Source: Saprospiraceae bacterium
GTDB lineage: Bacteria > Bacteroidota > Bacteroidia > Chitinophagales > Saprospiraceae
DNA: 64,000 nucleotides
Direction: 5' to 3'
Assembly: GCA_035299505.1 (NCBI GenBank)
Contig: DATGWL010000042.1
Location: 791 to 64,790 of the forward strand
Below are positions 1 through 64,000 of this stretch, in pieces; within the stretch, counting starts at the first letter, position 1, and each line of letters begins with the position of its first letter. The notes under the pieces were generated by a model, which was not told the DNA's origin, ran no database searches, and saw nothing but the letters and a program-made list of their open reading frames with translations. The translations under genes and the position numbers were made by a program.

Positions 1-1522
1 CGTTGCGCACCACAGCGGTGTTTTCAATCCGCACATTGCCGCTTAGGTTGGCGTTGCCGAGTACAATGGCTGAAGGGCCCACATAGACCGAGGCGGCCAC
101 GGTGGCGCTGTTTTGTACCCAGCCTCCGCCATTGCTGTGCAGGTGACCGTTGTTTTTGAGTTGGCTACGGAAATTGGCTGGCGCCTGATGTCCCTCCGGT
201 GCGGCTCCGCTGATGGTAAGCTCGTAAGGGTGGCGGAAATGTTTGGGGTAGCCCTGCCAGGTATCGTTGCTGGTGTTGGTAGTAATGGCATCGTTGGGAG
301 CGCCCATCACCACAAAGTAGCATTTGCTTTCGTTGGCTTCCAGCTGAAAGGAGATTTCTGAAGTATTGTCTTTGTAGGTTGGACTGTATCGACTCACCGT
401 GCCATCCGGTTTTTCTGCTACAAAACCGTACCGCCAGCCGGTGTGCGTATTGGCCTCGGTATGGCCCTTGAATTTAATGCGGATGAAGCAGCTGTCGGGG
501 TGCGGATAAAGTGGAATGATGTTGTAGGCAAATTCTTCGGGCGCCAGTTCAATGGGCACTTCGTAGCGGTTGCCATTGATTTTGCGGAGAATGGTATGGG
601 TAGACTGGATGGATTGCAGGTTGCCGTTGAGGTCGCCCTGACGATATTGGCGGAGGAATTTACCCAGGTTATTGTATGGAAAATCGAATGTAGCCATCCG
701 GCGGGCATAGTGGTACAGGCTGTCGTTGAAGCGTTCCTGGGTATAGCCCGACAGGCGTTTGTAGGCTTGCAGGGGGTACTCGTAGCTGGTGGATTCGCGC
801 CAGAGCCGGTTGATCATATTGATGCCTTCCGAGGCCTGGATGGCAAACAGCAGGTGATAATTTTCGTAGGTGTTTTTCCAGTCGCCCCAAGTTTCTATGT
901 GGTAATGATCCATGCCCCAGGCTGAAACGGCCCATGGATAGAGCAGGTTTCGCATAAAATTGGCGTGGGTTTCCCAGAAGATGCCGGCATTGAGCCAAAC
1001 CAATCCCAAGCCGTTGTCTGCGCGGTAATCTATGTTGCATTGGGCTTGCAGGCTGTGCGTCAGTTCATGTGCCGCCACTCCCCCATCGTCCATGGCGTTG
1101 GGGTGTACCCAAAAAGCGCCCACCACGCCATCGGCATCGCCGCCGTTGGCCCAGCCCTGAGCGCCGTTAGGGCCCCAGGTATTATACATCACGATGGGAA
1201 TCTTGTACTGGGCCAGGTTGGTGCCGGGGGCATCGTCAATGAAGCCCAGGGTTTTGAACCGGGCATAGATGTATTCCATTGTGTCCAGTATTCTGGCCGG
1301 GTTAAACTGCAAATCCGGATCGGGGTAATTGGCCGGATTGGTGCCTACAGTATTGCCCCAGATGAGGATAAAGTTGGCACTTTGAGCGGTTTTGCTCCAG
1401 GTAAACTGGGCGCCGTTTACGTCGTTGGGGTTTTGGAGGTAATTGGGGATGTGCACGCTTTTTTGCGCAGCCAGTTGGAGGGAAAATAAGGAGGCGAGCA
1501 GCAGTAGTAACAGTCTTTTCAT
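1..1522 (-). CDS. Secreted HExxH-motif protein (putative metallopeptidase-like / DUF6055-like) with a hexapeptide-like beta-helix tail. The 5' end is complete and the C-terminus runs off the left edge.
   Basis: Absent from the supplied ORF track because it is open to the window edge. My reverse translation from ATG 1522-1520 gives MKRLLLLLLASLFSLQLAAQ (signal peptide), then ...GGVAAHELTHSLQAQ... (HExxH), then ...SVYVGPSAIVLGNANLSGNVRIENTAVV..., and stays open to nt 2. The other two minus frames are broken (track ORFs 43..291, 418..708, 669..1040). Confidence 0.7.
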   Translation of the reverse strand, partial: MKRLLLLLLASLFSLQLAAQKSVHIPNYLQNPNDVNGAQFTWSKTAQSANFILIWGNTVGTNPANYPDPDLQFNPARILDTMEYIYARFKTLGFIDDAPGTNLAQYKIPIVMYNTWGPNGAQGWANGGDADGVVGAFWVHPNAMDDGGVAAHELTHSLQAQCNIDYRADNGLGLVWLNAGIFWETHANFMRNLLYPWAVSAWGMDHYHIETWGDWKNTYENYHLLFAIQASEGINMINRLWRESTSYEYPLQAYKRLSGYTQERFNDSLYHYARRMATFDFPYNNLGKFLRQYRQGDLNGNLQSIQSTHTILRKINGNRYEVPIELAPEEFAYNIIPLYPHPDSCFIRIKFKGHTEANTHTGWRYGFVAEKPDGTVSRYSPTYKDNTSEISFQLEANESKCYFVVMGAPNDAITTNTSNDTWQGYPKHFRHPYELTISGAAPEGHQAPANFRSQLKNNGHLHSNGGGWVQNSATVAASVYVGPSAIVLGNANLSGNVRIENTAVVRN

Positions 1523-1559
1523 GGATTGTAGCGAGTGATTCCGGGGTGAAGATAGGGAT

Positions 1560-1627
1560 TCACCGCGAAGTACGCGAAGAGCGCAAAGTGAGAACCCTCT
1601 TCGCGCTCTTCGCGTACTTCGCGGTGA
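1560..1627 (-). terminator. Perfect 25-bp inverted repeat hairpin located 2 nt after the GH2/GH53 stop codon
   Basis: tcaccgcgaagtacgcgaagagcgc (1560-1584) is the exact reverse complement of gcgctcttcgcgtacttcgcggtga (1603-1627). No clear U-tract follows on the minus strand, so terminator function is inferred from position only. Confidence 0.4.
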
Positions 1628-1629
1628 AA

Positions 1630-4600
1630 CTACCTCAGGTAACTCTTCCTAAACCCATCATACCATTTCAGCATCTCGTTGGCATTGCCCTGCCAGTCAA
1701 AGATGGCTTCCCAGGTGCTAAGAGGCTCCCAGATGCAGGTGCCTTTGGCGCGCGGTACGCTGAACGCAATTTTGTGTACTTCTTCTTTTTTGGCGGAGTA
1801 TTCCACCACGATCACGTCTTTGTTGAAACGGCGCACGAGGTCGTGCAGGTTGTCGCGCAGGTCGTCCAGGGTACCATGCCATTTGGGGTAATAGGAAAGA
1901 CCGATTACATCGAAATGTACCCCGCGGCGGAGCATATTTTCCACAAAAAATACGGATTCGTCGTTCTGGCCGCCCAGGGCCATGTGCAGCATCATGACAG
2001 TGGCAGGTTCCACGGCTTTCACCGCCGCTGTGCCTGCACAGAGCAACTGGGCCAGGCTGTCGGGGTGGGCCACAGAGCCTTCGGGCCAAACAATGCCGTG
2101 GTTGATCTCGTTGCCCACCTGCACCATATCGGGGGAGGTGCCCTGTTCCTTGAGCTGGCGCATCACCTCGTAGGTGTAATCGTACAGCGCTTTTTTCAGG
2201 TCTTCGAAGGGCAGTTTTTCCCAGGCTTTAGGTTTGTACTGCTTGCCCGGATCAGCCCAGTAGTCGCTGTAATGGAAGTCGAGCAGCAGCTTCATGCCGG
2301 CTTTTTTTACCCGTTTGGCCATGGCCTTGGTGTGCTCCAGATCGCAAAAGCCTTCTTTGGGGGAATAGCCGTCTGGCAAAGCAGGATTGTGGAAAATCCG
2401 AAGCCGTACATAATTGAAGCCGTGCGCTTTCAGGCTTTCAATGGCGTCTACCTCCTGGCCATCCACCTTGAATTTGATGCCTTGGGCTTCCAGTTCCGGC
2501 AGGAAGGATATGTCGGCCCCAATCATTTGGTCTACCGGTCGCGCCTGCGCGGCTGCGCCTCTGAGCACGTACTTCGGATCAATGTGTACGGGCGCCAGGT
2601 TTTCCGGGGCAATGGTGAGGATATCTGTTTCGCCTTTCCACAGGTTGGGAGAACGGGCTTCGAGGTGAATGAGATCGGGCTTGAGGCCGGATTGCACGAT
2701 GATCTGACATTTACCGTTGAACAAGCGGCGTTGCCACAGGCCTTCTGCGCACTGATCGGGCTCATGACTGGAAGGATCGCCATTGCCCACCCCAATGATC
2801 CGGCCCTCACCGCGCAGGTGGAACTCGATGAGGTTGCTCGCATCCGGCACCTCCCGGCCTTCGTTGTCCAGCACCGATACATTGATCACCGTGGCATCCT
2901 GCCCGTCGGCCAGCATGGTGGTTTTGTAGGGGGCGAGCACAATTTCGCTGGGCATGCGGGTACTTTCCATGCGGGCTTTCAGGAGCCGGCCTTTTTTGTA
3001 CCCAATGGCCTCGAGTTTGCCGGGTTCGTAGGTCACGCTCCATTTGAGGTGACTGTTTCTGGGCATGATTTTCATGCCGAGAGAGCGGTTATTGAGAAAC
3101 AATTCCACCGAATCGGCATTGGAATTCACCCAGACTTCCACGGGTTGGCCGCGTTTTTCGGGCCAGTTCCAGTGGGGGGAAAGGTGCAAGACGTCCTTAT
3201 CGGTCCACCAGGATTGGTAGTAGTAGTAGATGTTTTTGGGGAAACCGCACATATCCATGATGCCGAAATGGGAATTGATGTTCGGCCAGACGAATGGGGT
3301 GGGTTCGCCGCGGTAATCCAGGCCGGTCCACACAAAACCGCCCAGCCAAAAATCGTTTTCTGCCGCCAGGGGCCACCAGGTTTCGGCGGTGCTGGCCCAC
3401 CAGGGAGCTGTGATGTCCTGATCCGGCAAATACCCCCGAATGCTGTCTTTTTCATATTGCCCACGGGTAGTAACGGTGCTGCCCATTTCCGTGCCGATGA
3501 TGGGTTGTGTGGGGTGATCGCGGTAGTAATCGGCCACGGCGTACTGCCGGTAGTTGAAGCTGCGCACCGGAACGGCCTCGTTGACGCCCTGGTACACATT
3601 GGCTACATCGGCGGCGTAGGTAGACAAGCGGGTGGGATCCAGCTGACATTGTTTTTTCAGCATGGTTTCGGCGATGCGTTTGCCGGTGGGCGTGGTGTGT
3701 ATCCAACCTTCTTCGTTGCCGATGGACCACATGAACACGCAGGTGCGGCTGCGGTCGCGCCGGAGGAGGCGCTCAAACTGATCCATGTACTCCGGGCCGC
3801 TGTTGAGGAGTCGGGTTTCGTCCATCACCAGCATGCCGAGGCTGTCGCAGGCGTCGAGCAGTTCCGGCGTAGGTGGGTGGTGACTGGTTCGGTATGCGTT
3901 TACGCCCAGGTTTTTGAGCAGTTTGATGCGGTAATATTGCAGGTAATCCGGAAGGGCCGCGCCTACGCCGGCGTGGTCCTGGTGACAATTGACGCCCTGG
4001 ATCTTGATTTTTTTGCCATTCAGCAGCAGTCCGTCGGGTTTTACCTCAATGCTGCGGAAGCCGAACTTCAGCACCTGCCGGTCCACCACCTTCCCGTCTT
4101 TTTTCAGCAGCACTTCTATGCGGTGCAGATAGGGGTTGTCGAGCTCCCAGCGGATGGGGTTGTACACTTTCAGTAGGTGTTTGGAAACACCGGATTGGCC
4201 GGGTTCCAGGCGCAGGTGTTGAGCTTTCCCTTTGGCCACAAAATGCCCGTCGTGACCATTCAGCAGCACCTCCGTACTGAGCTCTGCGGCGGCGACGCCG
4301 TCGTTCGCAAATTCTGTTTCCACGGTGAGCGTGGCGTAATCGCCCTGAAAGGAGGCATGAGCAAAAATACCGTCGGAAACGATGTGTTGCTCTTCAAACG
4401 TATGCAGCCAAACGTGGCGGTAGATGCCGGCGCCTTCATAAAACCAGCCTTCGTATTGGGTGGCATCCACGCGTACCACCACCACATTGTCGCGGTCGAA
4501 CCACAGAAAATCTGTGATATCATAGGCTTTCCCGATGTAGCCGCTGGCATTTTGGCCCAGATAAAATCCATTGATCCACACTTCTGCGTTGCGGAAAATA

Positions 4601-5001
4601 CCATCGAAGCGCAGTTGGAAGCGTTTGCCGGCATCGGCCTGGGGCAGGCGGAAATGTTTGCGGTACCAACCGATGCTGGTGGCCGGGTAGTTGCCGCCCA
4701 GGGGTTTGTAGCCATGCGCCATGACGTTGAACGCCGGATCATACACGAAGGGAAGTTCCACAGCCCAGTCGTGCGGCAGCTGCACGATGCGCCAGGCGCT
4801 ATCGTGGAAAGTGGGGGCAATGGCGGTATTAGGCGCTGCTCCTGATTTGGAAAAAATGGTTTCCAGACTGTAGTTGAAGTCCTTTTCCGGATTGGCGGCG
4901 TGGCCGAGTGCGAATTTCCAGTTGCGGTCAAAATTTTGCCAGGCGCCGGGTTGGGCGTGGAGGGAAAGGGAGGTGAGGAGGAAAAGAAGAATGCAGCGCA
5001 T
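1630..5001 (-). CDS. Bifunctional glycoside hydrolase: N-terminal GH2 beta-galactosidase-like module fused to a C-terminal GH53 endo-beta-1,4-galactanase-like module
   Basis: Track ORF 1630..5205, trimmed to ATG 5001 (MRCILLFLLTSLSLHAQ signal peptide) because the upstream 68 codons are read-through of a GGGTTTGAG tandem repeat. GH2 hallmarks: FDGIFRNAEVWINGFYLG, GVNCHQDHAGVG, FMWSIGNEEG. GH53 hallmarks: GADISFLPELE, NYVRLRIFHNP, LLDFHYSDYWADPGKQ, VQVGNEINHG. Confidence 0.9.
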   Translation of the reverse strand: MRCILLFLLTSLSLHAQPGAWQNFDRNWKFALGHAANPEKDFNYSLETIFSKSGAAPNTAIAPTFHDSAWRIVQLPHDWAVELPFVYDPAFNVMAHGYKPLGGNYPATSIGWYRKHFRLPQADAGKRFQLRFDGIFRNAEVWINGFYLGQNASGYIGKAYDITDFLWFDRDNVVVVRVDATQYEGWFYEGAGIYRHVWLHTFEEQHIVSDGIFAHASFQGDYATLTVETEFANDGVAAAELSTEVLLNGHDGHFVAKGKAQHLRLEPGQSGVSKHLLKVYNPIRWELDNPYLHRIEVLLKKDGKVVDRQVLKFGFRSIEVKPDGLLLNGKKIKIQGVNCHQDHAGVGAALPDYLQYYRIKLLKNLGVNAYRTSHHPPTPELLDACDSLGMLVMDETRLLNSGPEYMDQFERLLRRDRSRTCVFMWSIGNEEGWIHTTPTGKRIAETMLKKQCQLDPTRLSTYAADVANVYQGVNEAVPVRSFNYRQYAVADYYRDHPTQPIIGTEMGSTVTTRGQYEKDSIRGYLPDQDITAPWWASTAETWWPLAAENDFWLGGFVWTGLDYRGEPTPFVWPNINSHFGIMDMCGFPKNIYYYYQSWWTDKDVLHLSPHWNWPEKRGQPVEVWVNSNADSVELFLNNRSLGMKIMPRNSHLKWSVTYEPGKLEAIGYKKGRLLKARMESTRMPSEIVLAPYKTTMLADGQDATVINVSVLDNEGREVPDASNLIEFHLRGEGRIIGVGNGDPSSHEPDQCAEGLWQRRLFNGKCQIIVQSGLKPDLIHLEARSPNLWKGETDILTIAPENLAPVHIDPKYVLRGAAAQARPVDQMIGADISFLPELEAQGIKFKVDGQEVDAIESLKAHGFNYVRLRIFHNPALPDGYSPKEGFCDLEHTKAMAKRVKKAGMKLLLDFHYSDYWADPGKQYKPKAWEKLPFEDLKKALYDYTYEVMRQLKEQGTSPDMVQVGNEINHGIVWPEGSVAHPDSLAQLLCAGTAAVKAVEPATVMMLHMALGGQNDESVFFVENMLRRGVHFDVIGLSYYPKWHGTLDDLRDNLHDLVRRFNKDVIVVEYSAKKEEVHKIAFSVPRAKGTCIWEPLSTWEAIFDWQGNANEMLKWYDGFRKSYLR

Positions 5002-5011
5002 GAGGAGGTTG

Positions 5012-5071
5012 GGATGGGTTTGAGGGGTTTGAAGGGTTTGAGGGGTTTGAGAGGTTTGAAGGCTTTGAGGG
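5012..5071. repeat. Tandem GGGTTTGAG-type word repeat abutting the GH2/GH53 start codon
   Basis: gggtttgaggggtttgaagggtttgaggggtttgagaggtttgaaggctttgagg. It is C/A-rich and G-poor on the gene-sense (minus) strand. Confidence 0.85.
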
Positions 5072-5179
5072 GAAAAGGTACAGAGGTAGGGCGCCGCGAA
5101 GTATGTGGGTAGTGGGAAGAAAATTAGTTGCGAGGGGGTTTTGTCGATAAACAACTTTTTTGGGTTGTTCATACCCAGC

Positions 5180-5223
5180 CCCTTAAAACACGAATGCCGG
5201 CGCAACCTCCCTGTTGCGCCGGC
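5180..5223 (-). terminator. Rho-independent-like terminator downstream of the SPFH gene
   Basis: 11-bp stem gccggcgcaac (5196-5206) / gttgcgccggc (5213-5223) with a 6-nt loop. On the minus strand it is followed by ATTCGTGTTTT. Confidence 0.55.
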
Positions 5224-5256
5224 CTACAAAAATATCGCCCCGCTGGGGCTGGGGTG

Positions 5257-6339
5257 CTATCGCACAAACAATTGCTTTAGCTGATCTACCAGTTGGCCGC
5301 CTCCGGAGAGTTGGATGGTTTGGATCTTTTCGGCAATTTTTTCCACGTATTCCATTTCCTTGAGCTTCATCAACATGGCGTTTTCTTCCATGAGCTTGGC
5401 GGTGTTCATGAGGCTTCGGGTGGAAGCGGTTTCTTCCCGACGCATGATCACGTTGGCCTGGGCGCGTTTTTCCGCAATCAGAACCTGGTTCATGATTTCT
5501 TTCACGTCGCCGGGAAGCACAATGTCTTTCACCCCGAAATCTACTAATTCAACGCCCAGTTCGCGGGCTTTTTCGGCGGCATTGGCCAGCACCTGTTGGG
5601 CAATCTGGTCTTTGCTCTCCATCAGTTCGTCGAAGCTCAGTTTACCCACAATTTCGCGCAAGGCCATCTGCATCTGGGTGTACAGCTGCTTATCGAAGTC
5701 CTTGTTTTCCACCAGGGCTTTCATGATGTCGGTCACGCGGTATTGCGCGGTGGCATTGATACGCAACTGGGCTTTATCACGGGTCAGTACTTCCTGACCG
5801 AGGATATCTACCGTCATCTGGCGCATATCGGTTTTCACGCTGGATACCTGGTCCTGGTTTTTCCAGAAATAGTAGCTGCCCGGTTCCAGGGCGCGCACTA
5901 CGGCGCCGTTGATGAGCAGGATACCTTTTTCGAAAGCAGCAATCTGCACCACCCGCAGGTAGCTGGCCAGGTTGTTCTTCGAGATCAGGTTCAGGTCGAT
6001 GTTCACCTCCTCGGTGCGGGTGATGTCGGCCTTCACCACATGGTAAGCAGTAACTCCTTTCCAGAAAGCAAACTTGCCTGCAGTGAGTACCTGATGGAAC
6101 AAACCATCGCGGTACAGCAACGCAATTTCATGATCGGCTACTTCAAATACCTGAAGCAAGGATGCCAGTTCTGCATTTTGCAGCAGTACGTTCAGCTCCT
6201 GTGGGGGCAAAAATGCCTCCGACATGTTGTATAATTCCGCTTTTTCGCCTGGCCACACCCATTGGAAGCCATCGTGCAAAATGCGGGTCAGTTTTTCACG
6301 CTTGAATACCAGCGCGATGTGGTTGGTTGGAATAAGCAT
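5257..6339 (-). CDS. SPFH/band-7 (slipin/HflC-like) domain protein
   Basis: Track ORF 5257..6405, trimmed to ATG 6339 because the upstream codons translate the GAGTGTTT repeat. SPFH-like core followed by a coiled-coil tail (VELVDFGVKDIVLPGDVKE...AEKRAQANVIMRREE). Confidence 0.8.
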   Translation of the reverse strand: MLIPTNHIALVFKREKLTRILHDGFQWVWPGEKAELYNMSEAFLPPQELNVLLQNAELASLLQVFEVADHEIALLYRDGLFHQVLTAGKFAFWKGVTAYHVVKADITRTEEVNIDLNLISKNNLASYLRVVQIAAFEKGILLINGAVVRALEPGSYYFWKNQDQVSSVKTDMRQMTVDILGQEVLTRDKAQLRINATAQYRVTDIMKALVENKDFDKQLYTQMQMALREIVGKLSFDELMESKDQIAQQVLANAAEKARELGVELVDFGVKDIVLPGDVKEIMNQVLIAEKRAQANVIMRREETASTRSLMNTAKLMEENAMLMKLKEMEYVEKIAEKIQTIQLSGGGQLVDQLKQLFVR

Positions 6340-6342
6340 GGT

Positions 6343-6400
6343 TGAGTGTTTGAGTTTTTGAGTGTGCGAGTGTTTGAGTTGGCGTTCGGTTTGGCGTTTG
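6343..6400. repeat. Half-copy (G/T arm) of the GAGTGTTT word-repeat element
   Basis: gagtgtttgagtttttgagtgtgcgagtgtttgagttggcgttcgg. It shares the junction gagttggcgttcgg with the copies at 9928-9990 and 15349-15410. Confidence 0.8.
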
Positions 6401-6403
6401 TCC

Positions 6404-6482
6404 AAACCTCATAGGTTTTTAAAACCAATGAGGTTTAGGAACCGTCGTAATCATATCGTTCATCGTTCATCGTCCATCGTTC
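6404..6482. repeat. 9-bp hairpin followed by a (ATCGTTC)x4 heptamer tandem repeat
   Basis: aaacctcat (6404-6412) pairs with atgaggttt (6428-6436). atcgttc atcgttc atcgtcc atcgttc occupies 6455-6482, immediately next to the A7/U7 tract at 6483-6489. Confidence 0.8.
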
Positions 6483-7000
6483 AAAAAAACCTATGCGTCA
6501 GCGCTTCACGGCTTTCCTACGGAGGTAACCGTGGCTTGCAACAGGGCATTCGGGATAGGGCATGGATCAGGGCCGGGCGTTTGGGAACAAGTTCCGTGGG
6601 CCCTGTCTGAGCAATACTTTTTCCGCTTCATGCTGTGCTGAAAGCGATGGATACCTGCAGAGTCGGCTAACCGTTGTTGCGGCATTATGCAACGGAAGCG
6701 CTGCGCACAGATTGGTTGGGCATTTGAAAAGCGCCCTACTTTGGAGAATTGGATCCACAGTCCAGTGCATATCCATTATGCTACCGCTCACGCGGGCAGG
6801 ATTCGAACCTGCATAAAGGGTACTGCTCTAACCACTGAGCTACTTCCGAAGAAGGCGGGAATCGAACCCGCGACCGGTACATCAAAGGCCAATCAATTGT
6901 TCTGCATATGGATTCCCTACCGGGTCCATACATCGGCGCCATCAGAAACGCCCGACCAGGGAACAACCGCCGGCTTTATCATAGATAATCATCTTTGCTA
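6483..7000 (-). ncRNA. Structured non-coding RNA candidate with embedded tRNA-like modules (YrlA/Y-RNA-like tRNA mimic or a novel class), 3' of rtcB-1 on the same strand
   Basis: Only short overlapping ORFs lie here and none has a recognisable family. The minus strand shows two canonical T-arms, one D-arm, and UUCG and CUUG tetraloop hairpins. A 12-bp long-range helix (6946-6957 with 6571-6582) is also present, and a U7 tract at 6483-6489 marks a plausible 3' end. The 5' boundary is uncertain and may extend to the rtcB stop at 7103. Confidence 0.55.
6796..6871 (-). ncRNA. Tandem tRNA-like module lacking an anticodon arm and a local acceptor stem
   Basis: Minus strand reads GCGGG-UUCGAUU-CCCGC (6855-6871), then CUUC-UUCG-GAAG (6843-6854), then UAGCUCAGUGGUUAGAGCA (6824-6842, D-stem GCUC/GAGC with G18G19). 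An 11-nt linker follows, then GCAGG-UUCGAAU-CCUGC (6796-6812). Confidence 0.65.
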
Positions 7001-7102
7001 CCAATATTTCCGCCCCGCTGGGGCTGGAGGTCTGAGGGAATTTGAAGAGCAACGCCCTCCCTCTCCCCTCATGTAATCATGTACTCTTCAATCATGTACT
7101 CC

Positions 7103-8521
7103 CTAGTCTTCGCGGCTGCCATCGTCGGCCATACGCACCATTTTGGGGGTGAATTGGGCTACGATGTCTACGAGGTTCGACTGGGCGGCCATGACCTGAT
7201 GGATGTCTTTGTAGGCCATCGGGGCTTCATCACGACCGCCACCGATAAGGCTTACGCCGAGGTCTTGCAGGATCTGGCTCATCTGTTGCTTGCTCACATT
7301 TTTGATGGCCTGGGTACGACTCATTTGTCGGCCGGCGCCGTGGGAGGCTGAGTGCAGGGCGGAGCTTTCTCCTTTACCGCGCACCAGGAATCCCGGAGCA
7401 GTCATGGAGCCCGGAATGATGCCCATGACACCTTTTCCGGCCGGTGTGGCGCCTTTTCGGTGCACAATCACTTCTTCGCCGTTGAGGGTTTCTTTCCAGG
7501 CAAAGTTGTGGTGGTTTTCTACCCGGGCCAGCACCGTTCCACCAATGGCTTTGGTAAGTTTTTGGTGGATCACTTCGTGACAGGCTGAGGCATAATCGCC
7601 GGCCAGGTTCATGGCCATCCAGTATTCCTGCCCGGCCTCGGTATTGAGGTCGAGATAGGCCAGATTGGCAGCATGCGGTGGCAATTTGCACAAATCCTTG
7701 GCCAATCGGGTGTAATACCCGGCCACCGTAGCGCCAAATCCGCGGGAACCGGAGTGCGTCAGCAAGGCCAGGTATCGGCCTTTTTGAATGCCCAGGGGTT
7801 CGTCGTTTTCCGCGAACTCGATGATGCCCCATTCCACAAAGTGGTTTCCACCGCCGGAGGAGCCCAGTTGGGTATAGGCTTTATCTTTCAGCGACTGGAT
7901 GAACGGGGTCATTCCGAACTCCGGCCGGTCGAGAATATCGTGTTGGGCGCGGTAAGTGCCCTGGAAACCGTTGCCGGCGCCAAAGGCGGTATGGGCAATG
8001 AGTTCGCGTTTATAGAAGGACTTGTTTTCGAAAAAATGGTCCTCCGGAATATCGAAAACCGACAAAGCCATTCGGCAACCAATGTCTACACCTACGCCGT
8101 AAGGAATCACGGCATTGCGTGTGGCCAGCACTCCGCCTATCGGCAGCCCGTAACCCTGATGCGCATCCGGCATCAGGGCCCCGGCCATCGTTACCGGGAG
8201 TTGCATGGCTATGTTCATTTGTTTCAAGGCGCCTTCTTCAATGCCGTCTTTTCCGTAAACGGCGTATTCGTCGGCGGTTTCTTTCAGTTCGATGGTGGCT
8301 TTAGCAGCCTCTATGGCGGCTTCCTCCAGAATCAGCGTGGCAAAATCTTCCAACGCAGGATCGTCGAGGTATAATTCCGGGTTTTTGCGGACTTTATGGA
8401 GCAGGGTAAGGGTATCCTGTTTTTTATTTTCAGCAAAAATGCCATTCGCCAGTTGAAGCGCAGCACCCAGAATTTTTCCTTCAGAGAATCCCAGAAACAG
8501 GAGGTCTTTTCCTTTTATCAT
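7103..8521 (-). CDS. rtcB: RNA-splicing/repair ligase RtcB, copy 1, with an N-terminal extension of about 70 aa
   Basis: 472 aa. RtcB motifs: ALMPDAHQGYGLPIGGV, GGGNHFVEWG, THSGSRGFG, ENHHNFAW, VHRKGATPA, SASHGAGRQMSR. Confidence 0.95.
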   Translation of the reverse strand: MIKGKDLLFLGFSEGKILGAALQLANGIFAENKKQDTLTLLHKVRKNPELYLDDPALEDFATLILEEAAIEAAKATIELKETADEYAVYGKDGIEEGALKQMNIAMQLPVTMAGALMPDAHQGYGLPIGGVLATRNAVIPYGVGVDIGCRMALSVFDIPEDHFFENKSFYKRELIAHTAFGAGNGFQGTYRAQHDILDRPEFGMTPFIQSLKDKAYTQLGSSGGGNHFVEWGIIEFAENDEPLGIQKGRYLALLTHSGSRGFGATVAGYYTRLAKDLCKLPPHAANLAYLDLNTEAGQEYWMAMNLAGDYASACHEVIHQKLTKAIGGTVLARVENHHNFAWKETLNGEEVIVHRKGATPAGKGVMGIIPGSMTAPGFLVRGKGESSALHSASHGAGRQMSRTQAIKNVSKQQMSQILQDLGVSLIGGGRDEAPMAYKDIHQVMAAQSNLVDIVAQFTPKMVRMADDGSRED

Positions 8522-8733
8522 GACTTGTAATGTTTTGTTGTATTGGATGATGCAAAGGTGAATGTGCCACTGCGCAATATATTTGCGTAGTAAAATTTTG
8601 AATAAAAATTCTTTTACGTTTTTGATTTAAATATTTGATTATCAATATTTTATTCGTAAATATTTTTTTTGAAAAATATTGACTGATTTGCTATTGCGCA
8701 AATAGATTGCGTACTTGTTTTGGAACGTTGTTA
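8522..8733. promoter_or_regulatory. AT-rich divergent promoter region between rtcB-1 and the WYL regulator, with four TTGCG(C/T)A-type boxes
   Basis: Imperfect inverted repeat GCGCAA-N5-TTGCGT at 8572-8588. Perfect 8-bp palindrome TTGCGCAA at 8694-8701. ATTGCGTA at 8706-8713. The surrounding sequence is strongly AT-rich, unlike the rest of the window. Confidence 0.45.
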
Positions 8734-8913
8734 TTTCGCACAGATTTTACACAGATTAGGGGCACAGATTTTACAACCCCCAACCCCCAAGAGGGCTTGC
8801 CAACTCAAACACTCAAAAACTCCCACACTCATCATCTGCCCAGATTTTTGGGCTACCCAACTCAACGCCAACTCGAAAACTCAAACACTCGAAAACTCAA
8901 ACACTCGAAAAAC
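8734..8913. repeat. Composite inverted repeat, left copy (CACAGATTTTA words plus C/A-rich AAACACTC words), 5' of the WYL gene
   Basis: 8734-8775 is the exact reverse complement of 10009-10050 (42/42). 8797-8913 carries ccaactcaaacactcaaaaactc...aaactcaaacactcgaaaaac, which mirrors the GAGTGTTT array at 9928-9985. Confidence 0.9.
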
Positions 8914-9927
8914 GTGGCTCTCAACAAACTCGCCCTTATCCGCTATAAAACCATTGATACCTGCCTGCGCAACCGGGCCAGGAAATGGACCCTCGAAAAC
9001 CTGATTGATAAGGTTTCGGAGGTGCTGTATGAATACGAAGGTATACGGGATGGTGTGAGTAAGCGCACCATACAACTGGATTTGCAAACCATGCGAAGCG
9101 AGAAGTTGTATAATGCTCCTATTGTTGTAACCGACCGAAAATATTACACCTACTCCGATCCAAAATTCAGCATCACGCAATCCAAACTAACGCCCTCAGA
9201 CCTTGAGAAAATGAACGAGGTGGTGGGCATATTGAAACACCTCAACGGATTCAATCACTTCGGAGAAATGAGTGAAATGATTGCCCGACTGGAAAATGAC
9301 CTGCAGCGGGCCAAACCGGAGGGACGCAATGTGATACAGTTTGAATCCAACCCCCTGTTGCGTGGCCTGAACTGGATTGACCCACTTTATCGGGCTACGG
9401 CTGCGCGCACCACCTTGCAGATTGAATACCAGTCGTTCCGTTCCAGAGAGGTAAAACCCGGTATTTATTATCCATACCTGCTCAAGGAATTCCGCAACCG
9501 CTGGTTTATAATCGTGCGCAATAAATACAAAAAACAACTCCTCACCCTGGCGCTGGACCGAATAGAAGGGGTGCAGGAACTGCCGCACGAACCATTTTAC
9601 GACTATCCGGAGGTAGACTTCGACCATTACTTCGACAATGCCATTGGCGTTACCAAATCCGAGCACGACAAACCCACTCGGGTGGTGCTGGAGGTGAGTC
9701 CGAAAATGAAACCTTACGTACTTACCAAACCCCTGCACCCCACACAGGAAGTATTGAAGGAAGAAGAAGGCCGCATCATTATTCAGATTTTCGTGGTACT
9801 CAATTTTGAACTACAGCGCGAGATTCTTGGATTTGGTTCCGGAATGAAAGTACTTAGCCCCCGGATTTTAGTCAAATGGATCAAAGAAGATTTGGAAAAG
9901 ACGATTGCCGGGTATACGAGTGTTTGA
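8914..9927 (+). CDS. HTH-WYL-WCX family transcriptional regulator (YafY/PafBC/BrxR-like)
   Basis: Track ORF 8707..9927 starts at a TTG and its first 69 codons translate repeats. I propose the in-frame GTG at 8914 (ALNKLALIRYKTIDTCLRNRARKWTLENLI, a typical N-terminal HTH for Bacteroidota WYL regulators). WYL-like core: YYPYLLKEFRNRWFIIVRNKYKKQLLTLALDRI. C-terminal WCX-like segment: VVLEVSPKMKPYVLTKPLHPTQE. The start codon is uncertain. Confidence 0.78.
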   Translation: MALNKLALIRYKTIDTCLRNRARKWTLENLIDKVSEVLYEYEGIRDGVSKRTIQLDLQTMRSEKLYNAPIVVTDRKYYTYSDPKFSITQSKLTPSDLEKMNEVVGILKHLNGFNHFGEMSEMIARLENDLQRAKPEGRNVIQFESNPLLRGLNWIDPLYRATAARTTLQIEYQSFRSREVKPGIYYPYLLKEFRNRWFIIVRNKYKKQLLTLALDRIEGVQELPHEPFYDYPEVDFDHYFDNAIGVTKSEHDKPTRVVLEVSPKMKPYVLTKPLHPTQEVLKEEEGRIIIQIFVVLNFELQREILGFGSGMKVLSPRILVKWIKEDLEKTIAGYTSV

Positions 9928-10100
9928 GTGTGGGAGTGTTTGAGTGTTTGAGTGTTTGAGTGTTTGAGTGTTTGAGTTGGCGTTCGGCTGGGTGGACGAA
10001 AGAATCTGTGTAAAATCTGTGCCCCTAATCTGTGTAAAATCTGTGCGAAACTTATCTGTGCGAAACCAATCCGTGCGAATCCAATCCGTGCAAATCCATA
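9928..10100. repeat. Composite inverted repeat, right copy ((GAGTGTTT)x5 plus TAAAATCTGTG words), 3' of the WYL gene
   Basis: The array gagtgtgggagtgtttgagtgtttgagtgtttgagtgtttgagtgtttgagttggcgttcggctgg is followed by the 42-bp perfect mirror (10009-10050) of 8734-8775. Degenerate ATCCGTGCGAA words then run up to the next start codon. Confidence 0.9.
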
Positions 10101-10104
10101 AACC

Positions 10105-11226
10105 ATGCTTATTCACCTGAACAATGCCGGCGCCAGTTTACCCGCTCCAGGGGTGGTGGATGCCATGACACATTACCTGCAACTGGAAGCCGACATGGGC
10201 GGCTACGAAGCCTTTGATGCCCACCAGGCAAATGTGCTGGGCTTTTACGATTCGGTAGCGCGTTTGCTGCATGCAGCACCGCACAACATCGCCTGGGCGG
10301 TGAGCGCTACCGATGCCTATGCGCGTGCACTGAGCGCCATTCCCTGGCAGCCCGGCGATGTAATTCTGACAACCGAAAACGATTATTCCTCCAACCAGAT
10401 TGCTTTTCTGAGCCTCTGCCAAAAACGCGGCGTGCAACTCGTTCGCGCCGCCGATCTGCCTTCCGGCGGGGTAGACCCGGAAGATTTTGAACGGCTGCTG
10501 AAAAAATACCGCCCCAAACTGGCCGCTGTAACGCATGTGCCCACCAACAGCGGACTGGTGCAACCCGTTGCCGAGATCGGCCGGATGTGTAATGAGCAAG
10601 GCGTTTGGTACCTGGTGGATGCCTGCCAGTCGGCCGGACAAATGCCGCTGGATGTGACCAAAATTGGCTGCGATTTTCTTACGGCTACCCTGCGGAAATA
10701 CCTGCGTGGGCCACGCGGCGCTGGTTTTTTATACGTTTCAGACCGGATGCTGGAGTCGGGACTGGAACTCCTTTTGCCAGACATGCGCGCGGCCGACTGG
10801 ACTGGCGCCAACGAATACCGAACCCAGCCTACGGCCAGGCGTTTTGAATACTGGGAAATAGCCTATGCACTGATGCTGGGCAGCAAAGTGGCCGTGGATT
10901 ATGCCCTGCAAAAGGGTCTGGAAAACATTCATCAGCGGGTAAACCAACTGGCCGGATACACTCGTGGCCGCCTGGCCGAATTGCCCGGAGTGGATGTACT
11001 GGATCAGGGTGCGGAACTATGTGGCATTGTAACGGCCCATGCCCCACACTGGGAGCCACAAGACCTGATGGAGCGGCTGCATGCTCAGGGCATCAACGCC
11101 CGTATTTCTACCCGGGTTGCTGCGCAGATAGATTTTAGTCGCAAAGGAGTAGACTGGGCATTGCGGGTTTCGCCGCATTATTTCAACACAGAGGAAGAGG
11201 TGGAGCGGCTGGTTGGCTGCGTTTGA
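10105..11226 (+). CDS. Class-V aminotransferase / cysteine-desulfurase-like PLP enzyme
   Basis: LNNAGASLPAPGVVDAM, THVPTNSGLVQPV, DACQSAGQMPLDV, TATLRKYLRGPRGAGFLYV (PLP-lysine context). Confidence 0.85.
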   Translation: MLIHLNNAGASLPAPGVVDAMTHYLQLEADMGGYEAFDAHQANVLGFYDSVARLLHAAPHNIAWAVSATDAYARALSAIPWQPGDVILTTENDYSSNQIAFLSLCQKRGVQLVRAADLPSGGVDPEDFERLLKKYRPKLAAVTHVPTNSGLVQPVAEIGRMCNEQGVWYLVDACQSAGQMPLDVTKIGCDFLTATLRKYLRGPRGAGFLYVSDRMLESGLELLLPDMRAADWTGANEYRTQPTARRFEYWEIAYALMLGSKVAVDYALQKGLENIHQRVNQLAGYTRGRLAELPGVDVLDQGAELCGIVTAHAPHWEPQDLMERLHAQGINARISTRVAAQIDFSRKGVDWALRVSPHYFNTEEEVERLVGCV

Positions 11227-11558
11227 CGGTGTACTGGTCTGCAAGTTCACTTATCATTTCTTTTAGCAGGGCTGTCAGCCCAAATGTCACACTTGCCCGA
11301 ATCCGGATTCGGTTGAGGGGTGGTTTCCCCATATTTGTACCATACGAAAGCGACCAACTTTGAAAACAATCTTTTTATGTACCCAAAAACGATGAGGACG
11401 CTCAGAATACGCTTTTGAAGCAGACAGACTATATTTAAGTGTGGTAAATTAAACCTCAAAGAACCTCCAAATAACCGAATGTTACCCTGTTATACCCTTA
11501 GTAATTAACCTTATTAGCATCCAAATAAATATCTTAAACCAAAACTACTTCCTTTTAG

Positions 11559-11596
11559 GCTGGCCTGGTATCTTTACCAGGCCAGCTTTAGGTTTG
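11559..11596 (+). terminator. Strong 12-bp hairpin plus a T-rich tail, 30 nt upstream of the LytTR regulator gene
   Basis: gctggcctggta (11559-11570), loop tctt, taccaggccagc (11575-11586), then tttaggtttg. No annotated gene ends nearby on the plus strand. Confidence 0.4.
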
Positions 11597-11627
11597 TGCC
11601 CGATTAATCCAAACAATCTTGAAGTAA

Positions 11628-12380
11628 ATGAAAAAAATTTCTGCTTTGATTGTCGACGACGAGATTAGTGCCATCAACACGCTTTCGGGTATGTTGCAGG
11701 AATTTTGTCCGTATATTCAGGTAGTAGGCACGGCCTCCAATGAAGCTGCAGCGCTCAGCGGCATCAATCAGTACAAGCCGGAAATTGTTTTCCTGGATAT
11801 TGAAATGCCCCCCTTTTCCAACGGTATTGACATGATCAGCCGGCTGCCGGAGCGCTCCTTTCAAACCATCGTTACCACCGCATATCCTCAATACGCTGTT
11901 CAAAGTGTAAATGCCATTCAGCCGGCCGGGTATCTGATCAAACCTTACTCCGTAGATCAACTGGTGGCGGTATTAAAAAGTACCCTGAACGCCATTAGCG
12001 GACCCAAACCGGAAAAAAAAACCACGGAAAAAACCGGTTTTATCATTTCCGACCGCAAACGCGGGCATGTGGTGATCAAATACGCAGATGTTCTGTATTG
12101 TAAGGCCGAAGATGCCTGTGTATCCATTGTTTACCTGGAAAACAATAAAGAACAAAAGATCGTCACCTATAAGAGTCTGAAAGAGATAGAAGACGATTTC
12201 CCGGATCAGTTCCTGCGAATCCACCACAATACCATTGTGAACATGGATAAAATTTCCCGGTACATCAATATTGGTCGGGCCGGAAAGCTATATTTGTGCA
12301 CACATTCCACCCTGGATATTTCAGTATCCAAAATGCCACAGTTTCAAGCCCGTTTTGATGCTTTTATCAAGGGAGAATAG
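11628..12380 (+). CDS. LytTR-family two-component response regulator
   Basis: Receiver domain (LIVDDE...IVFLDIEMP) plus LytTR DNA-binding domain (VLYCKAEDACVSIVYLENNKEQ...FLRIHHNTIVNMDKI). Confidence 0.9.
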   Translation: MKKISALIVDDEISAINTLSGMLQEFCPYIQVVGTASNEAAALSGINQYKPEIVFLDIEMPPFSNGIDMISRLPERSFQTIVTTAYPQYAVQSVNAIQPAGYLIKPYSVDQLVAVLKSTLNAISGPKPEKKTTEKTGFIISDRKRGHVVIKYADVLYCKAEDACVSIVYLENNKEQKIVTYKSLKEIEDDFPDQFLRIHHNTIVNMDKISRYINIGRAGKLYLCTHSTLDISVSKMPQFQARFDAFIKGE

Positions 12381-12393
12381 GTGCTTGCTAACC

Positions 12394-15351
12394 ATGATTT
12401 TACGTACTTTTTTGGTTGTGTTATGCCTGCTGCAAGGGTCATTTGGCTATGCTCAGGATCCGGTATATACGCATTACGACGTGTCGGCCGGATTGCCGGG
12501 TAATATTGTGTATTGTGCAGCACAGGACGAAAATGGATTGATGTGGTTTGGCACGGACAAAGGTTTGACATGTTTTGACGGGGTGAGGTTTCATAACTAC
12601 GGGGTGGCAGAGGGGCTGCCCGACCCGGAAGTATTAAACCTGAAAACAGATTCGAAGGGTCGGTTGTGGATTTCCTGTTTTAAACGAAAGCCTTGTTATC
12701 GTTATCAGGGGAAATTTCATACAGAATTCAACGACTCGCTGATCAACAGCATCAACCTGAAGTCGGCCATGATCGATTTTTTTGAAGAAGAAGGGAAAGG
12801 GGTATGGATGATTGGCTATTCAGAAAAGGTTGTTTTCTGGGACGATACACGGGGTTCCGCCCAGCTTCATGAATGGTTTCCCAAGGTAGGCGCTATTCAG
12901 GGGCTTGGGCGCATAGACGGACAACTGCTTGGGGTAGAACAGGGGCGTATTACGTTGTTGAATGATACAAAAAATACTCTCCATATACCTTTCGGTTCCA
13001 AAATTCTGACCCAAAAGCTGGAGGACTGTATGATTGAAGGCAGAATGATTATAGTTTCTATAGAAGATTATACAGAAATATTTTCGTATCAGGAGGGAAA
13101 TCTGAAGGCATTGAATAAAATAAAGGGCTGGGGAGGACGGCTATATTTGGATAAAAACAGTAATTTGTGGATTAGCTCCAATCGTTTTGGCTGTGTCAGA
13201 TTTGACCAGTTTCTGGAACCGAAAGGCAAGCAGACCGTGTATTTGCCTGACAAAAAAATCAATCAGTTTTTTGAAGATCGTAGTGGTGGTAAGTGGTTTC
13301 TTACATCCGGTGAGGGCATTTATTACCTGCCGGTTTTTCACGCCACGCAGTTCAACACCTCGAATGGTACCATCAGCAACAATATTACCAGCCTGAGCTA
13401 CGATGAGCGCGGGATTTGGTTTGGCGATGATGAATCCAATATTTACAATGCCAGCAATGGTAAAATGCAACTTTGGAGCAGTATTTCTACTCCGGGCTTG
13501 AACAGGATTCGGGGCATTGCCGGTATGAATGAAACCAATGTAGTAGCGAGTGACAGGGGAGGTTTTTGGGTAACCAAAACCAATGCCACCTACATACCCA
13601 CCTCTGCTGCCGCCAAATATGTATTGCCTCTATGGGCTGGCCAGTATTGCGTGGGATCTTCCAGTAAGGTCATGAGCGTTTCCCTGCAAACCGGCTCGAG
13701 CTCAACCATCTATCCCTGGCGCACCACCGCCGCTACCCTGGATATAGAAGGAAGGCTTTGGCTGGGCGCCATTGACGGCATGTACTCGGTGTCGGATTCT
13801 TTTTCCAGAAACTGGGCAGAGACCTTCCCGGAGCTAAAGTCGCGGATAGTGGCTATGGCTAATGCGCGAACAAGAGGCATATGGGTAGCTACCTCCACCG
13901 ATGGCTTGTTTTTATTGACTTTGAATAAAGAAGGTATAGAAAAAATAACCAAAATCAACAATTTGCTTTTTGCACCGGTTAATAATATCCAATCATTGTT
14001 TGTAGACAATTCGGAACGGGTTTGGATGGCCACTAACAATGGTGTTTATTGTTTAGACAAACAATTCAAGATTACCAGCTACAACCGAAACAATGGCATT
14101 TCGGCCAACGACGTAAATGCGGTTATTATGGTTAAGGATACCCTGTGGGCAGCCACCGTTGCGGGGTTAACCAAGCTACCCATTAAAGGGGCGATTGACC
14201 AGCCGGACTTTCCATCACTTATCAGCGAATGCCATTATAAAATCCGCAATACGGATGTAAAAATGAACCTGCTGGACTCGGTATCCGGTCATCCGCAAAT
14301 TGTACTGGATCCGGAGTGTTCGCTTATAGAAGTGGGCTTTGGTGGAATAGATTATAACAGTGCGAAAAACCTGCGTTTCCTGTGCCTGGTTGAAAAATGT
14401 ATGTTGCCTTTGCCCTGGCTTACTTTTGATAATCTTATTTCCCAGATTCGGGATCGGTTTGAGGAGAAAACAGATAGTATACAGAGTGAAGCAGCGGGCT
14501 TGAATTTTGGTGTTAATTTGCCTGCAGGCAGGTATAAAGTCACCGTTTTTGCTGTGAATGCAGCAGGAAAGATGAGCACCCAGCCCGATTGGGTCACCAT
14601 TACCAAAATACCCTATTGGTACCAAACCTTGTGGGTGCACCTCTGCATCTGGGTCTTAGTGATGTTTATGCTCTATCGTTTTTCCAGAGTATTTGGTGAA
14701 AACCGCCGATTGATGATGCGTGTTTCGGAGTTGCGGCTTCAGGCAATCAAGCTGCAGATTAATCCGCATTTTATTGGCAACAGCATCAATGCCATTCAGC
14801 AGTTCTTTTTCCCACCGGATTTCAGAAAAGCCAACGCTTATATCGAAATTTTTACCCGTCTGTTGCGCACCACCATGGAGCATGCGGAGGAGACTTTTTA
14901 TCCTATAGAACAGGAGATAACTTATCTGGACGATTATCTGAAGATGACCCACTTACGCTTTGGCGATAAATTTTCTTATGAAATTGATATAGATCCGGAA
15001 TTGTCGCGCAGTATTCCTTTCCCGGTAATGCTGCTCCAACCATTGGTGGAAAACGCCACCATTCACGGACTCGCTTCCGGTAAACCCTCGTTTCTGAGCG
15101 TCCATTTTTCCCGTCAGCAAGATCGGGTAGTATGTACCATTCTGGATAATGGTCCGGGCCTGAATAAAACCCGGGAAATCAATGCCGGCAAAAAAGGACA
15201 CACATCCAAGGGGCTGGCGCTTACCTATAATAAAATTGATGCCCTCAACGAACTGCATCACATCCAGGCCCGGCTGGAACTCACGGATGTTACGGAGTCC
15301 AGCCAGGGAAAACATGGCACCTGTGCTGTCTTTAGTTACCAACCTAAGTGA
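12394..15351 (+). CDS. Sensor histidine kinase with a periplasmic beta-propeller/Y_Y_Y-type region and a LytS/YehU-type kinase core
   Basis: Track ORF 12271..15351, trimmed to ATG 12394 (MILRTFLVVLCLLQGSFGYAQ signal). Repeated GLxxNxVxxxxxDxxGxxWxGT propeller motifs. One TM segment (YWYQTLWVHLCIWVLVMFMLY). LQINPHFIGNSINAIQ, LLQPLVENATIHG, ILDNGPGL. Confidence 0.85.
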   Translation: MILRTFLVVLCLLQGSFGYAQDPVYTHYDVSAGLPGNIVYCAAQDENGLMWFGTDKGLTCFDGVRFHNYGVAEGLPDPEVLNLKTDSKGRLWISCFKRKPCYRYQGKFHTEFNDSLINSINLKSAMIDFFEEEGKGVWMIGYSEKVVFWDDTRGSAQLHEWFPKVGAIQGLGRIDGQLLGVEQGRITLLNDTKNTLHIPFGSKILTQKLEDCMIEGRMIIVSIEDYTEIFSYQEGNLKALNKIKGWGGRLYLDKNSNLWISSNRFGCVRFDQFLEPKGKQTVYLPDKKINQFFEDRSGGKWFLTSGEGIYYLPVFHATQFNTSNGTISNNITSLSYDERGIWFGDDESNIYNASNGKMQLWSSISTPGLNRIRGIAGMNETNVVASDRGGFWVTKTNATYIPTSAAAKYVLPLWAGQYCVGSSSKVMSVSLQTGSSSTIYPWRTTAATLDIEGRLWLGAIDGMYSVSDSFSRNWAETFPELKSRIVAMANARTRGIWVATSTDGLFLLTLNKEGIEKITKINNLLFAPVNNIQSLFVDNSERVWMATNNGVYCLDKQFKITSYNRNNGISANDVNAVIMVKDTLWAATVAGLTKLPIKGAIDQPDFPSLISECHYKIRNTDVKMNLLDSVSGHPQIVLDPECSLIEVGFGGIDYNSAKNLRFLCLVEKCMLPLPWLTFDNLISQIRDRFEEKTDSIQSEAAGLNFGVNLPAGRYKVTVFAVNAAGKMSTQPDWVTITKIPYWYQTLWVHLCIWVLVMFMLYRFSRVFGENRRLMMRVSELRLQAIKLQINPHFIGNSINAIQQFFFPPDFRKANAYIEIFTRLLRTTMEHAEETFYPIEQEITYLDDYLKMTHLRFGDKFSYEIDIDPELSRSIPFPVMLLQPLVENATIHGLASGKPSFLSVHFSRQQDRVVCTILDNGPGLNKTREINAGKKGHTSKGLALTYNKIDALNELHHIQARLELTDVTESSQGKHGTCAVFSYQPK

Positions 15352-15552
15352 GTTTCTGAGTGTGGGAGTGTGGGAGTGTTTGAGTTGGCGTTCGGCTGGG
15401 GGTTAGATTTGAATTTAAGGAATTTCACCACTAAGGCACTAAGAAGGGAGGATATCTTAGTGCCCTCAGTGCCTTAGTGGTAACCCCCAGCCGCCCCCCA
15501 ACTCAAACACTCCCGCACTCAAACACTCATAAACTCAAACACTCAAAAACTC
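15349..15552. repeat. Full-length word-repeat palindrome (GAGTGTTT arm, CCACTAAGGCACTAAG core hairpin, AAACACTC arm)
   Basis: The left arm is gagtgtgggagtgtgggagtgtttgagttggcgttcggctggggg. The core is ccactaaggcactaag...cttagtgccctcagtgccttagtgg. The right arm is cccccagccgccccccaactcaaacactcccgcactcaaacactc... The element starts inside the kinase stop codon. Confidence 0.9.
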
Positions 15553-15775
15553 TCCACCATCGTTCCCTCAGTCAATGGCTTCGTTCATCCTGAGTAGCTG
15601 GTTGGCTAATATCCCGGAACATACCTTCGTGCCGCCCTCCTGAATCCGCCCCGGATTAACCTGCCCCAATCATCCTGCAGCCTTTGCTATGCCTGCCCTC
15701 GTGGTATGCCTCGGGCGCCTGCGCACCCACGGGGGAAGGCCATCCTATTCATTCACCGATTTATTCCATTCTATC

Positions 15776-17050
15776 ATGTCACACCAGACAAAGAAAACTG
15801 TCCTTTACCTCTTCCTGATGTTTGTTTGCGCGGGCTTAAATGCCCAGATCAACCTGAACAAGGCCAAGGATTTGGTCAAAGACAAATCGTCTAACGAAAA
15901 ATCCTCCAACGAAAAACCTACCAAACCTGAACCCAAAACTACTCCCGCAACGGAAAGGCCGGCGCCCGTAGCTGCAGAACCCCGCAGCTCGGGCACGGAA
16001 AAATCAGATAATCGTGCTGACCGCGCCAAAACTTCGCGCCAGGCCGGTGGAGATGATCGTTACAAACCTTCCAGCGTGGAGCTGGATTTTGCCTCCGAGC
16101 CCTTCGCTCCAGCCGTTTCCTGGGCCAGCCTGCTTTCGGAAAACTGCTGGTATTTCAACCCCACTACCGGCGAAATGAAACTGAACCACCTCATGGTGTC
16201 TTTTTTGCCGAAAAAGACTGTTTCCGGGGATGCAGTGCGGTATGAAAGCTTCCACAACCCTACTCCGCTGCTGCGTATGGAAGTGTGGGATACCCAGAAC
16301 AACGTGTTGAAAAACACCATGCACTACTCCGGCTCCGATGCTACCCTGCCGTTTACAGAGCTCGAAGTAATAGAAGGGTATGAGTACAAACCTTATGTAA
16401 AACTCACAGAAGGCAGTTACGAACTCCGGTTTTGGGCCGGCACCAAACATTTTTATACCCATTCCTTCAAAATCGAAAAACAGAACAATCCGGATCCCTA
16501 TGCGCCGGTACACGATTTCTATTTCCTGAAGGGCCCATGGCAGGATTGGGGCCGTGTGGAATTTGGTCCCGACGGACATTTTATCTTCCATTTTTATGCA
16601 ACCTACGAAACCACTACCATTCCCAATCAGGCACGTTGGGATATAGCCAAGCCATTCAAATACCAACTAAAAATGTACCGCGACGGCAAAATGGTGGCCG
16701 TGCACAGTTTGCAACACATTGAGAATCAACTGGAATGGTCGGATTCGCGACTCACAAACGGCACCTGGAAAAAATTTGACGCCACGTTCCATACCTATCC
16801 TCCCGCCGGTAAAGGTCAGGGCGCAGGCACCCGGGAATGGTTCCTGAAAGACCACATGAAAGACGGCGCTTACAAAGTGGAAGTACTGCTCAAAGATGAA
16901 GCAGGGGCCATCATTACCAATACCTACACCTTCACGGTAAAAGGTGGCCAGATCCTTCCTGCCCCGGAAGCAGACCGAAGCAAAAACACCGATCCGCTCC
17001 ATTTTCTGGAACAAGGCCCAGGTAGGTTTTATGTGAAAAAGGGCGGGTAA
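15776..17050 (+). CDS. Secreted hypothetical protein with a low-complexity K/S/E/P-rich linker
   Basis: Track ORF 15689..17050, trimmed to ATG 15776 (MSHQTKKTVLYLFLMFVCAGLNAQ signal peptide). No family recognised. Confidence 0.6.
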   Translation: MSHQTKKTVLYLFLMFVCAGLNAQINLNKAKDLVKDKSSNEKSSNEKPTKPEPKTTPATERPAPVAAEPRSSGTEKSDNRADRAKTSRQAGGDDRYKPSSVELDFASEPFAPAVSWASLLSENCWYFNPTTGEMKLNHLMVSFLPKKTVSGDAVRYESFHNPTPLLRMEVWDTQNNVLKNTMHYSGSDATLPFTELEVIEGYEYKPYVKLTEGSYELRFWAGTKHFYTHSFKIEKQNNPDPYAPVHDFYFLKGPWQDWGRVEFGPDGHFIFHFYATYETTTIPNQARWDIAKPFKYQLKMYRDGKMVAVHSLQHIENQLEWSDSRLTNGTWKKFDATFHTYPPAGKGQGAGTREWFLKDHMKDGAYKVEVLLKDEAGAIITNTYTFTVKGGQILPAPEADRSKNTDPLHFLEQGPGRFYVKKGG

Positions 17051-17080
17051 AACTGCGGGGTCATAAGACCCTCGCAGGGC

Positions 17081-17141
17081 AAAATGACCCTCAAATGACC
17101 CTAATGACCCCCAAATGACCCTAATGACCCTAATGACCCTT
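17081..17141. repeat. AAATGACCC(T/C)A word repeat abutting the metalloprotease start
   Basis: aaatgaccctcaaatgaccctaatgacccccaaatgaccctaatgaccctaatgaccc. G-poor on the gene-sense strand. Confidence 0.85.
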
Positions 17142-17161
17142 AACTTTTCATCCTTCATCCT

Positions 17162-19849
17162 ATGCAACCACTACCCAAATCATTCCTGATACTGGGAATG
17201 CTGTTCCTTCTCCGATTTACTACTGCCGCTCAGGAATGCGGTACTGTTCCAACTCCCGAACAAATAGAGCACCTCACCCGCACCCGCGAGGCCCGACAGG
17301 CGTTCGACATCACCCAGGTAGCCGAAGACCGCTATGGCGCCAGTATTCACTGGATTCCGGTTCAGTTTCAGGAGTGTATCCCTTCAAGTACGTCCTGGCG
17401 CTCGCTGCGCGAGTCAAATATCAGCGAATGGCTGGGCGAACTCAATGCCATGTTCCTGCCATACCGGATTCAATTCTATGAATGCAGCTCCTACACCTGG
17501 TTTGTGAGCTCTACCCTGCATTATTTTGACCTCACGGAAGAGCCACAACTGGCAGCTTACGATGTACCTAATGTAATCAATATCTATGCCTTTGGCAGTG
17601 TAACCGTTAACGGCAGCTCTGTGGCCGGGTATTCCTACCTGCCACCCAGCGCCGACCGGATTGTGCTCTCCAAGGCGGGTGGAACATTGTTTAGCAGCAA
17701 GGTGCTGATTCATGAAATGGGCCACTATCTCGGTCTGTATCATACCCACGGCAAAACCAATCTGGGTACAACTGACGAGCTGGTAAACGGAAGCAACTGC
17801 CTCTCTGCCGGCGACGATGTATGCGATACCCCCGCCGATCCGAATTTGTACACCACTATGGGCGCTAACTGTACCTACATTGGTACTGCCCTGGATGCCA
17901 ACGGACAACCCTATACGCCGAATACACACAACCACATGTCGTACGCCCAGCCAGGTTGTCGCAACCAGTTCTCTGTTGGGCAGATGAACCGCATGGCTTA
18001 CACCGCCCTTACCGACCGCAATTACCTAACTGGCTGTGCGCACCCATCCGGTTGCAACAACCCTGTGAAAGACTTGCCGGTGGTATTTGATTTTGAAAAC
18101 GGACTGGATGGCTGGATCAACAAAACCTATGAAGGCCTGGAAGACTATGGCGATGCCCTCGATTTTGTTCAGCACACAGGCGTTTCGCCCATGCCCAATA
18201 CCGGCCCGGATGAGGCTTTGTCCGGAAATGGCTACGCCGTGCTGGATGTTACCAATGTGGGTATTTACGGCGGCCTGGGTTTCCTTATCAGTCCTTGCAT
18301 TGATCTGCGCGGTGTGGAATCGCCTAAAATGACACTCTGGTATCATGCCAACGGCGCAGAGATTGGCGATATAGCTGCTCAGGTAAGCATTGATGGGGGG
18401 CACACTTATTTCGGGCCGCAGCCAGACAATGCGCTGTTTTATTTTTTGGGTCAGCAGGGCAACCAGTGGAACACCATTACCTGCGATTTAACCCCATATA
18501 GAAATGCGGCCTCCCTCCAGATTCGCCTGATTGCCGCGGGAGGCAGTTTGGGGGAGGTTGCCTTCGACAGTATTGCTTTTTATAACGATCCGAACAGCAA
18601 TTGCAGTCTTTCAGTTACCTCAGAGTTTTTGAATGTATCCTGCCATGGCGCCGCCAATGGTCAGATTTACCTCAGCCCTTTTGGCAACTTTACCCCGCCG
18701 GTAAGTTATGCCTGGTCTAACGGCGCAAGCGGCCCATACGTAACCGGACTCACACCCGGCCTTTATACCGTAACCGTTTCTGCTGCCAACGGGTGTTCCG
18801 TTATTTCCACCCTGCCGGTACTCAGCCCCAACTATTTGTATGCCACTACCACCCAAACCAATGTACTGGTGTACGGACAAAGCACCGGAAGCGCCACTGC
18901 GCAAGCCATGGGCGGAAGCCCAGGCTACAGCTATCTGTGGAGCAACGGAGCTACCACAGCCAGTATCAGTAATCTGGCAGCAGGCACTTACACCGTGACG
19001 ATTACCGACGGCAACCTGTGCACCGCCACCAAAAGCGTAACGATTACCCAGCCTGTTGTTACCTGCAGTTCCTATCAAACCACTTTCCCCTGGAGCAGCA
19101 GCATAGACCTGAATCTGGGCATTTTTGAACAGGTAACAGGCATTGACCAGTTTAACTGGACCCGCCAAAGCGGGGGAACCCCAACGGCACAATCGGGTCC
19201 GGATGCTGCGTATCATGGTAGTCATTATTGGTACACCAGAGCTTCTGGTGGCAATGCCCCCAATAAAACAGCCATGTTGAAAGCCTCCAAATGCCTCACC
19301 CTTACAAACATGAGCAATCCGGTTTTTGAATTCTATTACCACATGTATGGTAACCAAATGGGGTCGTTGAGTGTGGAAATCAGCCTGGATAACGAACAAA
19401 ACTGGGTAACGGTTTGGACTGTTTCCGGCAACCAGGGTAACCAGTGGTTGAAAGCAGTGGTAGACTTGCTGCCTTACCGTACCCCGCACACCAAAATCCG
19501 CATAAAGGGCACCACCGGAACCGGCTCCCGTTCAGATATGGCCATTGACGCCCTGTATATTGGCGAGGCCAGCGGAAATTTGTACCAACAGGAAATAGAT
19601 ATTGTACAGGCGCCGGGCATGACGGTTTACCCCAATCCGTCTGCTGGCTGGTTTGAACTGCGTATGGATGAAGGTCTGGTTTGCAACCGGGCAGAGATTT
19701 ACAATGCAGCCGGACAACGCATCTGGGCGGAAGAAACGAGTACTTCTCTGCTTACTTTTGACCTTTCTGAACAACGGCCGGGTTGTTACTATCTTCGGGT
19801 ACAAACCGGAGAAGAAGTGCAGATGGTCAAGTTGTTGTTAGTGAAATGA
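17162..19849 (+). CDS. Secreted M43 (pappalysin/cytophagalysin-like) zinc metalloprotease with two MAM-like domains, SprB-type repeats and a T9SS type-A C-terminal sorting domain
   Basis: HEMGHYLGLYHTHG plus CDTPADP. MAM-like FDFENGLDGWIN...TGPDEALSGNGYAVLD, and a second copy FNWTRQSGGTPTAQSGPD. CHGAANGQIYL repeats. C-terminus VYPNPSAGWFEL...YYLRVQTGEEVQMVKLLLVK. Confidence 0.85.
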   Translation: MQPLPKSFLILGMLFLLRFTTAAQECGTVPTPEQIEHLTRTREARQAFDITQVAEDRYGASIHWIPVQFQECIPSSTSWRSLRESNISEWLGELNAMFLPYRIQFYECSSYTWFVSSTLHYFDLTEEPQLAAYDVPNVINIYAFGSVTVNGSSVAGYSYLPPSADRIVLSKAGGTLFSSKVLIHEMGHYLGLYHTHGKTNLGTTDELVNGSNCLSAGDDVCDTPADPNLYTTMGANCTYIGTALDANGQPYTPNTHNHMSYAQPGCRNQFSVGQMNRMAYTALTDRNYLTGCAHPSGCNNPVKDLPVVFDFENGLDGWINKTYEGLEDYGDALDFVQHTGVSPMPNTGPDEALSGNGYAVLDVTNVGIYGGLGFLISPCIDLRGVESPKMTLWYHANGAEIGDIAAQVSIDGGHTYFGPQPDNALFYFLGQQGNQWNTITCDLTPYRNAASLQIRLIAAGGSLGEVAFDSIAFYNDPNSNCSLSVTSEFLNVSCHGAANGQIYLSPFGNFTPPVSYAWSNGASGPYVTGLTPGLYTVTVSAANGCSVISTLPVLSPNYLYATTTQTNVLVYGQSTGSATAQAMGGSPGYSYLWSNGATTASISNLAAGTYTVTITDGNLCTATKSVTITQPVVTCSSYQTTFPWSSSIDLNLGIFEQVTGIDQFNWTRQSGGTPTAQSGPDAAYHGSHYWYTRASGGNAPNKTAMLKASKCLTLTNMSNPVFEFYYHMYGNQMGSLSVEISLDNEQNWVTVWTVSGNQGNQWLKAVVDLLPYRTPHTKIRIKGTTGTGSRSDMAIDALYIGEASGNLYQQEIDIVQAPGMTVYPNPSAGWFELRMDEGLVCNRAEIYNAAGQRIWAEETSTSLLTFDLSEQRPGCYYLRVQTGEEVQMVKLLLVK

Positions 19850-19893
19850 AAATAAGGTCATTTAAGCGTCATTTGGGTCATTTAGGTTATTAA

Positions 19894-19962
19894 ATCAACG
19901 TGGGTTGTCATCCCGGGAACCCACGTTGATTCCGTTGTTGGCGTCCTCGCCAACAACGGAAT
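19894..19962 (+). terminator. Two abutting strong hairpins downstream of the metalloprotease gene
   Basis: atcaacgtgggtt (19894-19906) pairs with aacccacgttgat (19918-19930). attccgttgttggcg (19929-19943) pairs with cgccaacaacggaat (19948-19962). Preceded by GGTCATTT words at 19855-19890. Confidence 0.5.
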
Positions 19963-20044
19963 CAACTTTGCTCCTTAGTGCCTTTGTGTCTTTGCGCCTT
20001 CGTGTCCCTTACTTCGTATCTTCTTCAATAAAATCTCTCTTCTC

Positions 20045-23000
20045 ATGAAAAAATCCCTACTAATACCGCTTTTCGGGTTATCTCTTTTTTGCCTTCGGGT
20101 AAATGCCCAGGTGGCCTGGCTGGATGCCGGATTTGGCACAAATGGCATAACACTGGCAGCAAACCAGCCCAATGTCAAACCATTACGAGCCAATATGACC
20201 TTGCAGCCGGACGGCAAAGCGCTGGTCAGGGTAATTAAACGAGACACCATCACGAATGTGTACACGGTCTGGCTGCATCGTTTTGGGCTGGATGGCGATG
20301 TGGATACCGGATTTGGTCAAAATGGCCAGGTATTGATTGATACCACCTATTGGAATACAGAACCGGTAACCAATGATGCTAATCTGCTGCCCGACGGGAA
20401 AATACTCCTGGCAACACCCACGTCTTCCAACAATAAATTGTTTACCACCATTACCCGACTGAATCCGGATGGATCGCCGGATGAAGATTTTAGCGTGAAT
20501 GGTCGGCTGAAATTAGAGGAGATCATTGATTTTAATGGTCTGCAACCCAGATTGGTTGACCTGGAAGTACAGCCAAATGGACGCATTGTATTGATTTATA
20601 ATTCCTATTACTCCCTGTTGGCAGAATATGGATTCAGGATATTAAAACCCAATGGCGATATACTGCCCGGATATGAAGAAATTGTTTGGGGCAATACTGA
20701 TATAGATGAATACATGACACAGGCTATTGTCTTGCCTGATGGTAAGATACTGATTGGCGGCAAACGTGACCCTATTAGCGGGCAGCCCTATGGAACAGAT
20801 TTTGTGCTGCAGCGCTTTGACGTGGCCGGTTTTGCTGACGAGGATTTTGGCAATACCGGTATTGCCCTGGCAGATTATAATGATCAGCAGGAGTTGATGA
20901 CGGATATGCTGATGGAGCCGGATGGCGGGATTGTGACCGTTGGCACAACCGACGGCAACACCCTGATGCTGGCCAGATTTACGTCTGATGGCGACCTGGA
21001 TGCATCCTTTGGCGTGGACGGGGTATCCACGATCCCGGGTTTTCCGGTGGTATCGTCGCGTCCGGCTATGTCGCGCGCCACAGATGGTAAGTTGGTGGTG
21101 GCAGGTGGCGAGTACGAATTCAATACCCTTCATGATGAGGAAGCTGCCATAGCGCGTTTCCTGCCTAATGGCGAAATAGACGTCACTTTTGGAGCCCTTG
21201 GAGTAGTGTATTTACCGCCGGCAACTACCGGGATTAATGCCATTTTCCAGGATGTAGCCGTTCTGCCGGATAGGCGCATACTTACCTGTGGTATCCGTTA
21301 TGACGGAGAAAACCAAGTCTTGCTGGCGCGTTTTATGCCAGACACCAGTGCGGTGATTTGGTATCACGATCAGGATGGCGACAGCTACGGCAATGCTGCC
21401 GATACGGTTTATGCTTTTGATGCTCCTCCGGGTTATGTGGCCAATGCCGATGATTGTGACGATGTAAATGCTGCCGTGAATCCGGCGGCCCTGGAAATTT
21501 GTGGCAACAACATTGATGAAAACTGCGATGGTATTTTGGCCACAGATACGGTTGCGCCGCTGGCAGTTTGTTTGCCCCAGGTGAAATATTACATGAATGA
21601 GATAGGGCTGATTACCATATCTCCGGAAAGTCTGAACGATGGCAGTACTGATAACTGCGCCACTAACCTGCATTTCAGTTCTTCCATAACCCAGTTAACC
21701 TGTTCCGACCTGCCTGTACAGATGGCTGTGGTTACGGTAACCGATGATGCCGGGAACAGCAGCACGTGTAATACCCTGATAAAATTTATCGACACCCTGG
21801 CGCCGGTGGCTATTTGTGTGCCGGTTATTACCCTCACTATCGGGCCATTCGGGCAGCCGGCAATCATTACGGCAGCAGATATAGACGATGGCAGTTACGA
21901 CAACTGTGGCCCGATCATTGCCTCCTGGCTGGATAAAACCCAGTTCACCTGTGCCGATCTTGGAGTACAACAGGTTACGCTTACCGTGGTGGAAAATGGC
22001 AGTCTAACCAGTACCTGCACAGCAGTGGTGAAAGTTAAAGATGTGAACGCACCTATAGCCATTTGTGCGCAACAGGTAGTGGTAGGCCTGGATGAAAATG
22101 GCTTGGCTACCATTACGCCGGATGATGTCGATCAAGGTAGTTATGATAATTGCAGTGATACCCTGATGAAATACCTCAGCAAAACAGATTTTTCCTGTGC
22201 CGATCTGGGCATAGAGCAGCCCATTGTACTGGCCGTGGAGGATATTTATTTCAATAGAAATGAATGCACGACTATGGTTACGGTAGTTGACAAAATAAAG
22301 CCCGTCCAAATTTGTGATCAGTTTAGCAGCGTTAGCCTTGATGCAAATGGCGAGGTGCAATTGCAGCCTGCGGTGTTTAATGACGGCAGCTTCGACAACT
22401 GTTTGGGGGCATTGACCTTTTCGCTGGATATCTCTTATTTTAATTGCGATGATCTGGGAGATCATTTGGTGACCACTACCTGCACCGACGAAAGCGGGAA
22501 CTTCAGTACCTGCCAGACTATCCTGACCGTGCAGGATAAATTGCCCCCGGTGATGTGGTGTGTAGATTCCCTTACTGTTGAGCTGGACGATATTGGCTTG
22601 ATAACCATCAATCCGGCAGATTTGGACAATGGCAGCACCGATAACTGCGGGATTGTGGTGTGGGCGGCGGATCCGCCCCAATTGTCGGCCCTGCAAATCG
22701 GGGTAAATGAGGTGACGCTGACAGGAATAGATACCTCGGAGAATGCGGCAACTTGCGTAACGGTGGTTACCCTGTTGGACGGCGAAGTAAGCACCCAGGA
22801 ATTGCCGGCAGAAGCCTTTAAACTGACACCCAACCCTTCGAATGGTTTGTGTTACCTGCGTATGCAATCGGGCAGACAAGCACAAAAAGTGGACCTTTAC
22901 AATGCCGCCGGACAATGGTTGTGGTCGGAAAACGGGGCATTCAATGCATTGAACCTGGATTTTAGTGCACAACCGGCCGGCACCTATTATCTTCGGGTAC

Positions 23001-23047
23001 AATCAGACCAATTTACCCGGATGGTCAAGGTGGTTTTGGTGAAATAA
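20045..23047 (+). CDS. T9SS-secreted adhesin-like protein: delta-60-type repeats, MopE-like metal-binding motif, six Ig/HYR-like modules of about 80 aa, type-A sorting domain
   Basis: Signal peptide. Repeated D-x-x-FG-x-x-G motifs (LDAGFGTNGI, VDTGFGQNGQ, LDASFGVDGV). DQDGDSYG...CDDVNAAVNPAALEICGNNIDENCDG. Repeated D-T-x-A-P...NDGSxDNC...modules. C-terminus LTPNPSNGLCYL...YYLRVQSDQFTRMVKVVLVK. Confidence 0.85.
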   Translation: MKKSLLIPLFGLSLFCLRVNAQVAWLDAGFGTNGITLAANQPNVKPLRANMTLQPDGKALVRVIKRDTITNVYTVWLHRFGLDGDVDTGFGQNGQVLIDTTYWNTEPVTNDANLLPDGKILLATPTSSNNKLFTTITRLNPDGSPDEDFSVNGRLKLEEIIDFNGLQPRLVDLEVQPNGRIVLIYNSYYSLLAEYGFRILKPNGDILPGYEEIVWGNTDIDEYMTQAIVLPDGKILIGGKRDPISGQPYGTDFVLQRFDVAGFADEDFGNTGIALADYNDQQELMTDMLMEPDGGIVTVGTTDGNTLMLARFTSDGDLDASFGVDGVSTIPGFPVVSSRPAMSRATDGKLVVAGGEYEFNTLHDEEAAIARFLPNGEIDVTFGALGVVYLPPATTGINAIFQDVAVLPDRRILTCGIRYDGENQVLLARFMPDTSAVIWYHDQDGDSYGNAADTVYAFDAPPGYVANADDCDDVNAAVNPAALEICGNNIDENCDGILATDTVAPLAVCLPQVKYYMNEIGLITISPESLNDGSTDNCATNLHFSSSITQLTCSDLPVQMAVVTVTDDAGNSSTCNTLIKFIDTLAPVAICVPVITLTIGPFGQPAIITAADIDDGSYDNCGPIIASWLDKTQFTCADLGVQQVTLTVVENGSLTSTCTAVVKVKDVNAPIAICAQQVVVGLDENGLATITPDDVDQGSYDNCSDTLMKYLSKTDFSCADLGIEQPIVLAVEDIYFNRNECTTMVTVVDKIKPVQICDQFSSVSLDANGEVQLQPAVFNDGSFDNCLGALTFSLDISYFNCDDLGDHLVTTTCTDESGNFSTCQTILTVQDKLPPVMWCVDSLTVELDDIGLITINPADLDNGSTDNCGIVVWAADPPQLSALQIGVNEVTLTGIDTSENAATCVTVVTLLDGEVSTQELPAEAFKLTPNPSNGLCYLRMQSGRQAQKVDLYNAAGQWLWSENGAFNALNLDFSAQPAGTYYLRVQSDQFTRMVKVVLVK

Positions 23048-23455
23048 ATTTAGGGTTATTTGGGGTCATTTAGGGGTCATTTGGGAGGTCATTTAGGGGT
23101 CATTTGGGAGGTCATTTATAGGTCATTTAGGTCATTTTGGGGTCATTTGGGAGGTCATTTATAGGTCATTTGGGTTATTTAATCAACGTGGGTTGTCATC
23201 CAGAGCGCAGCGAAGGACCTACACAAGCCCGGTTCCCGAAATGCTTTGGCCCAATGCACCCGAATAGCCTGGCTTGTGTAGGTCCCGAGTACTCGGGAAA
23301 ACAACCCACGTTGATTAAATGACCCAAATGACCCCTAAATGACCTAAATGTCCCCCAAATGACCCCCAAATAACCCCTAAATGACCTAAATGTCCTAAAT
23401 GACCTATAATGCCCCCAAATAACCCCCTAAATGCCCCATTTAATCACCTAATCTC
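23048..23455. repeat. 408-bp word-repeat palindrome filling the whole intergenic gap (GGTCATTT(A/G)G arm, nested hairpins, AAATGACC arm)
   Basis: About 12 GGTCATTTRGG-type words occupy 23055-23175. An outer stem pairs tttaatcaacgtgggttgt (23178-23196) with acaacccacgttgattaaa (23301-23319). An inner 15-bp stem pairs 23215-23229 with 23271-23285. The palindrome cccgagtactcggg lies at 23284-23297. About 12 AAATGACC-type words then run to the next ATG. Confidence 0.9.
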
Positions 23456-26400
23456 ATGCGTACATATCTCATCCTGATCCTGATTTCTATCTCCGCATTC
23501 CTTGCGGCCCAAACCACTGAAAACTGCAGCAACGGCCTCGACGACGATGCCGACGGGCTGATAGACTGCTACGATGTAGCCGATTGCCCCTGTGCATCGG
23601 TGCATGATTGTACCCTGGAAAAAACCAGGCTGCCGCGAAACCTGGAGTTAAAATGGTCGCATTCCTCAGTTATAGCCAATCAACGAACACCCATTGTTGG
23701 GAATCTCAATCCATGGGTTGATGACATTCCGGAAATTATTTTGACGATCACATTCAACTCTATGGGTAATGAATGGATTGAGATCATGTCTGGTGATGGT
23801 TCCAATTCAGCTACCCCGGACAAATTGTTTGTAGGCGTTAACAACATTGGTTTGTATCAAATTCCATTCATTGCCGATCTGGATCGAAACGGAGTGCCGG
23901 AGTTGATAATTACAGGCACCGATAAAAAAATCAAAGTATTTACCCAATATACGCCTGGCGCCAATCCACCCATGCAACTGTGGATGGAATCTGTAGATAC
24001 CGTCGCTTCTGCAACGTATTTATCCTATCCGGCAGATTTTGACGGGGATGGTATTTCAGAAATTTACGCCGGGAATGAAGTTTTTGGCCTTGATTTTAGT
24101 AATCCGGCAGCTCCGGCACTAAAACTTCTCGCCAAGGGTACGGGCCCCAACGGTTCAATCATTGGTCGCCTGACCAGCCCTATTGCCGCAGATCTGCTTG
24201 ATCCAGCTGATTGCAACGGCGATCCGGATTGTGCCGGACTGGAATTAGCGGCCGGATTTGGCATTTATTCCGTGGATATTGATCCCAATGATGGCGATGG
24301 CATGGAACTTAAGTTGCAACGTGACATCAACAATACTTCCGGACAAAATTTTGGTGATGGTTATACGGCAGTAGCCGATCTCAACCTGGATGGCATCCTG
24401 GAGGTGGCGGTGACTGGTACCAGAAATCAGCAGTTGGGCGTGTATGTGTGGAATAAAACCGGTTTTTGGCGCTTTTTTTCTATGGGTTTCAATTCTTTGG
24501 GCACTTGGGATGGAATGGGCGCCTGTTCTGTTCATAATGTTTTTGACGACCGTACCCAGGGCTTTGCAGAAGATTGGCCGGAGATTCTGGTTCGGTACGA
24601 TAAACGTGTTCGTTGTTTTAGTCTGCATGCCCAAATGGCCAATGCCGGGGCGCCATTCTGGTGGTCGAGCGATGGTTTGCTGATTGATGATCCCTCTGGA
24701 AAAGGAGCACCTACCTGTTTCGATTTTGACAATAACGGGCTGGCAGAGGTGTTAATCCAGGATGAAACAAAACTATACATGCTTTATGGCGGTTCTGCGC
24801 CTTTTCCGCCGGGTGTGGGCGCCAACCGGGTGATTACCTCTTTTCCGGCACGGGGGAATACTCATTTGGAAAGCCCGGTAGTGGCGGATGTAGATGGAGA
24901 CGGATTGACGGAAATACTGGCCTATGATTTTACGATCATCAACAATGTAGGGATGTCAACGCAACTGGTTTTAACGCCGCAAAACCCGGACTATTCCCAC
25001 TGGCTGCCTGCGCGAAAAGTCTGGAACCAGTATAATTATTTCCCGGCTGGTATCAATGATGATCTGACGGTTCCTGCGGTTCAGCAGAATAGCGCGCTGG
25101 AATGGCCCGGACCCGGTAGCGGAAAACGACCGCTCAATATTTTTCTGTCGCAAATACCCGCTTATTTCCATCCCGATGGCGATCCCTATACCCCTTCAGC
25201 GGATCTGACTGTTGAAGTGGAGAGCGCCATTTGTATGTTGCCGCAATTTCAGGTTACCCTGCGCATTTGTAACCAGGGAGAAATGCCCTCGGCAGATACT
25301 ACAAAAGTGCGCTTTTACCGGGGCGGCAATCCGTTTGTTGTGCCCACCTCCAATTCCTTTGGCGGCATATTTACGGTGAGTACCCAGGCTATACCGCCAG
25401 ATAGTTGTTTTACCTACACATTGAACCTGCCCGTTGCCAGCGGCAATATCTATGCGGTATTGAATGACTGGGGCAATTTCCCCACGCCGTTGCCAGGCGG
25501 CGATACTTTGTTTTATCGTCAGGAATGTGACCTGGCCAACAATGTGGATGTTTTCACCATGAACCTCTCCAATGGCTTACCGCTGAGCCTGGGCCCAGAC
25601 CGGGTGTATTGTGCGGGCAACACGCTCACGCTTTCGGCTACGCCAGGATTCAATACTTATTTGTGGCAAAACGGCGCCACAGCAGCGTCTATTCAGGTAG
25701 GGGCGCCCGGTTTGTATTGGGTGGAGGCCCGGGATTTGTGTTTCAATATTCGTCGGGATACGGTGTTGCTGACTCCCGGCGAATCTTTTCAAACCATTCA
25801 GGCAACAGCCTGCGCCGGAACCTTTTTTACCTATAATGCCCAAAACATCCCGGCGGGCGACACGCAGCAGTTTACCTTCACCAATGCGCTTGGTTGCGAC
25901 TCCATTGTGACGGTGGTGGTGGATCTTTTACCTCAGGATACCCTCGCTGAAACCCGCCAAATTTGTGCCGGCGATTCCACCCTTGTGTTTGGCGCTTATG
26001 TGCAAACAGCCGGACAATACAGTCAAACCTTTACCAATCAGTTTGGCTGCGATTCTCTTTATCTCATAGAGGTACAGGTAACAACAGCTGTGCCGCCCAC
26101 CGGCGAAACGCGCCAGATCTGCGCCGGCGATTCCACTCTGGTATTTGGCTCATATGTACAAGCCGCCGGGGCCTATCCACAAACCTTCAGCAGTGTAAGC
26201 GGCTGCGATTCGGTGCATACAATCACGGTACAATTGTTACCCACGCCTTTGCCTACCGGCGAGACGCGCCAGATTTGCCCGGGCGATTCCACTCTGGTAT
26301 TTGGCGCTTATGTAAAAACTGCCGGGGCCTATCCGCAAACCTTCAGCAGTACAAGCGGTTGCGATTCGGTGCATACAATCACGGTGCAATTGTTACCTGC

Positions 26401-28012
26401 GCCTGTGCCTACCGGCGAGACGCGCCAGATCTGCGCCGGCGATTCTACCCTGGTATTTGGCGCTTATGTACAAACTGCCGGGGTCTATCCGCAAACCTTC
26501 AGCAGTGTGAACGGTTGCGATTCGGTGCATACAATCACGGTACAATTGTTACCCTTGCCCGCGCCTACCGGCGAGACGCGCCAGATCTGTGCGGGCGATT
26601 CTACCCTGGTATTTGGCGCTTACGTACAAACTGCCGGGGTCTATCCGCAAACCTTCAGCAGCGCCAGTGGCTGCGATTCGGTGCATACAATCACGGTACA
26701 ATTGTTACCCACGTCTGTGCCCACCGACGAGACGCGGCAAATCTGTGCGGGCGATTCTACCCTGGTATTCGGCGCTTATGTACAAACTGCCGGGGTCTAT
26801 CCGCAAACCTTCAGCAGCGCCAGTGGCTGCGATTCGGTGCATACAATCACGGTACTATTGTTACCCACGCCTGTGCCCACCGGCGAGACGCGGCAGATTT
26901 GTGCGGGCGATTCCACCCTGGTATTTGGCGCTTATGTAAAAACTGCCGGAACCTATCCCCAAACCTTCAGCAGCGTGAACGGTTGCGATTCGGTGCATAC
27001 AATCACGGTACTGTTGTTACCCACGCCTGTGCCCACCGGCGAGACGCGGCAGATTTGTGCGGGCGATTCCACCCTGGTGTTTGGCGCTTATGTAAAAATC
27101 GCCGGCGACTATCCGCAAACCTTCAGCAGTGTGAACGGTTGCGATTCGGTGCATACAATCACGGTACAATTGTTACCCACGCCTGCGCCTACCAGCGAGA
27201 CGCGCCAGATCTGTGCGGGCGATTCCACCCTGGTGTTTGGCACGTATGTACAAACGGCCGGGGTGTACAGTCAGCTGTTCAGCAATGCACAAGGATGCGA
27301 TTCCACGCACAGCATCACAGTGGCGTTATTGGCAGAATGGGAGCGGCATGATTCGTTGTTGCTCTGCGCTGGCGATTCCGTATTGGTGCAAGGGCAATGG
27401 ATTGCAGCGCCAGGCGCCTATCCGTTTTTGTTGCCCGCCTTAAATGGCTGCGACACCCTTTGGCTGGTGAACATACAGGAAATTCAGTCTACGGCGCCGG
27501 TTTGGCAAATCCAGCAACCCAATGCCAACCAATCCACCGGAACCCTGCAAATAACCGGCCCGGCGGGAGCCACCTATAGTCTGGACGGGCTGCAATATTC
27601 ATCCGCTACGGAGTTTCAGGGCTTGTTGCCCGGACAATACCGCTTGTATCAGCAGGAGCAAGGCTGTATTACACAATATCCGTTCGAGGTGTTGGCCTGG
27701 CAGGAGGAGCAGTCGGACGGGGTGTATGCGCCCAACATATTCGCTCCGGACGCCGGGGGCGACAATGCCCGATTTACCTTGTTCACCGGCCAGGCGGGTC
27801 AACGCAGCATCTTGTGGTTGCAGGTGTACGATCGTTGGGGATCTTTGGTGTTTTCCGGAGAAAACATTGCCTTTAATGCACCTGCCAGCGGCTGGGACGG
27901 ACTTGTTCAGGGTAAAAATGCCGCTCCGGGTGTGTATTTCTGGCAAGCCATGATTTTACAGGAGAACGGAGCACAGGAATTGTTCAAAGGAGATTTGACA
28001 CTAATTCGATAG
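23456..28012 (+). CDS. Very large secreted protein: FG-GAP/VCBS-like repeats, an array of 52-aa Cys-containing repeats, and a gliding-motility-associated (CHU_C, T9SS type-B) C-terminal domain
   Basis: Signal peptide MRTYLILILISISAFLAAQ. Calcium-binding-type loops DLDRNGVPELII, DFDGDGISEIYAG, DLNLDGILEVAV, DVDGDGLTEILAYD. Nine near-identical ETRQICAGDSTLVFGAYVQTAG.YPQTFSS..GCDSVHTITVQLLP units. C-terminus YAPNIFAPDAGGDNARFTLF...GVYFWQA...GDLTLIR. Confidence 0.85.
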   Translation: MRTYLILILISISAFLAAQTTENCSNGLDDDADGLIDCYDVADCPCASVHDCTLEKTRLPRNLELKWSHSSVIANQRTPIVGNLNPWVDDIPEIILTITFNSMGNEWIEIMSGDGSNSATPDKLFVGVNNIGLYQIPFIADLDRNGVPELIITGTDKKIKVFTQYTPGANPPMQLWMESVDTVASATYLSYPADFDGDGISEIYAGNEVFGLDFSNPAAPALKLLAKGTGPNGSIIGRLTSPIAADLLDPADCNGDPDCAGLELAAGFGIYSVDIDPNDGDGMELKLQRDINNTSGQNFGDGYTAVADLNLDGILEVAVTGTRNQQLGVYVWNKTGFWRFFSMGFNSLGTWDGMGACSVHNVFDDRTQGFAEDWPEILVRYDKRVRCFSLHAQMANAGAPFWWSSDGLLIDDPSGKGAPTCFDFDNNGLAEVLIQDETKLYMLYGGSAPFPPGVGANRVITSFPARGNTHLESPVVADVDGDGLTEILAYDFTIINNVGMSTQLVLTPQNPDYSHWLPARKVWNQYNYFPAGINDDLTVPAVQQNSALEWPGPGSGKRPLNIFLSQIPAYFHPDGDPYTPSADLTVEVESAICMLPQFQVTLRICNQGEMPSADTTKVRFYRGGNPFVVPTSNSFGGIFTVSTQAIPPDSCFTYTLNLPVASGNIYAVLNDWGNFPTPLPGGDTLFYRQECDLANNVDVFTMNLSNGLPLSLGPDRVYCAGNTLTLSATPGFNTYLWQNGATAASIQVGAPGLYWVEARDLCFNIRRDTVLLTPGESFQTIQATACAGTFFTYNAQNIPAGDTQQFTFTNALGCDSIVTVVVDLLPQDTLAETRQICAGDSTLVFGAYVQTAGQYSQTFTNQFGCDSLYLIEVQVTTAVPPTGETRQICAGDSTLVFGSYVQAAGAYPQTFSSVSGCDSVHTITVQLLPTPLPTGETRQICPGDSTLVFGAYVKTAGAYPQTFSSTSGCDSVHTITVQLLPAPVPTGETRQICAGDSTLVFGAYVQTAGVYPQTFSSVNGCDSVHTITVQLLPLPAPTGETRQICAGDSTLVFGAYVQTAGVYPQTFSSASGCDSVHTITVQLLPTSVPTDETRQICAGDSTLVFGAYVQTAGVYPQTFSSASGCDSVHTITVLLLPTPVPTGETRQICAGDSTLVFGAYVKTAGTYPQTFSSVNGCDSVHTITVLLLPTPVPTGETRQICAGDSTLVFGAYVKIAGDYPQTFSSVNGCDSVHTITVQLLPTPAPTSETRQICAGDSTLVFGTYVQTAGVYSQLFSNAQGCDSTHSITVALLAEWERHDSLLLCAGDSVLVQGQWIAAPGAYPFLLPALNGCDTLWLVNIQEIQSTAPVWQIQQPNANQSTGTLQITGPAGATYSLDGLQYSSATEFQGLLPGQYRLYQQEQGCITQYPFEVLAWQEEQSDGVYAPNIFAPDAGGDNARFTLFTGQAGQRSILWLQVYDRWGSLVFSGENIAFNAPASGWDGLVQGKNAAPGVYFWQAMILQENGAQELFKGDLTLIR
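25949..27352 (+). repeat. Nine in-frame tandem repeats of 156 bp (52 aa) inside the 23456..28012 gene, flanked by one degenerate unit on each side
   Basis: Unit starts recur every 156 nt from 25949 (gaaacccgccaaatttgtgccggcgattcc, gaaacgcgccagatctgcgccggcgattcc, and so on). The nucleotide similarity is high enough that a 462-aa alternative-frame ORF (25963..27351) stays open. Confidence 0.9.
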
Positions 28013-28047
28013 TGAGCGTCTCACTTAGAGTGAGACGCTCACTATCG
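28007..28047. repeat. Perfect 19-bp-stem palindrome overlapping the stop codon of the large gene (copy 1 of the twin palindromes)
   Basis: cgatagtgagcgtctcact-tag-agtgagacgctcactatcg. The 29-nt core tgagcgtctcacttagagtgagacgctca is identical at 28183-28211. Confidence 0.9.
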
Positions 28048-28081
28048 AACGGTAGGAAAGGATCTTTTTTCCCATGCGAGT

Positions 28082-28118
28082 AGCCGCCTTCCAAAAGTGG
28101 GAGGCGGCTTGATTTTTT
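28082..28118 (+). terminator. Rho-independent terminator of the 23456..28012 gene
   Basis: agccgccttcc (28082-28092), loop aaaagt, gggaggcggct (28099-28109), followed by tgatttttta. Confidence 0.7.
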
Positions 28119-28178
28119 ATTACATGATTGAGGAGTACATGAGTACATGATTGAAGAAGGGGGTGTTCGGCCGGGCTT

Positions 28179-28215
28179 ATATTGAGCGTCTCACTTAGAG
28201 TGAGACGCTCAATAT
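28179..28215. repeat. Perfect 17-bp-stem palindrome (copy 2 of the twin palindromes)
   Basis: atattgagcgtctcact-tag-agtgagacgctcaatat. It sits at the apex of a longer inverted repeat (28121-28163 versus 28241-28278). Confidence 0.9.
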
Positions 28216-28278
28216 AGCTTGCTTAACCCAAACGCAACGCCCCCTTCTACCCTCATGTACTCTTCAATCATGTACTCA

Positions 28279-29496
28279 TCAGTCTTCCCGGCTGCCATCA
28301 TCTGCCATGCGCACCATTTTGGGCGAGAAACGGGCGATAACATCCACCAGATCGCGTTGGGCATCCATTACGGCGTGGATATTTTTATAGGCCATTGGTG
28401 CTTCGTCGAGGCCGCCGCCGATGAGGCTAACGCCTACCTGTTGCAGTATTTCCTGCAGTTCTTTTTTATGGATATTTTTAATGGCCTGGGTGCGACTCAT
28501 TTGTCGGCCGGCGCCGTGGGAGGCAGAGTGCAGGGAGGAGGCCTCGCCCCGGCCGCGCACCAGAAAGCCTGGGGCGGTCATAGAGCCCGGAATAATGCCC
28601 ATCACGCCTTTCCCGGCAGGAGTGGCGCCTTTGCGGTGCACGATCAGTTCCTCCCCGTTCAGTATTTCTTTCCAGGCAAAATTGTGGTGGTTTTCCACCC
28701 GGGTCAGCACCGTTCCGCCAATGGCTTTGGTCAGTTTCCGGTGTATCACATCGTGGCAGGCAGATGCATAGTCGCCAGCCAGGTTCATGGCCATCCAGTA
28801 TTCCTGACCGGCCTCAGTGTCCAGGTCCAGATAAGCCAGATTGGCGGCAAAGGAAGGCAGTGGACAGTGTGTTTTGGCCAGTTTGGTGTAATGCCCGGCG
28901 ATAGTGGCGCCCAGACCGCGGGAGCCGGAATGCGTGAGCAGGGCCAGATATCGACCCTTTTCAACGCCCAAAACAGGGTCAGATTCCGGAAAATCAATAA
29001 TGCCCCATTCCACAAAATGATTGCCGCCGCCGGAGGAGCCCAGTTGTTCAAAAGCTTTGTCTTTGAGTCCGCGCAAAAGTTTGTTCATGCCAAACTCCTT
29101 TCGGTCCAGCACCTGATGATACGCCCGGTCCTTGCCGGAGAATCCTTTACCAGCGCCAAATGTGGTGTGCGACATGAGTTCGCGTTTGTACAACGAACGT
29201 CGTTCCAGAAAATGGTCCTCCGGAATATCATACACGGTGAGCGCCATCCGGCAACCAATATCCACCCCAACGCCATATGGAATTACCGCATTGCGCGTGG
29301 CCAGTACCCCGCCAATGGGCAATCCGTAACCTTGGTGCGCATCAGGCATGAGCGCACCGGCCACCGTTACCGGCAATTGCATGGCAGTGTTCATTTGGTT
29401 AAGCGCGCCTTCTTCAATGCCGTCTTTACCAAAAATGGCGTATTCCAGCGCGCTTTCCCGTAGAGAAACAGGTGCAGGATTTGAATCTGATTTCAT
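28279..29496 (-). CDS. rtcB: RNA ligase RtcB, copy 2 (short N-terminus)
   Basis: Track ORF 28279..29565, trimmed to ATG 29496 (MKSDSNPAPVSL...). It has the same RtcB motif set as copy 1 (ALMPDAHQGYGLPIGGV, GGGNHFVEWG, HSGSRGLG, NHHNFAW, HGAGRQMSR). By eye it is about 80 percent identical to copy 1 over the shared region, with the identical C-terminus KMVRMADDGSRED. Confidence 0.93.
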   Translation of the reverse strand: MKSDSNPAPVSLRESALEYAIFGKDGIEEGALNQMNTAMQLPVTVAGALMPDAHQGYGLPIGGVLATRNAVIPYGVGVDIGCRMALTVYDIPEDHFLERRSLYKRELMSHTTFGAGKGFSGKDRAYHQVLDRKEFGMNKLLRGLKDKAFEQLGSSGGGNHFVEWGIIDFPESDPVLGVEKGRYLALLTHSGSRGLGATIAGHYTKLAKTHCPLPSFAANLAYLDLDTEAGQEYWMAMNLAGDYASACHDVIHRKLTKAIGGTVLTRVENHHNFAWKEILNGEELIVHRKGATPAGKGVMGIIPGSMTAPGFLVRGRGEASSLHSASHGAGRQMSRTQAIKNIHKKELQEILQQVGVSLIGGGLDEAPMAYKNIHAVMDAQRDLVDVIARFSPKMVRMADDGSRED

Positions 29497-29674
29497 AAAT
29501 GGATTTGTCCTTAACCTGAAAAAGTAACGTAAAGTTCCAGCCCGGAAAGAAGAAAGCGCTGGCAAATGAAACCTGTAATATACGGGCTCATCCGCCGAAA
29601 CATACCACTCATCCTATTCTATTTGCCCAGCCAGTTTGCCCGCCTGCACCTTTCAGGTTCAAATTAACGACTTT

Positions 29675-30223
29675 ATGAACCAGCAAATAACCCCGTTGAC
29701 GCCCCTGCGTCATTTTCAAAACCCGGTGACCGGTCATCATTTTGACATTTTACAGGATGCCGACTCAACTCATGGCGCTTTGTTGGATATGGAAGTAACC
29801 TATCCGCCACAATCTGTAGAACCGCCAACCCATTATCATCCATTCCAAACGGAGCATTTTACCATTTTGGATGGTGAAATGAGTATTCGGATAAATGGGC
29901 AATTGCGCGTGTATCAGGCGGGCGAAAGCATTGAAATGCCCCCCAATGTACACCACGCCATGTGGAACAGCGGACATACACCAACCCGAATGCACTGGCG
30001 TATTAGTCCGGCCTTGCAAAGTGAAGCCCTTTTTTACAGCCTGGCCACACTTGCAGGCGAGGGTAAAACAGACCAGCAAGGCAAACCGTCCCTGCTGTAT
30101 GCGGGCATACTTTTTCATCGCTTTTCCCGGGAGTTCCGACTCAGTAGTCCGCCTTATGTGGTTCAAAAATGGCTTTTCAAAACGCTTGCACACGCAGGCG
30201 CCTGGCTGGGCCTGAAAGTCTGA
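29675..30223 (+). CDS. Cupin-domain protein
   Basis: Track ORF trimmed to ATG 29675. Cupin motifs PTHYHPFQTEHFTILDGEM and GESIEMPPNVHHAMWNSG. Confidence 0.75.
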   Translation: MNQQITPLTPLRHFQNPVTGHHFDILQDADSTHGALLDMEVTYPPQSVEPPTHYHPFQTEHFTILDGEMSIRINGQLRVYQAGESIEMPPNVHHAMWNSGHTPTRMHWRISPALQSEALFYSLATLAGEGKTDQQGKPSLLYAGILFHRFSREFRLSSPPYVVQKWLFKTLAHAGAWLGLKV

Positions 30224-30302
30224 TCCTTATTTCCTGACTCACCCGGTCCTGTGGTGAAGCGCCAGAGGACTACTCTTTTTCACTGAAAACAAAAACGCTA
30301 GT

Positions 30303-31283
30303 ATGAAAATGGTTTTTAAAATCCTGGGTTACACCACAGGTATGCTCCTGCTGCTCATGATCGGCAGTTTAACTTTTTTCCATCTGAAAGGAATTCCGGA
30401 ATACGAATACGCGCCTCCAGAGGCGATTGAACAATTAAAGGCGCCTACAGACAGCGCGCACATAGCCAGGGGGGCAGCAATTGGCGCCATGCACTGTGTA
30501 GCCTGCCACGCAGGACCAGACGGCAAACTCGTTGGGAAACCACTCAATGATCTGCCTGAAATGTTCGGAAAACTCAACAGCCTGAACATAACTCAGGATT
30601 CTATTCATGGAATCGGGGCCTGGACAGATGGCGAATTGTATTATTTCCTGCGCACCGGCATCCATAAAGATGGTTCTTGGTCGCCGCCGTTTATGCCCAA
30701 GTACAATTTGATGGCAGATGAAGACCTGAAATCGGTCATTGCCTGGTTGAGATCCAATGATTCAAGGGTTGCGCCAGATCAAAGAGAATACCCGCCTAAC
30801 CAGTATAATTTATTCGTAAAAACACTGGGCAACGTGTTGATCTCACCTCCACCATTGCCGGAGCAACCAATTCTGGTTCCCGAAACTTCCAACCGGGTGG
30901 CTTACGGAAAGTATGTGGCCGATGGCTTGAGTAATTGTTACATCTGCCATTCTGCCGATATGTTGAAAAACGACATACTGGTGCCGGAAAGGAGCGCCGG
31001 CTATTATGGGGGAGGAAATCCATTGCGTACGCCGGAGGGTATGGATATTTTTTCTGCCAATCTGACAATGGACCCTGAAACTGGCTTGGGTAACTGGAGC
31101 CGGCAGGAGTTTATAGAAGCCGTCCGGTTTGGAAAAAAGCGGAGTGGAGGAATGGTGTCACAGCCAATGTCGCCACATTCCATGTTGACTGATGATGAAG
31201 TAAGCGCCATTTTTGATTACCTGAAAACAGTGCCTGTTATTCACAATCCGGGCCTGAAGCCTCAGGCAAGCGTTCGGCAGTAA
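30303..31283 (+). CDS. Membrane-anchored dihaem c-type cytochrome
   Basis: N-terminal TM helix (GYTTGMLLLLMIGSLTFF) and two CxxCH motifs (CVACH, CYICH). Confidence 0.8.
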   Translation: MKMVFKILGYTTGMLLLLMIGSLTFFHLKGIPEYEYAPPEAIEQLKAPTDSAHIARGAAIGAMHCVACHAGPDGKLVGKPLNDLPEMFGKLNSLNITQDSIHGIGAWTDGELYYFLRTGIHKDGSWSPPFMPKYNLMADEDLKSVIAWLRSNDSRVAPDQREYPPNQYNLFVKTLGNVLISPPPLPEQPILVPETSNRVAYGKYVADGLSNCYICHSADMLKNDILVPERSAGYYGGGNPLRTPEGMDIFSANLTMDPETGLGNWSRQEFIEAVRFGKKRSGGMVSQPMSPHSMLTDDEVSAIFDYLKTVPVIHNPGLKPQASVRQ

Positions 31284-31466
31284 TCAGAGCTATTTTGAAC
31301 GGGTAACCCATGTTTTTTGTGTTTTGCACCAAATATCCAGCGCATTCAGGTTGCTAAAAATGGCTATTCATCCGTCGAATTTGTCAACTCATCCCCAAAC
31401 AATTGGCAACAGATGGCGCAGTACTTCACCTTTGCATCATCAATTAAAGCTAAAAAAAACAAAAAC

Positions 31467-31889
31467 ATGAAAGGCAATCTTCTGGCTACCCGCATTTTCC
31501 TGATTTTGCTGGCACTGGCAACCCTCAACATCGCCATCCAGGCTATTCTCGATCCACAGGCAATTTTCGACAATGTACAGGTGCAATTAGGCAACATCAC
31601 CGCCCGAAATTCTGTACGAGCCTTGTACGGCGGCGTGAACCTGGCATTCGGACTGTTCTGGCTTTACACCGCTTTCCGCCACCAAACCACCGGACTTATC
31701 CTCGCGCTTCTGTACACAGGCGGTTTCGCTGTAGGCCGTTTGTTGAGTGTGCTGATGGATGGAATGCCGGGCGAGTTTGCCATGCAATGGCTGGTTACTG
31801 AAACGGTTTTTGCCTTGCTCGCAGCCGGATTACTTTTCTGGAATGGCAAAGCTAATCAGTCAAATCACGCCTCATTAAAAATGGGTTGA
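31467..31889 (+). CDS. Small four-helix integral membrane protein (DUF4345-like)
   Basis: Track ORF 31317..31889, trimmed to ATG 31467 (MKGNLLATRIFLILLALATL...). Four hydrophobic segments. Confidence 0.6.
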   Translation: MKGNLLATRIFLILLALATLNIAIQAILDPQAIFDNVQVQLGNITARNSVRALYGGVNLAFGLFWLYTAFRHQTTGLILALLYTGGFAVGRLLSVLMDGMPGEFAMQWLVTETVFALLAAGLLFWNGKANQSNHASLKMG

Positions 31890-31986
31890 GGGTGGGTAGA
31901 ATTCTTCCAACAATCCATTTGCTAAAGCCCTGAAAACCTCCTTACATTGGCCCAATTTCTAATATTAAACAATCTGGCTTTTTCAC

Positions 31987-32586
31987 ATGAAACCCTATTT
32001 GATTGCCCTTACCGGGCTTGCGATTGCTGTAATCGCTGCACAATGCACCCCAAAAACCGAACCAGCTCCAGAGTCCGCTGCTGCCGCTACACCCAAAATG
32101 GATCCTGCTGCTCAAATCAAACGCGGTGAATATCTCGTAGGTATTGCCGGTTGCAACGACTGCCACACACCAAAGGTTATGACCGACAAAGGCCCGGCCC
32201 TCAACACCCAGCGCCTGTTGTCCGGACACATTGCCGAAGAGGTACTGCCGGCTATTACCGACAAAAAAATGATTGCGCCGGGTCAATGGGCCCTGTTCAA
32301 TTCCAGTCTGACGGCTGCTGTTGGTCCATGGGGCGTGTCGTTTGCTGCCAACCTTACACCAGACGACACTGGTTTGGGCAACTGGACCTACGAGCAGTTT
32401 GAAAAAGCACTCCGCGAGGGCAAATCCAAAGGTTTGGACGGCACGCGTCCGTTGTTGCCTCCCATGCCCTGGCAAAACACCGCACAGATGTCGGACGAAG
32501 ACATGCGCGCCATTTTTGCCTACCTGAAATCCATCCCTCCGGTGAAAAATGCAGTGCCAAACCCCATCCCTCCTACCAATATCTGA
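31987..32586 (+). CDS. c-type cytochrome lipoprotein
   Basis: Lipoprotein signal LAIAVIAAQC. One CxxCH motif (CNDCH). A distal PPMPW methionine-ligand-like motif. Confidence 0.75.
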   Translation: MKPYLIALTGLAIAVIAAQCTPKTEPAPESAAAATPKMDPAAQIKRGEYLVGIAGCNDCHTPKVMTDKGPALNTQRLLSGHIAEEVLPAITDKKMIAPGQWALFNSSLTAAVGPWGVSFAANLTPDDTGLGNWTYEQFEKALREGKSKGLDGTRPLLPPMPWQNTAQMSDEDMRAIFAYLKSIPPVKNAVPNPIPPTNI

Positions 32587-32676
32587 AAACAGCTCCCCAC
32601 GGTTGAGATGCGCTGAATAGCTGCATCTCAACCCGAAAGGGAAGAAAGTGCCAGACAACCAAAAGATTACAAAGCT

Positions 32677-33687
32677 ATGAAACACCTGACCCTATTGTTG
32701 GGGTGCATCGTTACTGTGTGCACCCAGGACAAGGTTTTGGCCCAGACGTTGGTGAATACCGATGTTGTACAATTGGTCAAAAACCTGCCGCCGCCGCCCG
32801 CCAATCTTCAGGAGGCTTATGTGAGGGTTTACCCTAATGATGCCACCTATCCGGAAACACGCCAGTTTTATCAGCCAAATTTCCATAAAATTGAGCAAGC
32901 CTACCAGGAAGGGCAGCAACTACTACAGGCATTTTACCTGAAAAATCCAACGGGAATGGTAGCATCCGCACAACCGGCTCCCGCCAACAGGGTATCTGCG
33001 CAACAGCAAAATGCTATGGATGCCGCTACCACCGAACTGGCTCAGAAAATGATGAGCGATCCGGCGTTTGCCCAGCAGTTTGCCCGCATGAGTGAACAGG
33101 AACAACAGGCCTACATCACTAAAGTGCTTTCTGATAAAGGGATTAAACCAGTGGCCGGCAAACCCAATGTGGACCAACGCCCTATGCCCGGGACGGACAT
33201 AGACTGGATGAGCCTTTGTCAGGATTACGCCAGCGCCTCCACCAGCCTGACGTCATGGAACCAACTCAGCGCGCTGCAGCAAAAATATGCCGGTGAACAT
33301 GCCGCCATCAACAGTCAAACCGATGCCGAGATCAAGCAGTTGCCCATGATTTCCTTTGGGGAATATGGCCACGATCATGATCCTGAAAAAGTAAAGGCCA
33401 TCCGGAAAAAAGGCATGGAAAAACACCGGAAGGCGGCAGACGCCATGATGAAAGAACTCAATCGGTTGTTTGCCCAAACCCGGGAAGAAACGCAAAAAAA
33501 TACTGCTCCGCTACAAAATGCCCTGCAGCAGGTGCAATACGGCAAAAGCTACGATTTCGGGATGCATTATCCGCTGGTGCTGCAAACCCAATGTCAGATG
33601 ATTGCAGCGGCTTCCACCCTGTTGGAAAACGAAATCAAGGCCATGGAAGAAGTAGCGCAATGGGAAAAAGAGGCGCGCCAGGAATGA
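32677..33687 (+). CDS. Secreted hypothetical protein, Q/A-rich and predicted helical
   Basis: Signal peptide MKHLTLLLGCIVTVCTQDKVLAQ. No family recognised. Confidence 0.6.
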   Translation: MKHLTLLLGCIVTVCTQDKVLAQTLVNTDVVQLVKNLPPPPANLQEAYVRVYPNDATYPETRQFYQPNFHKIEQAYQEGQQLLQAFYLKNPTGMVASAQPAPANRVSAQQQNAMDAATTELAQKMMSDPAFAQQFARMSEQEQQAYITKVLSDKGIKPVAGKPNVDQRPMPGTDIDWMSLCQDYASASTSLTSWNQLSALQQKYAGEHAAINSQTDAEIKQLPMISFGEYGHDHDPEKVKAIRKKGMEKHRKAADAMMKELNRLFAQTREETQKNTAPLQNALQQVQYGKSYDFGMHYPLVLQTQCQMIAAASTLLENEIKAMEEVAQWEKEARQE

Positions 33688-33722
33688 AACAACTTTGAAA
33701 ACAAGCTATCAAACAAAAACGC

Positions 33723-34283
33723 ATGTCAGCAATTTATGTGTCCCGGCGGACAGTAGAAAATCCGCTCATCAAGGACAAAGCCACTTTTCTGGAAACGGCT
33801 GCCGAAACAAACGGCGCCCGTACCCTGATCCGGATTGAGCTCGCCCCGGAAGGCGGGAACGACCTCCACTATCATAAATCGTTCGATGAAACCTTTACGG
33901 CCATTCAAGGGCGCCTGGGTATTCGGGTTGGTAAGGAAGTGCATATACTGGAAGAGGGTCAATCCATGACCGCAAAAGCGGGCCAGTTGCACTGTTTTTT
34001 CAACCCGTCCAAGGAAGAGACCATCTTGTTTGATGTGACGCTCAACCCTGGAAGCGAAGGATTTGAAACCACCATTTATGTAGCCTATGGCCTGGCTGCA
34101 GATGGATTGACCACCCGCAAGAGCGTACCTAAAAACCCGTATCACCTGGCCTTATTGCTGCATTGGGGAGATACCCAAATGCCTGGCCTGATGCGCTGGT
34201 TTGAACCGGTTTTCCGTTGGCTGGCCCGTGTGGCCATTCGGAAAGGTATTGACCGGGAACTTATAGCACGATATTGCCAATAG
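33723..34283 (+). CDS. Cupin-domain protein
   Basis: GGNDLHYHKSFDETFTAIQG and GQSMTAKAGQLHCFFNPS. Confidence 0.75.
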   Translation: MSAIYVSRRTVENPLIKDKATFLETAAETNGARTLIRIELAPEGGNDLHYHKSFDETFTAIQGRLGIRVGKEVHILEEGQSMTAKAGQLHCFFNPSKEETILFDVTLNPGSEGFETTIYVAYGLAADGLTTRKSVPKNPYHLALLLHWGDTQMPGLMRWFEPVFRWLARVAIRKGIDRELIARYCQ

Positions 34284-34379
34284 GCCGTTTTTCAATCAAC
34301 ACATTCTTACACATGAAAACCTTTGAAACCATGCTTTTGATCACCGGATTGATCGTCAGCGCAGCTGCTTTACGTGCAT

Positions 34380-34680
34380 ATTTTGTGGGTAGAGGGGTTG
34401 CCCGCAGATAGTGGGGTTTCCCGCTGAGAGGGGTTTCCCGCAGATTTTCGCAGATGAAACCGCAGATTTTCGCAGAAGGCGTTGGGTTTGGATTTTCCTC
34501 GTAGCCCAATGACTAAATAACCCCTAAATGACCCCTAAACGACCTAAATGACCACCAAATGACCACCAAATGACCACCAAATGACCCCAATGACCCCAAT
34601 GACCCCAATGACCCCAAATGACCCCAATGACCCCAATGACCCCAAATGCCCCCAAATACCCCAACCCTCATTTTCAAACG
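34380..34680. repeat. Word-repeat element: CGCAGATTTT words followed by about 20 AAATGACC(A/C)C words running toward the next start codon
   Basis: cccgcagattttcgcagatgaaaccgcagattttcgcag, then aaatgaccaccaaatgaccaccaaatgaccaccaaatgaccccaatgaccccaatgacccc... Confidence 0.85.
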
Positions 34681-34700
34681 TTTAAACAACTTCTTTAGCT

Positions 34701-35129
34701 ATGAACAACACTTTTGGCATCAAAGCCCTGGCACTCCTGATGATGGTGGTGCCTACACTGACCTCTTGCGACAAATGCAAAAAAGACGACAAGCCTACCC
34801 TCAAAGATGAAATGGTTGGCGAATGGAAAATCAAATCCATGACTTTTGATGGCTCTGAGGCCATGGGATTTGTAGTTACCAGCTCTAAAATGGAATTAGA
34901 AGAGTACTCCGGCACAAACGGTGATTTCGAATGGGGGATCTTCTACGTAGATGGTAGCAGCGAAAACCAGCAGGGCGACTACGAAGTAGACGAGGAAGAC
35001 AAGGAACTCGAACTGGAAAACAACGACGGCGAACGCATCAAGTTTGACATCGATGTGGATGGCGACGACCTTGAGCTTTCCGGTATTGTAGACGGCGAGC
35101 GCGTGGTAATCAAAGCAGAACGCGATTGA
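34701..35129 (+). CDS. Small acidic lipoprotein
   Basis: Lipobox LMMVVPTLTSC. D/E-rich C-terminal half. No family recognised. Confidence 0.6.
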   Translation: MNNTFGIKALALLMMVVPTLTSCDKCKKDDKPTLKDEMVGEWKIKSMTFDGSEAMGFVVTSSKMELEEYSGTNGDFEWGIFYVDGSSENQQGDYEVDEEDKELELENNDGERIKFDIDVDGDDLELSGIVDGERVVIKAERD

Positions 35130-35237
35130 TAATAGACAACAGCCCCAAAACAACCGTCAATGGAAACGTTGACCAGAACAACTTAGGATTGGTGAAATGT
35201 AGCCCGGCAGCCGCAACGGCTGCCGGGCTTTTTTCTC

Positions 35238-37463
35238 TTACAGTTTTTCCAAAAGATAATCTGTCAGCTTGGTAAACAGGTGCCTGGTGGCATTGTCGCC
35301 ATAAATGCCGTGGTTTCGGTTGGGGTAGTAGTAGGTCTCAAATATCTTGTTGGCCTTGATCAGCGCGTCTATCATTTCTACCGCTTGTTGCCAGTGCACA
35401 TTATCGTCGGTAATGCCATGGCAGATGAGGTAGTTATCGCCGCGCAGCAGTTTGGCAAAATTTACCGGCGAGTTGTCTTCATAGCCCTTGGCATTGTCGG
35501 CGGTGGTATGCATGTAGCGTTCTGTGTAGGCACTGTCATACCATTTCCAGTTGGTAACGGGCGCCACCGCAATGGCCATTTTAAACACATCGGCGCCTTT
35601 CAGGATGCAGGAGGTGCTCAGATAGCCGCCAAAGCTCCAGCCCCAGATGCCCAGCCGGTTGGGGTCGGCCCAGGGCTGGGAGCCCAGGTAACGGGCCGCC
35701 GCAATCTGGTCTTCCGTTTCATATTTGCCCAATTGCAGCTGGGTGCATTTTCTGAAATCCCGCCCCCGCGCGCCCGTGCCACGGTTGTCTACGCTGGCTA
35801 CCACGTATCCTTTTTGTACCAGCATCTGGTGCCAGCTGCCCATATAGCCATCGTATTGATTTTGAACAGTTTGTGAGTTTGGTCCGCCATAAATATCCAA
35901 TAAAACCGGGTATTTTTTCAGGCTGTCCATCACTGCCGGGCGCATAATCCAGCCATTGAGCAGGGTGCCATCGGCCAGGGGGAACTGGAAAAATTCTTTT
36001 TGCACAAAGTTGTATTCCTGCCGGAGTTTGCGCACGCGCTCGTTTTTGGTCAATACCCGCAGGGTATCATCGTTCCGGTCGCAAATGGCCACTACCGGCG
36101 GGGTGTTGGCGTTCGACCAGGTGTGGGTAAAATAATCGAACGTTGGACTGAAATCTGCCGAGTGAGTGCCAGATGGCGGCGTGAGCAAGCGGGCATCGCC
36201 GCCGTTCAGGTCGCCTTCCCAAATTTGCCGGTCCATAGGCGTTGGGGTGGCTGCCTGGAAATAAAATTTGCCCCTGGCCTCATCTACCCCGTAAAAACTC
36301 GTCACATCAAATTTACCCCGGGTCAGGTCAATTGCCGGCTCTTTGGAAGCCCGGTCTGCCGGAATTCTGTAAATATGATTCCAGCCGTCGCGTTCGCTCA
36401 ACCATAGGAAATACGGACTTTTTTTCAGAAAAACCAGCTTGTTTTCCGATTCTACATCCACATAAGCCTGATCTGTTTCTTCCAGCAGCAATCTCGTGGG
36501 TACCCAACGGGTTTTATCTTCCTCATCATAAATAGCCAGATCCGGCTTGGCCACCAAAAGATCCAGGGTATCCTGGCGACGATTGAGACGGGTCATCACC
36601 AATTCATTCTCAGGGGTCCAGTGGATGCGCGGACAATAGTCGTCTTTTTCCAGTCCCATGAGTGTGCCTATGCTTTTGCGCATACGCCAATCGTACATGT
36701 GTACGCTTACCACCGAGTTTAATTCTCCCACTTTTGGGTATTTAAAACTGGTTCGGCGTGGGTACATTTCGCCGTCGTACCAGGTGAGGCCCATTTCCGG
36801 CACTAGGCTTTCATCAAAACGAATATAAGCCAGCATGCTTCCATCGGGGCTCCAGCGTGTGGCCACCATACCGTCGCCGTCTACCGGACTGAATTCTTCC
36901 TCATATACCCAATCTGGCAAACCATTGATGATCTTGTTGGTTTCGCCGTCGTAAGTAATCTGAACGGTTTGATTGTTGATCAAGTCTTTGATATACAGGT
37001 TATTATCCTGTACAAACGCCACTTTGTTGCCATCCGGAGCAAAGGCGGTGAACTGTTGTTTGCCTTTGTCTGACAGAGGGGTTACCTGTTGCGTTTTGAT
37101 GTCGTATACAAAATAGCGGGCCAGCACGGAGTGCCGGTAAATGGGCTCGGTTTCTGTGCGCAACAGGAGTTTGGTTTCGTCGTCGGAGAATTCAAACTGA
37201 TCAAAACTGCGCACCTCATCAGGTAGTTTCAGCACGATGGTGGAGTCAAAATCCTCCTGGCGAACGTCGCGGATATGCAACTCGCCGTCGCGGTCAGCTT
37301 CTACGTAATGAACGCCGTCTTTCAGGTATTGAAAATCGGCGCCAGATTGCGGATAAAATTTAAAGAAGGAGAAACAATCCTCCAGCGTGATGCTTTTTTG
37401 GGCGCTCAGGGCGAGCGGAAAAAGGACCAGGCAGAGCAGGATGCGGAAAAAGGATGTAGTCAT
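35238..37463 (-). CDS. Dipeptidyl-peptidase IV (S9B prolyl oligopeptidase family)
   Basis: DPP-IV N-terminal propeller (RWSPDGSMLAYIRFDES), catalytic GWSFGGY, and C-terminal D and H regions (HGITDDNVHW, NRNHGI). Confidence 0.9.
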   Translation of the reverse strand: MTTSFFRILLCLVLFPLALSAQKSITLEDCFSFFKFYPQSGADFQYLKDGVHYVEADRDGELHIRDVRQEDFDSTIVLKLPDEVRSFDQFEFSDDETKLLLRTETEPIYRHSVLARYFVYDIKTQQVTPLSDKGKQQFTAFAPDGNKVAFVQDNNLYIKDLINNQTVQITYDGETNKIINGLPDWVYEEEFSPVDGDGMVATRWSPDGSMLAYIRFDESLVPEMGLTWYDGEMYPRRTSFKYPKVGELNSVVSVHMYDWRMRKSIGTLMGLEKDDYCPRIHWTPENELVMTRLNRRQDTLDLLVAKPDLAIYDEEDKTRWVPTRLLLEETDQAYVDVESENKLVFLKKSPYFLWLSERDGWNHIYRIPADRASKEPAIDLTRGKFDVTSFYGVDEARGKFYFQAATPTPMDRQIWEGDLNGGDARLLTPPSGTHSADFSPTFDYFTHTWSNANTPPVVAICDRNDDTLRVLTKNERVRKLRQEYNFVQKEFFQFPLADGTLLNGWIMRPAVMDSLKKYPVLLDIYGGPNSQTVQNQYDGYMGSWHQMLVQKGYVVASVDNRGTGARGRDFRKCTQLQLGKYETEDQIAAARYLGSQPWADPNRLGIWGWSFGGYLSTSCILKGADVFKMAIAVAPVTNWKWYDSAYTERYMHTTADNAKGYEDNSPVNFAKLLRGDNYLICHGITDDNVHWQQAVEMIDALIKANKIFETYYYPNRNHGIYGDNATRHLFTKLTDYLLEKL

Positions 37464-37560
37464 GTATCAATAATTTCGGCGAGCCGAAAGGTAGTTCGAC
37501 TCGCCGAAAAACAGTGGTAAGAACCCACAAATACACTTTTTTTAGACCTGAATAACCGGC

Positions 37561-38265
37561 TCAGGGTCGACTTTTGATTCGGATGTTGATGAATTCCACC
37601 GCAACAGAAAAGGCCATGGCAAAATAGATATACCCTTTGGGTATGTGAAAATCGAGGCTTTCGCCTACCAGCGCCACCCCGATCATGATTAGGAATGCAA
37701 GTGCCAGGATTTTAACAGCCGGGTGCCGGTTGACGAAGTTACTGATGGGCGCTGCTGCCAGCATCATTACGCCCACCGAAACCACCACCGCGGCAATCAT
37801 CACCTCGATATGTTCTACCATACCAACGGCTGTAATGACAGAATCCAGCGAAAAGATCAAATCCACCAGAATAATTTGAGTGATAACGGATGAAAAGCTC
37901 AGTTTTTTGCCTTTTTCATTCGTTTTGTCGGCGTCTTCTACTTTGGCATGGATTTCTTTTACACTTTTGTACATCAAAAACAAACCTCCCAGCAGCAGAA
38001 TCAGGTCGCGGCCGCTGAGTTCATTTCCAGCTACCGTGAACAAAGGAGCCGTCAGTTGCATTAACCAGGAAATAGAAAACAACAGTCCGACGCGCATAAT
38101 CATGGCCAGGGAGAGGCCAATTTGACGCGCTTTGGCTTGTTGTTCCTGCGGAAGGCGGCTGGTGAGAATGGAAATGAAAATGATGTTGTCTATGCCCAAT
38201 ACAATTTCCAGGGCACAAAGGGTGAGAAAGGCTATCCAAACGTCAGGGTTGCTCAGGAGTTCCAT
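37561..38265 (-). CDS. TerC-family integral membrane protein
   Basis: ALEIVLGIDNIIFISIL and ILVDLIFSLDSVITAVGM repeated TerC motifs. Multiple TM helices. Confidence 0.85.
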   Translation of the reverse strand: MELLSNPDVWIAFLTLCALEIVLGIDNIIFISILTSRLPQEQQAKARQIGLSLAMIMRVGLLFSISWLMQLTAPLFTVAGNELSGRDLILLLGGLFLMYKSVKEIHAKVEDADKTNEKGKKLSFSSVITQIILVDLIFSLDSVITAVGMVEHIEVMIAAVVVSVGVMMLAAAPISNFVNRHPAVKILALAFLIMIGVALVGESLDFHIPKGYIYFAMAFSVAVEFINIRIKSRP

Positions 38266-38327
38266 GTGATAGTATTACTTTTATGGTATAATAACACCAC
38301 AGAAACAAAAGGTTCAATTTTGGACGC

Positions 38328-39293
38328 ATGAAAAATAAAATAACGCTGTCAGCTGCCGCTTTTTTGCTGATTTTCGGTTCTTTTTGGGTATTCGGCACCC
38401 CCAACATCCGCCCGGAAGATAAATCGCCTGCGCCGGAAATACCCGCTGTGGAACCCGGTGGCAATCCGGAAGAATTGGGCAAGGTGCATTGGCTCAGGGA
38501 TCTTGAAGCTGGCAGGGCCGAGGCTCAAAAAACGGGAAAACCTATTTTGATACTGTTTCAGGAAGTGCCGGGTTGCTCCAATTGCACCCGATACGGGAAT
38601 ACCACCCTTTCTGATCCGCTGATTGTGGAAGCCATTGAGACCTGTTTTGTGCCGGTGTGCATTTACAACAATAAGGGAGGCAAGGATGCAGAGGCATTGC
38701 AGCGTTTTAGCGAGCCAGCCTGGAATAATCCCGTAGTACGGATCGTACGGGCTGATTATCAGGATATTGTATTGCGAATACCCAATTTCCGCTCTTCCTT
38801 GCCGTTGGTAAATGGCATGCGCCGCGCGTTGGAAATGAGTGGCCGGGAAGTGCCGCGTTATATGGAATTGGTGGAGGAAGAATTGGCGGCCAGAGAGGCC
38901 GGGCTTCAGGTGGCTACCTTTTCCATGTATTGTTTCTGGACAGGCGAGGGAACTTTTGGCGCCCTGCCCGGCGTCATTGAAACCCAACCGGGATATCAGG
39001 ACGGAAGAGAAGTGGTTAAAGTCTGGTTTGATCCCAGCGTAACCAGCAAAGCCGAACTGGAGCGCCAAACCCAACCCAAAAATTTTACGGCCTGCGCCAA
39101 AAACGAAGGTTTCCGTGTAGACAACGAACCCAAATACTACATGGCGCAAACGGAGTACAAGCGCATCCAAATGACCTCCCTCCAGGCCTGCCGGGTTAAC
39201 AGTCTCATTGGCAAAAACCAATCACCCGATCACCTGCTATCTCCCCGCCAACTCGCGCTGATAAAGAAGGGCCCCCAACCCTTGGGGCATTAG
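38328..39293 (+). CDS. Two-domain redox protein: thioredoxin-like CxxC domain fused to an MsrA-like domain
   Basis: N-terminal signal/TM, then ILILFQEVPGCSNCTRYG (CxxC). C-terminal VATFSMYCFWTGEGTFGALPGVIETQPGYQDGREVVKVWFDPS resembles the MsrA GCFWG active-site region. Confidence 0.65.
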   Translation: MKNKITLSAAAFLLIFGSFWVFGTPNIRPEDKSPAPEIPAVEPGGNPEELGKVHWLRDLEAGRAEAQKTGKPILILFQEVPGCSNCTRYGNTTLSDPLIVEAIETCFVPVCIYNNKGGKDAEALQRFSEPAWNNPVVRIVRADYQDIVLRIPNFRSSLPLVNGMRRALEMSGREVPRYMELVEEELAAREAGLQVATFSMYCFWTGEGTFGALPGVIETQPGYQDGREVVKVWFDPSVTSKAELERQTQPKNFTACAKNEGFRVDNEPKYYMAQTEYKRIQMTSLQACRVNSLIGKNQSPDHLLSPRQLALIKKGPQPLGH

Positions 39294-39336
39294 CCATAAA
39301 ACAGGGCATACAACTTTAGATCAAAATACAATCAAC

Positions 39337-40062
39337 GTGACCATAAAACATCTTTTCTGGGCTGCAGGCCTGATTTCAGTGCTGCAAGGCTGTGGCGTTT
39401 CCAATCGAATCACCAACAATCCGCCGGCAGCCGGGTTTGATACTGCGGGTTCTGACGCCCGGGCTGTGGCAATTGCCGATGAGGTCATGCAGGCTATGGG
39501 CGGCCGTAAAGCCTGGGATGAAACGCGGGTTTTATCCTGGAACTTTTTCAACCGCAGAAAGCTGGTGTGGGACAAATTTGCCCAAACCTGCCGCATTGAA
39601 TGGCTGACGAAATCGCAAGTCATCAACGTCAACCTGCAGGATGGAAGCGGCACTGTTCAACTCAACGGGGTAAACCAAACCCATCCGGATAGTTTGGCCA
39701 AATACCTCGATATAGGTAAAAAAGTATGGATCAATGATTCGTACTGGCTGGTGATGCCGTTCAAACTCAAAGACAGCGGGGTAACACTCAAATACCTCGG
39801 CGATTCCAAAACCGAAAGCGGAGCCGCCTCGGATCTGCTTCAGCTTACCTTCAAAGGCGTGGGCGTTACGCCGGATAATAAATACCATGTCTGGGTGGAT
39901 AAAAAATCACGCCTGGTAACCCAATGGGCGTATTTTGAAAAGTACAGCGATGAAAAACCTGCTCTGCAAAATGCCTGGAGCGGTTATACCAAAGTGGGGA
40001 ATATTCTTATTGCCACGGAAAGGGGGACTCGTGGTAGTCTTGCTCCAGTAATGAGTGAATGA
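39337..40062 (+). CDS. Hypothetical lipoprotein
   Basis: GTG start in the track. Lipobox ISVLQGCG. No family recognised. Confidence 0.6.
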   Translation: MTIKHLFWAAGLISVLQGCGVSNRITNNPPAAGFDTAGSDARAVAIADEVMQAMGGRKAWDETRVLSWNFFNRRKLVWDKFAQTCRIEWLTKSQVINVNLQDGSGTVQLNGVNQTHPDSLAKYLDIGKKVWINDSYWLVMPFKLKDSGVTLKYLGDSKTESGAASDLLQLTFKGVGVTPDNKYHVWVDKKSRLVTQWAYFEKYSDEKPALQNAWSGYTKVGNILIATERGTRGSLAPVMSE

Positions 40063-40208
40063 GTGGCGTTTGTAATTCGTTCGTGTATTTAGCCCGATAA
40101 TGATTTTCAGGATTACACATTTCCAAGTTCGCTGCACAATCGAAACTTCATTGGGTAACCAATAATGCTTGTTTCATCTCCTGGTTTTTTTTGCACATAG
40201 GGCCTCAC

Positions 40209-40820
40209 TCACTCACTCAATATCTCCACCCCGAGCATCAGATGCGCATCGTGCGGATTGGAGGCTCCCCAGAAATACCCTCTGAACATTGGTTGAAGTA
40301 GCCAGGTTCTGCCGGTTTTTTTGTTGCGAAACGACCAGCTGGCGCCGGCGCCCAGGGTGAGAAAGTTGTCCGCCAGCCGGCTGCGACTCATGTAAGTGCT
40401 CCCAATTTCGCCTACCCAGCATCGGCGGGCGTTTCTTTTAGACGCTTTACGGAAGCCGGCTGTTAATGAGACAGCATGGCGTTCGTAATGCGCATAACTG
40501 GTTTCTGTTGTGGTGGAAAATATACCCCCGCCAAGGTCTACGGTACTGGTGGTGTACAAATTTTCAGCAAAAAACAGGTAGGCATAACGCCCGGATAAAC
40601 GCAATTCCCAGGCTTTATGGATGGGTTTAAAGTAGTCTGCGCCCAAACTAAAACCAGGTCCTGGAATCTGATCGTCTTCAATCAAGCCAAAACGCATGGA
40701 TCGATTGGCGTTGACGCCCAAACTAAAAGACCAGTTTCCCTTTGGGGCTATGGAGTCTTGCTGAGCCATAACAGCCATGCTTATTACCAGGGTAAACAGG
40801 AGGATTGACAACTTTTTCAT
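40209..40820 (-). CDS. Putative outer-membrane beta-barrel protein
   Basis: Track ORF trimmed to ATG 40820 (MKKLSILLFTLVISMAVMAQQ). Alternating hydrophobic pattern with an aromatic-rich C-terminus. Confidence 0.55.
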   Translation of the reverse strand: MKKLSILLFTLVISMAVMAQQDSIAPKGNWSFSLGVNANRSMRFGLIEDDQIPGPGFSLGADYFKPIHKAWELRLSGRYAYLFFAENLYTTSTVDLGGGIFSTTTETSYAHYERHAVSLTAGFRKASKRNARRCWVGEIGSTYMSRSRLADNFLTLGAGASWSFRNKKTGRTWLLQPMFRGYFWGASNPHDAHLMLGVEILSE

Positions 40821-40900
40821 GAAAAATGGGTTACGACTTTTGTGTAAGATACAGTCAACGATAAGTTTGTAGATCAATTCGGCCATCTTCGCACCTCAAA

Positions 40901-42787
40901 ATGCTACGTGACAAAAACTATCGCCGTGCGGTGCGCATGGCCAACCCACAGGGAAAAATGAGCGCAACCAAACATACATCTGGTTTTTTACAACAATTCA
41001 CCTCTTTGCGCAATGTTCCGAGGTTCTTTCGCATGATTTGGGAAGTAAGCCCGTCCATGACGCTTTGGAATGTGGTGCTTCGCTTGCTCCAGTCTGCCGT
41101 ACCGCTGGCTATGCTGTACGTGGGTAAAGAAATTGTAGACGGGGTGCTGGAGTTTATCCAACATCCACAGCCGGTGCAGTGGTTGTTGCCCTCCGGACTC
41201 TGGTTCTGGGTACTCACTGAACTGGGTTTGGCAGTGGTGTCCAGTTTGCTGAGCAGGGGTATCACGCTAACGGATAGTTTGCTGGGCGATTTGGTCAACA
41301 ACGACTCTTCCGTGCGCATCATCCGGCATGCGGCTACCCTGGATTTGTATCAGTTTGAAGATGCGAATTTTTACGATAAACTGGAACGCGCGCGCACCCA
41401 GACAGCTGGTCGGACGGCTCTGATGAGCATGGTGCTTTCTCAGGCGCAGGACATGATCACGGTGGTTTTTCTGGCGGCTGGTATGGTAGCCTTTAACCCC
41501 TGGCTGCTGATTATTCTGGTGTTGGCTGTTATTCCTTCCTTTATCGGGGAAACTAAATTCAACGCGGAATCTTACTCGCTTTCCCGCTCCTGGACCCCCG
41601 AACGACGCGAAATTGATTATCTCAGATACATCGGTGCAAGCAATGAAACCGCCAAGGAAATCAAGATTTTTGGCCTGGAAAACTTCATTGCCGACCGTTT
41701 TAAATCTATTTCCGACCGCTATTACCTGGCCAATCAGAAATTGGCTTTGCGCCGGGCGGCATGGGGGGCTTTTTTCTCCACCCTGGGCACGGTGTCCTAT
41801 TATGCCGCCTATGTTTTTGTGGTGGGGCAAACAGTGGTTGGCGCTATAACGGTGGGTACCCTCACTTTCCTGGCCGGCGCCTTCAGTCGCCTGCAAAACC
41901 TGCTGCAAGGCGTGGTGAGTCGCTTTTCCCGCATTGCAGAAACCTCCCTGTACCTGCAGGATTTGTTTGATTTTCTGGAATTAAAACCGCTGGCAGGCAA
42001 TCATCAGGGCGGTAAAAAAATACCACGGCCTATTCAAAAGGGTTTTGTGTTTGAAAATGTGGGCTTTAAATACCCTGATACGGATGTCTGGGCCCTGCGC
42101 CACCTGAGTTTTACCCTGAATCCGGGAGAAAAATTGGCGCTGGTAGGGGAAAACGGCGCGGGCAAAACCACCCTGGTGAAATTGCTGGCCCACCTGTACG
42201 AACCCACCGAAGGACGTATTCTGCTCGATGGCGTAGACCTCTGCGAATACGACCCGGAAGACCTTCGAAGGGAAATTGGGGTAATTTTCCAGGATTATGT
42301 GCGGTTTATGTTTACTGCAGGAGAAAATATCTCCATTGGAAATATTGAAGAACTGGAAAATCGCTCGCGCATTCAGGATTCTGCCCACAAGAGTCTGGCC
42401 GATACCGTCATTGATCCGCTGCCCAAAAAATACGAGCAAATGTTGGGCAAACGTTTCGCTGGTGGCGTTGACCTCAGCGGTGGCCAATGGCAAAAGGTAG
42501 CCCTCGCCCGCGCTTACATGCGCGATGCTCAACTCATCATTCTCGACGAGCCCACAGCAGCGCTGGATGCCCGGGCCGAACACGAGGTGTTTGTACGTTT
42601 TGCCGAACTGATGAAAGGGAAAGCCGCGGTACTCATCTCTCACCGCTTCAGCACCGTTCGTATGGCCGATCGTATTCTGTTCCTCGAACACGGTCAACTC
42701 CTCGAACTGGGCACCCACGAAGAACTCCTGGCCAAAGGCGGGAAATACGCAGAACTGTTCAGGTTGCAGGCCAAAGGGTATCAGTGA
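40901..42787 (+). CDS. ABC exporter, fused permease and ATPase (MsbA-like)
   Basis: Six-TM N-terminal half. Walker A GENGAGKTT, signature LSGGQWQKVALARA, Walker B LIILDEPTAALD. The exact start among the early Met codons is uncertain. Confidence 0.88.
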   Translation: MLRDKNYRRAVRMANPQGKMSATKHTSGFLQQFTSLRNVPRFFRMIWEVSPSMTLWNVVLRLLQSAVPLAMLYVGKEIVDGVLEFIQHPQPVQWLLPSGLWFWVLTELGLAVVSSLLSRGITLTDSLLGDLVNNDSSVRIIRHAATLDLYQFEDANFYDKLERARTQTAGRTALMSMVLSQAQDMITVVFLAAGMVAFNPWLLIILVLAVIPSFIGETKFNAESYSLSRSWTPERREIDYLRYIGASNETAKEIKIFGLENFIADRFKSISDRYYLANQKLALRRAAWGAFFSTLGTVSYYAAYVFVVGQTVVGAITVGTLTFLAGAFSRLQNLLQGVVSRFSRIAETSLYLQDLFDFLELKPLAGNHQGGKKIPRPIQKGFVFENVGFKYPDTDVWALRHLSFTLNPGEKLALVGENGAGKTTLVKLLAHLYEPTEGRILLDGVDLCEYDPEDLRREIGVIFQDYVRFMFTAGENISIGNIEELENRSRIQDSAHKSLADTVIDPLPKKYEQMLGKRFAGGVDLSGGQWQKVALARAYMRDAQLIILDEPTAALDARAEHEVFVRFAELMKGKAAVLISHRFSTVRMADRILFLEHGQLLELGTHEELLAKGGKYAELFRLQAKGYQ

Positions 42788-42917
42788 CGGTGGACAGCTT
42801 ACGGTGGACGGTAGACGGTGGACGGCTTACGGTGGACGGTAGACGGCCTACGGTATATGGGTGGGTACCGTAAGCCGTCTACCGTCCACCGTCCACCGTA
42901 AGCCGTCCACCGTCCAA
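42786..42917. repeat. Word-repeat palindrome (ACGGTGGACGG / CCGTCCACCGT) filling the entire convergent gap between the ABC exporter and ruvA
   Basis: cttacggtggacggtagacgg words on the left mirror ccgtctaccgtccaccgtaag words on the right, around the centre ggtatatgggtgggtacc. The element spans from stop codon to stop codon. Confidence 0.9.
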
Positions 42918-43514
42918 TCAATTTGCCAGCCCCTTGAGGGCCAGCTTGATGAGGTCTTCTACCTTGCTTACGTTGGGTTGTTCGCGCATCACAGCATTAA
43001 GCGCTTTTTGCACCGCAATACGGTTGAAACCGAGGGCCATGAGGGCCGACAGGGCTTCTTCCCGCACGGTATCGTCCACCATACTGGGCAGTAGTGTGGG
43101 TACATCCGGTGCTTCCTTGGAAAGCTTGGATTTCAGGTCGAGAATGACCTGTTTGGCGGTTTTGGCGCCAATGCCTTTTACCCGCTGCAGCACATGCGCC
43201 TGTTCGCCAATGATGGCGGCACGAATTTCATCTACAGTCATGGAGGAAAGAATCAGTTGTGCAGTAGTGGCGCCCACCCCGGTTACCCCAATGAGGTTGA
43301 CAAACATGCTGCGCTCCACCTGAGTGGCAAAACCAAACAAGGTATGGGAGTCTTCTTTCACAATCAGGTGCGTGTACACCGTAGCGCGTTCCTGTCCCTG
43401 CAAGGCTGTGTAAGTGCTCAGGGGTATATTGACATGGAAACCAATGCCATTCACCTCCAGGGTAATAAAGGCAGGGCTGCGAAACGTAATTTCTCCTTTC
43501 AGATAGGCGTACAT
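42918..43514 (-). CDS. ruvA: Holliday-junction branch-migration complex subunit RuvA
   Basis: Track ORF 42918..43712, trimmed to ATG 43514 (MYAYLKGEITFRSPAFITLEVNGIGFHVNI). HhH motifs LIGVTGVGATTAQ and LQRVKGIGAKTAKQ. Confidence 0.92.
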   Translation of the reverse strand: MYAYLKGEITFRSPAFITLEVNGIGFHVNIPLSTYTALQGQERATVYTHLIVKEDSHTLFGFATQVERSMFVNLIGVTGVGATTAQLILSSMTVDEIRAAIIGEQAHVLQRVKGIGAKTAKQVILDLKSKLSKEAPDVPTLLPSMVDDTVREEALSALMALGFNRIAVQKALNAVMREQPNVSKVEDLIKLALKGLAN

Positions 43515-43760
43515 GAGTGGTGTTTTTGAGTGTTTGAGTTTTTGAGTTTTTGAGTGCCTGAGTGCCTGAGTGCCTGAGTGTTTGAGTGTTTGAGTTGGGG
43601 TGCGGCTGGGGTTTACCACTAAGACACTAAGGGCACTCAGGTGTATTATTCTTAGTGTCCTTAGTGCCTTAGTGGTAAGTGGTAAACCCCAGCCGCACCC
43701 CAACTCAAACACTCAAACACTCAGGCACTCAAACACTCAGGCACTCAAAAACTCAAACAC
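43515..43760. repeat. Second full-length copy of the GAGTGTTT / CCACTAAG word-repeat palindrome, between gldH and ruvA
   Basis: The left arm is gagtgtttgagtttttgag...gagtgcctgag x3...gagttggggtgcggctgggg. The core is ccactaagacactaag...cttagtgtccttagtgccttagtgg. The right arm is ccccagccgcaccccaactcaaacactcaaacactcaggcactc... Confidence 0.9.
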
Positions 43761-44228
43761 TTATTTCTTCTTTGCTGTTTTTTCTACTGTCAGTCCGATG
43801 GACTTAAGCCCCGGCAGCGCGTCCCGCCGACCAAATTGTTCCAGGGTAATGACGTATTCGCCGGCTTTTTCAAAAAAAGCATTTTGCTGTATAGGAATGC
43901 TTGTACTACAATTTCCACCGGAACATTTGCCGGCTGGTTTGCCTTCCGGATCAAACAGATCAAATGACAAAGGTTTACTCAACCGTTTGCCATCCGGGAA
44001 TTTCGTATAAAACTTGATGTACACATTCTGATTCGGGAATGAATCCGCGTAAGAGAAGGTAACACTCAGGTTGTACAAAGCCGTAGTGTCTGTAATGGAA
44101 AACCGATAATCAAGGGTGTCGCGGTACATCCATTGAGCATTGGTAATGGCTTTTTCTTCTTCAAAAAGATAATCCGGTCCACATGCGGTAAAAACAACGG
44201 CCGCTGCCAAAAAGAGGATATATTTCAT
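43761..44228 (-). CDS. gldH: Gliding-motility lipoprotein GldH
   Basis: 155 aa. Lipobox AAAVVFTAC. Layout typical of GldH (W..RD...Y.F...D....YN........Y...N.Y......P.G and a C-terminal G.Y..T.EQ..R...LPG...IGL.VEK). Confidence 0.75.
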   Translation of the reverse strand: MKYILFLAAAVVFTACGPDYLFEEEKAITNAQWMYRDTLDYRFSITDTTALYNLSVTFSYADSFPNQNVYIKFYTKFPDGKRLSKPLSFDLFDPEGKPAGKCSGGNCSTSIPIQQNAFFEKAGEYVITLEQFGRRDALPGLKSIGLTVEKTAKKK

Positions 44229-44232
44229 GGTG

Positions 44233-44292
44233 GAGTGTTTTGGTGTTTTAGTGTTTTGGTGTTTTAGTGTTTTGGTGTTTTAGTGTTTTGGT
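44233..44292. repeat. (GTGTTTTG/GTGTTTTA) tandem word repeat abutting the gldH start
   Basis: gtgttttggtgttttagtgttttggtgttttagtgttttggtgttttagtgttttggtg. C/A-rich on the gldH-sense strand. Confidence 0.85.
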
Positions 44293-44371
44293 GAGTGAGC
44301 CACAGGGGTAGGAATTGGTTCTCCGCGCCTCCCCGATAAATATTTCACGCACGCACTCATTAATTCACTCA

Positions 44372-46492
44372 TTATCCCCTGATATAGCCTGCAAGATCCG
44401 GATACTTTTTCAGTAAGGCTACGGCTTCGGCTTTTTGCAGGCGTATACCATTGATGTAAGCAATAATTTTGGCTTCGGTGAAGCCTTGATTTACCAGGTC
44501 TTTGCGCAAAAGTGCGGCTTCGCTGAATTGTTTAAACACACCGGCGGTGTATCGGTACGAGCCTGTTCCGGGTTGTGTTTCAATAGCCAGATCGCCAAAC
44601 ATGGAAATGATGTCGTTGGTCAGGATTTGGCGCGTTACAGCAGCTTCCACCCGATAGGAAAGGCCATTGGTTTGTTCTTCCAGTCGCTGCGCACCGGGCG
44701 CTGCCATGAATTCAGAGATTACCGGGCGCTCCAGGGTTTGGCGCAGGGGCAGGTTTTCCATCGAAACCAGACTCATTTCAATGCGCTTGTTCAATCCCGC
44801 CGCAGCCGGATTGGGTTGGGCATCTATCACCTCACGCGCCACCGGATAACCTGAGCCCATACAGCGCAACAGTACCCGGTTGGCTGGAATGCCTCGCTCC
44901 GTCATGGCCTTACCGATGATTTCGGCGCGTTTGATTCCATTGTACAAATCAAATTTCGGCTGCGTACCGGCATCTGTATGTACGGTAACCAACAGAGACG
45001 CCTGCGGATAATTCCGCGTCAGCGCAGCTACCTGTTCCAATACCTTCATGTTGTCGGCCGACAATACATCCTTATCCGAATTATACATCAAAACTGGAAT
45101 GGTGACCTCCCGGATTTCCTGCATGTCGCCCGCTGTGGGTTCGGTTTGAGAGAACACAGCCACCTGTGCCAGGGCCATTTGTTCCGGCTGGTTTTCCTGA
45201 TAATAAGCAATATACAAATCGCGCTGGCCATGACCGCCCAGTCGATCAGAGGCGAAATAGGCCGCATGACCGTCGTTGGACAGTCGGAAATAAACATCGT
45301 CGTCCGGTGAATTGACTGGCGTTCCCATACTTTGTGGCGCTGTCCAGATGCGTTTCTTGATATCAAAAACACTGCGGAATACGTCCATGCCGCCCATGCT
45401 CTCCAGCCGGTTACTGCTGAAATACAAGGTTGCGCCGTCTTTCGACAAAAACGGCATGTCTTCATCGTAGGCAGAATTCAGCTCCGGGCCGAGGTTCTGA
45501 GGTTCACTCCAGGTGCTGTCATTGCGCATGGTCCACCACAAATCCAGACCGCCCAGACCACCTGGCCGGCGACTGGCAAAAATGATGGTATGATCGTTGA
45601 AAAACAAAGGGTTACAATCTCCTGCATCGGCCTTAACCGGGCTTTGGAAGGCCGGGGATTGCAGGGAATATTCATCTTTCCGGGCGGCTGTATCTGCAAA
45701 AATCTCACCGCTGTACAGGGTATATCCTCTAAAAAAATACAGAATCTGCCCGCTTGTGTTGAAACCGAGCGGTACTTCAAACCGGGAGGTGTTCAGCAAA
45801 CCGCCCAGGCTGCCTTGCATTTCCCAGCCACTGTTCAGCAATCGGGCGGCGTACATATCACTGCACCAATGACCGCGTTGCTCATCCACGAAGCCATCGT
45901 CGTTGCGCTCTCCGCCGGAACTACCCTGCCGGGCTGCGGCAAAATAAATCCGGTCGGCATGATTGACGGAAGGAATGGGGGCAAACTCATCACCAGGGGT
46001 ATTTACTCGGTCGCCCAGGTTTTCTACCAGTGCAATTTGTGGGTTGGCCCCGGCTTGCATGCCTGTCACACAGCGCTTGATATTGTCGGTAACGTGGGCA
46101 CGCAGGGGATGCCGCTCGCCGCTCACCCTAAGGTATTGCTTGTAGGCGGTAATGGCTTTTTCCCAGTCGCCCAGGCCATGTCGCACCCTGCCCAGGTAGT
46201 AAAACAAATCGGGGTCTTTCCGACCGGGGTCCTTGGCGGCCACGTATTCCAGATAGCGGCGGGCTTCTTCTCCACGGCGCAATTGAAACAAAGCGATACC
46301 CAGCTTGCTGAGCACCTCCAGATCGCCGGGTTTGGCTTTTTGGTACTCGGCAAGCCGGGCTTCCGCTTCTGCCCAGCGACCATTAGCAAAGGCGCGTTCG
46401 CCATTCCGACGGGCCTCAGTGGGGTTTTGGGCCAAGGCGCTTGCCGACAAAAATGTGAGAAAAAGTAGTAATATGCGTGCTGCGCTCGACAT
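44372..46492 (-). CDS. TPR / PD40 (TolB-like) beta-propeller / OmpA-like / SPOR-like multidomain envelope protein
   Basis: Signal peptide. TPR region. PD40-type motifs (DEFAPIPS, DEDMPFLSKDGATLYFSS, DDDVYFRLSNDGHAAYFASDR). OmpA-like LLVTVHTDAG...NGIKRAEIIGKAM..RGIPANRV. C-terminal SPOR-like YRVEAAV...YRYTAGVF. Confidence 0.8.
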   Translation of the reverse strand: MSSAARILLLFLTFLSASALAQNPTEARRNGERAFANGRWAEAEARLAEYQKAKPGDLEVLSKLGIALFQLRRGEEARRYLEYVAAKDPGRKDPDLFYYLGRVRHGLGDWEKAITAYKQYLRVSGERHPLRAHVTDNIKRCVTGMQAGANPQIALVENLGDRVNTPGDEFAPIPSVNHADRIYFAAARQGSSGGERNDDGFVDEQRGHWCSDMYAARLLNSGWEMQGSLGGLLNTSRFEVPLGFNTSGQILYFFRGYTLYSGEIFADTAARKDEYSLQSPAFQSPVKADAGDCNPLFFNDHTIIFASRRPGGLGGLDLWWTMRNDSTWSEPQNLGPELNSAYDEDMPFLSKDGATLYFSSNRLESMGGMDVFRSVFDIKKRIWTAPQSMGTPVNSPDDDVYFRLSNDGHAAYFASDRLGGHGQRDLYIAYYQENQPEQMALAQVAVFSQTEPTAGDMQEIREVTIPVLMYNSDKDVLSADNMKVLEQVAALTRNYPQASLLVTVHTDAGTQPKFDLYNGIKRAEIIGKAMTERGIPANRVLLRCMGSGYPVAREVIDAQPNPAAAGLNKRIEMSLVSMENLPLRQTLERPVISEFMAAPGAQRLEEQTNGLSYRVEAAVTRQILTNDIISMFGDLAIETQPGTGSYRYTAGVFKQFSEAALLRKDLVNQGFTEAKIIAYINGIRLQKAEAVALLKKYPDLAGYIRG

Positions 46493-46571
46493 TTCAGGCG
46501 ATTTTTAAAATGCGAAGGTAGCAGCATTCGGGGGTAGAATGGAAAGGCCTACTTCTTTTTTGAGCGCATCA

Positions 46572-46997
46572 CTATTTTTCCTCCATGATTTTTTTCAGAG
46601 CATCCAGCAGCGCGCCCCAGTTTTGCACGGAATGGACCTTTTTTTCCAGGGTGTCGATATTTTGCTGAACGAGGCTGAGTACCGTACTATTACCCTTCGC
46701 TTTTACCCGATAAGTAATGATTTGGTAGTTTTCCGGACGATCTTCCAGATCAGACCAGCTGCTAAAATAATCGTAGCGGAGCATTTTTTCGGGCTCAAAT
46801 TGCAGCACAGTGCCTTTGTCTTCGTAAGGTTTGCCTTCCCATTCGCCGCGGAAATAAACGGGGCTTCCGGGCTGCCAGCTGGTGACCAGGTTTGTGCCAA
46901 AAAAATACTGTTTAACCAGTTCAGGTTGGGTGAGGCCGGCCCAGACTTTGGATACCGGCGCATGGATGGTTCGTTGAATTTTTGCTGTGAATGCCAT
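46572..46997 (-). CDS. SRPBCC/AHSA1-like ligand-binding domain protein
   Basis: Track ORF trimmed to ATG 46997. IQRTIHAPVSKVWAGLTQPELVKQYFFG is typical of the Aha1/BPI-like SRPBCC family. Confidence 0.7.
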   Translation of the reverse strand: MAFTAKIQRTIHAPVSKVWAGLTQPELVKQYFFGTNLVTSWQPGSPVYFRGEWEGKPYEDKGTVLQFEPEKMLRYDYFSSWSDLEDRPENYQIITYRVKAKGNSTVLSLVQQNIDTLEKKVHSVQNWGALLDALKKIMEEK

Positions 46998-47044
46998 ATC
47001 GTTTTTGATTTCAGCAGCAAAGGAATTCCGGGCTACTGACAACC

Positions 47045-47770
47045 TTATGTCAGTGGATGGTTTGGATTTTTTTCAATCTCCTGCTGAGCATTTTGCAGGT
47101 ATTCCTGCAGACTGATATGGTCATTTCTCCGGAAAGGTTCCAGACTTACCCGCAGTTTTTGGATTCGCGATACCCTGAAATCCCGGTATTCATGGCGCAG
47201 GTGACACCAGGCAACCAGATGCCAGTTCAGGGAGTAAAACGTGAGTCCGATAGGCTCCAGTTCGCGAAGACTAGGCTCGCCCTGTGCGTTTTCGTAGGTT
47301 ATATGCACGATTTTTTGCTGCACAATGGCCTGTTGCAGGGGTGTCAGATAATCGGTAGACGGCATCAGGTGCTCGTATTTATCGGGGATAAAATGAGCAG
47401 TTTGCGATTGGAATTGTTCCATCACTTCGCGCTGTGTGCGCCCGAGCACCATTTTAATTTTTTGCAGGGCTTGTGTGTAATGTTGCTGAATGGATTTATC
47501 GGCAAAACGAATGATCAGTGGTTCTGCCATGGAAAGTGCATTGGCCTCTTCCAGGGTAAGGGAAACAGGGGGCAGGAAAAACCCTTTTCCTACGGAATAT
47601 CCCTTTTCCGGCTCAAACTCCACCGGCACTCCGATTTCGCCCATAGCCCGCAAATCCCGGAAAACGGTGCGTTCACTGATGCCAAAATGCGCCGAAAGCT
47701 CCGCCAGAGTTCTGCGTTTTCCACCCTGCAGGAGGGTGATCATGCCCATTAATCGATCAATGCGGTTCAT
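47045..47770 (-). CDS. YafY-family HTH-WYL transcriptional regulator (second WYL regulator in the window)
   Basis: N-terminal HTH MNRIDRLMGMITLLQGGKRRTLAELSAHFGISERTVFRDLRAM. WYL core NWHLVAWCHLRHEYRDFRVSRI. Confidence 0.85.
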   Translation of the reverse strand: MNRIDRLMGMITLLQGGKRRTLAELSAHFGISERTVFRDLRAMGEIGVPVEFEPEKGYSVGKGFFLPPVSLTLEEANALSMAEPLIIRFADKSIQQHYTQALQKIKMVLGRTQREVMEQFQSQTAHFIPDKYEHLMPSTDYLTPLQQAIVQQKIVHITYENAQGEPSLRELEPIGLTFYSLNWHLVAWCHLRHEYRDFRVSRIQKLRVSLEPFRRNDHISLQEYLQNAQQEIEKNPNHPLT

Positions 47771-47779
47771 GAGGAGCGT

Positions 47780-48259
47780 TTACTCAACTGCCGGTTTTTT
47801 CCACACGTAGGTGTCATTTTCCATGATCTCCTTGCCCCAGATGGGCGCCTCTTTCTTGAGTCGCTCCACGATTTCGGTACAGGCATCGATGGCTTCCTTT
47901 CGGTGGGCAGCAGAGGTAAAAACAAACAGGCAAATTTCGCCGGCCGGCACCACGCCCAGGCTGTGGTAAATATGCATGCAGGTAAGCGGGTATTGGGCAA
48001 AAATAGCTTCACGGATTTCGTGGAGTTTTTCCTCCGCCATTTCAGTGTAGGCGGTGTACTCAATAGCGGCCACGGCTTGCTCCCCGATCTGGTCCTTGCG
48101 CACCTGACCCAGGAAAATACTGTGTCCGCCAATACCTGTTTTGGTGCTGTGTTTGGCGATTGAATCGGCAATAAATGCCGGAGAAATGGGGCCTTCCACA
48201 AAAACCTTTTTGGGTTTGCGGGCAGGTTTTTCGCTTGTATTTACTGCTGGGTTTTCCAT
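47780..48259 (-). CDS. moaE: Molybdopterin synthase catalytic subunit MoaE
   Basis: Track ORF trimmed to ATG 48259 (MENPAVN...). GGHSIFLGQVRKD, LFVFTSAAHRKEAIDAC, APIWGKE. Overlaps the moeB stop by 19 nt. Confidence 0.85.
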   Translation of the reverse strand: MENPAVNTSEKPARKPKKVFVEGPISPAFIADSIAKHSTKTGIGGHSIFLGQVRKDQIGEQAVAAIEYTAYTEMAEEKLHEIREAIFAQYPLTCMHIYHSLGVVPAGEICLFVFTSAAHRKEAIDACTEIVERLKKEAPIWGKEIMENDTYVWKKPAVE

Positions 48260-49332
48260 TTTAGAATGCCTCCTTTTAAATGGTAAACACTTTGTAGCGG
48301 CAATCGTTCGGTGAGGAGAGTCAAGGCAGTTACGCTCCTTACGCCGGATTGACAAAAAACGATAAGCGGCCGGGCCGGGTCAATGAGGTGCAGGTTGTTT
48401 TCCAATTCTGCCAGCGGGATGCGCAGATGTTCAAATTCAGTCACTTTAGGCCACTCGTGGAGGTTGCGTACATCCAGGATCTGCGGCGCAATGTTTGCCC
48501 GCAATTGGTCAAAGGTTTCTCCGTCAATGTCTTGATAATCAACTGATGGCATATTGCAAAACCATTCGTAATTCATTCCCCGGAAATCCTCCGGGCTTGC
48601 AGGCGCCTGTGCTGGTGCATCCGTATGGGGCACAAGATCCAGCGTATAGGTGGAATGGTTCAACAGTTGGTAACAAAATAATCTGTTGGCCATGGGAACG
48701 CCCAATCCGGCAATCAATTTGATGGCTTCGGCGGCCTGCATAGTGCCTATAATTCCCGGTAAAACTCCCAGTACTCCCGCTTCGTTGCAATCTGCCACTT
48801 CTGAAGGTTGCGGAGGTACAGGAAATAAATCCCGATAGCTGGTGCGAACTCCGTCCACAGGCCAGTGAAACACACTCATTTGTCCTTCAAAACGAAAAAC
48901 CGATCCGTAAATCAGGGGTTTGTTCAGCAGCCTGCATGCATCGTCTACCAGATACCGCGTGGGGAAATTATCCGTGGCATCCAGCACCACGTCAAAATTG
49001 GCCAGGAGTTCCAGGGCATTTTGGGTGTCAATCCGGGTAATGAACACCTGCAGGGTCAGAGCGCGGTTCATCGCCTGTAGTTGCCGGGCAGCTACCTCAG
49101 CTTTGGGTTTTCCTAAATCCTGTTCGGTATAGAGTACCTGTCGCTGCAGATTGGATTCTTCCACCACATCAAAATCCACGATACCGATGCGTCCTATGCC
49201 TGCTGCCGCCAGGTATTGCAGCGCCGGACAGCCCAGTCCACCTGCGCCTATCACCAGCACACTTCCGGCGGCCAGTCGTTGCTGACCGGCTTCGCCCAGT
49301 TCGGGTAGAATAATTTGTTTTTGGAAGCGCAT
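48241..49332 (-). CDS. moeB: MoeB/ThiF-type adenylyltransferase with a C-terminal rhodanese domain (MoeZ/MoeBR-like)
   Basis: VLVIGAGGLGCPALQYLAAAGIGRIGIVDFDVVEESNLQRQ. C-terminal rhodanese with CQSGVRS. Confidence 0.88.
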   Translation of the reverse strand: MRFQKQIILPELGEAGQQRLAAGSVLVIGAGGLGCPALQYLAAAGIGRIGIVDFDVVEESNLQRQVLYTEQDLGKPKAEVAARQLQAMNRALTLQVFITRIDTQNALELLANFDVVLDATDNFPTRYLVDDACRLLNKPLIYGSVFRFEGQMSVFHWPVDGVRTSYRDLFPVPPQPSEVADCNEAGVLGVLPGIIGTMQAAEAIKLIAGLGVPMANRLFCYQLLNHSTYTLDLVPHTDAPAQAPASPEDFRGMNYEWFCNMPSVDYQDIDGETFDQLRANIAPQILDVRNLHEWPKVTEFEHLRIPLAELENNLHLIDPARPLIVFCQSGVRSVTALTLLTERLPLQSVYHLKGGILKWKTQQ

Positions 49333-49337
49333 CGCCT

Positions 49338-49565
49338 TTATCCTCCCGAAAACGGCGGCAGCAGGGCTACTTCCGAGTGTTCGGTAAGGGTTGTTTGGTC
49401 GTTAGCAGTTTTTTTATCCACGGCAATCAGGTAGCGCATGTTTTTCAATTCCGGGTAACTGGATTCCAGCCTGGCCCGCAATTCCGCTACAGTTTCAGGA
49501 CCACTGAGTTCCTGCTCCGGCTGGCGCAGTATATCGGTTAATTTTCCAAATGCGAGGATTTTCAT
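49338..49565 (-). CDS. moaD: Molybdopterin synthase sulfur-carrier subunit MoaD
   Basis: Track ORF 49338..49682, trimmed to ATG 49565. 75 aa ending in LLPPFSGG (ubiquitin-like GG terminus). Confidence 0.8.
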   Translation of the reverse strand: MKILAFGKLTDILRQPEQELSGPETVAELRARLESSYPELKNMRYLIAVDKKTANDQTTLTEHSEVALLPPFSGG

Positions 49566-49583
49566 AAGCCAAAGATATGGGAA

Positions 49584-49746
49584 AAGGCACAAAGCGGACG
49601 AAGGCACAAAGGTACGGTGGGCACGAAGGCGCGAAGACGCTAAGGCGCTAAGGCGCGAAGTTTTTAAGTGCGCAAAGCGCACTTCTATGGAATCCTTAGT
49701 GTCCTTGTGTCTTCGCGTCTTAGCGCCTTTGTCCGCTTTGTGCCTT
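49584..49746. repeat. Nested word-repeat palindrome (AAGGCACAAAG / GCGCTAAGGCGC words) between the tauE-like gene and moaD
   Basis: aaggcacaaagcggac (49584-49599) mirrors gtccgctttgtgcctt (49731-49746). The inner word gcgaagacgctaaggcgc mirrors gcgccttagcg..., and the centre is aagtgcgcaaagcgcactt. Confidence 0.88.
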
Positions 49747-49749
49747 GTC

Positions 49750-50487
49750 TCAAGTGAGGAGGAGTTTCAGGGAGGCAATCAGGAGCACCACTGCGAGGCT
49801 GATTTTCAGCGCCTTTTGAGGAAATTTGAACGCCCCTGCCCAGGCGCCAGCCAATCCGCCAATGATGGCTATGGCAACCATGAAGGCCATTTCTCCACTA
49901 AAATTCACCCCGCGCTGGAGTTGTCCGATGAGTCCGGCGATGGAATTGACTACAATGAAAAGGGCGCTTACAGCAGCGGCTTGTTTCACATTAGCCCAGC
50001 CCAGCAGGATAAGCAGGGGCGACAGGATAATACCGCCTCCAATGCCTATCATGCCGGAGAGTGCGCCAATAACCCCGCCCATGAGCAGCGCGCCCGGAAT
50101 TTGCAGGGGGCGGTCAGGCACGCGGGTGGTTTCCAGTGGCAGTAAAAACCGGATAGCAGGCAGGAGCAACAAACCGCCAAGGATTTGTTTGTACAAACTG
50201 TCGGGAGTGGCCATCAGACCTCCCAGATAGGCGGCAGGAACTGCGGCCAGGGCCAGCGGCCAGAAGGTTTTCCAGGAAAAATGTCCGCCTTTGTAATAGG
50301 AAAAAAAGGAAATGCTGGCCACGAAAATATTCAATACCAGCGCTGTGGGGCGCATTACTTCAGGGGCAAAGCCAAAAAGCGCCATCAGGGCCAGGTACCC
50401 GCTCGCGCCGCCGTGACCCACAGAGGCGTACAAAAATGCTACCAGCAAAAGCAATACGCTGAACAGGAGGTTGATCTCGGGTGTCAT
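49750..50487 (-). CDS. TauE/SafE-family sulfite-exporter-like membrane protein
   Basis: 245 aa, about 8 TM helices, with GGGxxxxPLL-type internal repeat (GIGGGIILSPLLILLG). Confidence 0.75.
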   Translation of the reverse strand: MTPEINLLFSVLLLLVAFLYASVGHGGASGYLALMALFGFAPEVMRPTALVLNIFVASISFFSYYKGGHFSWKTFWPLALAAVPAAYLGGLMATPDSLYKQILGGLLLLPAIRFLLPLETTRVPDRPLQIPGALLMGGVIGALSGMIGIGGGIILSPLLILLGWANVKQAAAVSALFIVVNSIAGLIGQLQRGVNFSGEMAFMVAIAIIGGLAGAWAGAFKFPQKALKISLAVVLLIASLKLLLT

Positions 50488-50488
50488 G

Positions 50489-51673
50489 TTACATGGGGTG
50501 AACCAGGTGTACTTCTACGGGTTGTCCTTGGGGCACTTCCGTGGTGTCTTCCTCCAGCACGATCAGGCAATCGGCCAGTGCAAAGCCGTCCATTTTATAC
50601 GATTCCTGTCCGTGCAGCGGCCACACCATATTGCCATCCAGTTTGCCTTTCAGGAAATGGGTGAGTCCGGCTTTTTTGCTCAGGGTTTGGGCCAGTATTT
50701 TTTGGGTGGAGCGCGGGAAATGGCCGGTTTTACCCAGCATTTTGCGTAACATGGGTTCTACGTATTCGTAGTAACAGGTGAGCACGGAGCCTGGATTTCC
50801 GGGCAGACCGAATACTCGTTTTTGGGTGTATTTTCCGAAAAAAAGTGGTTTCCCGGGCTTTTGTTTGACTTTGTAAAAGCCGGTTTCCACGCCACAATGT
50901 TCCATAGCCGCTTTCACCAGATCGTAATCGCCCACGGAAATGCCGCCGGTACATAGCACTACGTCGCATTCGGAAAGTGCTTTTTGCAAACTGTTGATGA
51001 TATCCCCGGCTACATCATCGCAGCGGAAAACCAGGGCGGGTGTGAGTCCGATCTCCGCCAAAGCGGCGGTCAGGGTGATGGAGTTGCTCTCGTAGACTTG
51101 TCCGGGCTGTAGTGGGGCGCCCGGCATGGCCAGTTCTTTACCTGTGATGATGAGGGCAATGCTGGGTTTGGTCCATACGTGTACGGCGTGTATGCCCAGG
51201 CCGGCCAGCAGGCCTATGGCTGCCGGGCTGAGGGTGGCTCCGGCGGGGAGTGCCAGGGCGCCTTTGGCGGTTTGGGAGGCGCGAAGGCGCACGTTGGCGC
51301 CAGGCTTGAGCTCTGGATCTTCGAGGTAGAGGAGGTTGTTTTCTACCCGTACTTTTTCCTGCATGATTACGGTATCGGCGCCTTCCGGTGTGGGGGCTCC
51401 GGTGAAAATCCGCATGGCTGTGCCGGGTTCTGTGAGGGCCCGGGGCGCTACTCCGGCCTGCACTTCGCCGATGATGCGAAGCGGGTGGCTGGAATCCTCA
51501 AACCGCAGGGCGTAACCATCCATGGCCGATTGATGAAAGGGGGGCATATCCACCGGAGCATAAACCGGCTCGGCGAGTACCATGCCCAGACTGTCGGCCA
51601 GGGGTCTGGTTTCAGCGGGTAAAGGCGGGATGGCGGTGGATATGATTTGTTTGGCGATGGAGACGGAAGTCAT
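50489..51673 (-). CDS. moeA: Molybdopterin molybdenumtransferase MoeA
   Basis: PPFHQSAMDGYALR, RIFTGAPTPEGADTVIMQE, LCTGGISVGDYDLVK, FGLPGNPGS. Confidence 0.9.
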   Translation of the reverse strand: MTSVSIAKQIISTAIPPLPAETRPLADSLGMVLAEPVYAPVDMPPFHQSAMDGYALRFEDSSHPLRIIGEVQAGVAPRALTEPGTAMRIFTGAPTPEGADTVIMQEKVRVENNLLYLEDPELKPGANVRLRASQTAKGALALPAGATLSPAAIGLLAGLGIHAVHVWTKPSIALIITGKELAMPGAPLQPGQVYESNSITLTAALAEIGLTPALVFRCDDVAGDIINSLQKALSECDVVLCTGGISVGDYDLVKAAMEHCGVETGFYKVKQKPGKPLFFGKYTQKRVFGLPGNPGSVLTCYYEYVEPMLRKMLGKTGHFPRSTQKILAQTLSKKAGLTHFLKGKLDGNMVWPLHGQESYKMDGFALADCLIVLEEDTTEVPQGQPVEVHLVHPM

Positions 51674-51679
51674 GGATTT

Positions 51680-51770
51680 TGGATTCGCGCGAATTTTGGG
51701 GTTTCACACAGATTGGGTTTCGCACAGATTTTACACAGATTAGTTGCACAAATTTTACACAGATTTACCG
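51680..51770. repeat. CACAGATTTTA word repeat (third copy of the core flanking the WYL gene)
   Basis: tttcgcacagattttacacagattag (51718-51743) is identical to 8734-8759. It is flanked by degenerate cacagatt words. Confidence 0.85.
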
Positions 51771-52751
51771 TCACCCGCCAATGGCAATCATACTGCGGTT
51801 TTGGAGTTTATCGGCTTCAATTTGGTCATAATCGGCGCGGAGTTGGCCACCGAGGGCTTCTTCTTTAAGATCGAGGCAATATTGGATGAGTGGTACGATG
51901 TCTTCTCCTTTGCGCAATGCGCCCAGCAGATCTACCTCAGAGCTGGAGAACAGGCAGTTTTTCATTTTACCATCAGCGGTGAGTCGCATGCGGTTGCAGC
52001 CAGCGCAGAAGGGTTCGCTCATGGTGCTGATGATGGCAAAAGTGCCTTTATGGCCGTACACCTGGTATTTGCGCGCAGTATCATTTTTGCCGTCGCGCAG
52101 TTTTTCAAAATCGAACCGGGCGCCAATTAGTTCCAGGATTTGTGCGGCTGGAAAAACCCGGTCGTGTTCCCACTGATTGCCCTGGAAAGGCATGAATTCA
52201 ATGAAACGGGTGTGAATAGGCATGTCACGGGTCAGGGCCACAAAATCAGGAAGTTCCTGTTCGTTTACGCCTTTCATCACTACGGTATTCACTTTTACGT
52301 GCAAACCGCGTTCCACCAGTTGAGTCAGGTTGCGCCATACTTTGTGCCAGTTGTCGCGCCGGGTCAGGGCAAAAAAGGTTTCCGGATTCAGGGTATCCAG
52401 ACTCACGTTGAGTGAGCGTATGCCTGCGCGCAGGAAGTGTTCCAGAAACTGATCGGCCAGTACGGCGTTGGTGGTGATGGTGAGTTCTACCGGAAGGGCC
52501 GAGAGTCGTTTGATAATTTCTGCAGCTTCCTTTCGTACCAGGGGTTCGCCGCCAGTGAGCCGGATTTTTCGCACGCCATGGGCTACAAAAATCCGGGCCA
52601 TGATCTCTATTTCATCGGCCGACATCAGGCTGCTGTGTGGCATGCACTTGATATGCTCATCAGGCATACAATACGAGCAACGCAGGTTGCAGGAATCCGT
52701 CAGGGAAATCCGCAGGTAATCGTGCACGCGATGGAAGCGATCTGTGAGCAT
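51771..52751 (-). CDS. moaA: GTP 3',8-cyclase MoaA (radical SAM)
   Basis: The track start at 52778 is a TTG. ATG 52751 gives MLTDRFHRVHDYLRISLTDSCNLRCSYCMP (CxxxCxxC). The C-terminal Cys cluster CAGCNRMRLTADGKMKNCLF is present. Confidence 0.92.
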   Translation of the reverse strand: MLTDRFHRVHDYLRISLTDSCNLRCSYCMPDEHIKCMPHSSLMSADEIEIMARIFVAHGVRKIRLTGGEPLVRKEAAEIIKRLSALPVELTITTNAVLADQFLEHFLRAGIRSLNVSLDTLNPETFFALTRRDNWHKVWRNLTQLVERGLHVKVNTVVMKGVNEQELPDFVALTRDMPIHTRFIEFMPFQGNQWEHDRVFPAAQILELIGARFDFEKLRDGKNDTARKYQVYGHKGTFAIISTMSEPFCAGCNRMRLTADGKMKNCLFSSSEVDLLGALRKGEDIVPLIQYCLDLKEEALGGQLRADYDQIEADKLQNRSMIAIGG

Positions 52752-52899
52752 GGGAATGGTGAGGGCTTTCAGAAACAAAGTTCTGTGGGGTAAAGTTCGA
52801 AAGTTTTAGGGGAATTACGGGAGGAGTGTTGTACTTGCGAAGAATTTGTGCTTTTCTTTGGTCCGGATATTAAACAGTCAATCAAACGCATTCATAATA

Positions 52900-53595
52900 A
52901 TGAATATTAACGAAATGCTTGAGGAATACCTCCAGCAACGCAAAGCACAGGCTTTTTCAGACTTTAGACGATTGACCAACCCAAACCCACTTATGGAGAA
53001 CCTGTTGTTGGCGTTGGAGTCTATAGATGAAGAGCTTGTGCAGCAAAACTTTTTTACAGAACTTGTCGAAAATTGTCAAAATAACTGGACAAACGAGGAG
53101 GAAGGCTTCAACCCGGAAGAAAAGATTCAGGTGTTGTTGTTTGAGTATGATTATTATTTTACTAAAAATCCGCTTGCGCTGGCTTACGGCTTGATTGGCA
53201 AGGACTTCAAAATTAAAATAAAGCCTTATAGATATGGTTATAACTATGAATTTGCTTCAAGTTTAGAAGCAAATAATGGGCTTACCCTGACAACTTTTTC
53301 TCCACTTGCAGCATTGGGTGATGAAATTCCGGAGGCGTATGCATCATATGATTTTTTTGAAGACGAAGGCTTTACACCACTCATTGATGCGTACAAATTT
53401 ACTACTTATTTAATTGCACATCGGGCTGTACGGGCCTTTGTTAAAACAAATGCATTCAAACGTCTGAGCAGGGAAACGATCTTACATGTGATGATAGGTG
53501 AGCATGATACCTGGGAGACACAGCCTATTTATTTTGATTGTGCTGACCCAAATTGGATAACAAAAGCCATTGAATTGCAAGGAGAGGGGGTGTAA
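52900..53595 (+). CDS. Hypothetical cytoplasmic protein in a low-GC islet
   Basis: Track ORF trimmed to ATG 52900. No signal peptide and no family recognised. Lines 53161-53220 and 53221-53280 count 24/60 and 18/60 G+C, far below neighbouring genes. Confidence 0.55.
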   Translation: MNINEMLEEYLQQRKAQAFSDFRRLTNPNPLMENLLLALESIDEELVQQNFFTELVENCQNNWTNEEEGFNPEEKIQVLLFEYDYYFTKNPLALAYGLIGKDFKIKIKPYRYGYNYEFASSLEANNGLTLTTFSPLAALGDEIPEAYASYDFFEDEGFTPLIDAYKFTTYLIAHRAVRAFVKTNAFKRLSRETILHVMIGEHDTWETQPIYFDCADPNWITKAIELQGEGV

Positions 53596-53611
53596 ACCAA
53601 GATCATTCATC

Positions 53612-54127
53612 ATGAAAATAAGTATCCGGGAAGTTGCGACTAATGAGTTGCGCAATCTCCAAAAAATAGGCAGAGAAACCTTCTACGAATCTTTTGCATC
53701 CGTCAACACACCGGAAAACATGCAGTATTACCTGGATCAAAGTTTTTCAGAAGCTGCGCTCGCTGAGGAGTTATCCAACCCGGATATGGCTTATTATTTT
53801 GCCCTGATTGATGGGGAGCCGGTTGGCTATTTGAAGCTGAATTTTGGGGCGGCGCAAACGGATATCCACGACGATGCCTCGGTTGAAATACAACGGATTT
53901 ATGTGCGCCAGGCATATCAGGGACAAAAGATCGGGCAGTTTTTATTTGAACATGCGATGGCTATAGCCCGGCAGCGCAGCGCGGAATACATCTGGCTGGG
54001 CGTGTGGGATGGCAACCCGAACGCCATCCGGTTTTACGAACGGAACGGTTTTGTTACCTTCGGGCAACATGAATTCATGCTGGGAGACGACAGGCAGCGG
54101 GATTGGCTGATGCGCCTGGATTTGTGA
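53612..54127 (+). CDS. GNAT-family N-acetyltransferase
   Basis: Track ORF trimmed to ATG 53612. Acetyl-CoA motif A: IQRIYVRQAYQGQKIGQFLFEHAM. C-terminal FYERNGF. Confidence 0.8.
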   Translation: MKISIREVATNELRNLQKIGRETFYESFASVNTPENMQYYLDQSFSEAALAEELSNPDMAYYFALIDGEPVGYLKLNFGAAQTDIHDDASVEIQRIYVRQAYQGQKIGQFLFEHAMAIARQRSAEYIWLGVWDGNPNAIRFYERNGFVTFGQHEFMLGDDRQRDWLMRLDL

Positions 54128-54208
54128 GAATGCTTTTGGAATTGTGTCCTTTTTTTTATATTTGTTGTGAGGAAACCTTGTGTCCTCGATATCTTAAAAT
54201 CCTGACCT

Positions 54209-57200
54209 ATGATAACACAACTACCCAAATCACTAACCTTTTGTTTGTTATTTGCCTTCTGGGGCGCACAGGCACAAACCGTGATTTTCAGTCACCCCGG
54301 CGCATCCTACACCAATACGGATGCCATGACCACCGACACTTATGGTCCGGCTGATGTTTCCAACTGCACGTCTATTTCGTTTTCTATTGAATACAATTTT
54401 TCGATGCCATATACCGGGCCGGGGAATATGGAATCCAGCAGTGAATGTCCTTTTGGTATTCCACCTTGCCAGGGCAATCCCACTGATCCAACCGGAGGCG
54501 GTTGTGATCAGTGCTGGGATTTTTTCTATGTACAATTTCAGGTTGATGGGGTAACGGTTAATACACAACTGGTTGGTGTACCTGGCAATACCAATCAATC
54601 GGGTACACTCACCTATGGCCCCATTTGTACCAATGGCGCCGGAACAGCCGGTTTCATTGTGCAAACCCAAACCTGGGCGGCAGACGAAACCATCACATTT
54701 TCCAACCTGCAAATCACATGCTGGGATGGCTCTGTTGCCGACCTCAGCGTATCGCCGGCTAATATTTGCGAGGGCTCTCCTTTCTCCCTGACAGCCACGC
54801 TGACTGATCCCGGAAGTGTGGCCAGCACTTTGTGGGCAGGTCCGGGAAACATTGCTTCACCTACCGCCCTATCTACCTGGGTGAACAATGCCCCGGCCGG
54901 CGCCAGCACGTATACATTCACAGCCACGGATGATAATTCCTGTACATCTTCGGGCACAATTGAGGTAGTGGTAACTGAAACACCTGTGATGGACGATCCG
55001 CCCAATATCACGGTTTGTGAGAACGATCAGGTGGATATAGCCTTTACCGGAAATGGCAGTTACGATTACTCCTGGGTAAACAGCAATACACAGATTGGGC
55101 TCGGTTCCAGTGGTAACGGTGACATCAGTTTTGTGGCAGAATCCAATCCCATTCCACATACTGTGGGTAATATTACTGTTACCCCCTCTGAAAATGGTTG
55201 TCTGGGTGTGAGTCAAACCTTTACTATATCCACAAGACCATTACCCATCGTAGAGCAGCATCCGGATTCTACCTATTGTTCGGGTGACTGGATTTATGAA
55301 TGTCCCGTTGGAACGCCGTCTGAAGACAATGGTATTTTTTGGGCGGGAGCAATTTTTACCTCGGATAATCCGGATGTTTGGTTGATAGATACGCTGTGGC
55401 TAGCGCTTGGGGTTTGTTTTGGTGCTCCATCGGCAGAAGTTCAGCAGCAAGAAATCATCAATATCACGATGATTCCTCAATATGCAGACGGACTTTGTGT
55501 AATGGATCCGATCTATTACACGGTTACCGTAAATCCGATTATTGGGGCTCCTACCTACCCTAATTTGGAGGTTTGTGCCGGTGATCAGGTTTCAGCACCA
55601 CTTGGCTTCCCGGATTTTACCTGGACCAATACCAATACCGCTATTGGGTTGGCTAACAGTGGCGTAGGCGATATATCATTTACCGCAGCCAATGTGACCA
55701 GCATCACTACCGGAACGATCAATGTTATGCCTCAGGGAGGTTGTTATGAAGACCCGGATAATTTTTCCATCACAGTCTACCCCAAACCTGTGGCCAATCC
55801 CCTTACAGATGTAGAGGTATGCCCGGGGGTTATGATCTCCAAATTATTTACAGGAACTGCAGGAGCAACCTTTACCTGGACTAACGATAACCCGGCAATT
55901 GGTTTGCCGCCATCGGGTTCGGGCCCAATTAACTTCACCAGTGCCAATGTAACACAGCAGCAAACTGCCACCATTACCGTTACGCCTACCCTCGGCATTT
56001 GTATCGGAGATCCTGTTTCCTTTACGATCACCGTAAACCCCACCCCAACAGTTGATGATCCCGGCGACCGCGTGGTATGTGTCAACGATTTTGTGGAAGT
56101 AACCCTGAGCGGCGCCAATAGCAGTGATTATGCCTGGACCAATTCCAATACCAACATCGGGTTGGATGCCTCCGGCACTGGTAGCTTTAATTTTATTGCG
56201 GCTAATGTAAACGCGCCAACCACCGGAGTTATCACCATTACACCGGCAGGAAACGCGTGTCCGGGAATGTCGGAAACCTTTCAAATCACGGTTTCCCCAC
56301 CGCCCGTCATGACAGCGCCCAATACCGTTGTTGCCTGTGCGGGCGCCCCTGTTTCCATTCCTTTCTCCGGCTCACCTGGCGCCACTTTTCAATGGACTAA
56401 CTCCGATACCATCATCGGGTTAGGGGCTCAGGGCTCGGGAAATGTCCAGTTTCAGGCGGCCTGGCTCTCAAGTTCCGATACGGCTACCATTACCGTTACA
56501 CCGCTGATAGGTACCTGTTCCGGTCCTCCGGTGCAGTTTCAAATCATCATCAAACCGGCGCCTGTTCTGGCCGATCCCGCCAACCAGATAGTTTGCTCCG
56601 GCACACCGGTGCTCGTTCCATTTATGGGCTCAGACAGCACCAGTTTTTTCTGGATCAATAACCAAACAGCCATCGGATTGGATTCCAGCGGCACTGGACA
56701 AATCAGTTTTACCGCCGATAGTGCCGGCCTGGCAACCATTACCGTCACACCGCAGGCGTTTGGCTGTGTGGGCCAAAGCCAGAGTTTTGACATACAGGTG
56801 CTGCCATTGCCCGCGCTTAATCAGCCAGCATCGCTGCAGGTTTGTGCCGGCGACTCAGTTTTTGTTTCATTTACACACACTTTGGGGGCTATTATTTCCT
56901 GGACAAATGATAATCCAGCCATTGGTCTGGGTAGTTCAGGTTCAGGAAACATTGTTTTTCAGGCGCCCATAGTAACAAGCCTCACCAGCGCACAAATCAT
57001 AGCAACCCCTGCCCTGGGCCAGTGCACGGGCGCGTTGCAACAATTTGAGATCGAGATCCAGCCTTTGCCCAGCCTTGGTATCAGCACAGTAGCCTGCGCA
57101 CCGGATATGCTGAGTTATCAGGTGGAGCTCATCAGCAGCGGGAACCTGCTCACCGCAAACGCAGGCGTGATCAGCGGCGCCAATGGCCAATTCGTATTGA

Positions 57201-60196
57201 ATGATATCCCCGCAGATACCAATGTAGTAATCATCAGCACGGATACCCAGACCGGCTGCCAGACACAACTGGCGGTAAATGCGCCTAATTGCAACTGCGC
57301 TCCAGTGAGCGCTCCGGTGTCGGCCGTGAATACGGTAATGTGTGCAGGCGCACCCAATCCGGCGCTCACCGCCAATACTCCTCCGGGAATAACGGTAGAC
57401 TGGTATTCTCAGGCCAGCGGCGGGGTATTATTACAATCCGGAAGCAACAGTTATACACCACCGGATCCATTTAGCCCTGGTGTTTATGCCTTTTTCGCAG
57501 AGGCGCGCGATTCGGCTACCAATTGCAGTAGTCCAACCAGACTGGAAGTTACGCTCACAGTTAAGCCCGTTCCTGTTGTGCAGGCATTGCCAGATCAGGC
57601 GGTTTGTGCCGGCACTACCGTTTCCGTTGCATTTTCCGGAACCCCCATGGCTACCATGGATTGGACCAACTCCCTGCCTGCGATAGGGTTGGATGCATCA
57701 GGGACCGGAAATTTCAGTTTCCTCAGTGTAAACACAGGCAATAGCCCGGCGTTTGCACAAGTGCAGGTTACGCCGCAACTAAATGGCTGCACCGGCCCGG
57801 CCCAACAATTTATCCTCACGGTAAATCCTATTCCAGTGCTGACCATTGACAGCACGGTTTGTGCTGCAGACCTCAACAGCTACACGGCGTTTGTAATTGC
57901 CGGCGGCGACAACCTGCAAAGCAGCCTCGGTAATGTAGTGGGTACAGCGCCAATGTTCGTAGTAAGTAATATTCCTGAAGGCAACAATGCTTTGCTTACC
58001 ACCACGAATACCACCACTGGATGCACCCAGGAGCTAACGCTGAATGCCCCACCATGCGCTTGCCCGCCGCTTGCTCCGCCTGATCCGGTTGGCCCAACAG
58101 TGATCTGTGCCGGGGAGCCCATGCCAGTGCTCAGCGTAGGCTTGCAGGCTGGTATGGTTACCGATTGGTATAGCAGTCCTTCCGGTGGTGTATTATTGCT
58201 GGCCGGAAGCAATTTTTATACGCCATCCGGACCGCTGGCGCCAGGTAATTATACGTTTTATGCAGAAAGCCGGTCCAATTTGTCCGATTGCACGAGTGCT
58301 TCCCGAACTCCGGTTGTATTAACCATCAGCCCTGCTCCCGTCATGAATCAGCCGGCAGATCAAACTGTTTGTGCGGGAAATCAGGTTCAGGTATTATTTT
58401 CCGGGAGCACCGGGGCTGCTTATACCTGGACCAACAACAATACCGGCATTGGTTTGCAGGGCAACGGTTCAGGCGATATCAATTTCACCGCCACAGCTAA
58501 TGGTGGAACACAAACGGCTCAGATCAGTGTAACGCCACAATTAGGCGCTTGCTCCGGCCCTGTTCAGGTATTTGACGTAACGGTGCATCCATTGCCGGTG
58601 GTGAACATTTCAGGAAATACCCAGGTTTGCTCCGGCGATTTTACTACGCTTTCTGCCTCAGGAAACGGGAGTTTGATGTGGAGCAATGGACAGAGTGGTT
58701 CCAGCATCCAGATTCAACCGGTTAGCTCCGGAACATATTCGGTTACCGTCACCAACAACGGTTGTGCCAGCAGCCAAAGTGTTGCGGTAACTGTACTGCA
58801 ACCCAGTACGCTTACCCTTCAGCAGCTGTCGTGCGATCCGGCGCAGGTGGGGGTTACAACGGTTACATTATCCAATGCGGCTGGTTGCGACAGCATCATT
58901 ACTACCATTACCACACTGGACATTCCCGGGTGTACGCCTGCGCCTGCCTTACTGGCTGTTCCGGTTCAGTGTTTTGGACAAAACAATGGTGTATTAAATA
59001 TTGGTGCAACGGGCGGTCTGGCTCCTTATCAATTTAGCTGGTCTAATGGTGTGCAAAATGGCACAGGCACTATTAGTACTGCCGGAAGCCAGGTGCAGAT
59101 ACCCAATTTACCTGCAGGAATGTATACCGTTACCATCACTGCAGCTAATGGTTTAACGAACACAATGAGCGCCGAAATTCAATCTCCGGCCCTGCTGACA
59201 GCCCAGGCAACCGTACAGCAGGTATTTGGGCAACAACACATAAGCTGCTTTGGCGCTACCGACGGGCAAATTATGGCCAGCGCAACAGGCGGCATCATGC
59301 CCTATCAGTTTCAATGGAGTCAGGGCAGCAATACACCGATGTTGAGCGGCGTTGGCGCCGGGTTATACACCGTAACCATTACAGATCAGCAACAATGCAC
59401 CGTTAGCAGTTCGGTTACCCTTGTGGCTCCGCCGCCTTTGACCTTTGGTTTGCTTTTTACAGATACCCTATGCAGCACGAAACAGGTTCGTTCACTCATT
59501 ACACCGACAGGCGGGAATGCACCGTTCCATGTGCGTATTGATGGGGTGTTGGTTGGGATGAGTTTAAACCCGGGATTGCCTGAAGGGAATCATCTGATAG
59601 ACATAACAGACGTCTACGGTTGTGTTGCCGACACCACCGTAACAATAACCTTGCCGCCATTGCCTGTCATTAGCTTGCCGGCGGGTGTTACGGTTTCGTT
59701 TGGTGAGACGCTGGTTCTGGAAGCACAAACCAACCTGAGCTCCTGGGTTGATCTGAGTTGGAATCCGCCGGGTTTGAAAGCCTGTCCGGATTGTTTGACA
59801 CAAGAATGGACACCGGAGGCTACAACGCTGTATGAGGTATGGATAACAGATGCATTGGGTTGTACGGCAAGTGCTTCAGCGCTGGTAACCGTTAAACCGG
59901 AGGCTGCTATCTATGTACCTAATGTATTCTCGCCGGATGGTGATGGGAATAATGATACCTGGAACATCTTTGTTGGCGACCCGGATATTCAATTGAAAAA
60001 CCTGACCATTTTTGATCGCTGGGGCGAACAGTTGTACCAGTTGGATGAGTCGGCTCCGGTATTATCCTGGCCTGGCTGGGATGGTACGTTTCGTGGACAG
60101 CCGGTAGCTCCGGGTGTGTATGTCTATTATGTTGAAATGGAACTTTCTAACGGGGAAAAGGTGATTAAAAAAGGCGATGTAACGGTGCTTAGGTAA
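54209..60196 (+). CDS. Giant (1995 aa) secreted adhesin-like protein: about 12 PKD/Ig-like modules, SprB repeats and a CHU_C (T9SS type-B) C-terminal domain
   Basis: Signal peptide. Repeated VCAG..V...FSG..GATF.WTN.N..IGL..SG.G.I.F.A......TA.ITVTP....C.G....F.ITV.P.P modules. SprB-type CFGQNNGVLNIGATGGLAPYQFSWSNG. C-terminus YVPNVFSPDGDGNNDTWNIF...GVYVYYVEM...GDVTVLR. Confidence 0.88.
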   Translation: MITQLPKSLTFCLLFAFWGAQAQTVIFSHPGASYTNTDAMTTDTYGPADVSNCTSISFSIEYNFSMPYTGPGNMESSSECPFGIPPCQGNPTDPTGGGCDQCWDFFYVQFQVDGVTVNTQLVGVPGNTNQSGTLTYGPICTNGAGTAGFIVQTQTWAADETITFSNLQITCWDGSVADLSVSPANICEGSPFSLTATLTDPGSVASTLWAGPGNIASPTALSTWVNNAPAGASTYTFTATDDNSCTSSGTIEVVVTETPVMDDPPNITVCENDQVDIAFTGNGSYDYSWVNSNTQIGLGSSGNGDISFVAESNPIPHTVGNITVTPSENGCLGVSQTFTISTRPLPIVEQHPDSTYCSGDWIYECPVGTPSEDNGIFWAGAIFTSDNPDVWLIDTLWLALGVCFGAPSAEVQQQEIINITMIPQYADGLCVMDPIYYTVTVNPIIGAPTYPNLEVCAGDQVSAPLGFPDFTWTNTNTAIGLANSGVGDISFTAANVTSITTGTINVMPQGGCYEDPDNFSITVYPKPVANPLTDVEVCPGVMISKLFTGTAGATFTWTNDNPAIGLPPSGSGPINFTSANVTQQQTATITVTPTLGICIGDPVSFTITVNPTPTVDDPGDRVVCVNDFVEVTLSGANSSDYAWTNSNTNIGLDASGTGSFNFIAANVNAPTTGVITITPAGNACPGMSETFQITVSPPPVMTAPNTVVACAGAPVSIPFSGSPGATFQWTNSDTIIGLGAQGSGNVQFQAAWLSSSDTATITVTPLIGTCSGPPVQFQIIIKPAPVLADPANQIVCSGTPVLVPFMGSDSTSFFWINNQTAIGLDSSGTGQISFTADSAGLATITVTPQAFGCVGQSQSFDIQVLPLPALNQPASLQVCAGDSVFVSFTHTLGAIISWTNDNPAIGLGSSGSGNIVFQAPIVTSLTSAQIIATPALGQCTGALQQFEIEIQPLPSLGISTVACAPDMLSYQVELISSGNLLTANAGVISGANGQFVLNDIPADTNVVIISTDTQTGCQTQLAVNAPNCNCAPVSAPVSAVNTVMCAGAPNPALTANTPPGITVDWYSQASGGVLLQSGSNSYTPPDPFSPGVYAFFAEARDSATNCSSPTRLEVTLTVKPVPVVQALPDQAVCAGTTVSVAFSGTPMATMDWTNSLPAIGLDASGTGNFSFLSVNTGNSPAFAQVQVTPQLNGCTGPAQQFILTVNPIPVLTIDSTVCAADLNSYTAFVIAGGDNLQSSLGNVVGTAPMFVVSNIPEGNNALLTTTNTTTGCTQELTLNAPPCACPPLAPPDPVGPTVICAGEPMPVLSVGLQAGMVTDWYSSPSGGVLLLAGSNFYTPSGPLAPGNYTFYAESRSNLSDCTSASRTPVVLTISPAPVMNQPADQTVCAGNQVQVLFSGSTGAAYTWTNNNTGIGLQGNGSGDINFTATANGGTQTAQISVTPQLGACSGPVQVFDVTVHPLPVVNISGNTQVCSGDFTTLSASGNGSLMWSNGQSGSSIQIQPVSSGTYSVTVTNNGCASSQSVAVTVLQPSTLTLQQLSCDPAQVGVTTVTLSNAAGCDSIITTITTLDIPGCTPAPALLAVPVQCFGQNNGVLNIGATGGLAPYQFSWSNGVQNGTGTISTAGSQVQIPNLPAGMYTVTITAANGLTNTMSAEIQSPALLTAQATVQQVFGQQHISCFGATDGQIMASATGGIMPYQFQWSQGSNTPMLSGVGAGLYTVTITDQQQCTVSSSVTLVAPPPLTFGLLFTDTLCSTKQVRSLITPTGGNAPFHVRIDGVLVGMSLNPGLPEGNHLIDITDVYGCVADTTVTITLPPLPVISLPAGVTVSFGETLVLEAQTNLSSWVDLSWNPPGLKACPDCLTQEWTPEATTLYEVWITDALGCTASASALVTVKPEAAIYVPNVFSPDGDGNNDTWNIFVGDPDIQLKNLTIFDRWGEQLYQLDESAPVLSWPGWDGTFRGQPVAPGVYVYYVEMELSNGEKVIKKGDVTVLR

Positions 60197-60209
60197 AATC
60201 AGATAAATA

Positions 60210-60776
60210 ATGCTCAAAAAAACCTTCCAGGGCTTCGTCCTTTTTCTGGTGCTTCTGATTCCGTTCAGAGGCCAGGTATATCGCTGGCTGGTGACCTATG
60301 AAGCTGTTGGGCAAAGGTCAAATATTGCCATTACCAACCAAAAACTGATAGATGCGATAGAACGAAGGTTGCAAAACAAACCTTCCAATGCCGAACAGTT
60401 GATGTCGGTAGCCATGGATATAACCTGCGATCACCTGCAGTTTACCTTTGCTCAGGCGCCTTCAGATCCCAATACTCTGATAGAAACCCATGAGGCAAAC
60501 TGCGTGGGATACTCCGCTATGTTTCAATCTGTAGTGCAATACATTATCCAAAAATACCATCTGGAACAACAGTGGCAGTGTAAGCACCTGATCGGTAAAC
60601 TCTATGTTTGTGGCGTGGATATTCACCCTTGTTTCGACACCCCGTTTTTCAGGGACCATGATTTTAACCTCATCAAAAATCTGGAAACCGGACAGACCTT
60701 GTACGCAGACCCCAGCACCGGAGATTACCTCTGGATACCCAGGGTGGAAGGGCGTTCTAACTATCAGACCTTATGA
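60210..60776 (+). CDS. Transglutaminase-like putative cysteine protease fold protein, membrane-anchored
   Basis: N-terminal TM helix (GFVLFLVLLIPF). Candidate Cys-His-Asp arrangement: EANCVGYSAMF ... FFRDHDFNLI ... LYADPSTGDY. Assignment is tentative. Confidence 0.5.
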   Translation: MLKKTFQGFVLFLVLLIPFRGQVYRWLVTYEAVGQRSNIAITNQKLIDAIERRLQNKPSNAEQLMSVAMDITCDHLQFTFAQAPSDPNTLIETHEANCVGYSAMFQSVVQYIIQKYHLEQQWQCKHLIGKLYVCGVDIHPCFDTPFFRDHDFNLIKNLETGQTLYADPSTGDYLWIPRVEGRSNYQTL

Positions 60777-62218
60777 CATTTCAGGCAACAAATCTTGAAT
60801 ACTGGATTGAAGGAAAGGTGCAAACCGTTTTCTTCGGAAATGAGGCCGAGGCGCTGGCGCTTCTGGTGTCAAACGTGCCGGATACCCTCAATCACTATTT
60901 AGAATGGAACGACCAGTCCAATGCACACATTAATGCTGTAAAAGCTGTTCAACTTACCCGGAACGACATAACCCTCGAGTTGGTGCCTGAGGCTGCCGCA
61001 CAGTTCGGGCAGGCGTTTTTCCATGTCCGGTTTGATGCGGAAGAAGCGCTTTACAAAGAAATTGTGCAGGTGTTAACGGAAATTTTTGGCCAGAAAATCA
61101 AGCTCATGGGTGGCTCTGTTACCCACAAACCGGCTGCAGGAAAAGACTACAGCGCCATCAGGTACCTGAATCTGGAAGGCAAAAATCTTCAGATGCTGCC
61201 AGATTACGTAGCTGAAATGAAGGCGCTCGAAACGGCTAAACTACGCGGGAATCCTTCATTGGATATGCAGGAGGCATGCAAGGTGCTGGCCATGTTGCCT
61301 GCGCTTAAAACCCTGGAATTCTCTACCCAACAATCTGTTCCGGAAACACTGGGCAGATTATCCGGCCTGGAGTCTTTGCATATAGAAATAGATAATCCGG
61401 ATGCCCCCTGTGTAATTCCGGATGGTATTTCCCACCTGCAAAATTTACGCTATTGTTTTATCCAAACAGATTACGAGCTGGTATTGCCGGAATCTTTTGC
61501 ATCCTTAACCGCGCTGGCGGAATGTTATATCCGGGCCGGCAAATGGAACCTGCCAGCTCAGTTTTACCAACTGGCGGAACTGACGCAGCTGGATTTTACA
61601 AATTGCCATTTTACCACCCTTCCATCGGAAATGGCCAATATGCCAAAGGTGGAAACTATCATTTTTGGCAGCCAGGAAAACCGCGATTACCAGCAAGTGA
61701 TGTCGGTCATCGCGCAGATGCCACTTGTCAGAACCATTGAAATCAACTTTCCCGCCATCCCTGCTGAAATTGCACTATGTAAACAAATAGATACGCTTAT
61801 AATCTGGGCTGGCACGGATACTCCCCTGGAACTTCCGGATGCCCTGTTCAGTATGGATCAACTGAAAACGCTGAACATCAGCCTTTCCAGGATCACAGAA
61901 CTACCCGGAGCCATCGGTCAGCTCATAGGATTGAAAGAACTGATCATCAAGGAATCTGTTATAGAAAACCTCCCGGATACTATCGGAAATCTATCGACGC
62001 TGGAGTTTTTGAATATCAGCGAAAACCAGGGATTGTCATCCTTGCCTGAAACACTTGGCCATCTGCGCCAATTGAAAACCCTCTATTTGGCAGATAATCC
62101 ATCACTCAGCGCCCTGCCCGACAGCTTGAAAAACTTGTCGGCACTGGAGTCTGTAGATATCCCTAACCGGGCAGAAATGCGCAATATTCCGGCGCATTGG
62201 GATAAGTTATTCAGCTAA
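60773..62218 (+). CDS. Leucine-rich-repeat protein with an uncharacterised 120-aa N-terminal domain
   Basis: The start ATG overlaps the upstream TGA (ATGA at 60773-60776). About 12 LRRs, for example LNLEGKNLQMLPDYVAEMKALETAKL and LNISENQGLSSLPETLGHLRQLKTLYLADNPSLSALPDSL. No signal peptide. Confidence 0.8.
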   Translation: MTFQATNLEYWIEGKVQTVFFGNEAEALALLVSNVPDTLNHYLEWNDQSNAHINAVKAVQLTRNDITLELVPEAAAQFGQAFFHVRFDAEEALYKEIVQVLTEIFGQKIKLMGGSVTHKPAAGKDYSAIRYLNLEGKNLQMLPDYVAEMKALETAKLRGNPSLDMQEACKVLAMLPALKTLEFSTQQSVPETLGRLSGLESLHIEIDNPDAPCVIPDGISHLQNLRYCFIQTDYELVLPESFASLTALAECYIRAGKWNLPAQFYQLAELTQLDFTNCHFTTLPSEMANMPKVETIIFGSQENRDYQQVMSVIAQMPLVRTIEINFPAIPAEIALCKQIDTLIIWAGTDTPLELPDALFSMDQLKTLNISLSRITELPGAIGQLIGLKELIIKESVIENLPDTIGNLSTLEFLNISENQGLSSLPETLGHLRQLKTLYLADNPSLSALPDSLKNLSALESVDIPNRAEMRNIPAHWDKLFS

Positions 62219-62241
62219 GCACATCCCCAACATGCTCTACA

Positions 62242-62613
62242 TTACAGCGGTACAAAATCCTCCTCCAGCAGCCGCATGATTTCCCCGGGAGAAATAGCGT
62301 ACACATGGCGGTGTTGAAACACCAGCGTTTTGCAGGAAAAACAGATATCTGCTGTAATTACCTGCTCCCCATTGGTTAATACCAGCTGGTAATCATACCC
62401 ACACCTGCCAACAGCATCGCCAGGCGGGAAACACCACTTTTCCACTATGCCTGGGAATTTATCAGCATCCGACAACAGATAATTCCGGGACTTTTTACCC
62501 TGCCGCACATGCCTGACCACGATGCTGAAATTAGGCTCCGGCGCCTCCAGACTATCGAAAATCCTGAAGGGTTTGACGCTGTCTGCAAGTAATGATTTGA
62601 GGAATTTTAGCAT
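62242..62613 (-). CDS. Hypothetical small protein (123 aa)
   Basis: Complete ORF with plausible codon usage. No family recognised. Lies downstream of the partial CHU_C gene on the same strand. Confidence 0.45.
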   Translation of the reverse strand: MLKFLKSLLADSVKPFRIFDSLEAPEPNFSIVVRHVRQGKKSRNYLLSDADKFPGIVEKWCFPPGDAVGRCGYDYQLVLTNGEQVITADICFSCKTLVFQHRHVYAISPGEIMRLLEEDFVPL

Positions 62614-62784
62614 GGTACTGGCGGTTATGCGCTATTGTACACGTTGGTTTCAGAGCTATAAAGTTTCTAAAAATCTACGGTTTGTACACAATTTACGTGT
62701 GCTTTGGATCGGTTTTCTCAAATATAACCCAATGCATCGTGGCGAAACCGTATAACTGCGTAGCCGTGACATTCCTGTAACTCC

Positions 62785-64000
62785 TCACCTCAACAACGTC
62801 ACATCACCCTTCAAAAACACCACCTGCCCGTCAATGAACTCTACCTCGGCAGTCCATACAAACACGCCGGGATTCATAGGGTCGCCCCGAAAATCGCCGT
62901 GCCAGCCGGAAGATTCCAGGTTGGTTGGAAAATGAAATGCCTGAAACAAATGCTCACCCCACCTGCTGTACACATGCAAATACCGGATCTCTTTCACCGA
63001 GGCATCTGAGTAAATCGTGAAATAATCATTCTCTCCATCATCATTTGGCGTAAACACATTGGGCACATAAATCCGCCGTTTGGGTATCACCCGGTAACAC
63101 AACTCATCTTCCGCCTCGCAACCTTGTTTGCTGCGCACCAGCACCCGCTCACAACCATTTTCCAGCGGCAAAAACTGAATTTGAGCGCAATCTGCACATT
63201 GCTGCGTCAGGCCATCGCCGCTCCAGCTGTAATCCAGAATATCCTGTGGCGCAATATTCGTTTGTGCCACCAACCGGATCTCTTCCCCAAGCAGCACAGT
63301 TTGATCCAGCCCCAGACTTACTTCCGGATACAATTTCACCGTCACCGTTTCTGATGCCGTGGCCGTGCAGGCATGCACATCCTGCACCGTAACGCTGTAC
63401 TGGCCCTGGTCCAGGCCGTCAATATAATCGCCGCTTTCTCCGGTACTCCACACATACTGATACGGGCCCACTCCGCCGGAGGCGTTGGCCGTACAGCTGC
63501 CATCGGTGATGCCCGGACAAGATACCGGCAAAGCCAGGGCATCCAGCGCCAGGGGCGGCGGCTGATCCACCCACACCTGGGCAGTATGCAAACATTGCTG
63601 CGCATCTGTTATGCTCAATGAATACCAGCCCGAAGCCAGGCCATTGAGTTGGGCCGTGGTTTGACCCGTTTGCCACAGATAACTGTAAGGCGGGGTGCCG
63701 CCACTGGCCCCGGCCATAGCCGTCCCGCTGGCTGCTCCGTGGCAATCGGTAGATACCGAACTGGTGCTCACCAACACGGCCGTGGGTTCCAGCACCTGGG
63801 CCGTAGCGCTCAGGCTGCAACCATGCGCATCGGTGGCCGTTACGTGGTAAGTACCCGCCGGGAGGTTTTGCGCCATGACTCCTGTTTGGCCATTGCTCCA
63901 TACATACTGATACGGCGGTGTGCCACCTGCCGGCAACACCGTGGCGCTTCCATTGGTTCCGCCAAAGCAGGACGTATGCACGGGCGTCACGGCTGTTTGT
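62785..64000 (-). CDS. C-terminal part of another large SprB-repeat / CHU_C (T9SS type-B) secreted protein; the 5' end lies beyond the right edge
   Basis: The track M at 63990 is an internal GTG, and the frame stays open to nt 63999. Four SprB repeats (CFGGTNGSATV, CHGAASGTAMA, ...). C-terminus YVPNVFTPNDDGENDYFTIY...GVFVWTAEV...GDVTLLR. Confidence 0.85.
   Translation of the reverse strand, partial: QTAVTPVHTSCFGGTNGSATVLPAGGTPPYQYVWSNGQTGVMAQNLPAGTYHVTATDAHGCSLSATAQVLEPTAVLVSTSSVSTDCHGAASGTAMAGASGGTPPYSYLWQTGQTTAQLNGLASGWYSLSITDAQQCLHTAQVWVDQPPPLALDALALPVSCPGITDGSCTANASGGVGPYQYVWSTGESGDYIDGLDQGQYSVTVQDVHACTATASETVTVKLYPEVSLGLDQTVLLGEEIRLVAQTNIAPQDILDYSWSGDGLTQQCADCAQIQFLPLENGCERVLVRSKQGCEAEDELCYRVIPKRRIYVPNVFTPNDDGENDYFTIYSDASVKEIRYLHVYSRWGEHLFQAFHFPTNLESSGWHGDFRGDPMNPGVFVWTAEVEFIDGQVVFLKGDVTLLR

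Follow-up and report, generated by a model that had tools for sequence, protein, structure and literature searches.

A conserved double tRNA-like RNA between rtcB and an SPFH gene in Saprospiraceae, and its relation to b7a-tRNA and YrlA RNAs

RtcB OPERONS AND THEIR tRNA-LIKE RNAs

RtcB repair operons are widespread, and little is understood of their accessory factors. YrlA RNAs, which Ro60/Rsr binds, are stable and act in trans (PMC4201824). In Salmonella, the rtc operon is regulated by tRNA fragments, and YrlA might competitively inhibit an anticodon nuclease, as suggested in the same study (PMC7790460). In Anabaena without TrcR, slipin, rtcB, and a tRNA operon are derepressed together (PMC10272220). 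A further tRNA-like RNA, b7a-tRNA, was predicted by Burroughs and Aravind in 2016 (Nucleic Acids Res 44:8525) as the cognate RNA of an RtcB-adjacent Band-7 protein; their work is taken here from its description in bioRxiv 10.1101/312249. According to that description, b7a-tRNA "strongly resembles an authentic tRNA," and b7a-tRNA with its Band-7 protein interchanges with Rsr/YrlA, an observation attributed to the same authors. As far as this secondary source goes, b7a-tRNA is so far a bioinformatic prediction only, without a detailed model, experimental validation, or an Rfam entry.

The locus described here lies in a window of 64 kb, the whole stretch of Saprospiraceae DNA that was analyzed, for which an earlier note had proposed a structured RNA between rtcB and an SPFH gene. 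The best explanation, held with moderate confidence and dependent on the secondary description of b7a-tRNA, is that this gap encodes a trans-acting structured RNA which belongs to the b7a-tRNA class as its Bacteroidota form and is related by evolution to the YrlA Y RNAs. The earlier idea of an undescribed module has to be given up, since the pairing of a Band-7 protein with a tRNA-like RNA was predicted in 2016 by comparative genomics, as the same secondary source reports. Added to that prediction now are a covariation-supported secondary-structure model, a highly specific covariance model for detecting the RNA, and a clear-cut genetic pattern in which either SPFH with a two-module RNA or TROVE with a single-module RNA takes the same operon slot.

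GENE CONTEXT AND DETECTION OF THE RNA

The RNA core and the genes around it are as follows.

5257 to 6339, minus strand: SPFH/Band-7 ("slipin") gene (Pfam Band_7, 8e-34), downstream neighbor of the RNA
6712 to 6965, minus strand: broadly conserved RNA core of ~255 nt, with P1, P2, a variable region, modules 1 and 2, the pseudoknot, and ACCA
7103 to 8521, minus strand: RtcB RNA ligase gene (Pfam RtcB, 4.7e-81), on the same strand as the RNA and upstream of it
8707 to 9927, plus strand: WYL-WCX transcription regulator gene (Pfam WYL and WCX), divergent

The SPFH gene starts 373 nt 3' of the RNA core on the same strand. The WYL regulator stands divergently at the operon head in most related loci of the census, which bears out the proposal that it belongs to one conserved module with the RNA. 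No database record was returned for the RtcB of the window by an exact-protein look-up. A tblastn search with three TROVE proteins found no TROVE/Ro60 gene in the 64 kb (best E value, 0.81); the earlier remark that no Ro/TROVE gene is visible nearby thus holds for the whole window. ARAGORN called no tRNA or tmRNA in the window.

The core is matched over its full length in the window, with 200.9 bits, by an nhmmer profile and the covariance model R1. Both also match a full-length core in 30 loci selected by RtcB; the core lies on the rtcB strand each time, as do all 74 matches of R1 in the loci. The motif GGTTCRANTCC, expected 0.34 times by chance in 64 kb, occurs twice, both times in the RNA region, on the same strand and 59 nt apart. 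The RNA region folds with a z-score of -3.3. The R1 matches, the covariation described below, and this z-score confirm a structured noncoding RNA on the rtcB strand. Of the ~0.5 kb first assigned to it, only ~255 nt are conserved throughout the Bacteroidota; some 230 nt more, reaching to a U7 tract, show conservation in the two closest relatives (L083 and L086) alone.

STRUCTURE OF THE CONSERVED CORE

Judged from the sequence comparisons, the conserved core of ~255 nt is an array of two tandem, circularly permuted tRNA-like modules, with the P1 hairpin before them and a pseudoknot followed by ACCA after them. Its elements are given in 5' to 3' order of the RNA; percentages are the share of paired cells in the alignment.

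6933 to 6955, minus strand: P1 hairpin UCGG[G]CG / CGCCGA with a one-nucleotide bulge and a conserved loop (consensus GUUUCnnnAUAGC), a candidate protein-binding site
6907 to 6930, minus strand: P2 hairpin UAUGGA...UCCAUA with inner CCC/GGG (outer part, 86.5%; double changes in 3 of 6 pairs)
6820 to 6880, minus strand: module 1, a permuted YrlA-type tRNA mimic without an anticodon loop, matching RF02553
6877 to 6880 and 6820 to 6823, minus strand: GUAC/GUAC closing helix of module 1, anticodon-stem-like (97%)
6855 to 6871, minus strand: T-arm of module 1 (100%), preceded by the variable-loop-like CGGUC
6843 to 6854, minus strand: capped acceptor-like hairpin (UUCG) of module 1 (93.5%)
6825 to 6840, minus strand: D-arm of module 1 (96.4%), preceded by U8-A9
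6750 to 6812, minus strand: module 2, another permuted tRNA mimic, which is open at its variable loop, matching RF02553
6796 to 6812, minus strand: T-arm of module 2 (98%)
6784 to 6795, minus strand: acceptor-like hairpin CCGC-GUGA-GCGG of module 2 (81%)
6767 to 6781, minus strand: D-arm of module 2 (75%)
6750 to 6764, minus strand: anticodon-like arm UGGA-CUGUGGA-UCCA of module 2 (89.5%; double changes in 5 of 5 pairs)
6718 to 6742, minus strand: H-type pseudoknot, with S1 as AAAG/CUUU (6728 to 6742) and S2 between the loop GGGC and GCCC (6718 to 6721)
6712 to 6717, minus strand: AACCAA immediately 3' of the pseudoknot; ACCA or AUCA is frequent here in homologue alignments

Covariation was examined in an alignment of 21 sequences that was not fitted to the structure. 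In this alignment, 88.7% of the cells pair, compared to 39 to 47% in slid controls, and compensatory (double) changes are found in 48 of the 60 pairs; the observed values were reached in 0 of 500 shuffles. Covariation among related Bacteroidota rtcB loci, which the earlier note had named as a check, is extensive in this alignment. RNAalifold independently finds P1, P2, the closing helix, T1, AS1, D1, T2, the anticodon-like arm, and PK-S2. Conservation of the core extends over several Bacteroidota families, with compensatory changes that include the non-tRNA parts P1, P2, and the pseudoknot.

P1 is paired in 95.2% of the cells, shows double changes in 4 of 6 pairs, and is also present in the Firmicutes homologue (L082). 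In module 1, the Levitt pair 15-48 covaries, being G:C in 16 sequences and A:U in 3, and the Levitt pair of module 2 covaries as well. The T-loop and D-loop consensus in each module, combined with the covarying Levitt pair, indicates that each should fold into a tRNA-like elbow. The 7-nt loop of the anticodon-like arm keeps the pattern Y-U-NNN-R-A, with "anticodon" bases that differ among species (GUG in the window and GUU in the near relatives L083 and L086). For the pseudoknot, S2 is paired in 78% of the cells with double changes in 4 of 4 pairs; loop-tail complementarity amounts to 4.53 in matched and 3.21 in mismatched pairs, and the observed value was reached in 0 of 2,000 permutations. 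The adjoining AACCAA may be a tail resembling the 3' end of a tRNA or a processing site.

The P2 hairpin, both T-arms, the CUUC-UUCG-GAAG hairpin (6843 to 6854), the D-arm of module 1, a hairpin GGAA-CUUG-UUCC (6584 to 6595), and the U7 tract (6483 to 6489) were all found where the earlier note had placed them. Its list lacked the acceptor-like hairpin, the D-arm, and the anticodon-like arm of module 2 as well as the pseudoknot. The statement that the RNA has no anticodon arm is consequently limited to module 1, as module 2 contains such an arm. The UUCG hairpin is the acceptor-stem equivalent of module 1, and module 2 has an acceptor-like hairpin of its own.

LINKAGE TO SPFH AND INTERCHANGE WITH TROVE

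The conserved partner of the RNA is the SPFH/Band-7 gene directly downstream and not, as first supposed, rtcB. Among the 30 RtcB-selected loci with a full-length RNA, the SPFH gene follows directly in 29, the exception being a contig end, and every SPFH gene in this set has the RNA upstream. A protein-independent test used metagenome loci chosen by a two-T-loop DNA pattern; seven of these match R1 strongly, and SPFH lies downstream in all five that have downstream sequence. The location of the RNA relative to rtcB varies among the loci, and its location upstream of SPFH is constant. A related RNA is found upstream of SPFH in Firmicutes (L082). Some of the WYL-controlled RtcB operons carrying the RNA also contain RlaP.

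The RNA occurs with SPFH and without TROVE in 28 of 29 loci, and Ro60/TROVE together with single-module YrlA-like RNAs usually takes this operon slot in the sister loci. The TROVE loci show single-module matches without SPFH and without the two-module RNA, apart from L078, in which two-module RNA, SPFH, and TROVE stand in one operon, and L057, with a TROVE fragment, where full-length RNA matches are weak only. Some sister operons are accompanied by arrays of canonical tRNA genes. No SPFH homologue was found in phage records, and viral contigs with the two-T-loop pattern contain tightly packed tRNA arrays; none of the 120 loci kept has SPFH or a full-length RNA.

The SPFH linkage and the interchange with TROVE/YrlA mark the RNA as the probable Bacteroidota form of b7a-tRNA, in so far as the latter is known through its secondary description. 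Like b7a-tRNA, the RNA is tRNA-like, adjoins a Band-7/SPFH gene (in the window as well as in the loci of both selections), lies in an RtcB RNA-repair neighborhood with a divergent WYL gene, and swaps with Rsr and YrlA, with L078 as a mixed locus. Compared with the "authentic tRNA" wording of that description, T- and D-arms, an anticodon-like arm, and Levitt pairs are present, but the arms are permuted, ARAGORN is negative, and the Rfam tRNA match is chimeric. The RNA further differs from what is described for b7a-tRNA as a composite of ~255 nt with two permuted modules, P1, P2, and a pseudoknot. A cloverleaf-type form that looks like authentic tRNA does exist: in L099, a high-GC metagenome contig, two fused cloverleaves lie upstream of a distant SPFH homologue. 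These two fused cloverleaf tRNAs suggest that the RNA family probably arose from tandem tRNAs.

THE 3' DOMAIN AND A POSSIBLE CIS-ACTING LEADER

Beyond the core, the RNA continues into one further domain.

6483 to 6710, minus strand: lineage-specific 3' domain, one long irregular hairpin with a basal helix (6695 to 6710 with 6490 to 6507), ending in U7 (6483 to 6489)

Sequence similarity in this domain is restricted to L083 and L086, and conservation ends right after U7. RNAalifold gives 78 pairs for it, only 3 of them with double changes. The hairpin and U7 probably act as a terminator at which the primary transcript ends. A simple scan, the scope of which does not cover Bacteroidota promoters or a hairpin loop this large, called no promoter or terminator and left the U7 site unflagged. 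The corresponding region of Pedobacter yields no convincing consensus structure.

Two long-range pairings had been proposed to join the core to this domain. The 12-bp helix of 6946 to 6957 with 6571 to 6582 exists as a complementarity in the window (p = 0.06) and remains as 9 to 11 bp in L086, but it is not conserved: when the best complement of the P1 segment was sought in the 3' region of each homologue (n = 30), 27 of the 30 were at chance level. The helix also excludes the P1 hairpin, which covaries strongly, and was rejected in favor of the better-supported local helices. The second pairing, AUGGAUA-UGCA, would use D-arm 2, itself conserved, and likewise yields to the local helices. The helices that define the "390-nt domain" of the earlier note therefore find no support.

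The same region bears on an unlikely alternative, in which SPFH expression is controlled in cis by the structured segment, either as the 5' untranslated region of the SPFH mRNA or as an rtcB-SPFH intercistronic element. The modules would then sense uncharged or damaged tRNA or tRNA-binding proteins, with the hairpin and U7 as an attenuator. The invariable position of the RNA upstream of SPFH, on the same strand and 210 to 550 nt away, is consistent with such a leader, as is the long hairpin that, with U7 after it, separates the core from the start of SPFH. The 12 nt by which the 5' strand of P1 complements the 3' domain, with a remnant in L086, could be an alternative pairing. Against a leader stand the chance level of this complementarity in nearly all homologues and the segment between core and SPFH, which between genera is not conserved in sequence, length, or detectable structure. 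In L083, an insertion of ~330 nt parts the RNA from SPFH and leaves both intact. The related YrlA RNAs, moreover, are stable and act in trans, as mentioned above.

SPFH PROTEIN AND PROPOSED FUNCTION

The SPFH protein has 360 residues and no transmembrane segment. Its predicted model shows two N-terminal β repeats, the SPFH domain, and a long helix, and it resembles the cage-forming stomatin, HflK/C, and major vault protein; solved homologues form rings or cages of 16 to 26 subunits. Major vault protein gives the longest structural alignments to the model, although with low TM-scores (0.40 to 0.46), and the β repeats, SPFH "shoulder," and long helix predicted for the bacterial protein recall its architecture. 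The vault particle combines major vault protein, the TROVE protein TEP1, and vault RNA, and the bacterial operons swap SPFH and TROVE, each with a small structured RNA. In contrast to the ~850 residues of major vault protein, however, the SPFH protein has only 360, and its cage and RNA binding are putative. The comparison is an analogy, possibly with distant homology of the SPFH domain only.

The RNA, which probably acts in trans, is Ro-independent as far as the window and the related loci show, as the earlier note had guessed: TROVE is absent from the 64-kb window and from all but one of the 29 SPFH loci. Gene linkage makes it likely that the RNA is the partner of the soluble, probably cage-forming SPFH protein in WYL-controlled RtcB repair. 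The SPFH protein would bind the RNA, with P1 as the best candidate site, and the resulting ribonucleoprotein would serve RtcB repair as Ro60-Y RNA is proposed to do. The tRNA-shaped modules could be handles, by which tRNA-recognizing enzymes (RtcB, nucleotidyltransferases, and those of modification and processing) or damaged tRNA are recruited or positioned, or else decoys for tRNA-cutting toxins. The primary transcript would probably end at U7, with a length of ~480 to 545 nt, and may be trimmed to the core at ACCA. In its most specific form, this model remains tentative: an uncharacterized ribonucleoprotein in which a soluble, vault-like SPFH cage binds the double tRNA mimic via P1 and replaces Ro60-Y RNA as the RtcB cofactor, with the fast-evolving anticodon-like loop and the ACCA-tailed pseudoknot as bait for tRNA-directed toxins or enzymes, and with the composite of two permuted modules, bulged hairpin, and pseudoknot as the hallmark of a new RNA family absent from Rfam. 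RNA binding by a soluble SPFH ring, a role of tRNA mimics in RNA repair, and the equivalence of SPFH-RNA and Ro-Y RNA all become testable.

A pure decoy or sensor function is rated as quite improbable. Here, anticodon nucleases would cut the modules, especially the anticodon-like arm of module 2, and the RNA would either soak up the toxin or yield fragments that activate WYL and through it RtcB. The loop of module 2 does keep the tRNA pattern, with differences in the three bases at its center even among close relatives; the regulator at the operon head carries a ligand-binding WYL domain, and a parallel exists in the tRNA halves that activate RtcR in Salmonella; the canonical tRNA gene arrays of some sister operons also fit. 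This scheme is purely inferential, leaves the strict SPFH linkage, the conserved P1, and the pseudoknot unexplained, and has to accommodate a module 1 without any anticodon loop. It is compatible with the SPFH-bound ribonucleoprotein and need not replace it.

COMPARISON WITH YrlA, tRNA, AND OTHER RNA FAMILIES

Rfam searches at gathering and permissive thresholds gave partial YrlA, tRNA, and tmRNA matches only and no ROOL, GOLLD, RNase P, or other large RNA. The relationship to YrlA-type tRNA mimics that the earlier note had proposed is borne out. Among the Rfam families, the YrlA model (RF02553; Chen et al. 2014, PMC4201824) fits both modules best, module 1 at model positions 23 to 85 (36.6 bits; E value, 3.4e-6) and module 2 at positions 30 to 81 (26.5 bits). 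The modules share with YrlA the order of T-arm, capped acceptor-like stem, and D-arm, less complete in module 2, as well as the T-loop/D-loop consensus, the covarying Levitt pair, and the location on the RtcB strand of an RNA-repair operon. The T, AS, and D stem-loops with a covarying Levitt pair that characterize YrlA occur twice in this one RNA. Neither module, however, reaches the gathering score of 69 bits, and the basal Ro-binding stem (model positions 1 to 22 and 86 to 114) is unmatched. The TROVE-adjacent RNAs of Bacteroidota also fall below 69 bits, which makes the gathering score a weak criterion in this phylum. The present RNA differs from YrlA in its two modules, P1, anticodon-like arm, and pseudoknot and in having SPFH as the partner gene.

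An ordinary Ro-dependent Y RNA, with Ro60/Rsr encoded elsewhere in the genome, is very improbable on these data. YrlA as the best Rfam model and the L078 operon with its TROVE gene would suit it; the missing Ro-binding stem, the low scores, and the prevalence of SPFH without TROVE would not. The rsr gene that accompanies YrlA within 4 kb on the same strand is absent from the 64-kb window, and the Rsr-site motif GNCGAAN0-1G has no match on the RNA strand of 6478 to 7102.

With 30.5 bits, the Rfam tRNA model (RF00005) formally passes its gathering score of 29, through a chimeric match that runs from D-arm 1 into T-arm 2 and skips the anticodon arm; unlike a tRNA, the match has neither anticodon arm nor acceptor stem and forms no complete cloverleaf. 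This formal pass and the fused cloverleaves of L099 could be read as pointing to functionless, decaying remnants of tandem tRNA genes or att-site duplications, a reading that the earlier note had itself raised and that is refuted by covariation and synteny and left with a negligible probability, as the architecture is kept with compensatory changes across several Bacteroidota families, non-tRNA parts included, in a fixed strand and gene context with a negative ARAGORN result. For tmRNA (RF00023), the 18-nt T-arm alone matches (18.9 bits versus a gathering score of 47), and a tag reading frame is missing; in sequence, the T-arm equals the consensus of tmRNA and tRNA. In circularly permuted tRNA genes, the arm order is permuted likewise, whereas loops cap the acceptor-like stems here. 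TYMV has a tRNA-like structure with a pseudoknotted acceptor arm. By analogy, the pseudoknot and ACCA of the present RNA may be seen as topologically similar to such an arm. The RNA family could join Rfam, which at present misses it or scores it wrongly as a weak tRNA.

One small hairpin lies 5' of the core.

7012 to 7024, minus strand: hairpin GCCCC-AGC-GGGGC (P0), upstream of P1

A hairpin with a variable stem sequence 20 to 30 nt upstream of P1 is found in many homologues and is common rather than universal. The one in the window may serve as a 5' element of the RNA or belong to a repeat unit, and repeats of the upstream hairpin unit occur in L083 and L086.

Sequence signals between rtcB and the SPFH gene

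The gap on the minus strand between the rtcB stop (7103) and the start of the SPFH/Band-7 gene (6339) contains all of the RNA-like elements listed in the earlier note, each at the coordinates given there. The T-loop consensus GGTTCRANTCC occurs twice in the 64-kb window, against a chance expectation of 0.34; both copies lie in this gap, 59 nt apart on one strand. Compared with shuffled versions, the segment has a more stable fold (z = -3.3). ARAGORN finds no tRNA and no tmRNA over the whole window, and the sole Rfam match at the gathering score, "tRNA" with 30.5 bits, fuses D-arm 1 and T-arm 2 and lacks the anticodon arm. A permissive Rfam scan yields two partial tandem matches to YrlA (RF02553), the bacterial Y RNA of Ro60/Rsr.

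Partial YrlA matches
6821-6879, 36.6 bits, RF02553 model positions 23-85
6767-6813, 26.5 bits, RF02553 model positions 30-81

Architecture of the conserved core

Given these tandem matches, the element is read as two permuted tRNA-like modules, each running from a T-arm through a capped acceptor-like hairpin to a D-arm, which replaces the order of T-arm, hairpin, D-arm, and T-arm proposed earlier. The order of the parts is derived from alignment with homologues and pair counting.

Parts of the RNA core, 5' to 3' (homologue alignment and pair counts)
6933-6955 (-), P1, a bulged hairpin with a conserved loop
6907-6930 (-), P2
(-), variable stretch between P2 and module 1
6877-6880 with 6820-6823 (-), anticodon-stem-like helix closing module 1
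6796-6812 (-), T-arm of module 2
6784-6795 (-), hairpin of module 2
6767-6781 (-), D-arm of module 2
6750-6764 (-), anticodon-like arm of module 2 with a 7-nt loop
6718-6742 (-), H-type pseudoknot, followed by ACCA

Comparison of homologues establishes a real RNA with a defined structure, conservation, and strand. Pairs were counted in a plain MAFFT alignment of 21 sequences, unfitted to any structure. Standard pairs form in 88.7% of cells for the core structure, compared with 39-47% when the 3' partners are slid, and 48 of 60 pairs show changes on both sides; none of 500 shuffles matches the observed pairing values. RNAalifold without a supplied structure recovers P1, P2, the closing helix, the T-arm, acceptor-like hairpin, and D-arm of module 1, the T-arm of module 2, the anticodon-like arm, and the second pseudoknot stem. 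The loop-to-tail complementarity of the pseudoknot is sequence-specific (4.53 for matched versus 3.21 for mismatched pairs), a value reached in 0 of 2,000 permutations. Both modules show covariation of the tertiary Levitt pair 15-48, a feature also reported for YrlA (PMC4201824).

The 12-bp long-range helix of the earlier note (6946-6957 with 6571-6582) is unsupported: the best complement of this P1-strand segment in the 3' region lies at the level of shuffled sequence in 27 of 30 homologues, and the same test within the window gives p = 0.06. Segment 6946-6957 takes up the 5' strand of P1, and 6571-6582 can instead pair locally (CAGGGCC/GGCCCUG) as part of a long hairpin. Retention of the helix as 9-11 bp in the two closest relatives, through A-to-G changes, argues weakly for it. 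The second long-range pairing proposed there gives way to D-arm 2, which it occupies.

Extent and flanks of the RNA

Across Bacteroidota, only ∼255 nt (6712-6965) are conserved. The next ∼230 nt on the 3' side are conserved only in L083 and L086, two loci whose SPFH proteins show 97% and 91% identity to that of the window, and conservation with these loci collapses directly 3' of the U7 tract. The 3' domain folds as one long hairpin with its basal helix abutting U7, so that the primary transcript may plausibly end at this tract, as had been suggested. In Pedobacter, an unrelated 3' region of similar length has a U-rich tract at its end.

Many homologues, though not all, have a hairpin upstream of P1. 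The window carries GCCCC-AGC-GGGGC (7012-7024, minus strand), which together with ATATTGGTAGC forms a unit of ∼27 nt, with one copy in the window, two in L083, and three in L086 (L086:1090-1180); in other genera, a different hairpin lies 20-30 nt upstream of P1. These hairpins may act as promoter modules, belong to REP-like repeats, or form a 5' stem of the RNA. The RNA is bordered by short tandem repeats, with 3.9 copies of TCATGTAA just past the rtcB stop (7069-7098), 4.1 copies of ATCGTTC directly after the U7 tract (6455-6483), and 4.8 copies of TTGAGTGT in the CA-rich SPFH leader (6342-6379); units and copy numbers differ in L083 and L086. The closest relative, L083, contains an insertion of ∼330 nt between the RNA and SPFH (L083:3600-3990), edged by duplicated copies of the hairpin AAACCUCAUAGGUUUUUAAAACCUAUGAGGUUU, of which the window has one copy (6404-6436). 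The insertion resembles a small mobile element or a duplicated target site.

Operon context in Bacteroidota

Context was examined in 80 Bacteroidota loci that encode relatives of the window's RtcB. R1, the covariance model of the core, yields 74 matches, all on the rtcB strand, and matches at full length with >90 bits in 30 loci plus the window. Pedobacter has the RNA upstream of rtcB; in the window, L052, L045, L038, and L025, it lies downstream. An SPFH/Band-7 gene follows next on the same strand in 29 of the 30 full-length loci; the lone exception, L017, stops at the edge of its contig. The RNA precedes every SPFH gene in the set. Since the position relative to rtcB varies in this way, rtcB, the partner assumed in the earlier note, is the wrong one. 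As an independent check, a DNA pattern of two T-loops 53-73 nt apart was scanned over metagenome contigs without protein information, giving strong R1 matches in seven loci, with SPFH downstream in all five that have downstream sequence.

Ro60/TROVE is encoded in 13 of the 80 loci. These show single-module YrlA-like matches between TROVE and rtcB and lack SPFH and the two-module RNA, with the exceptions of L078, which has both cassettes, and L057, which has a TROVE fragment and only weak full-length R1 matches. The two-module RNA is linked to SPFH and alternates with TROVE and single-module RNAs. The operons are mostly headed by a divergent WYL-WCX regulator, replaced by an AAA protein in some. 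Two RlaP nucleotidyltransferases are also encoded in many of them.

At its gathering score of 69 bits, the YrlA model of Rfam misses all of the YrlA-like RNAs next to TROVE that R1 finds in Bacteroidota (L004, L013, L063, and L076), and the current Rfam family therefore under-covers this phylum.

Wider distribution

SPFH homologues with 33-41% identity are found in Firmicutes and Proteobacteria. The gene order in Subdoligranulum is RNA, SPFH, RtcB, and RlaP, with an RNA in which P1 and a T-arm are retained (27 bits with R1). In E. coli, a T-arm-containing segment precedes a slipin gene, followed by a nucleotidyltransferase gene. On L099, a high-GC metagenome contig, a 40%-identical SPFH gene is preceded by a fused pair of cloverleaf tRNAs that look canonical. 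The RNA family is thus a broad one, heterogeneous in structure and probably originating from tandem tRNAs.

The slipin-nucleotidyltransferase pair lies between rluF/DUF3811 and lysC in some E. coli, such as STEC639 (CP061233.1, L081:5650-5950). The segment before slipin is unannotated, with a perfect T-arm, UGGGUUCGAUUCCCA, and a hairpin after it, and may be a diverged enterobacterial counterpart of the RNA.

The SPFH protein and the proposed role

Residues 131-342 of the SPFH protein form a stomatin-like core, and a scan for a hydrophobic segment long enough for a transmembrane anchor finds none. The protein's AlphaFold model (pLDDT of 77) combines two beta-sheet repeats at the N terminus with the SPFH domain and a long helix. 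Structurally it comes closest to stomatin, HflK/C, prohibitin, and erlin, all of which form rings or cages, and the longest Foldseek alignments are to the major vault protein, with low TM-scores of 0.40-0.46. The vault contains a TROVE protein and a small RNA alongside the major vault protein, which parallels the alternation of SPFH and TROVE in RtcB operons. The SPFH protein would oligomerize and bind the RNA.

The best-supported reading, by analogy with what is proposed for Y RNA and Ro60, is that the RNA acts in trans and would partner the SPFH protein during RtcB repair under WYL control. Its tRNA-shaped modules would serve as handles or decoys, with P1 as the likely protein site. SPFH would bind the RNA, presumably in an oligomeric state, and the RNA might be processed at ACCA and take part in repair. 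The competing readings are that the RNA is a leader or attenuator acting in cis on SPFH, that it serves as a nuclease decoy or as a sensor feeding the WYL regulator, and that it is a Ro-dependent Y RNA whose rsr is encoded elsewhere. An origin as tRNA debris is refuted by covariation and synteny.

Relation to described RNAs

Burroughs and Aravind, in the abstract of their 2016 study, reportedly propose that Rot/TROVE and SPFH/Band-7 modules serve as scaffolding cofactors and have cognate non-coding RNAs. In the discussion of a preprint citing that study (bioRxiv 10.1101/312249), b7a-tRNA, the predicted Band-7-associated tRNA-like RNA, and YrlA are stated to swap protein partners occasionally, and b7a-tRNA is described as lacking experimental validation. 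Removal of the repressor TrcR in Anabaena derepresses a slipin gene together with rtcB and a 26-gene tRNA operon (PMC10272220), and PaFlo8 of P. aeruginosa is an SPFH gene within the rtc locus (PMC13086221). The RNA-SPFH-RtcB association is therefore already known. An SPFH-associated tRNA-like RNA having been predicted in 2016, the earlier note is wrong in suggesting an undescribed module; its observation is largely right, and its reading as a Ro-independent relative of YrlA is right in spirit. The detailed composite architecture is absent from Rfam 15 and from the literature searched, where the 2016 prediction is known via the citing preprint. The RNA is a structural variant, new in detail, of the kind predicted, and its interest lies in giving a so far unvalidated class a testable model.

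Other genes of the window and related loci

A second RtcB paralogue (28279-29565, minus strand; Pfam RtcB, 6.5e-82) has the unrelated neighbors cupin, cytochrome c, and DUF4345, with no SPFH, WYL, or R1 match nearby. A Flavo-1 RNA (RF01705, 50 bits) at L006:17512-17581 (minus strand), ∼9 kb from the Pedobacter operon, is probably unrelated.

Canonical tRNA gene arrays (4-12 genes) lie on the operon strand inside or adjoining RtcB/SPFH operons in a subset of related loci (L078:1044-2276, L149:4714-6121, L145:1312-3791, L026:17287-17783, L025:12337-13104, L019:11604-12070, L017:8997-9727, L061:7210-7842, L139:2974-3739, and L151:877-1210); ARAGORN finds no canonical tRNA gene in the 64-kb window. 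Recurring members are Pro-tgg, Phe-gaa, His-gtg, Gln-ttg, Lys-ttt, Asp-gtc, Arg-acg, Tyr-gta, Asn-gtt, Ser, Ile, Met, and Leu, many of them isoacceptors that anticodon nucleases target. The arrays resemble the TrcR-controlled tRNA operon of Anabaena.
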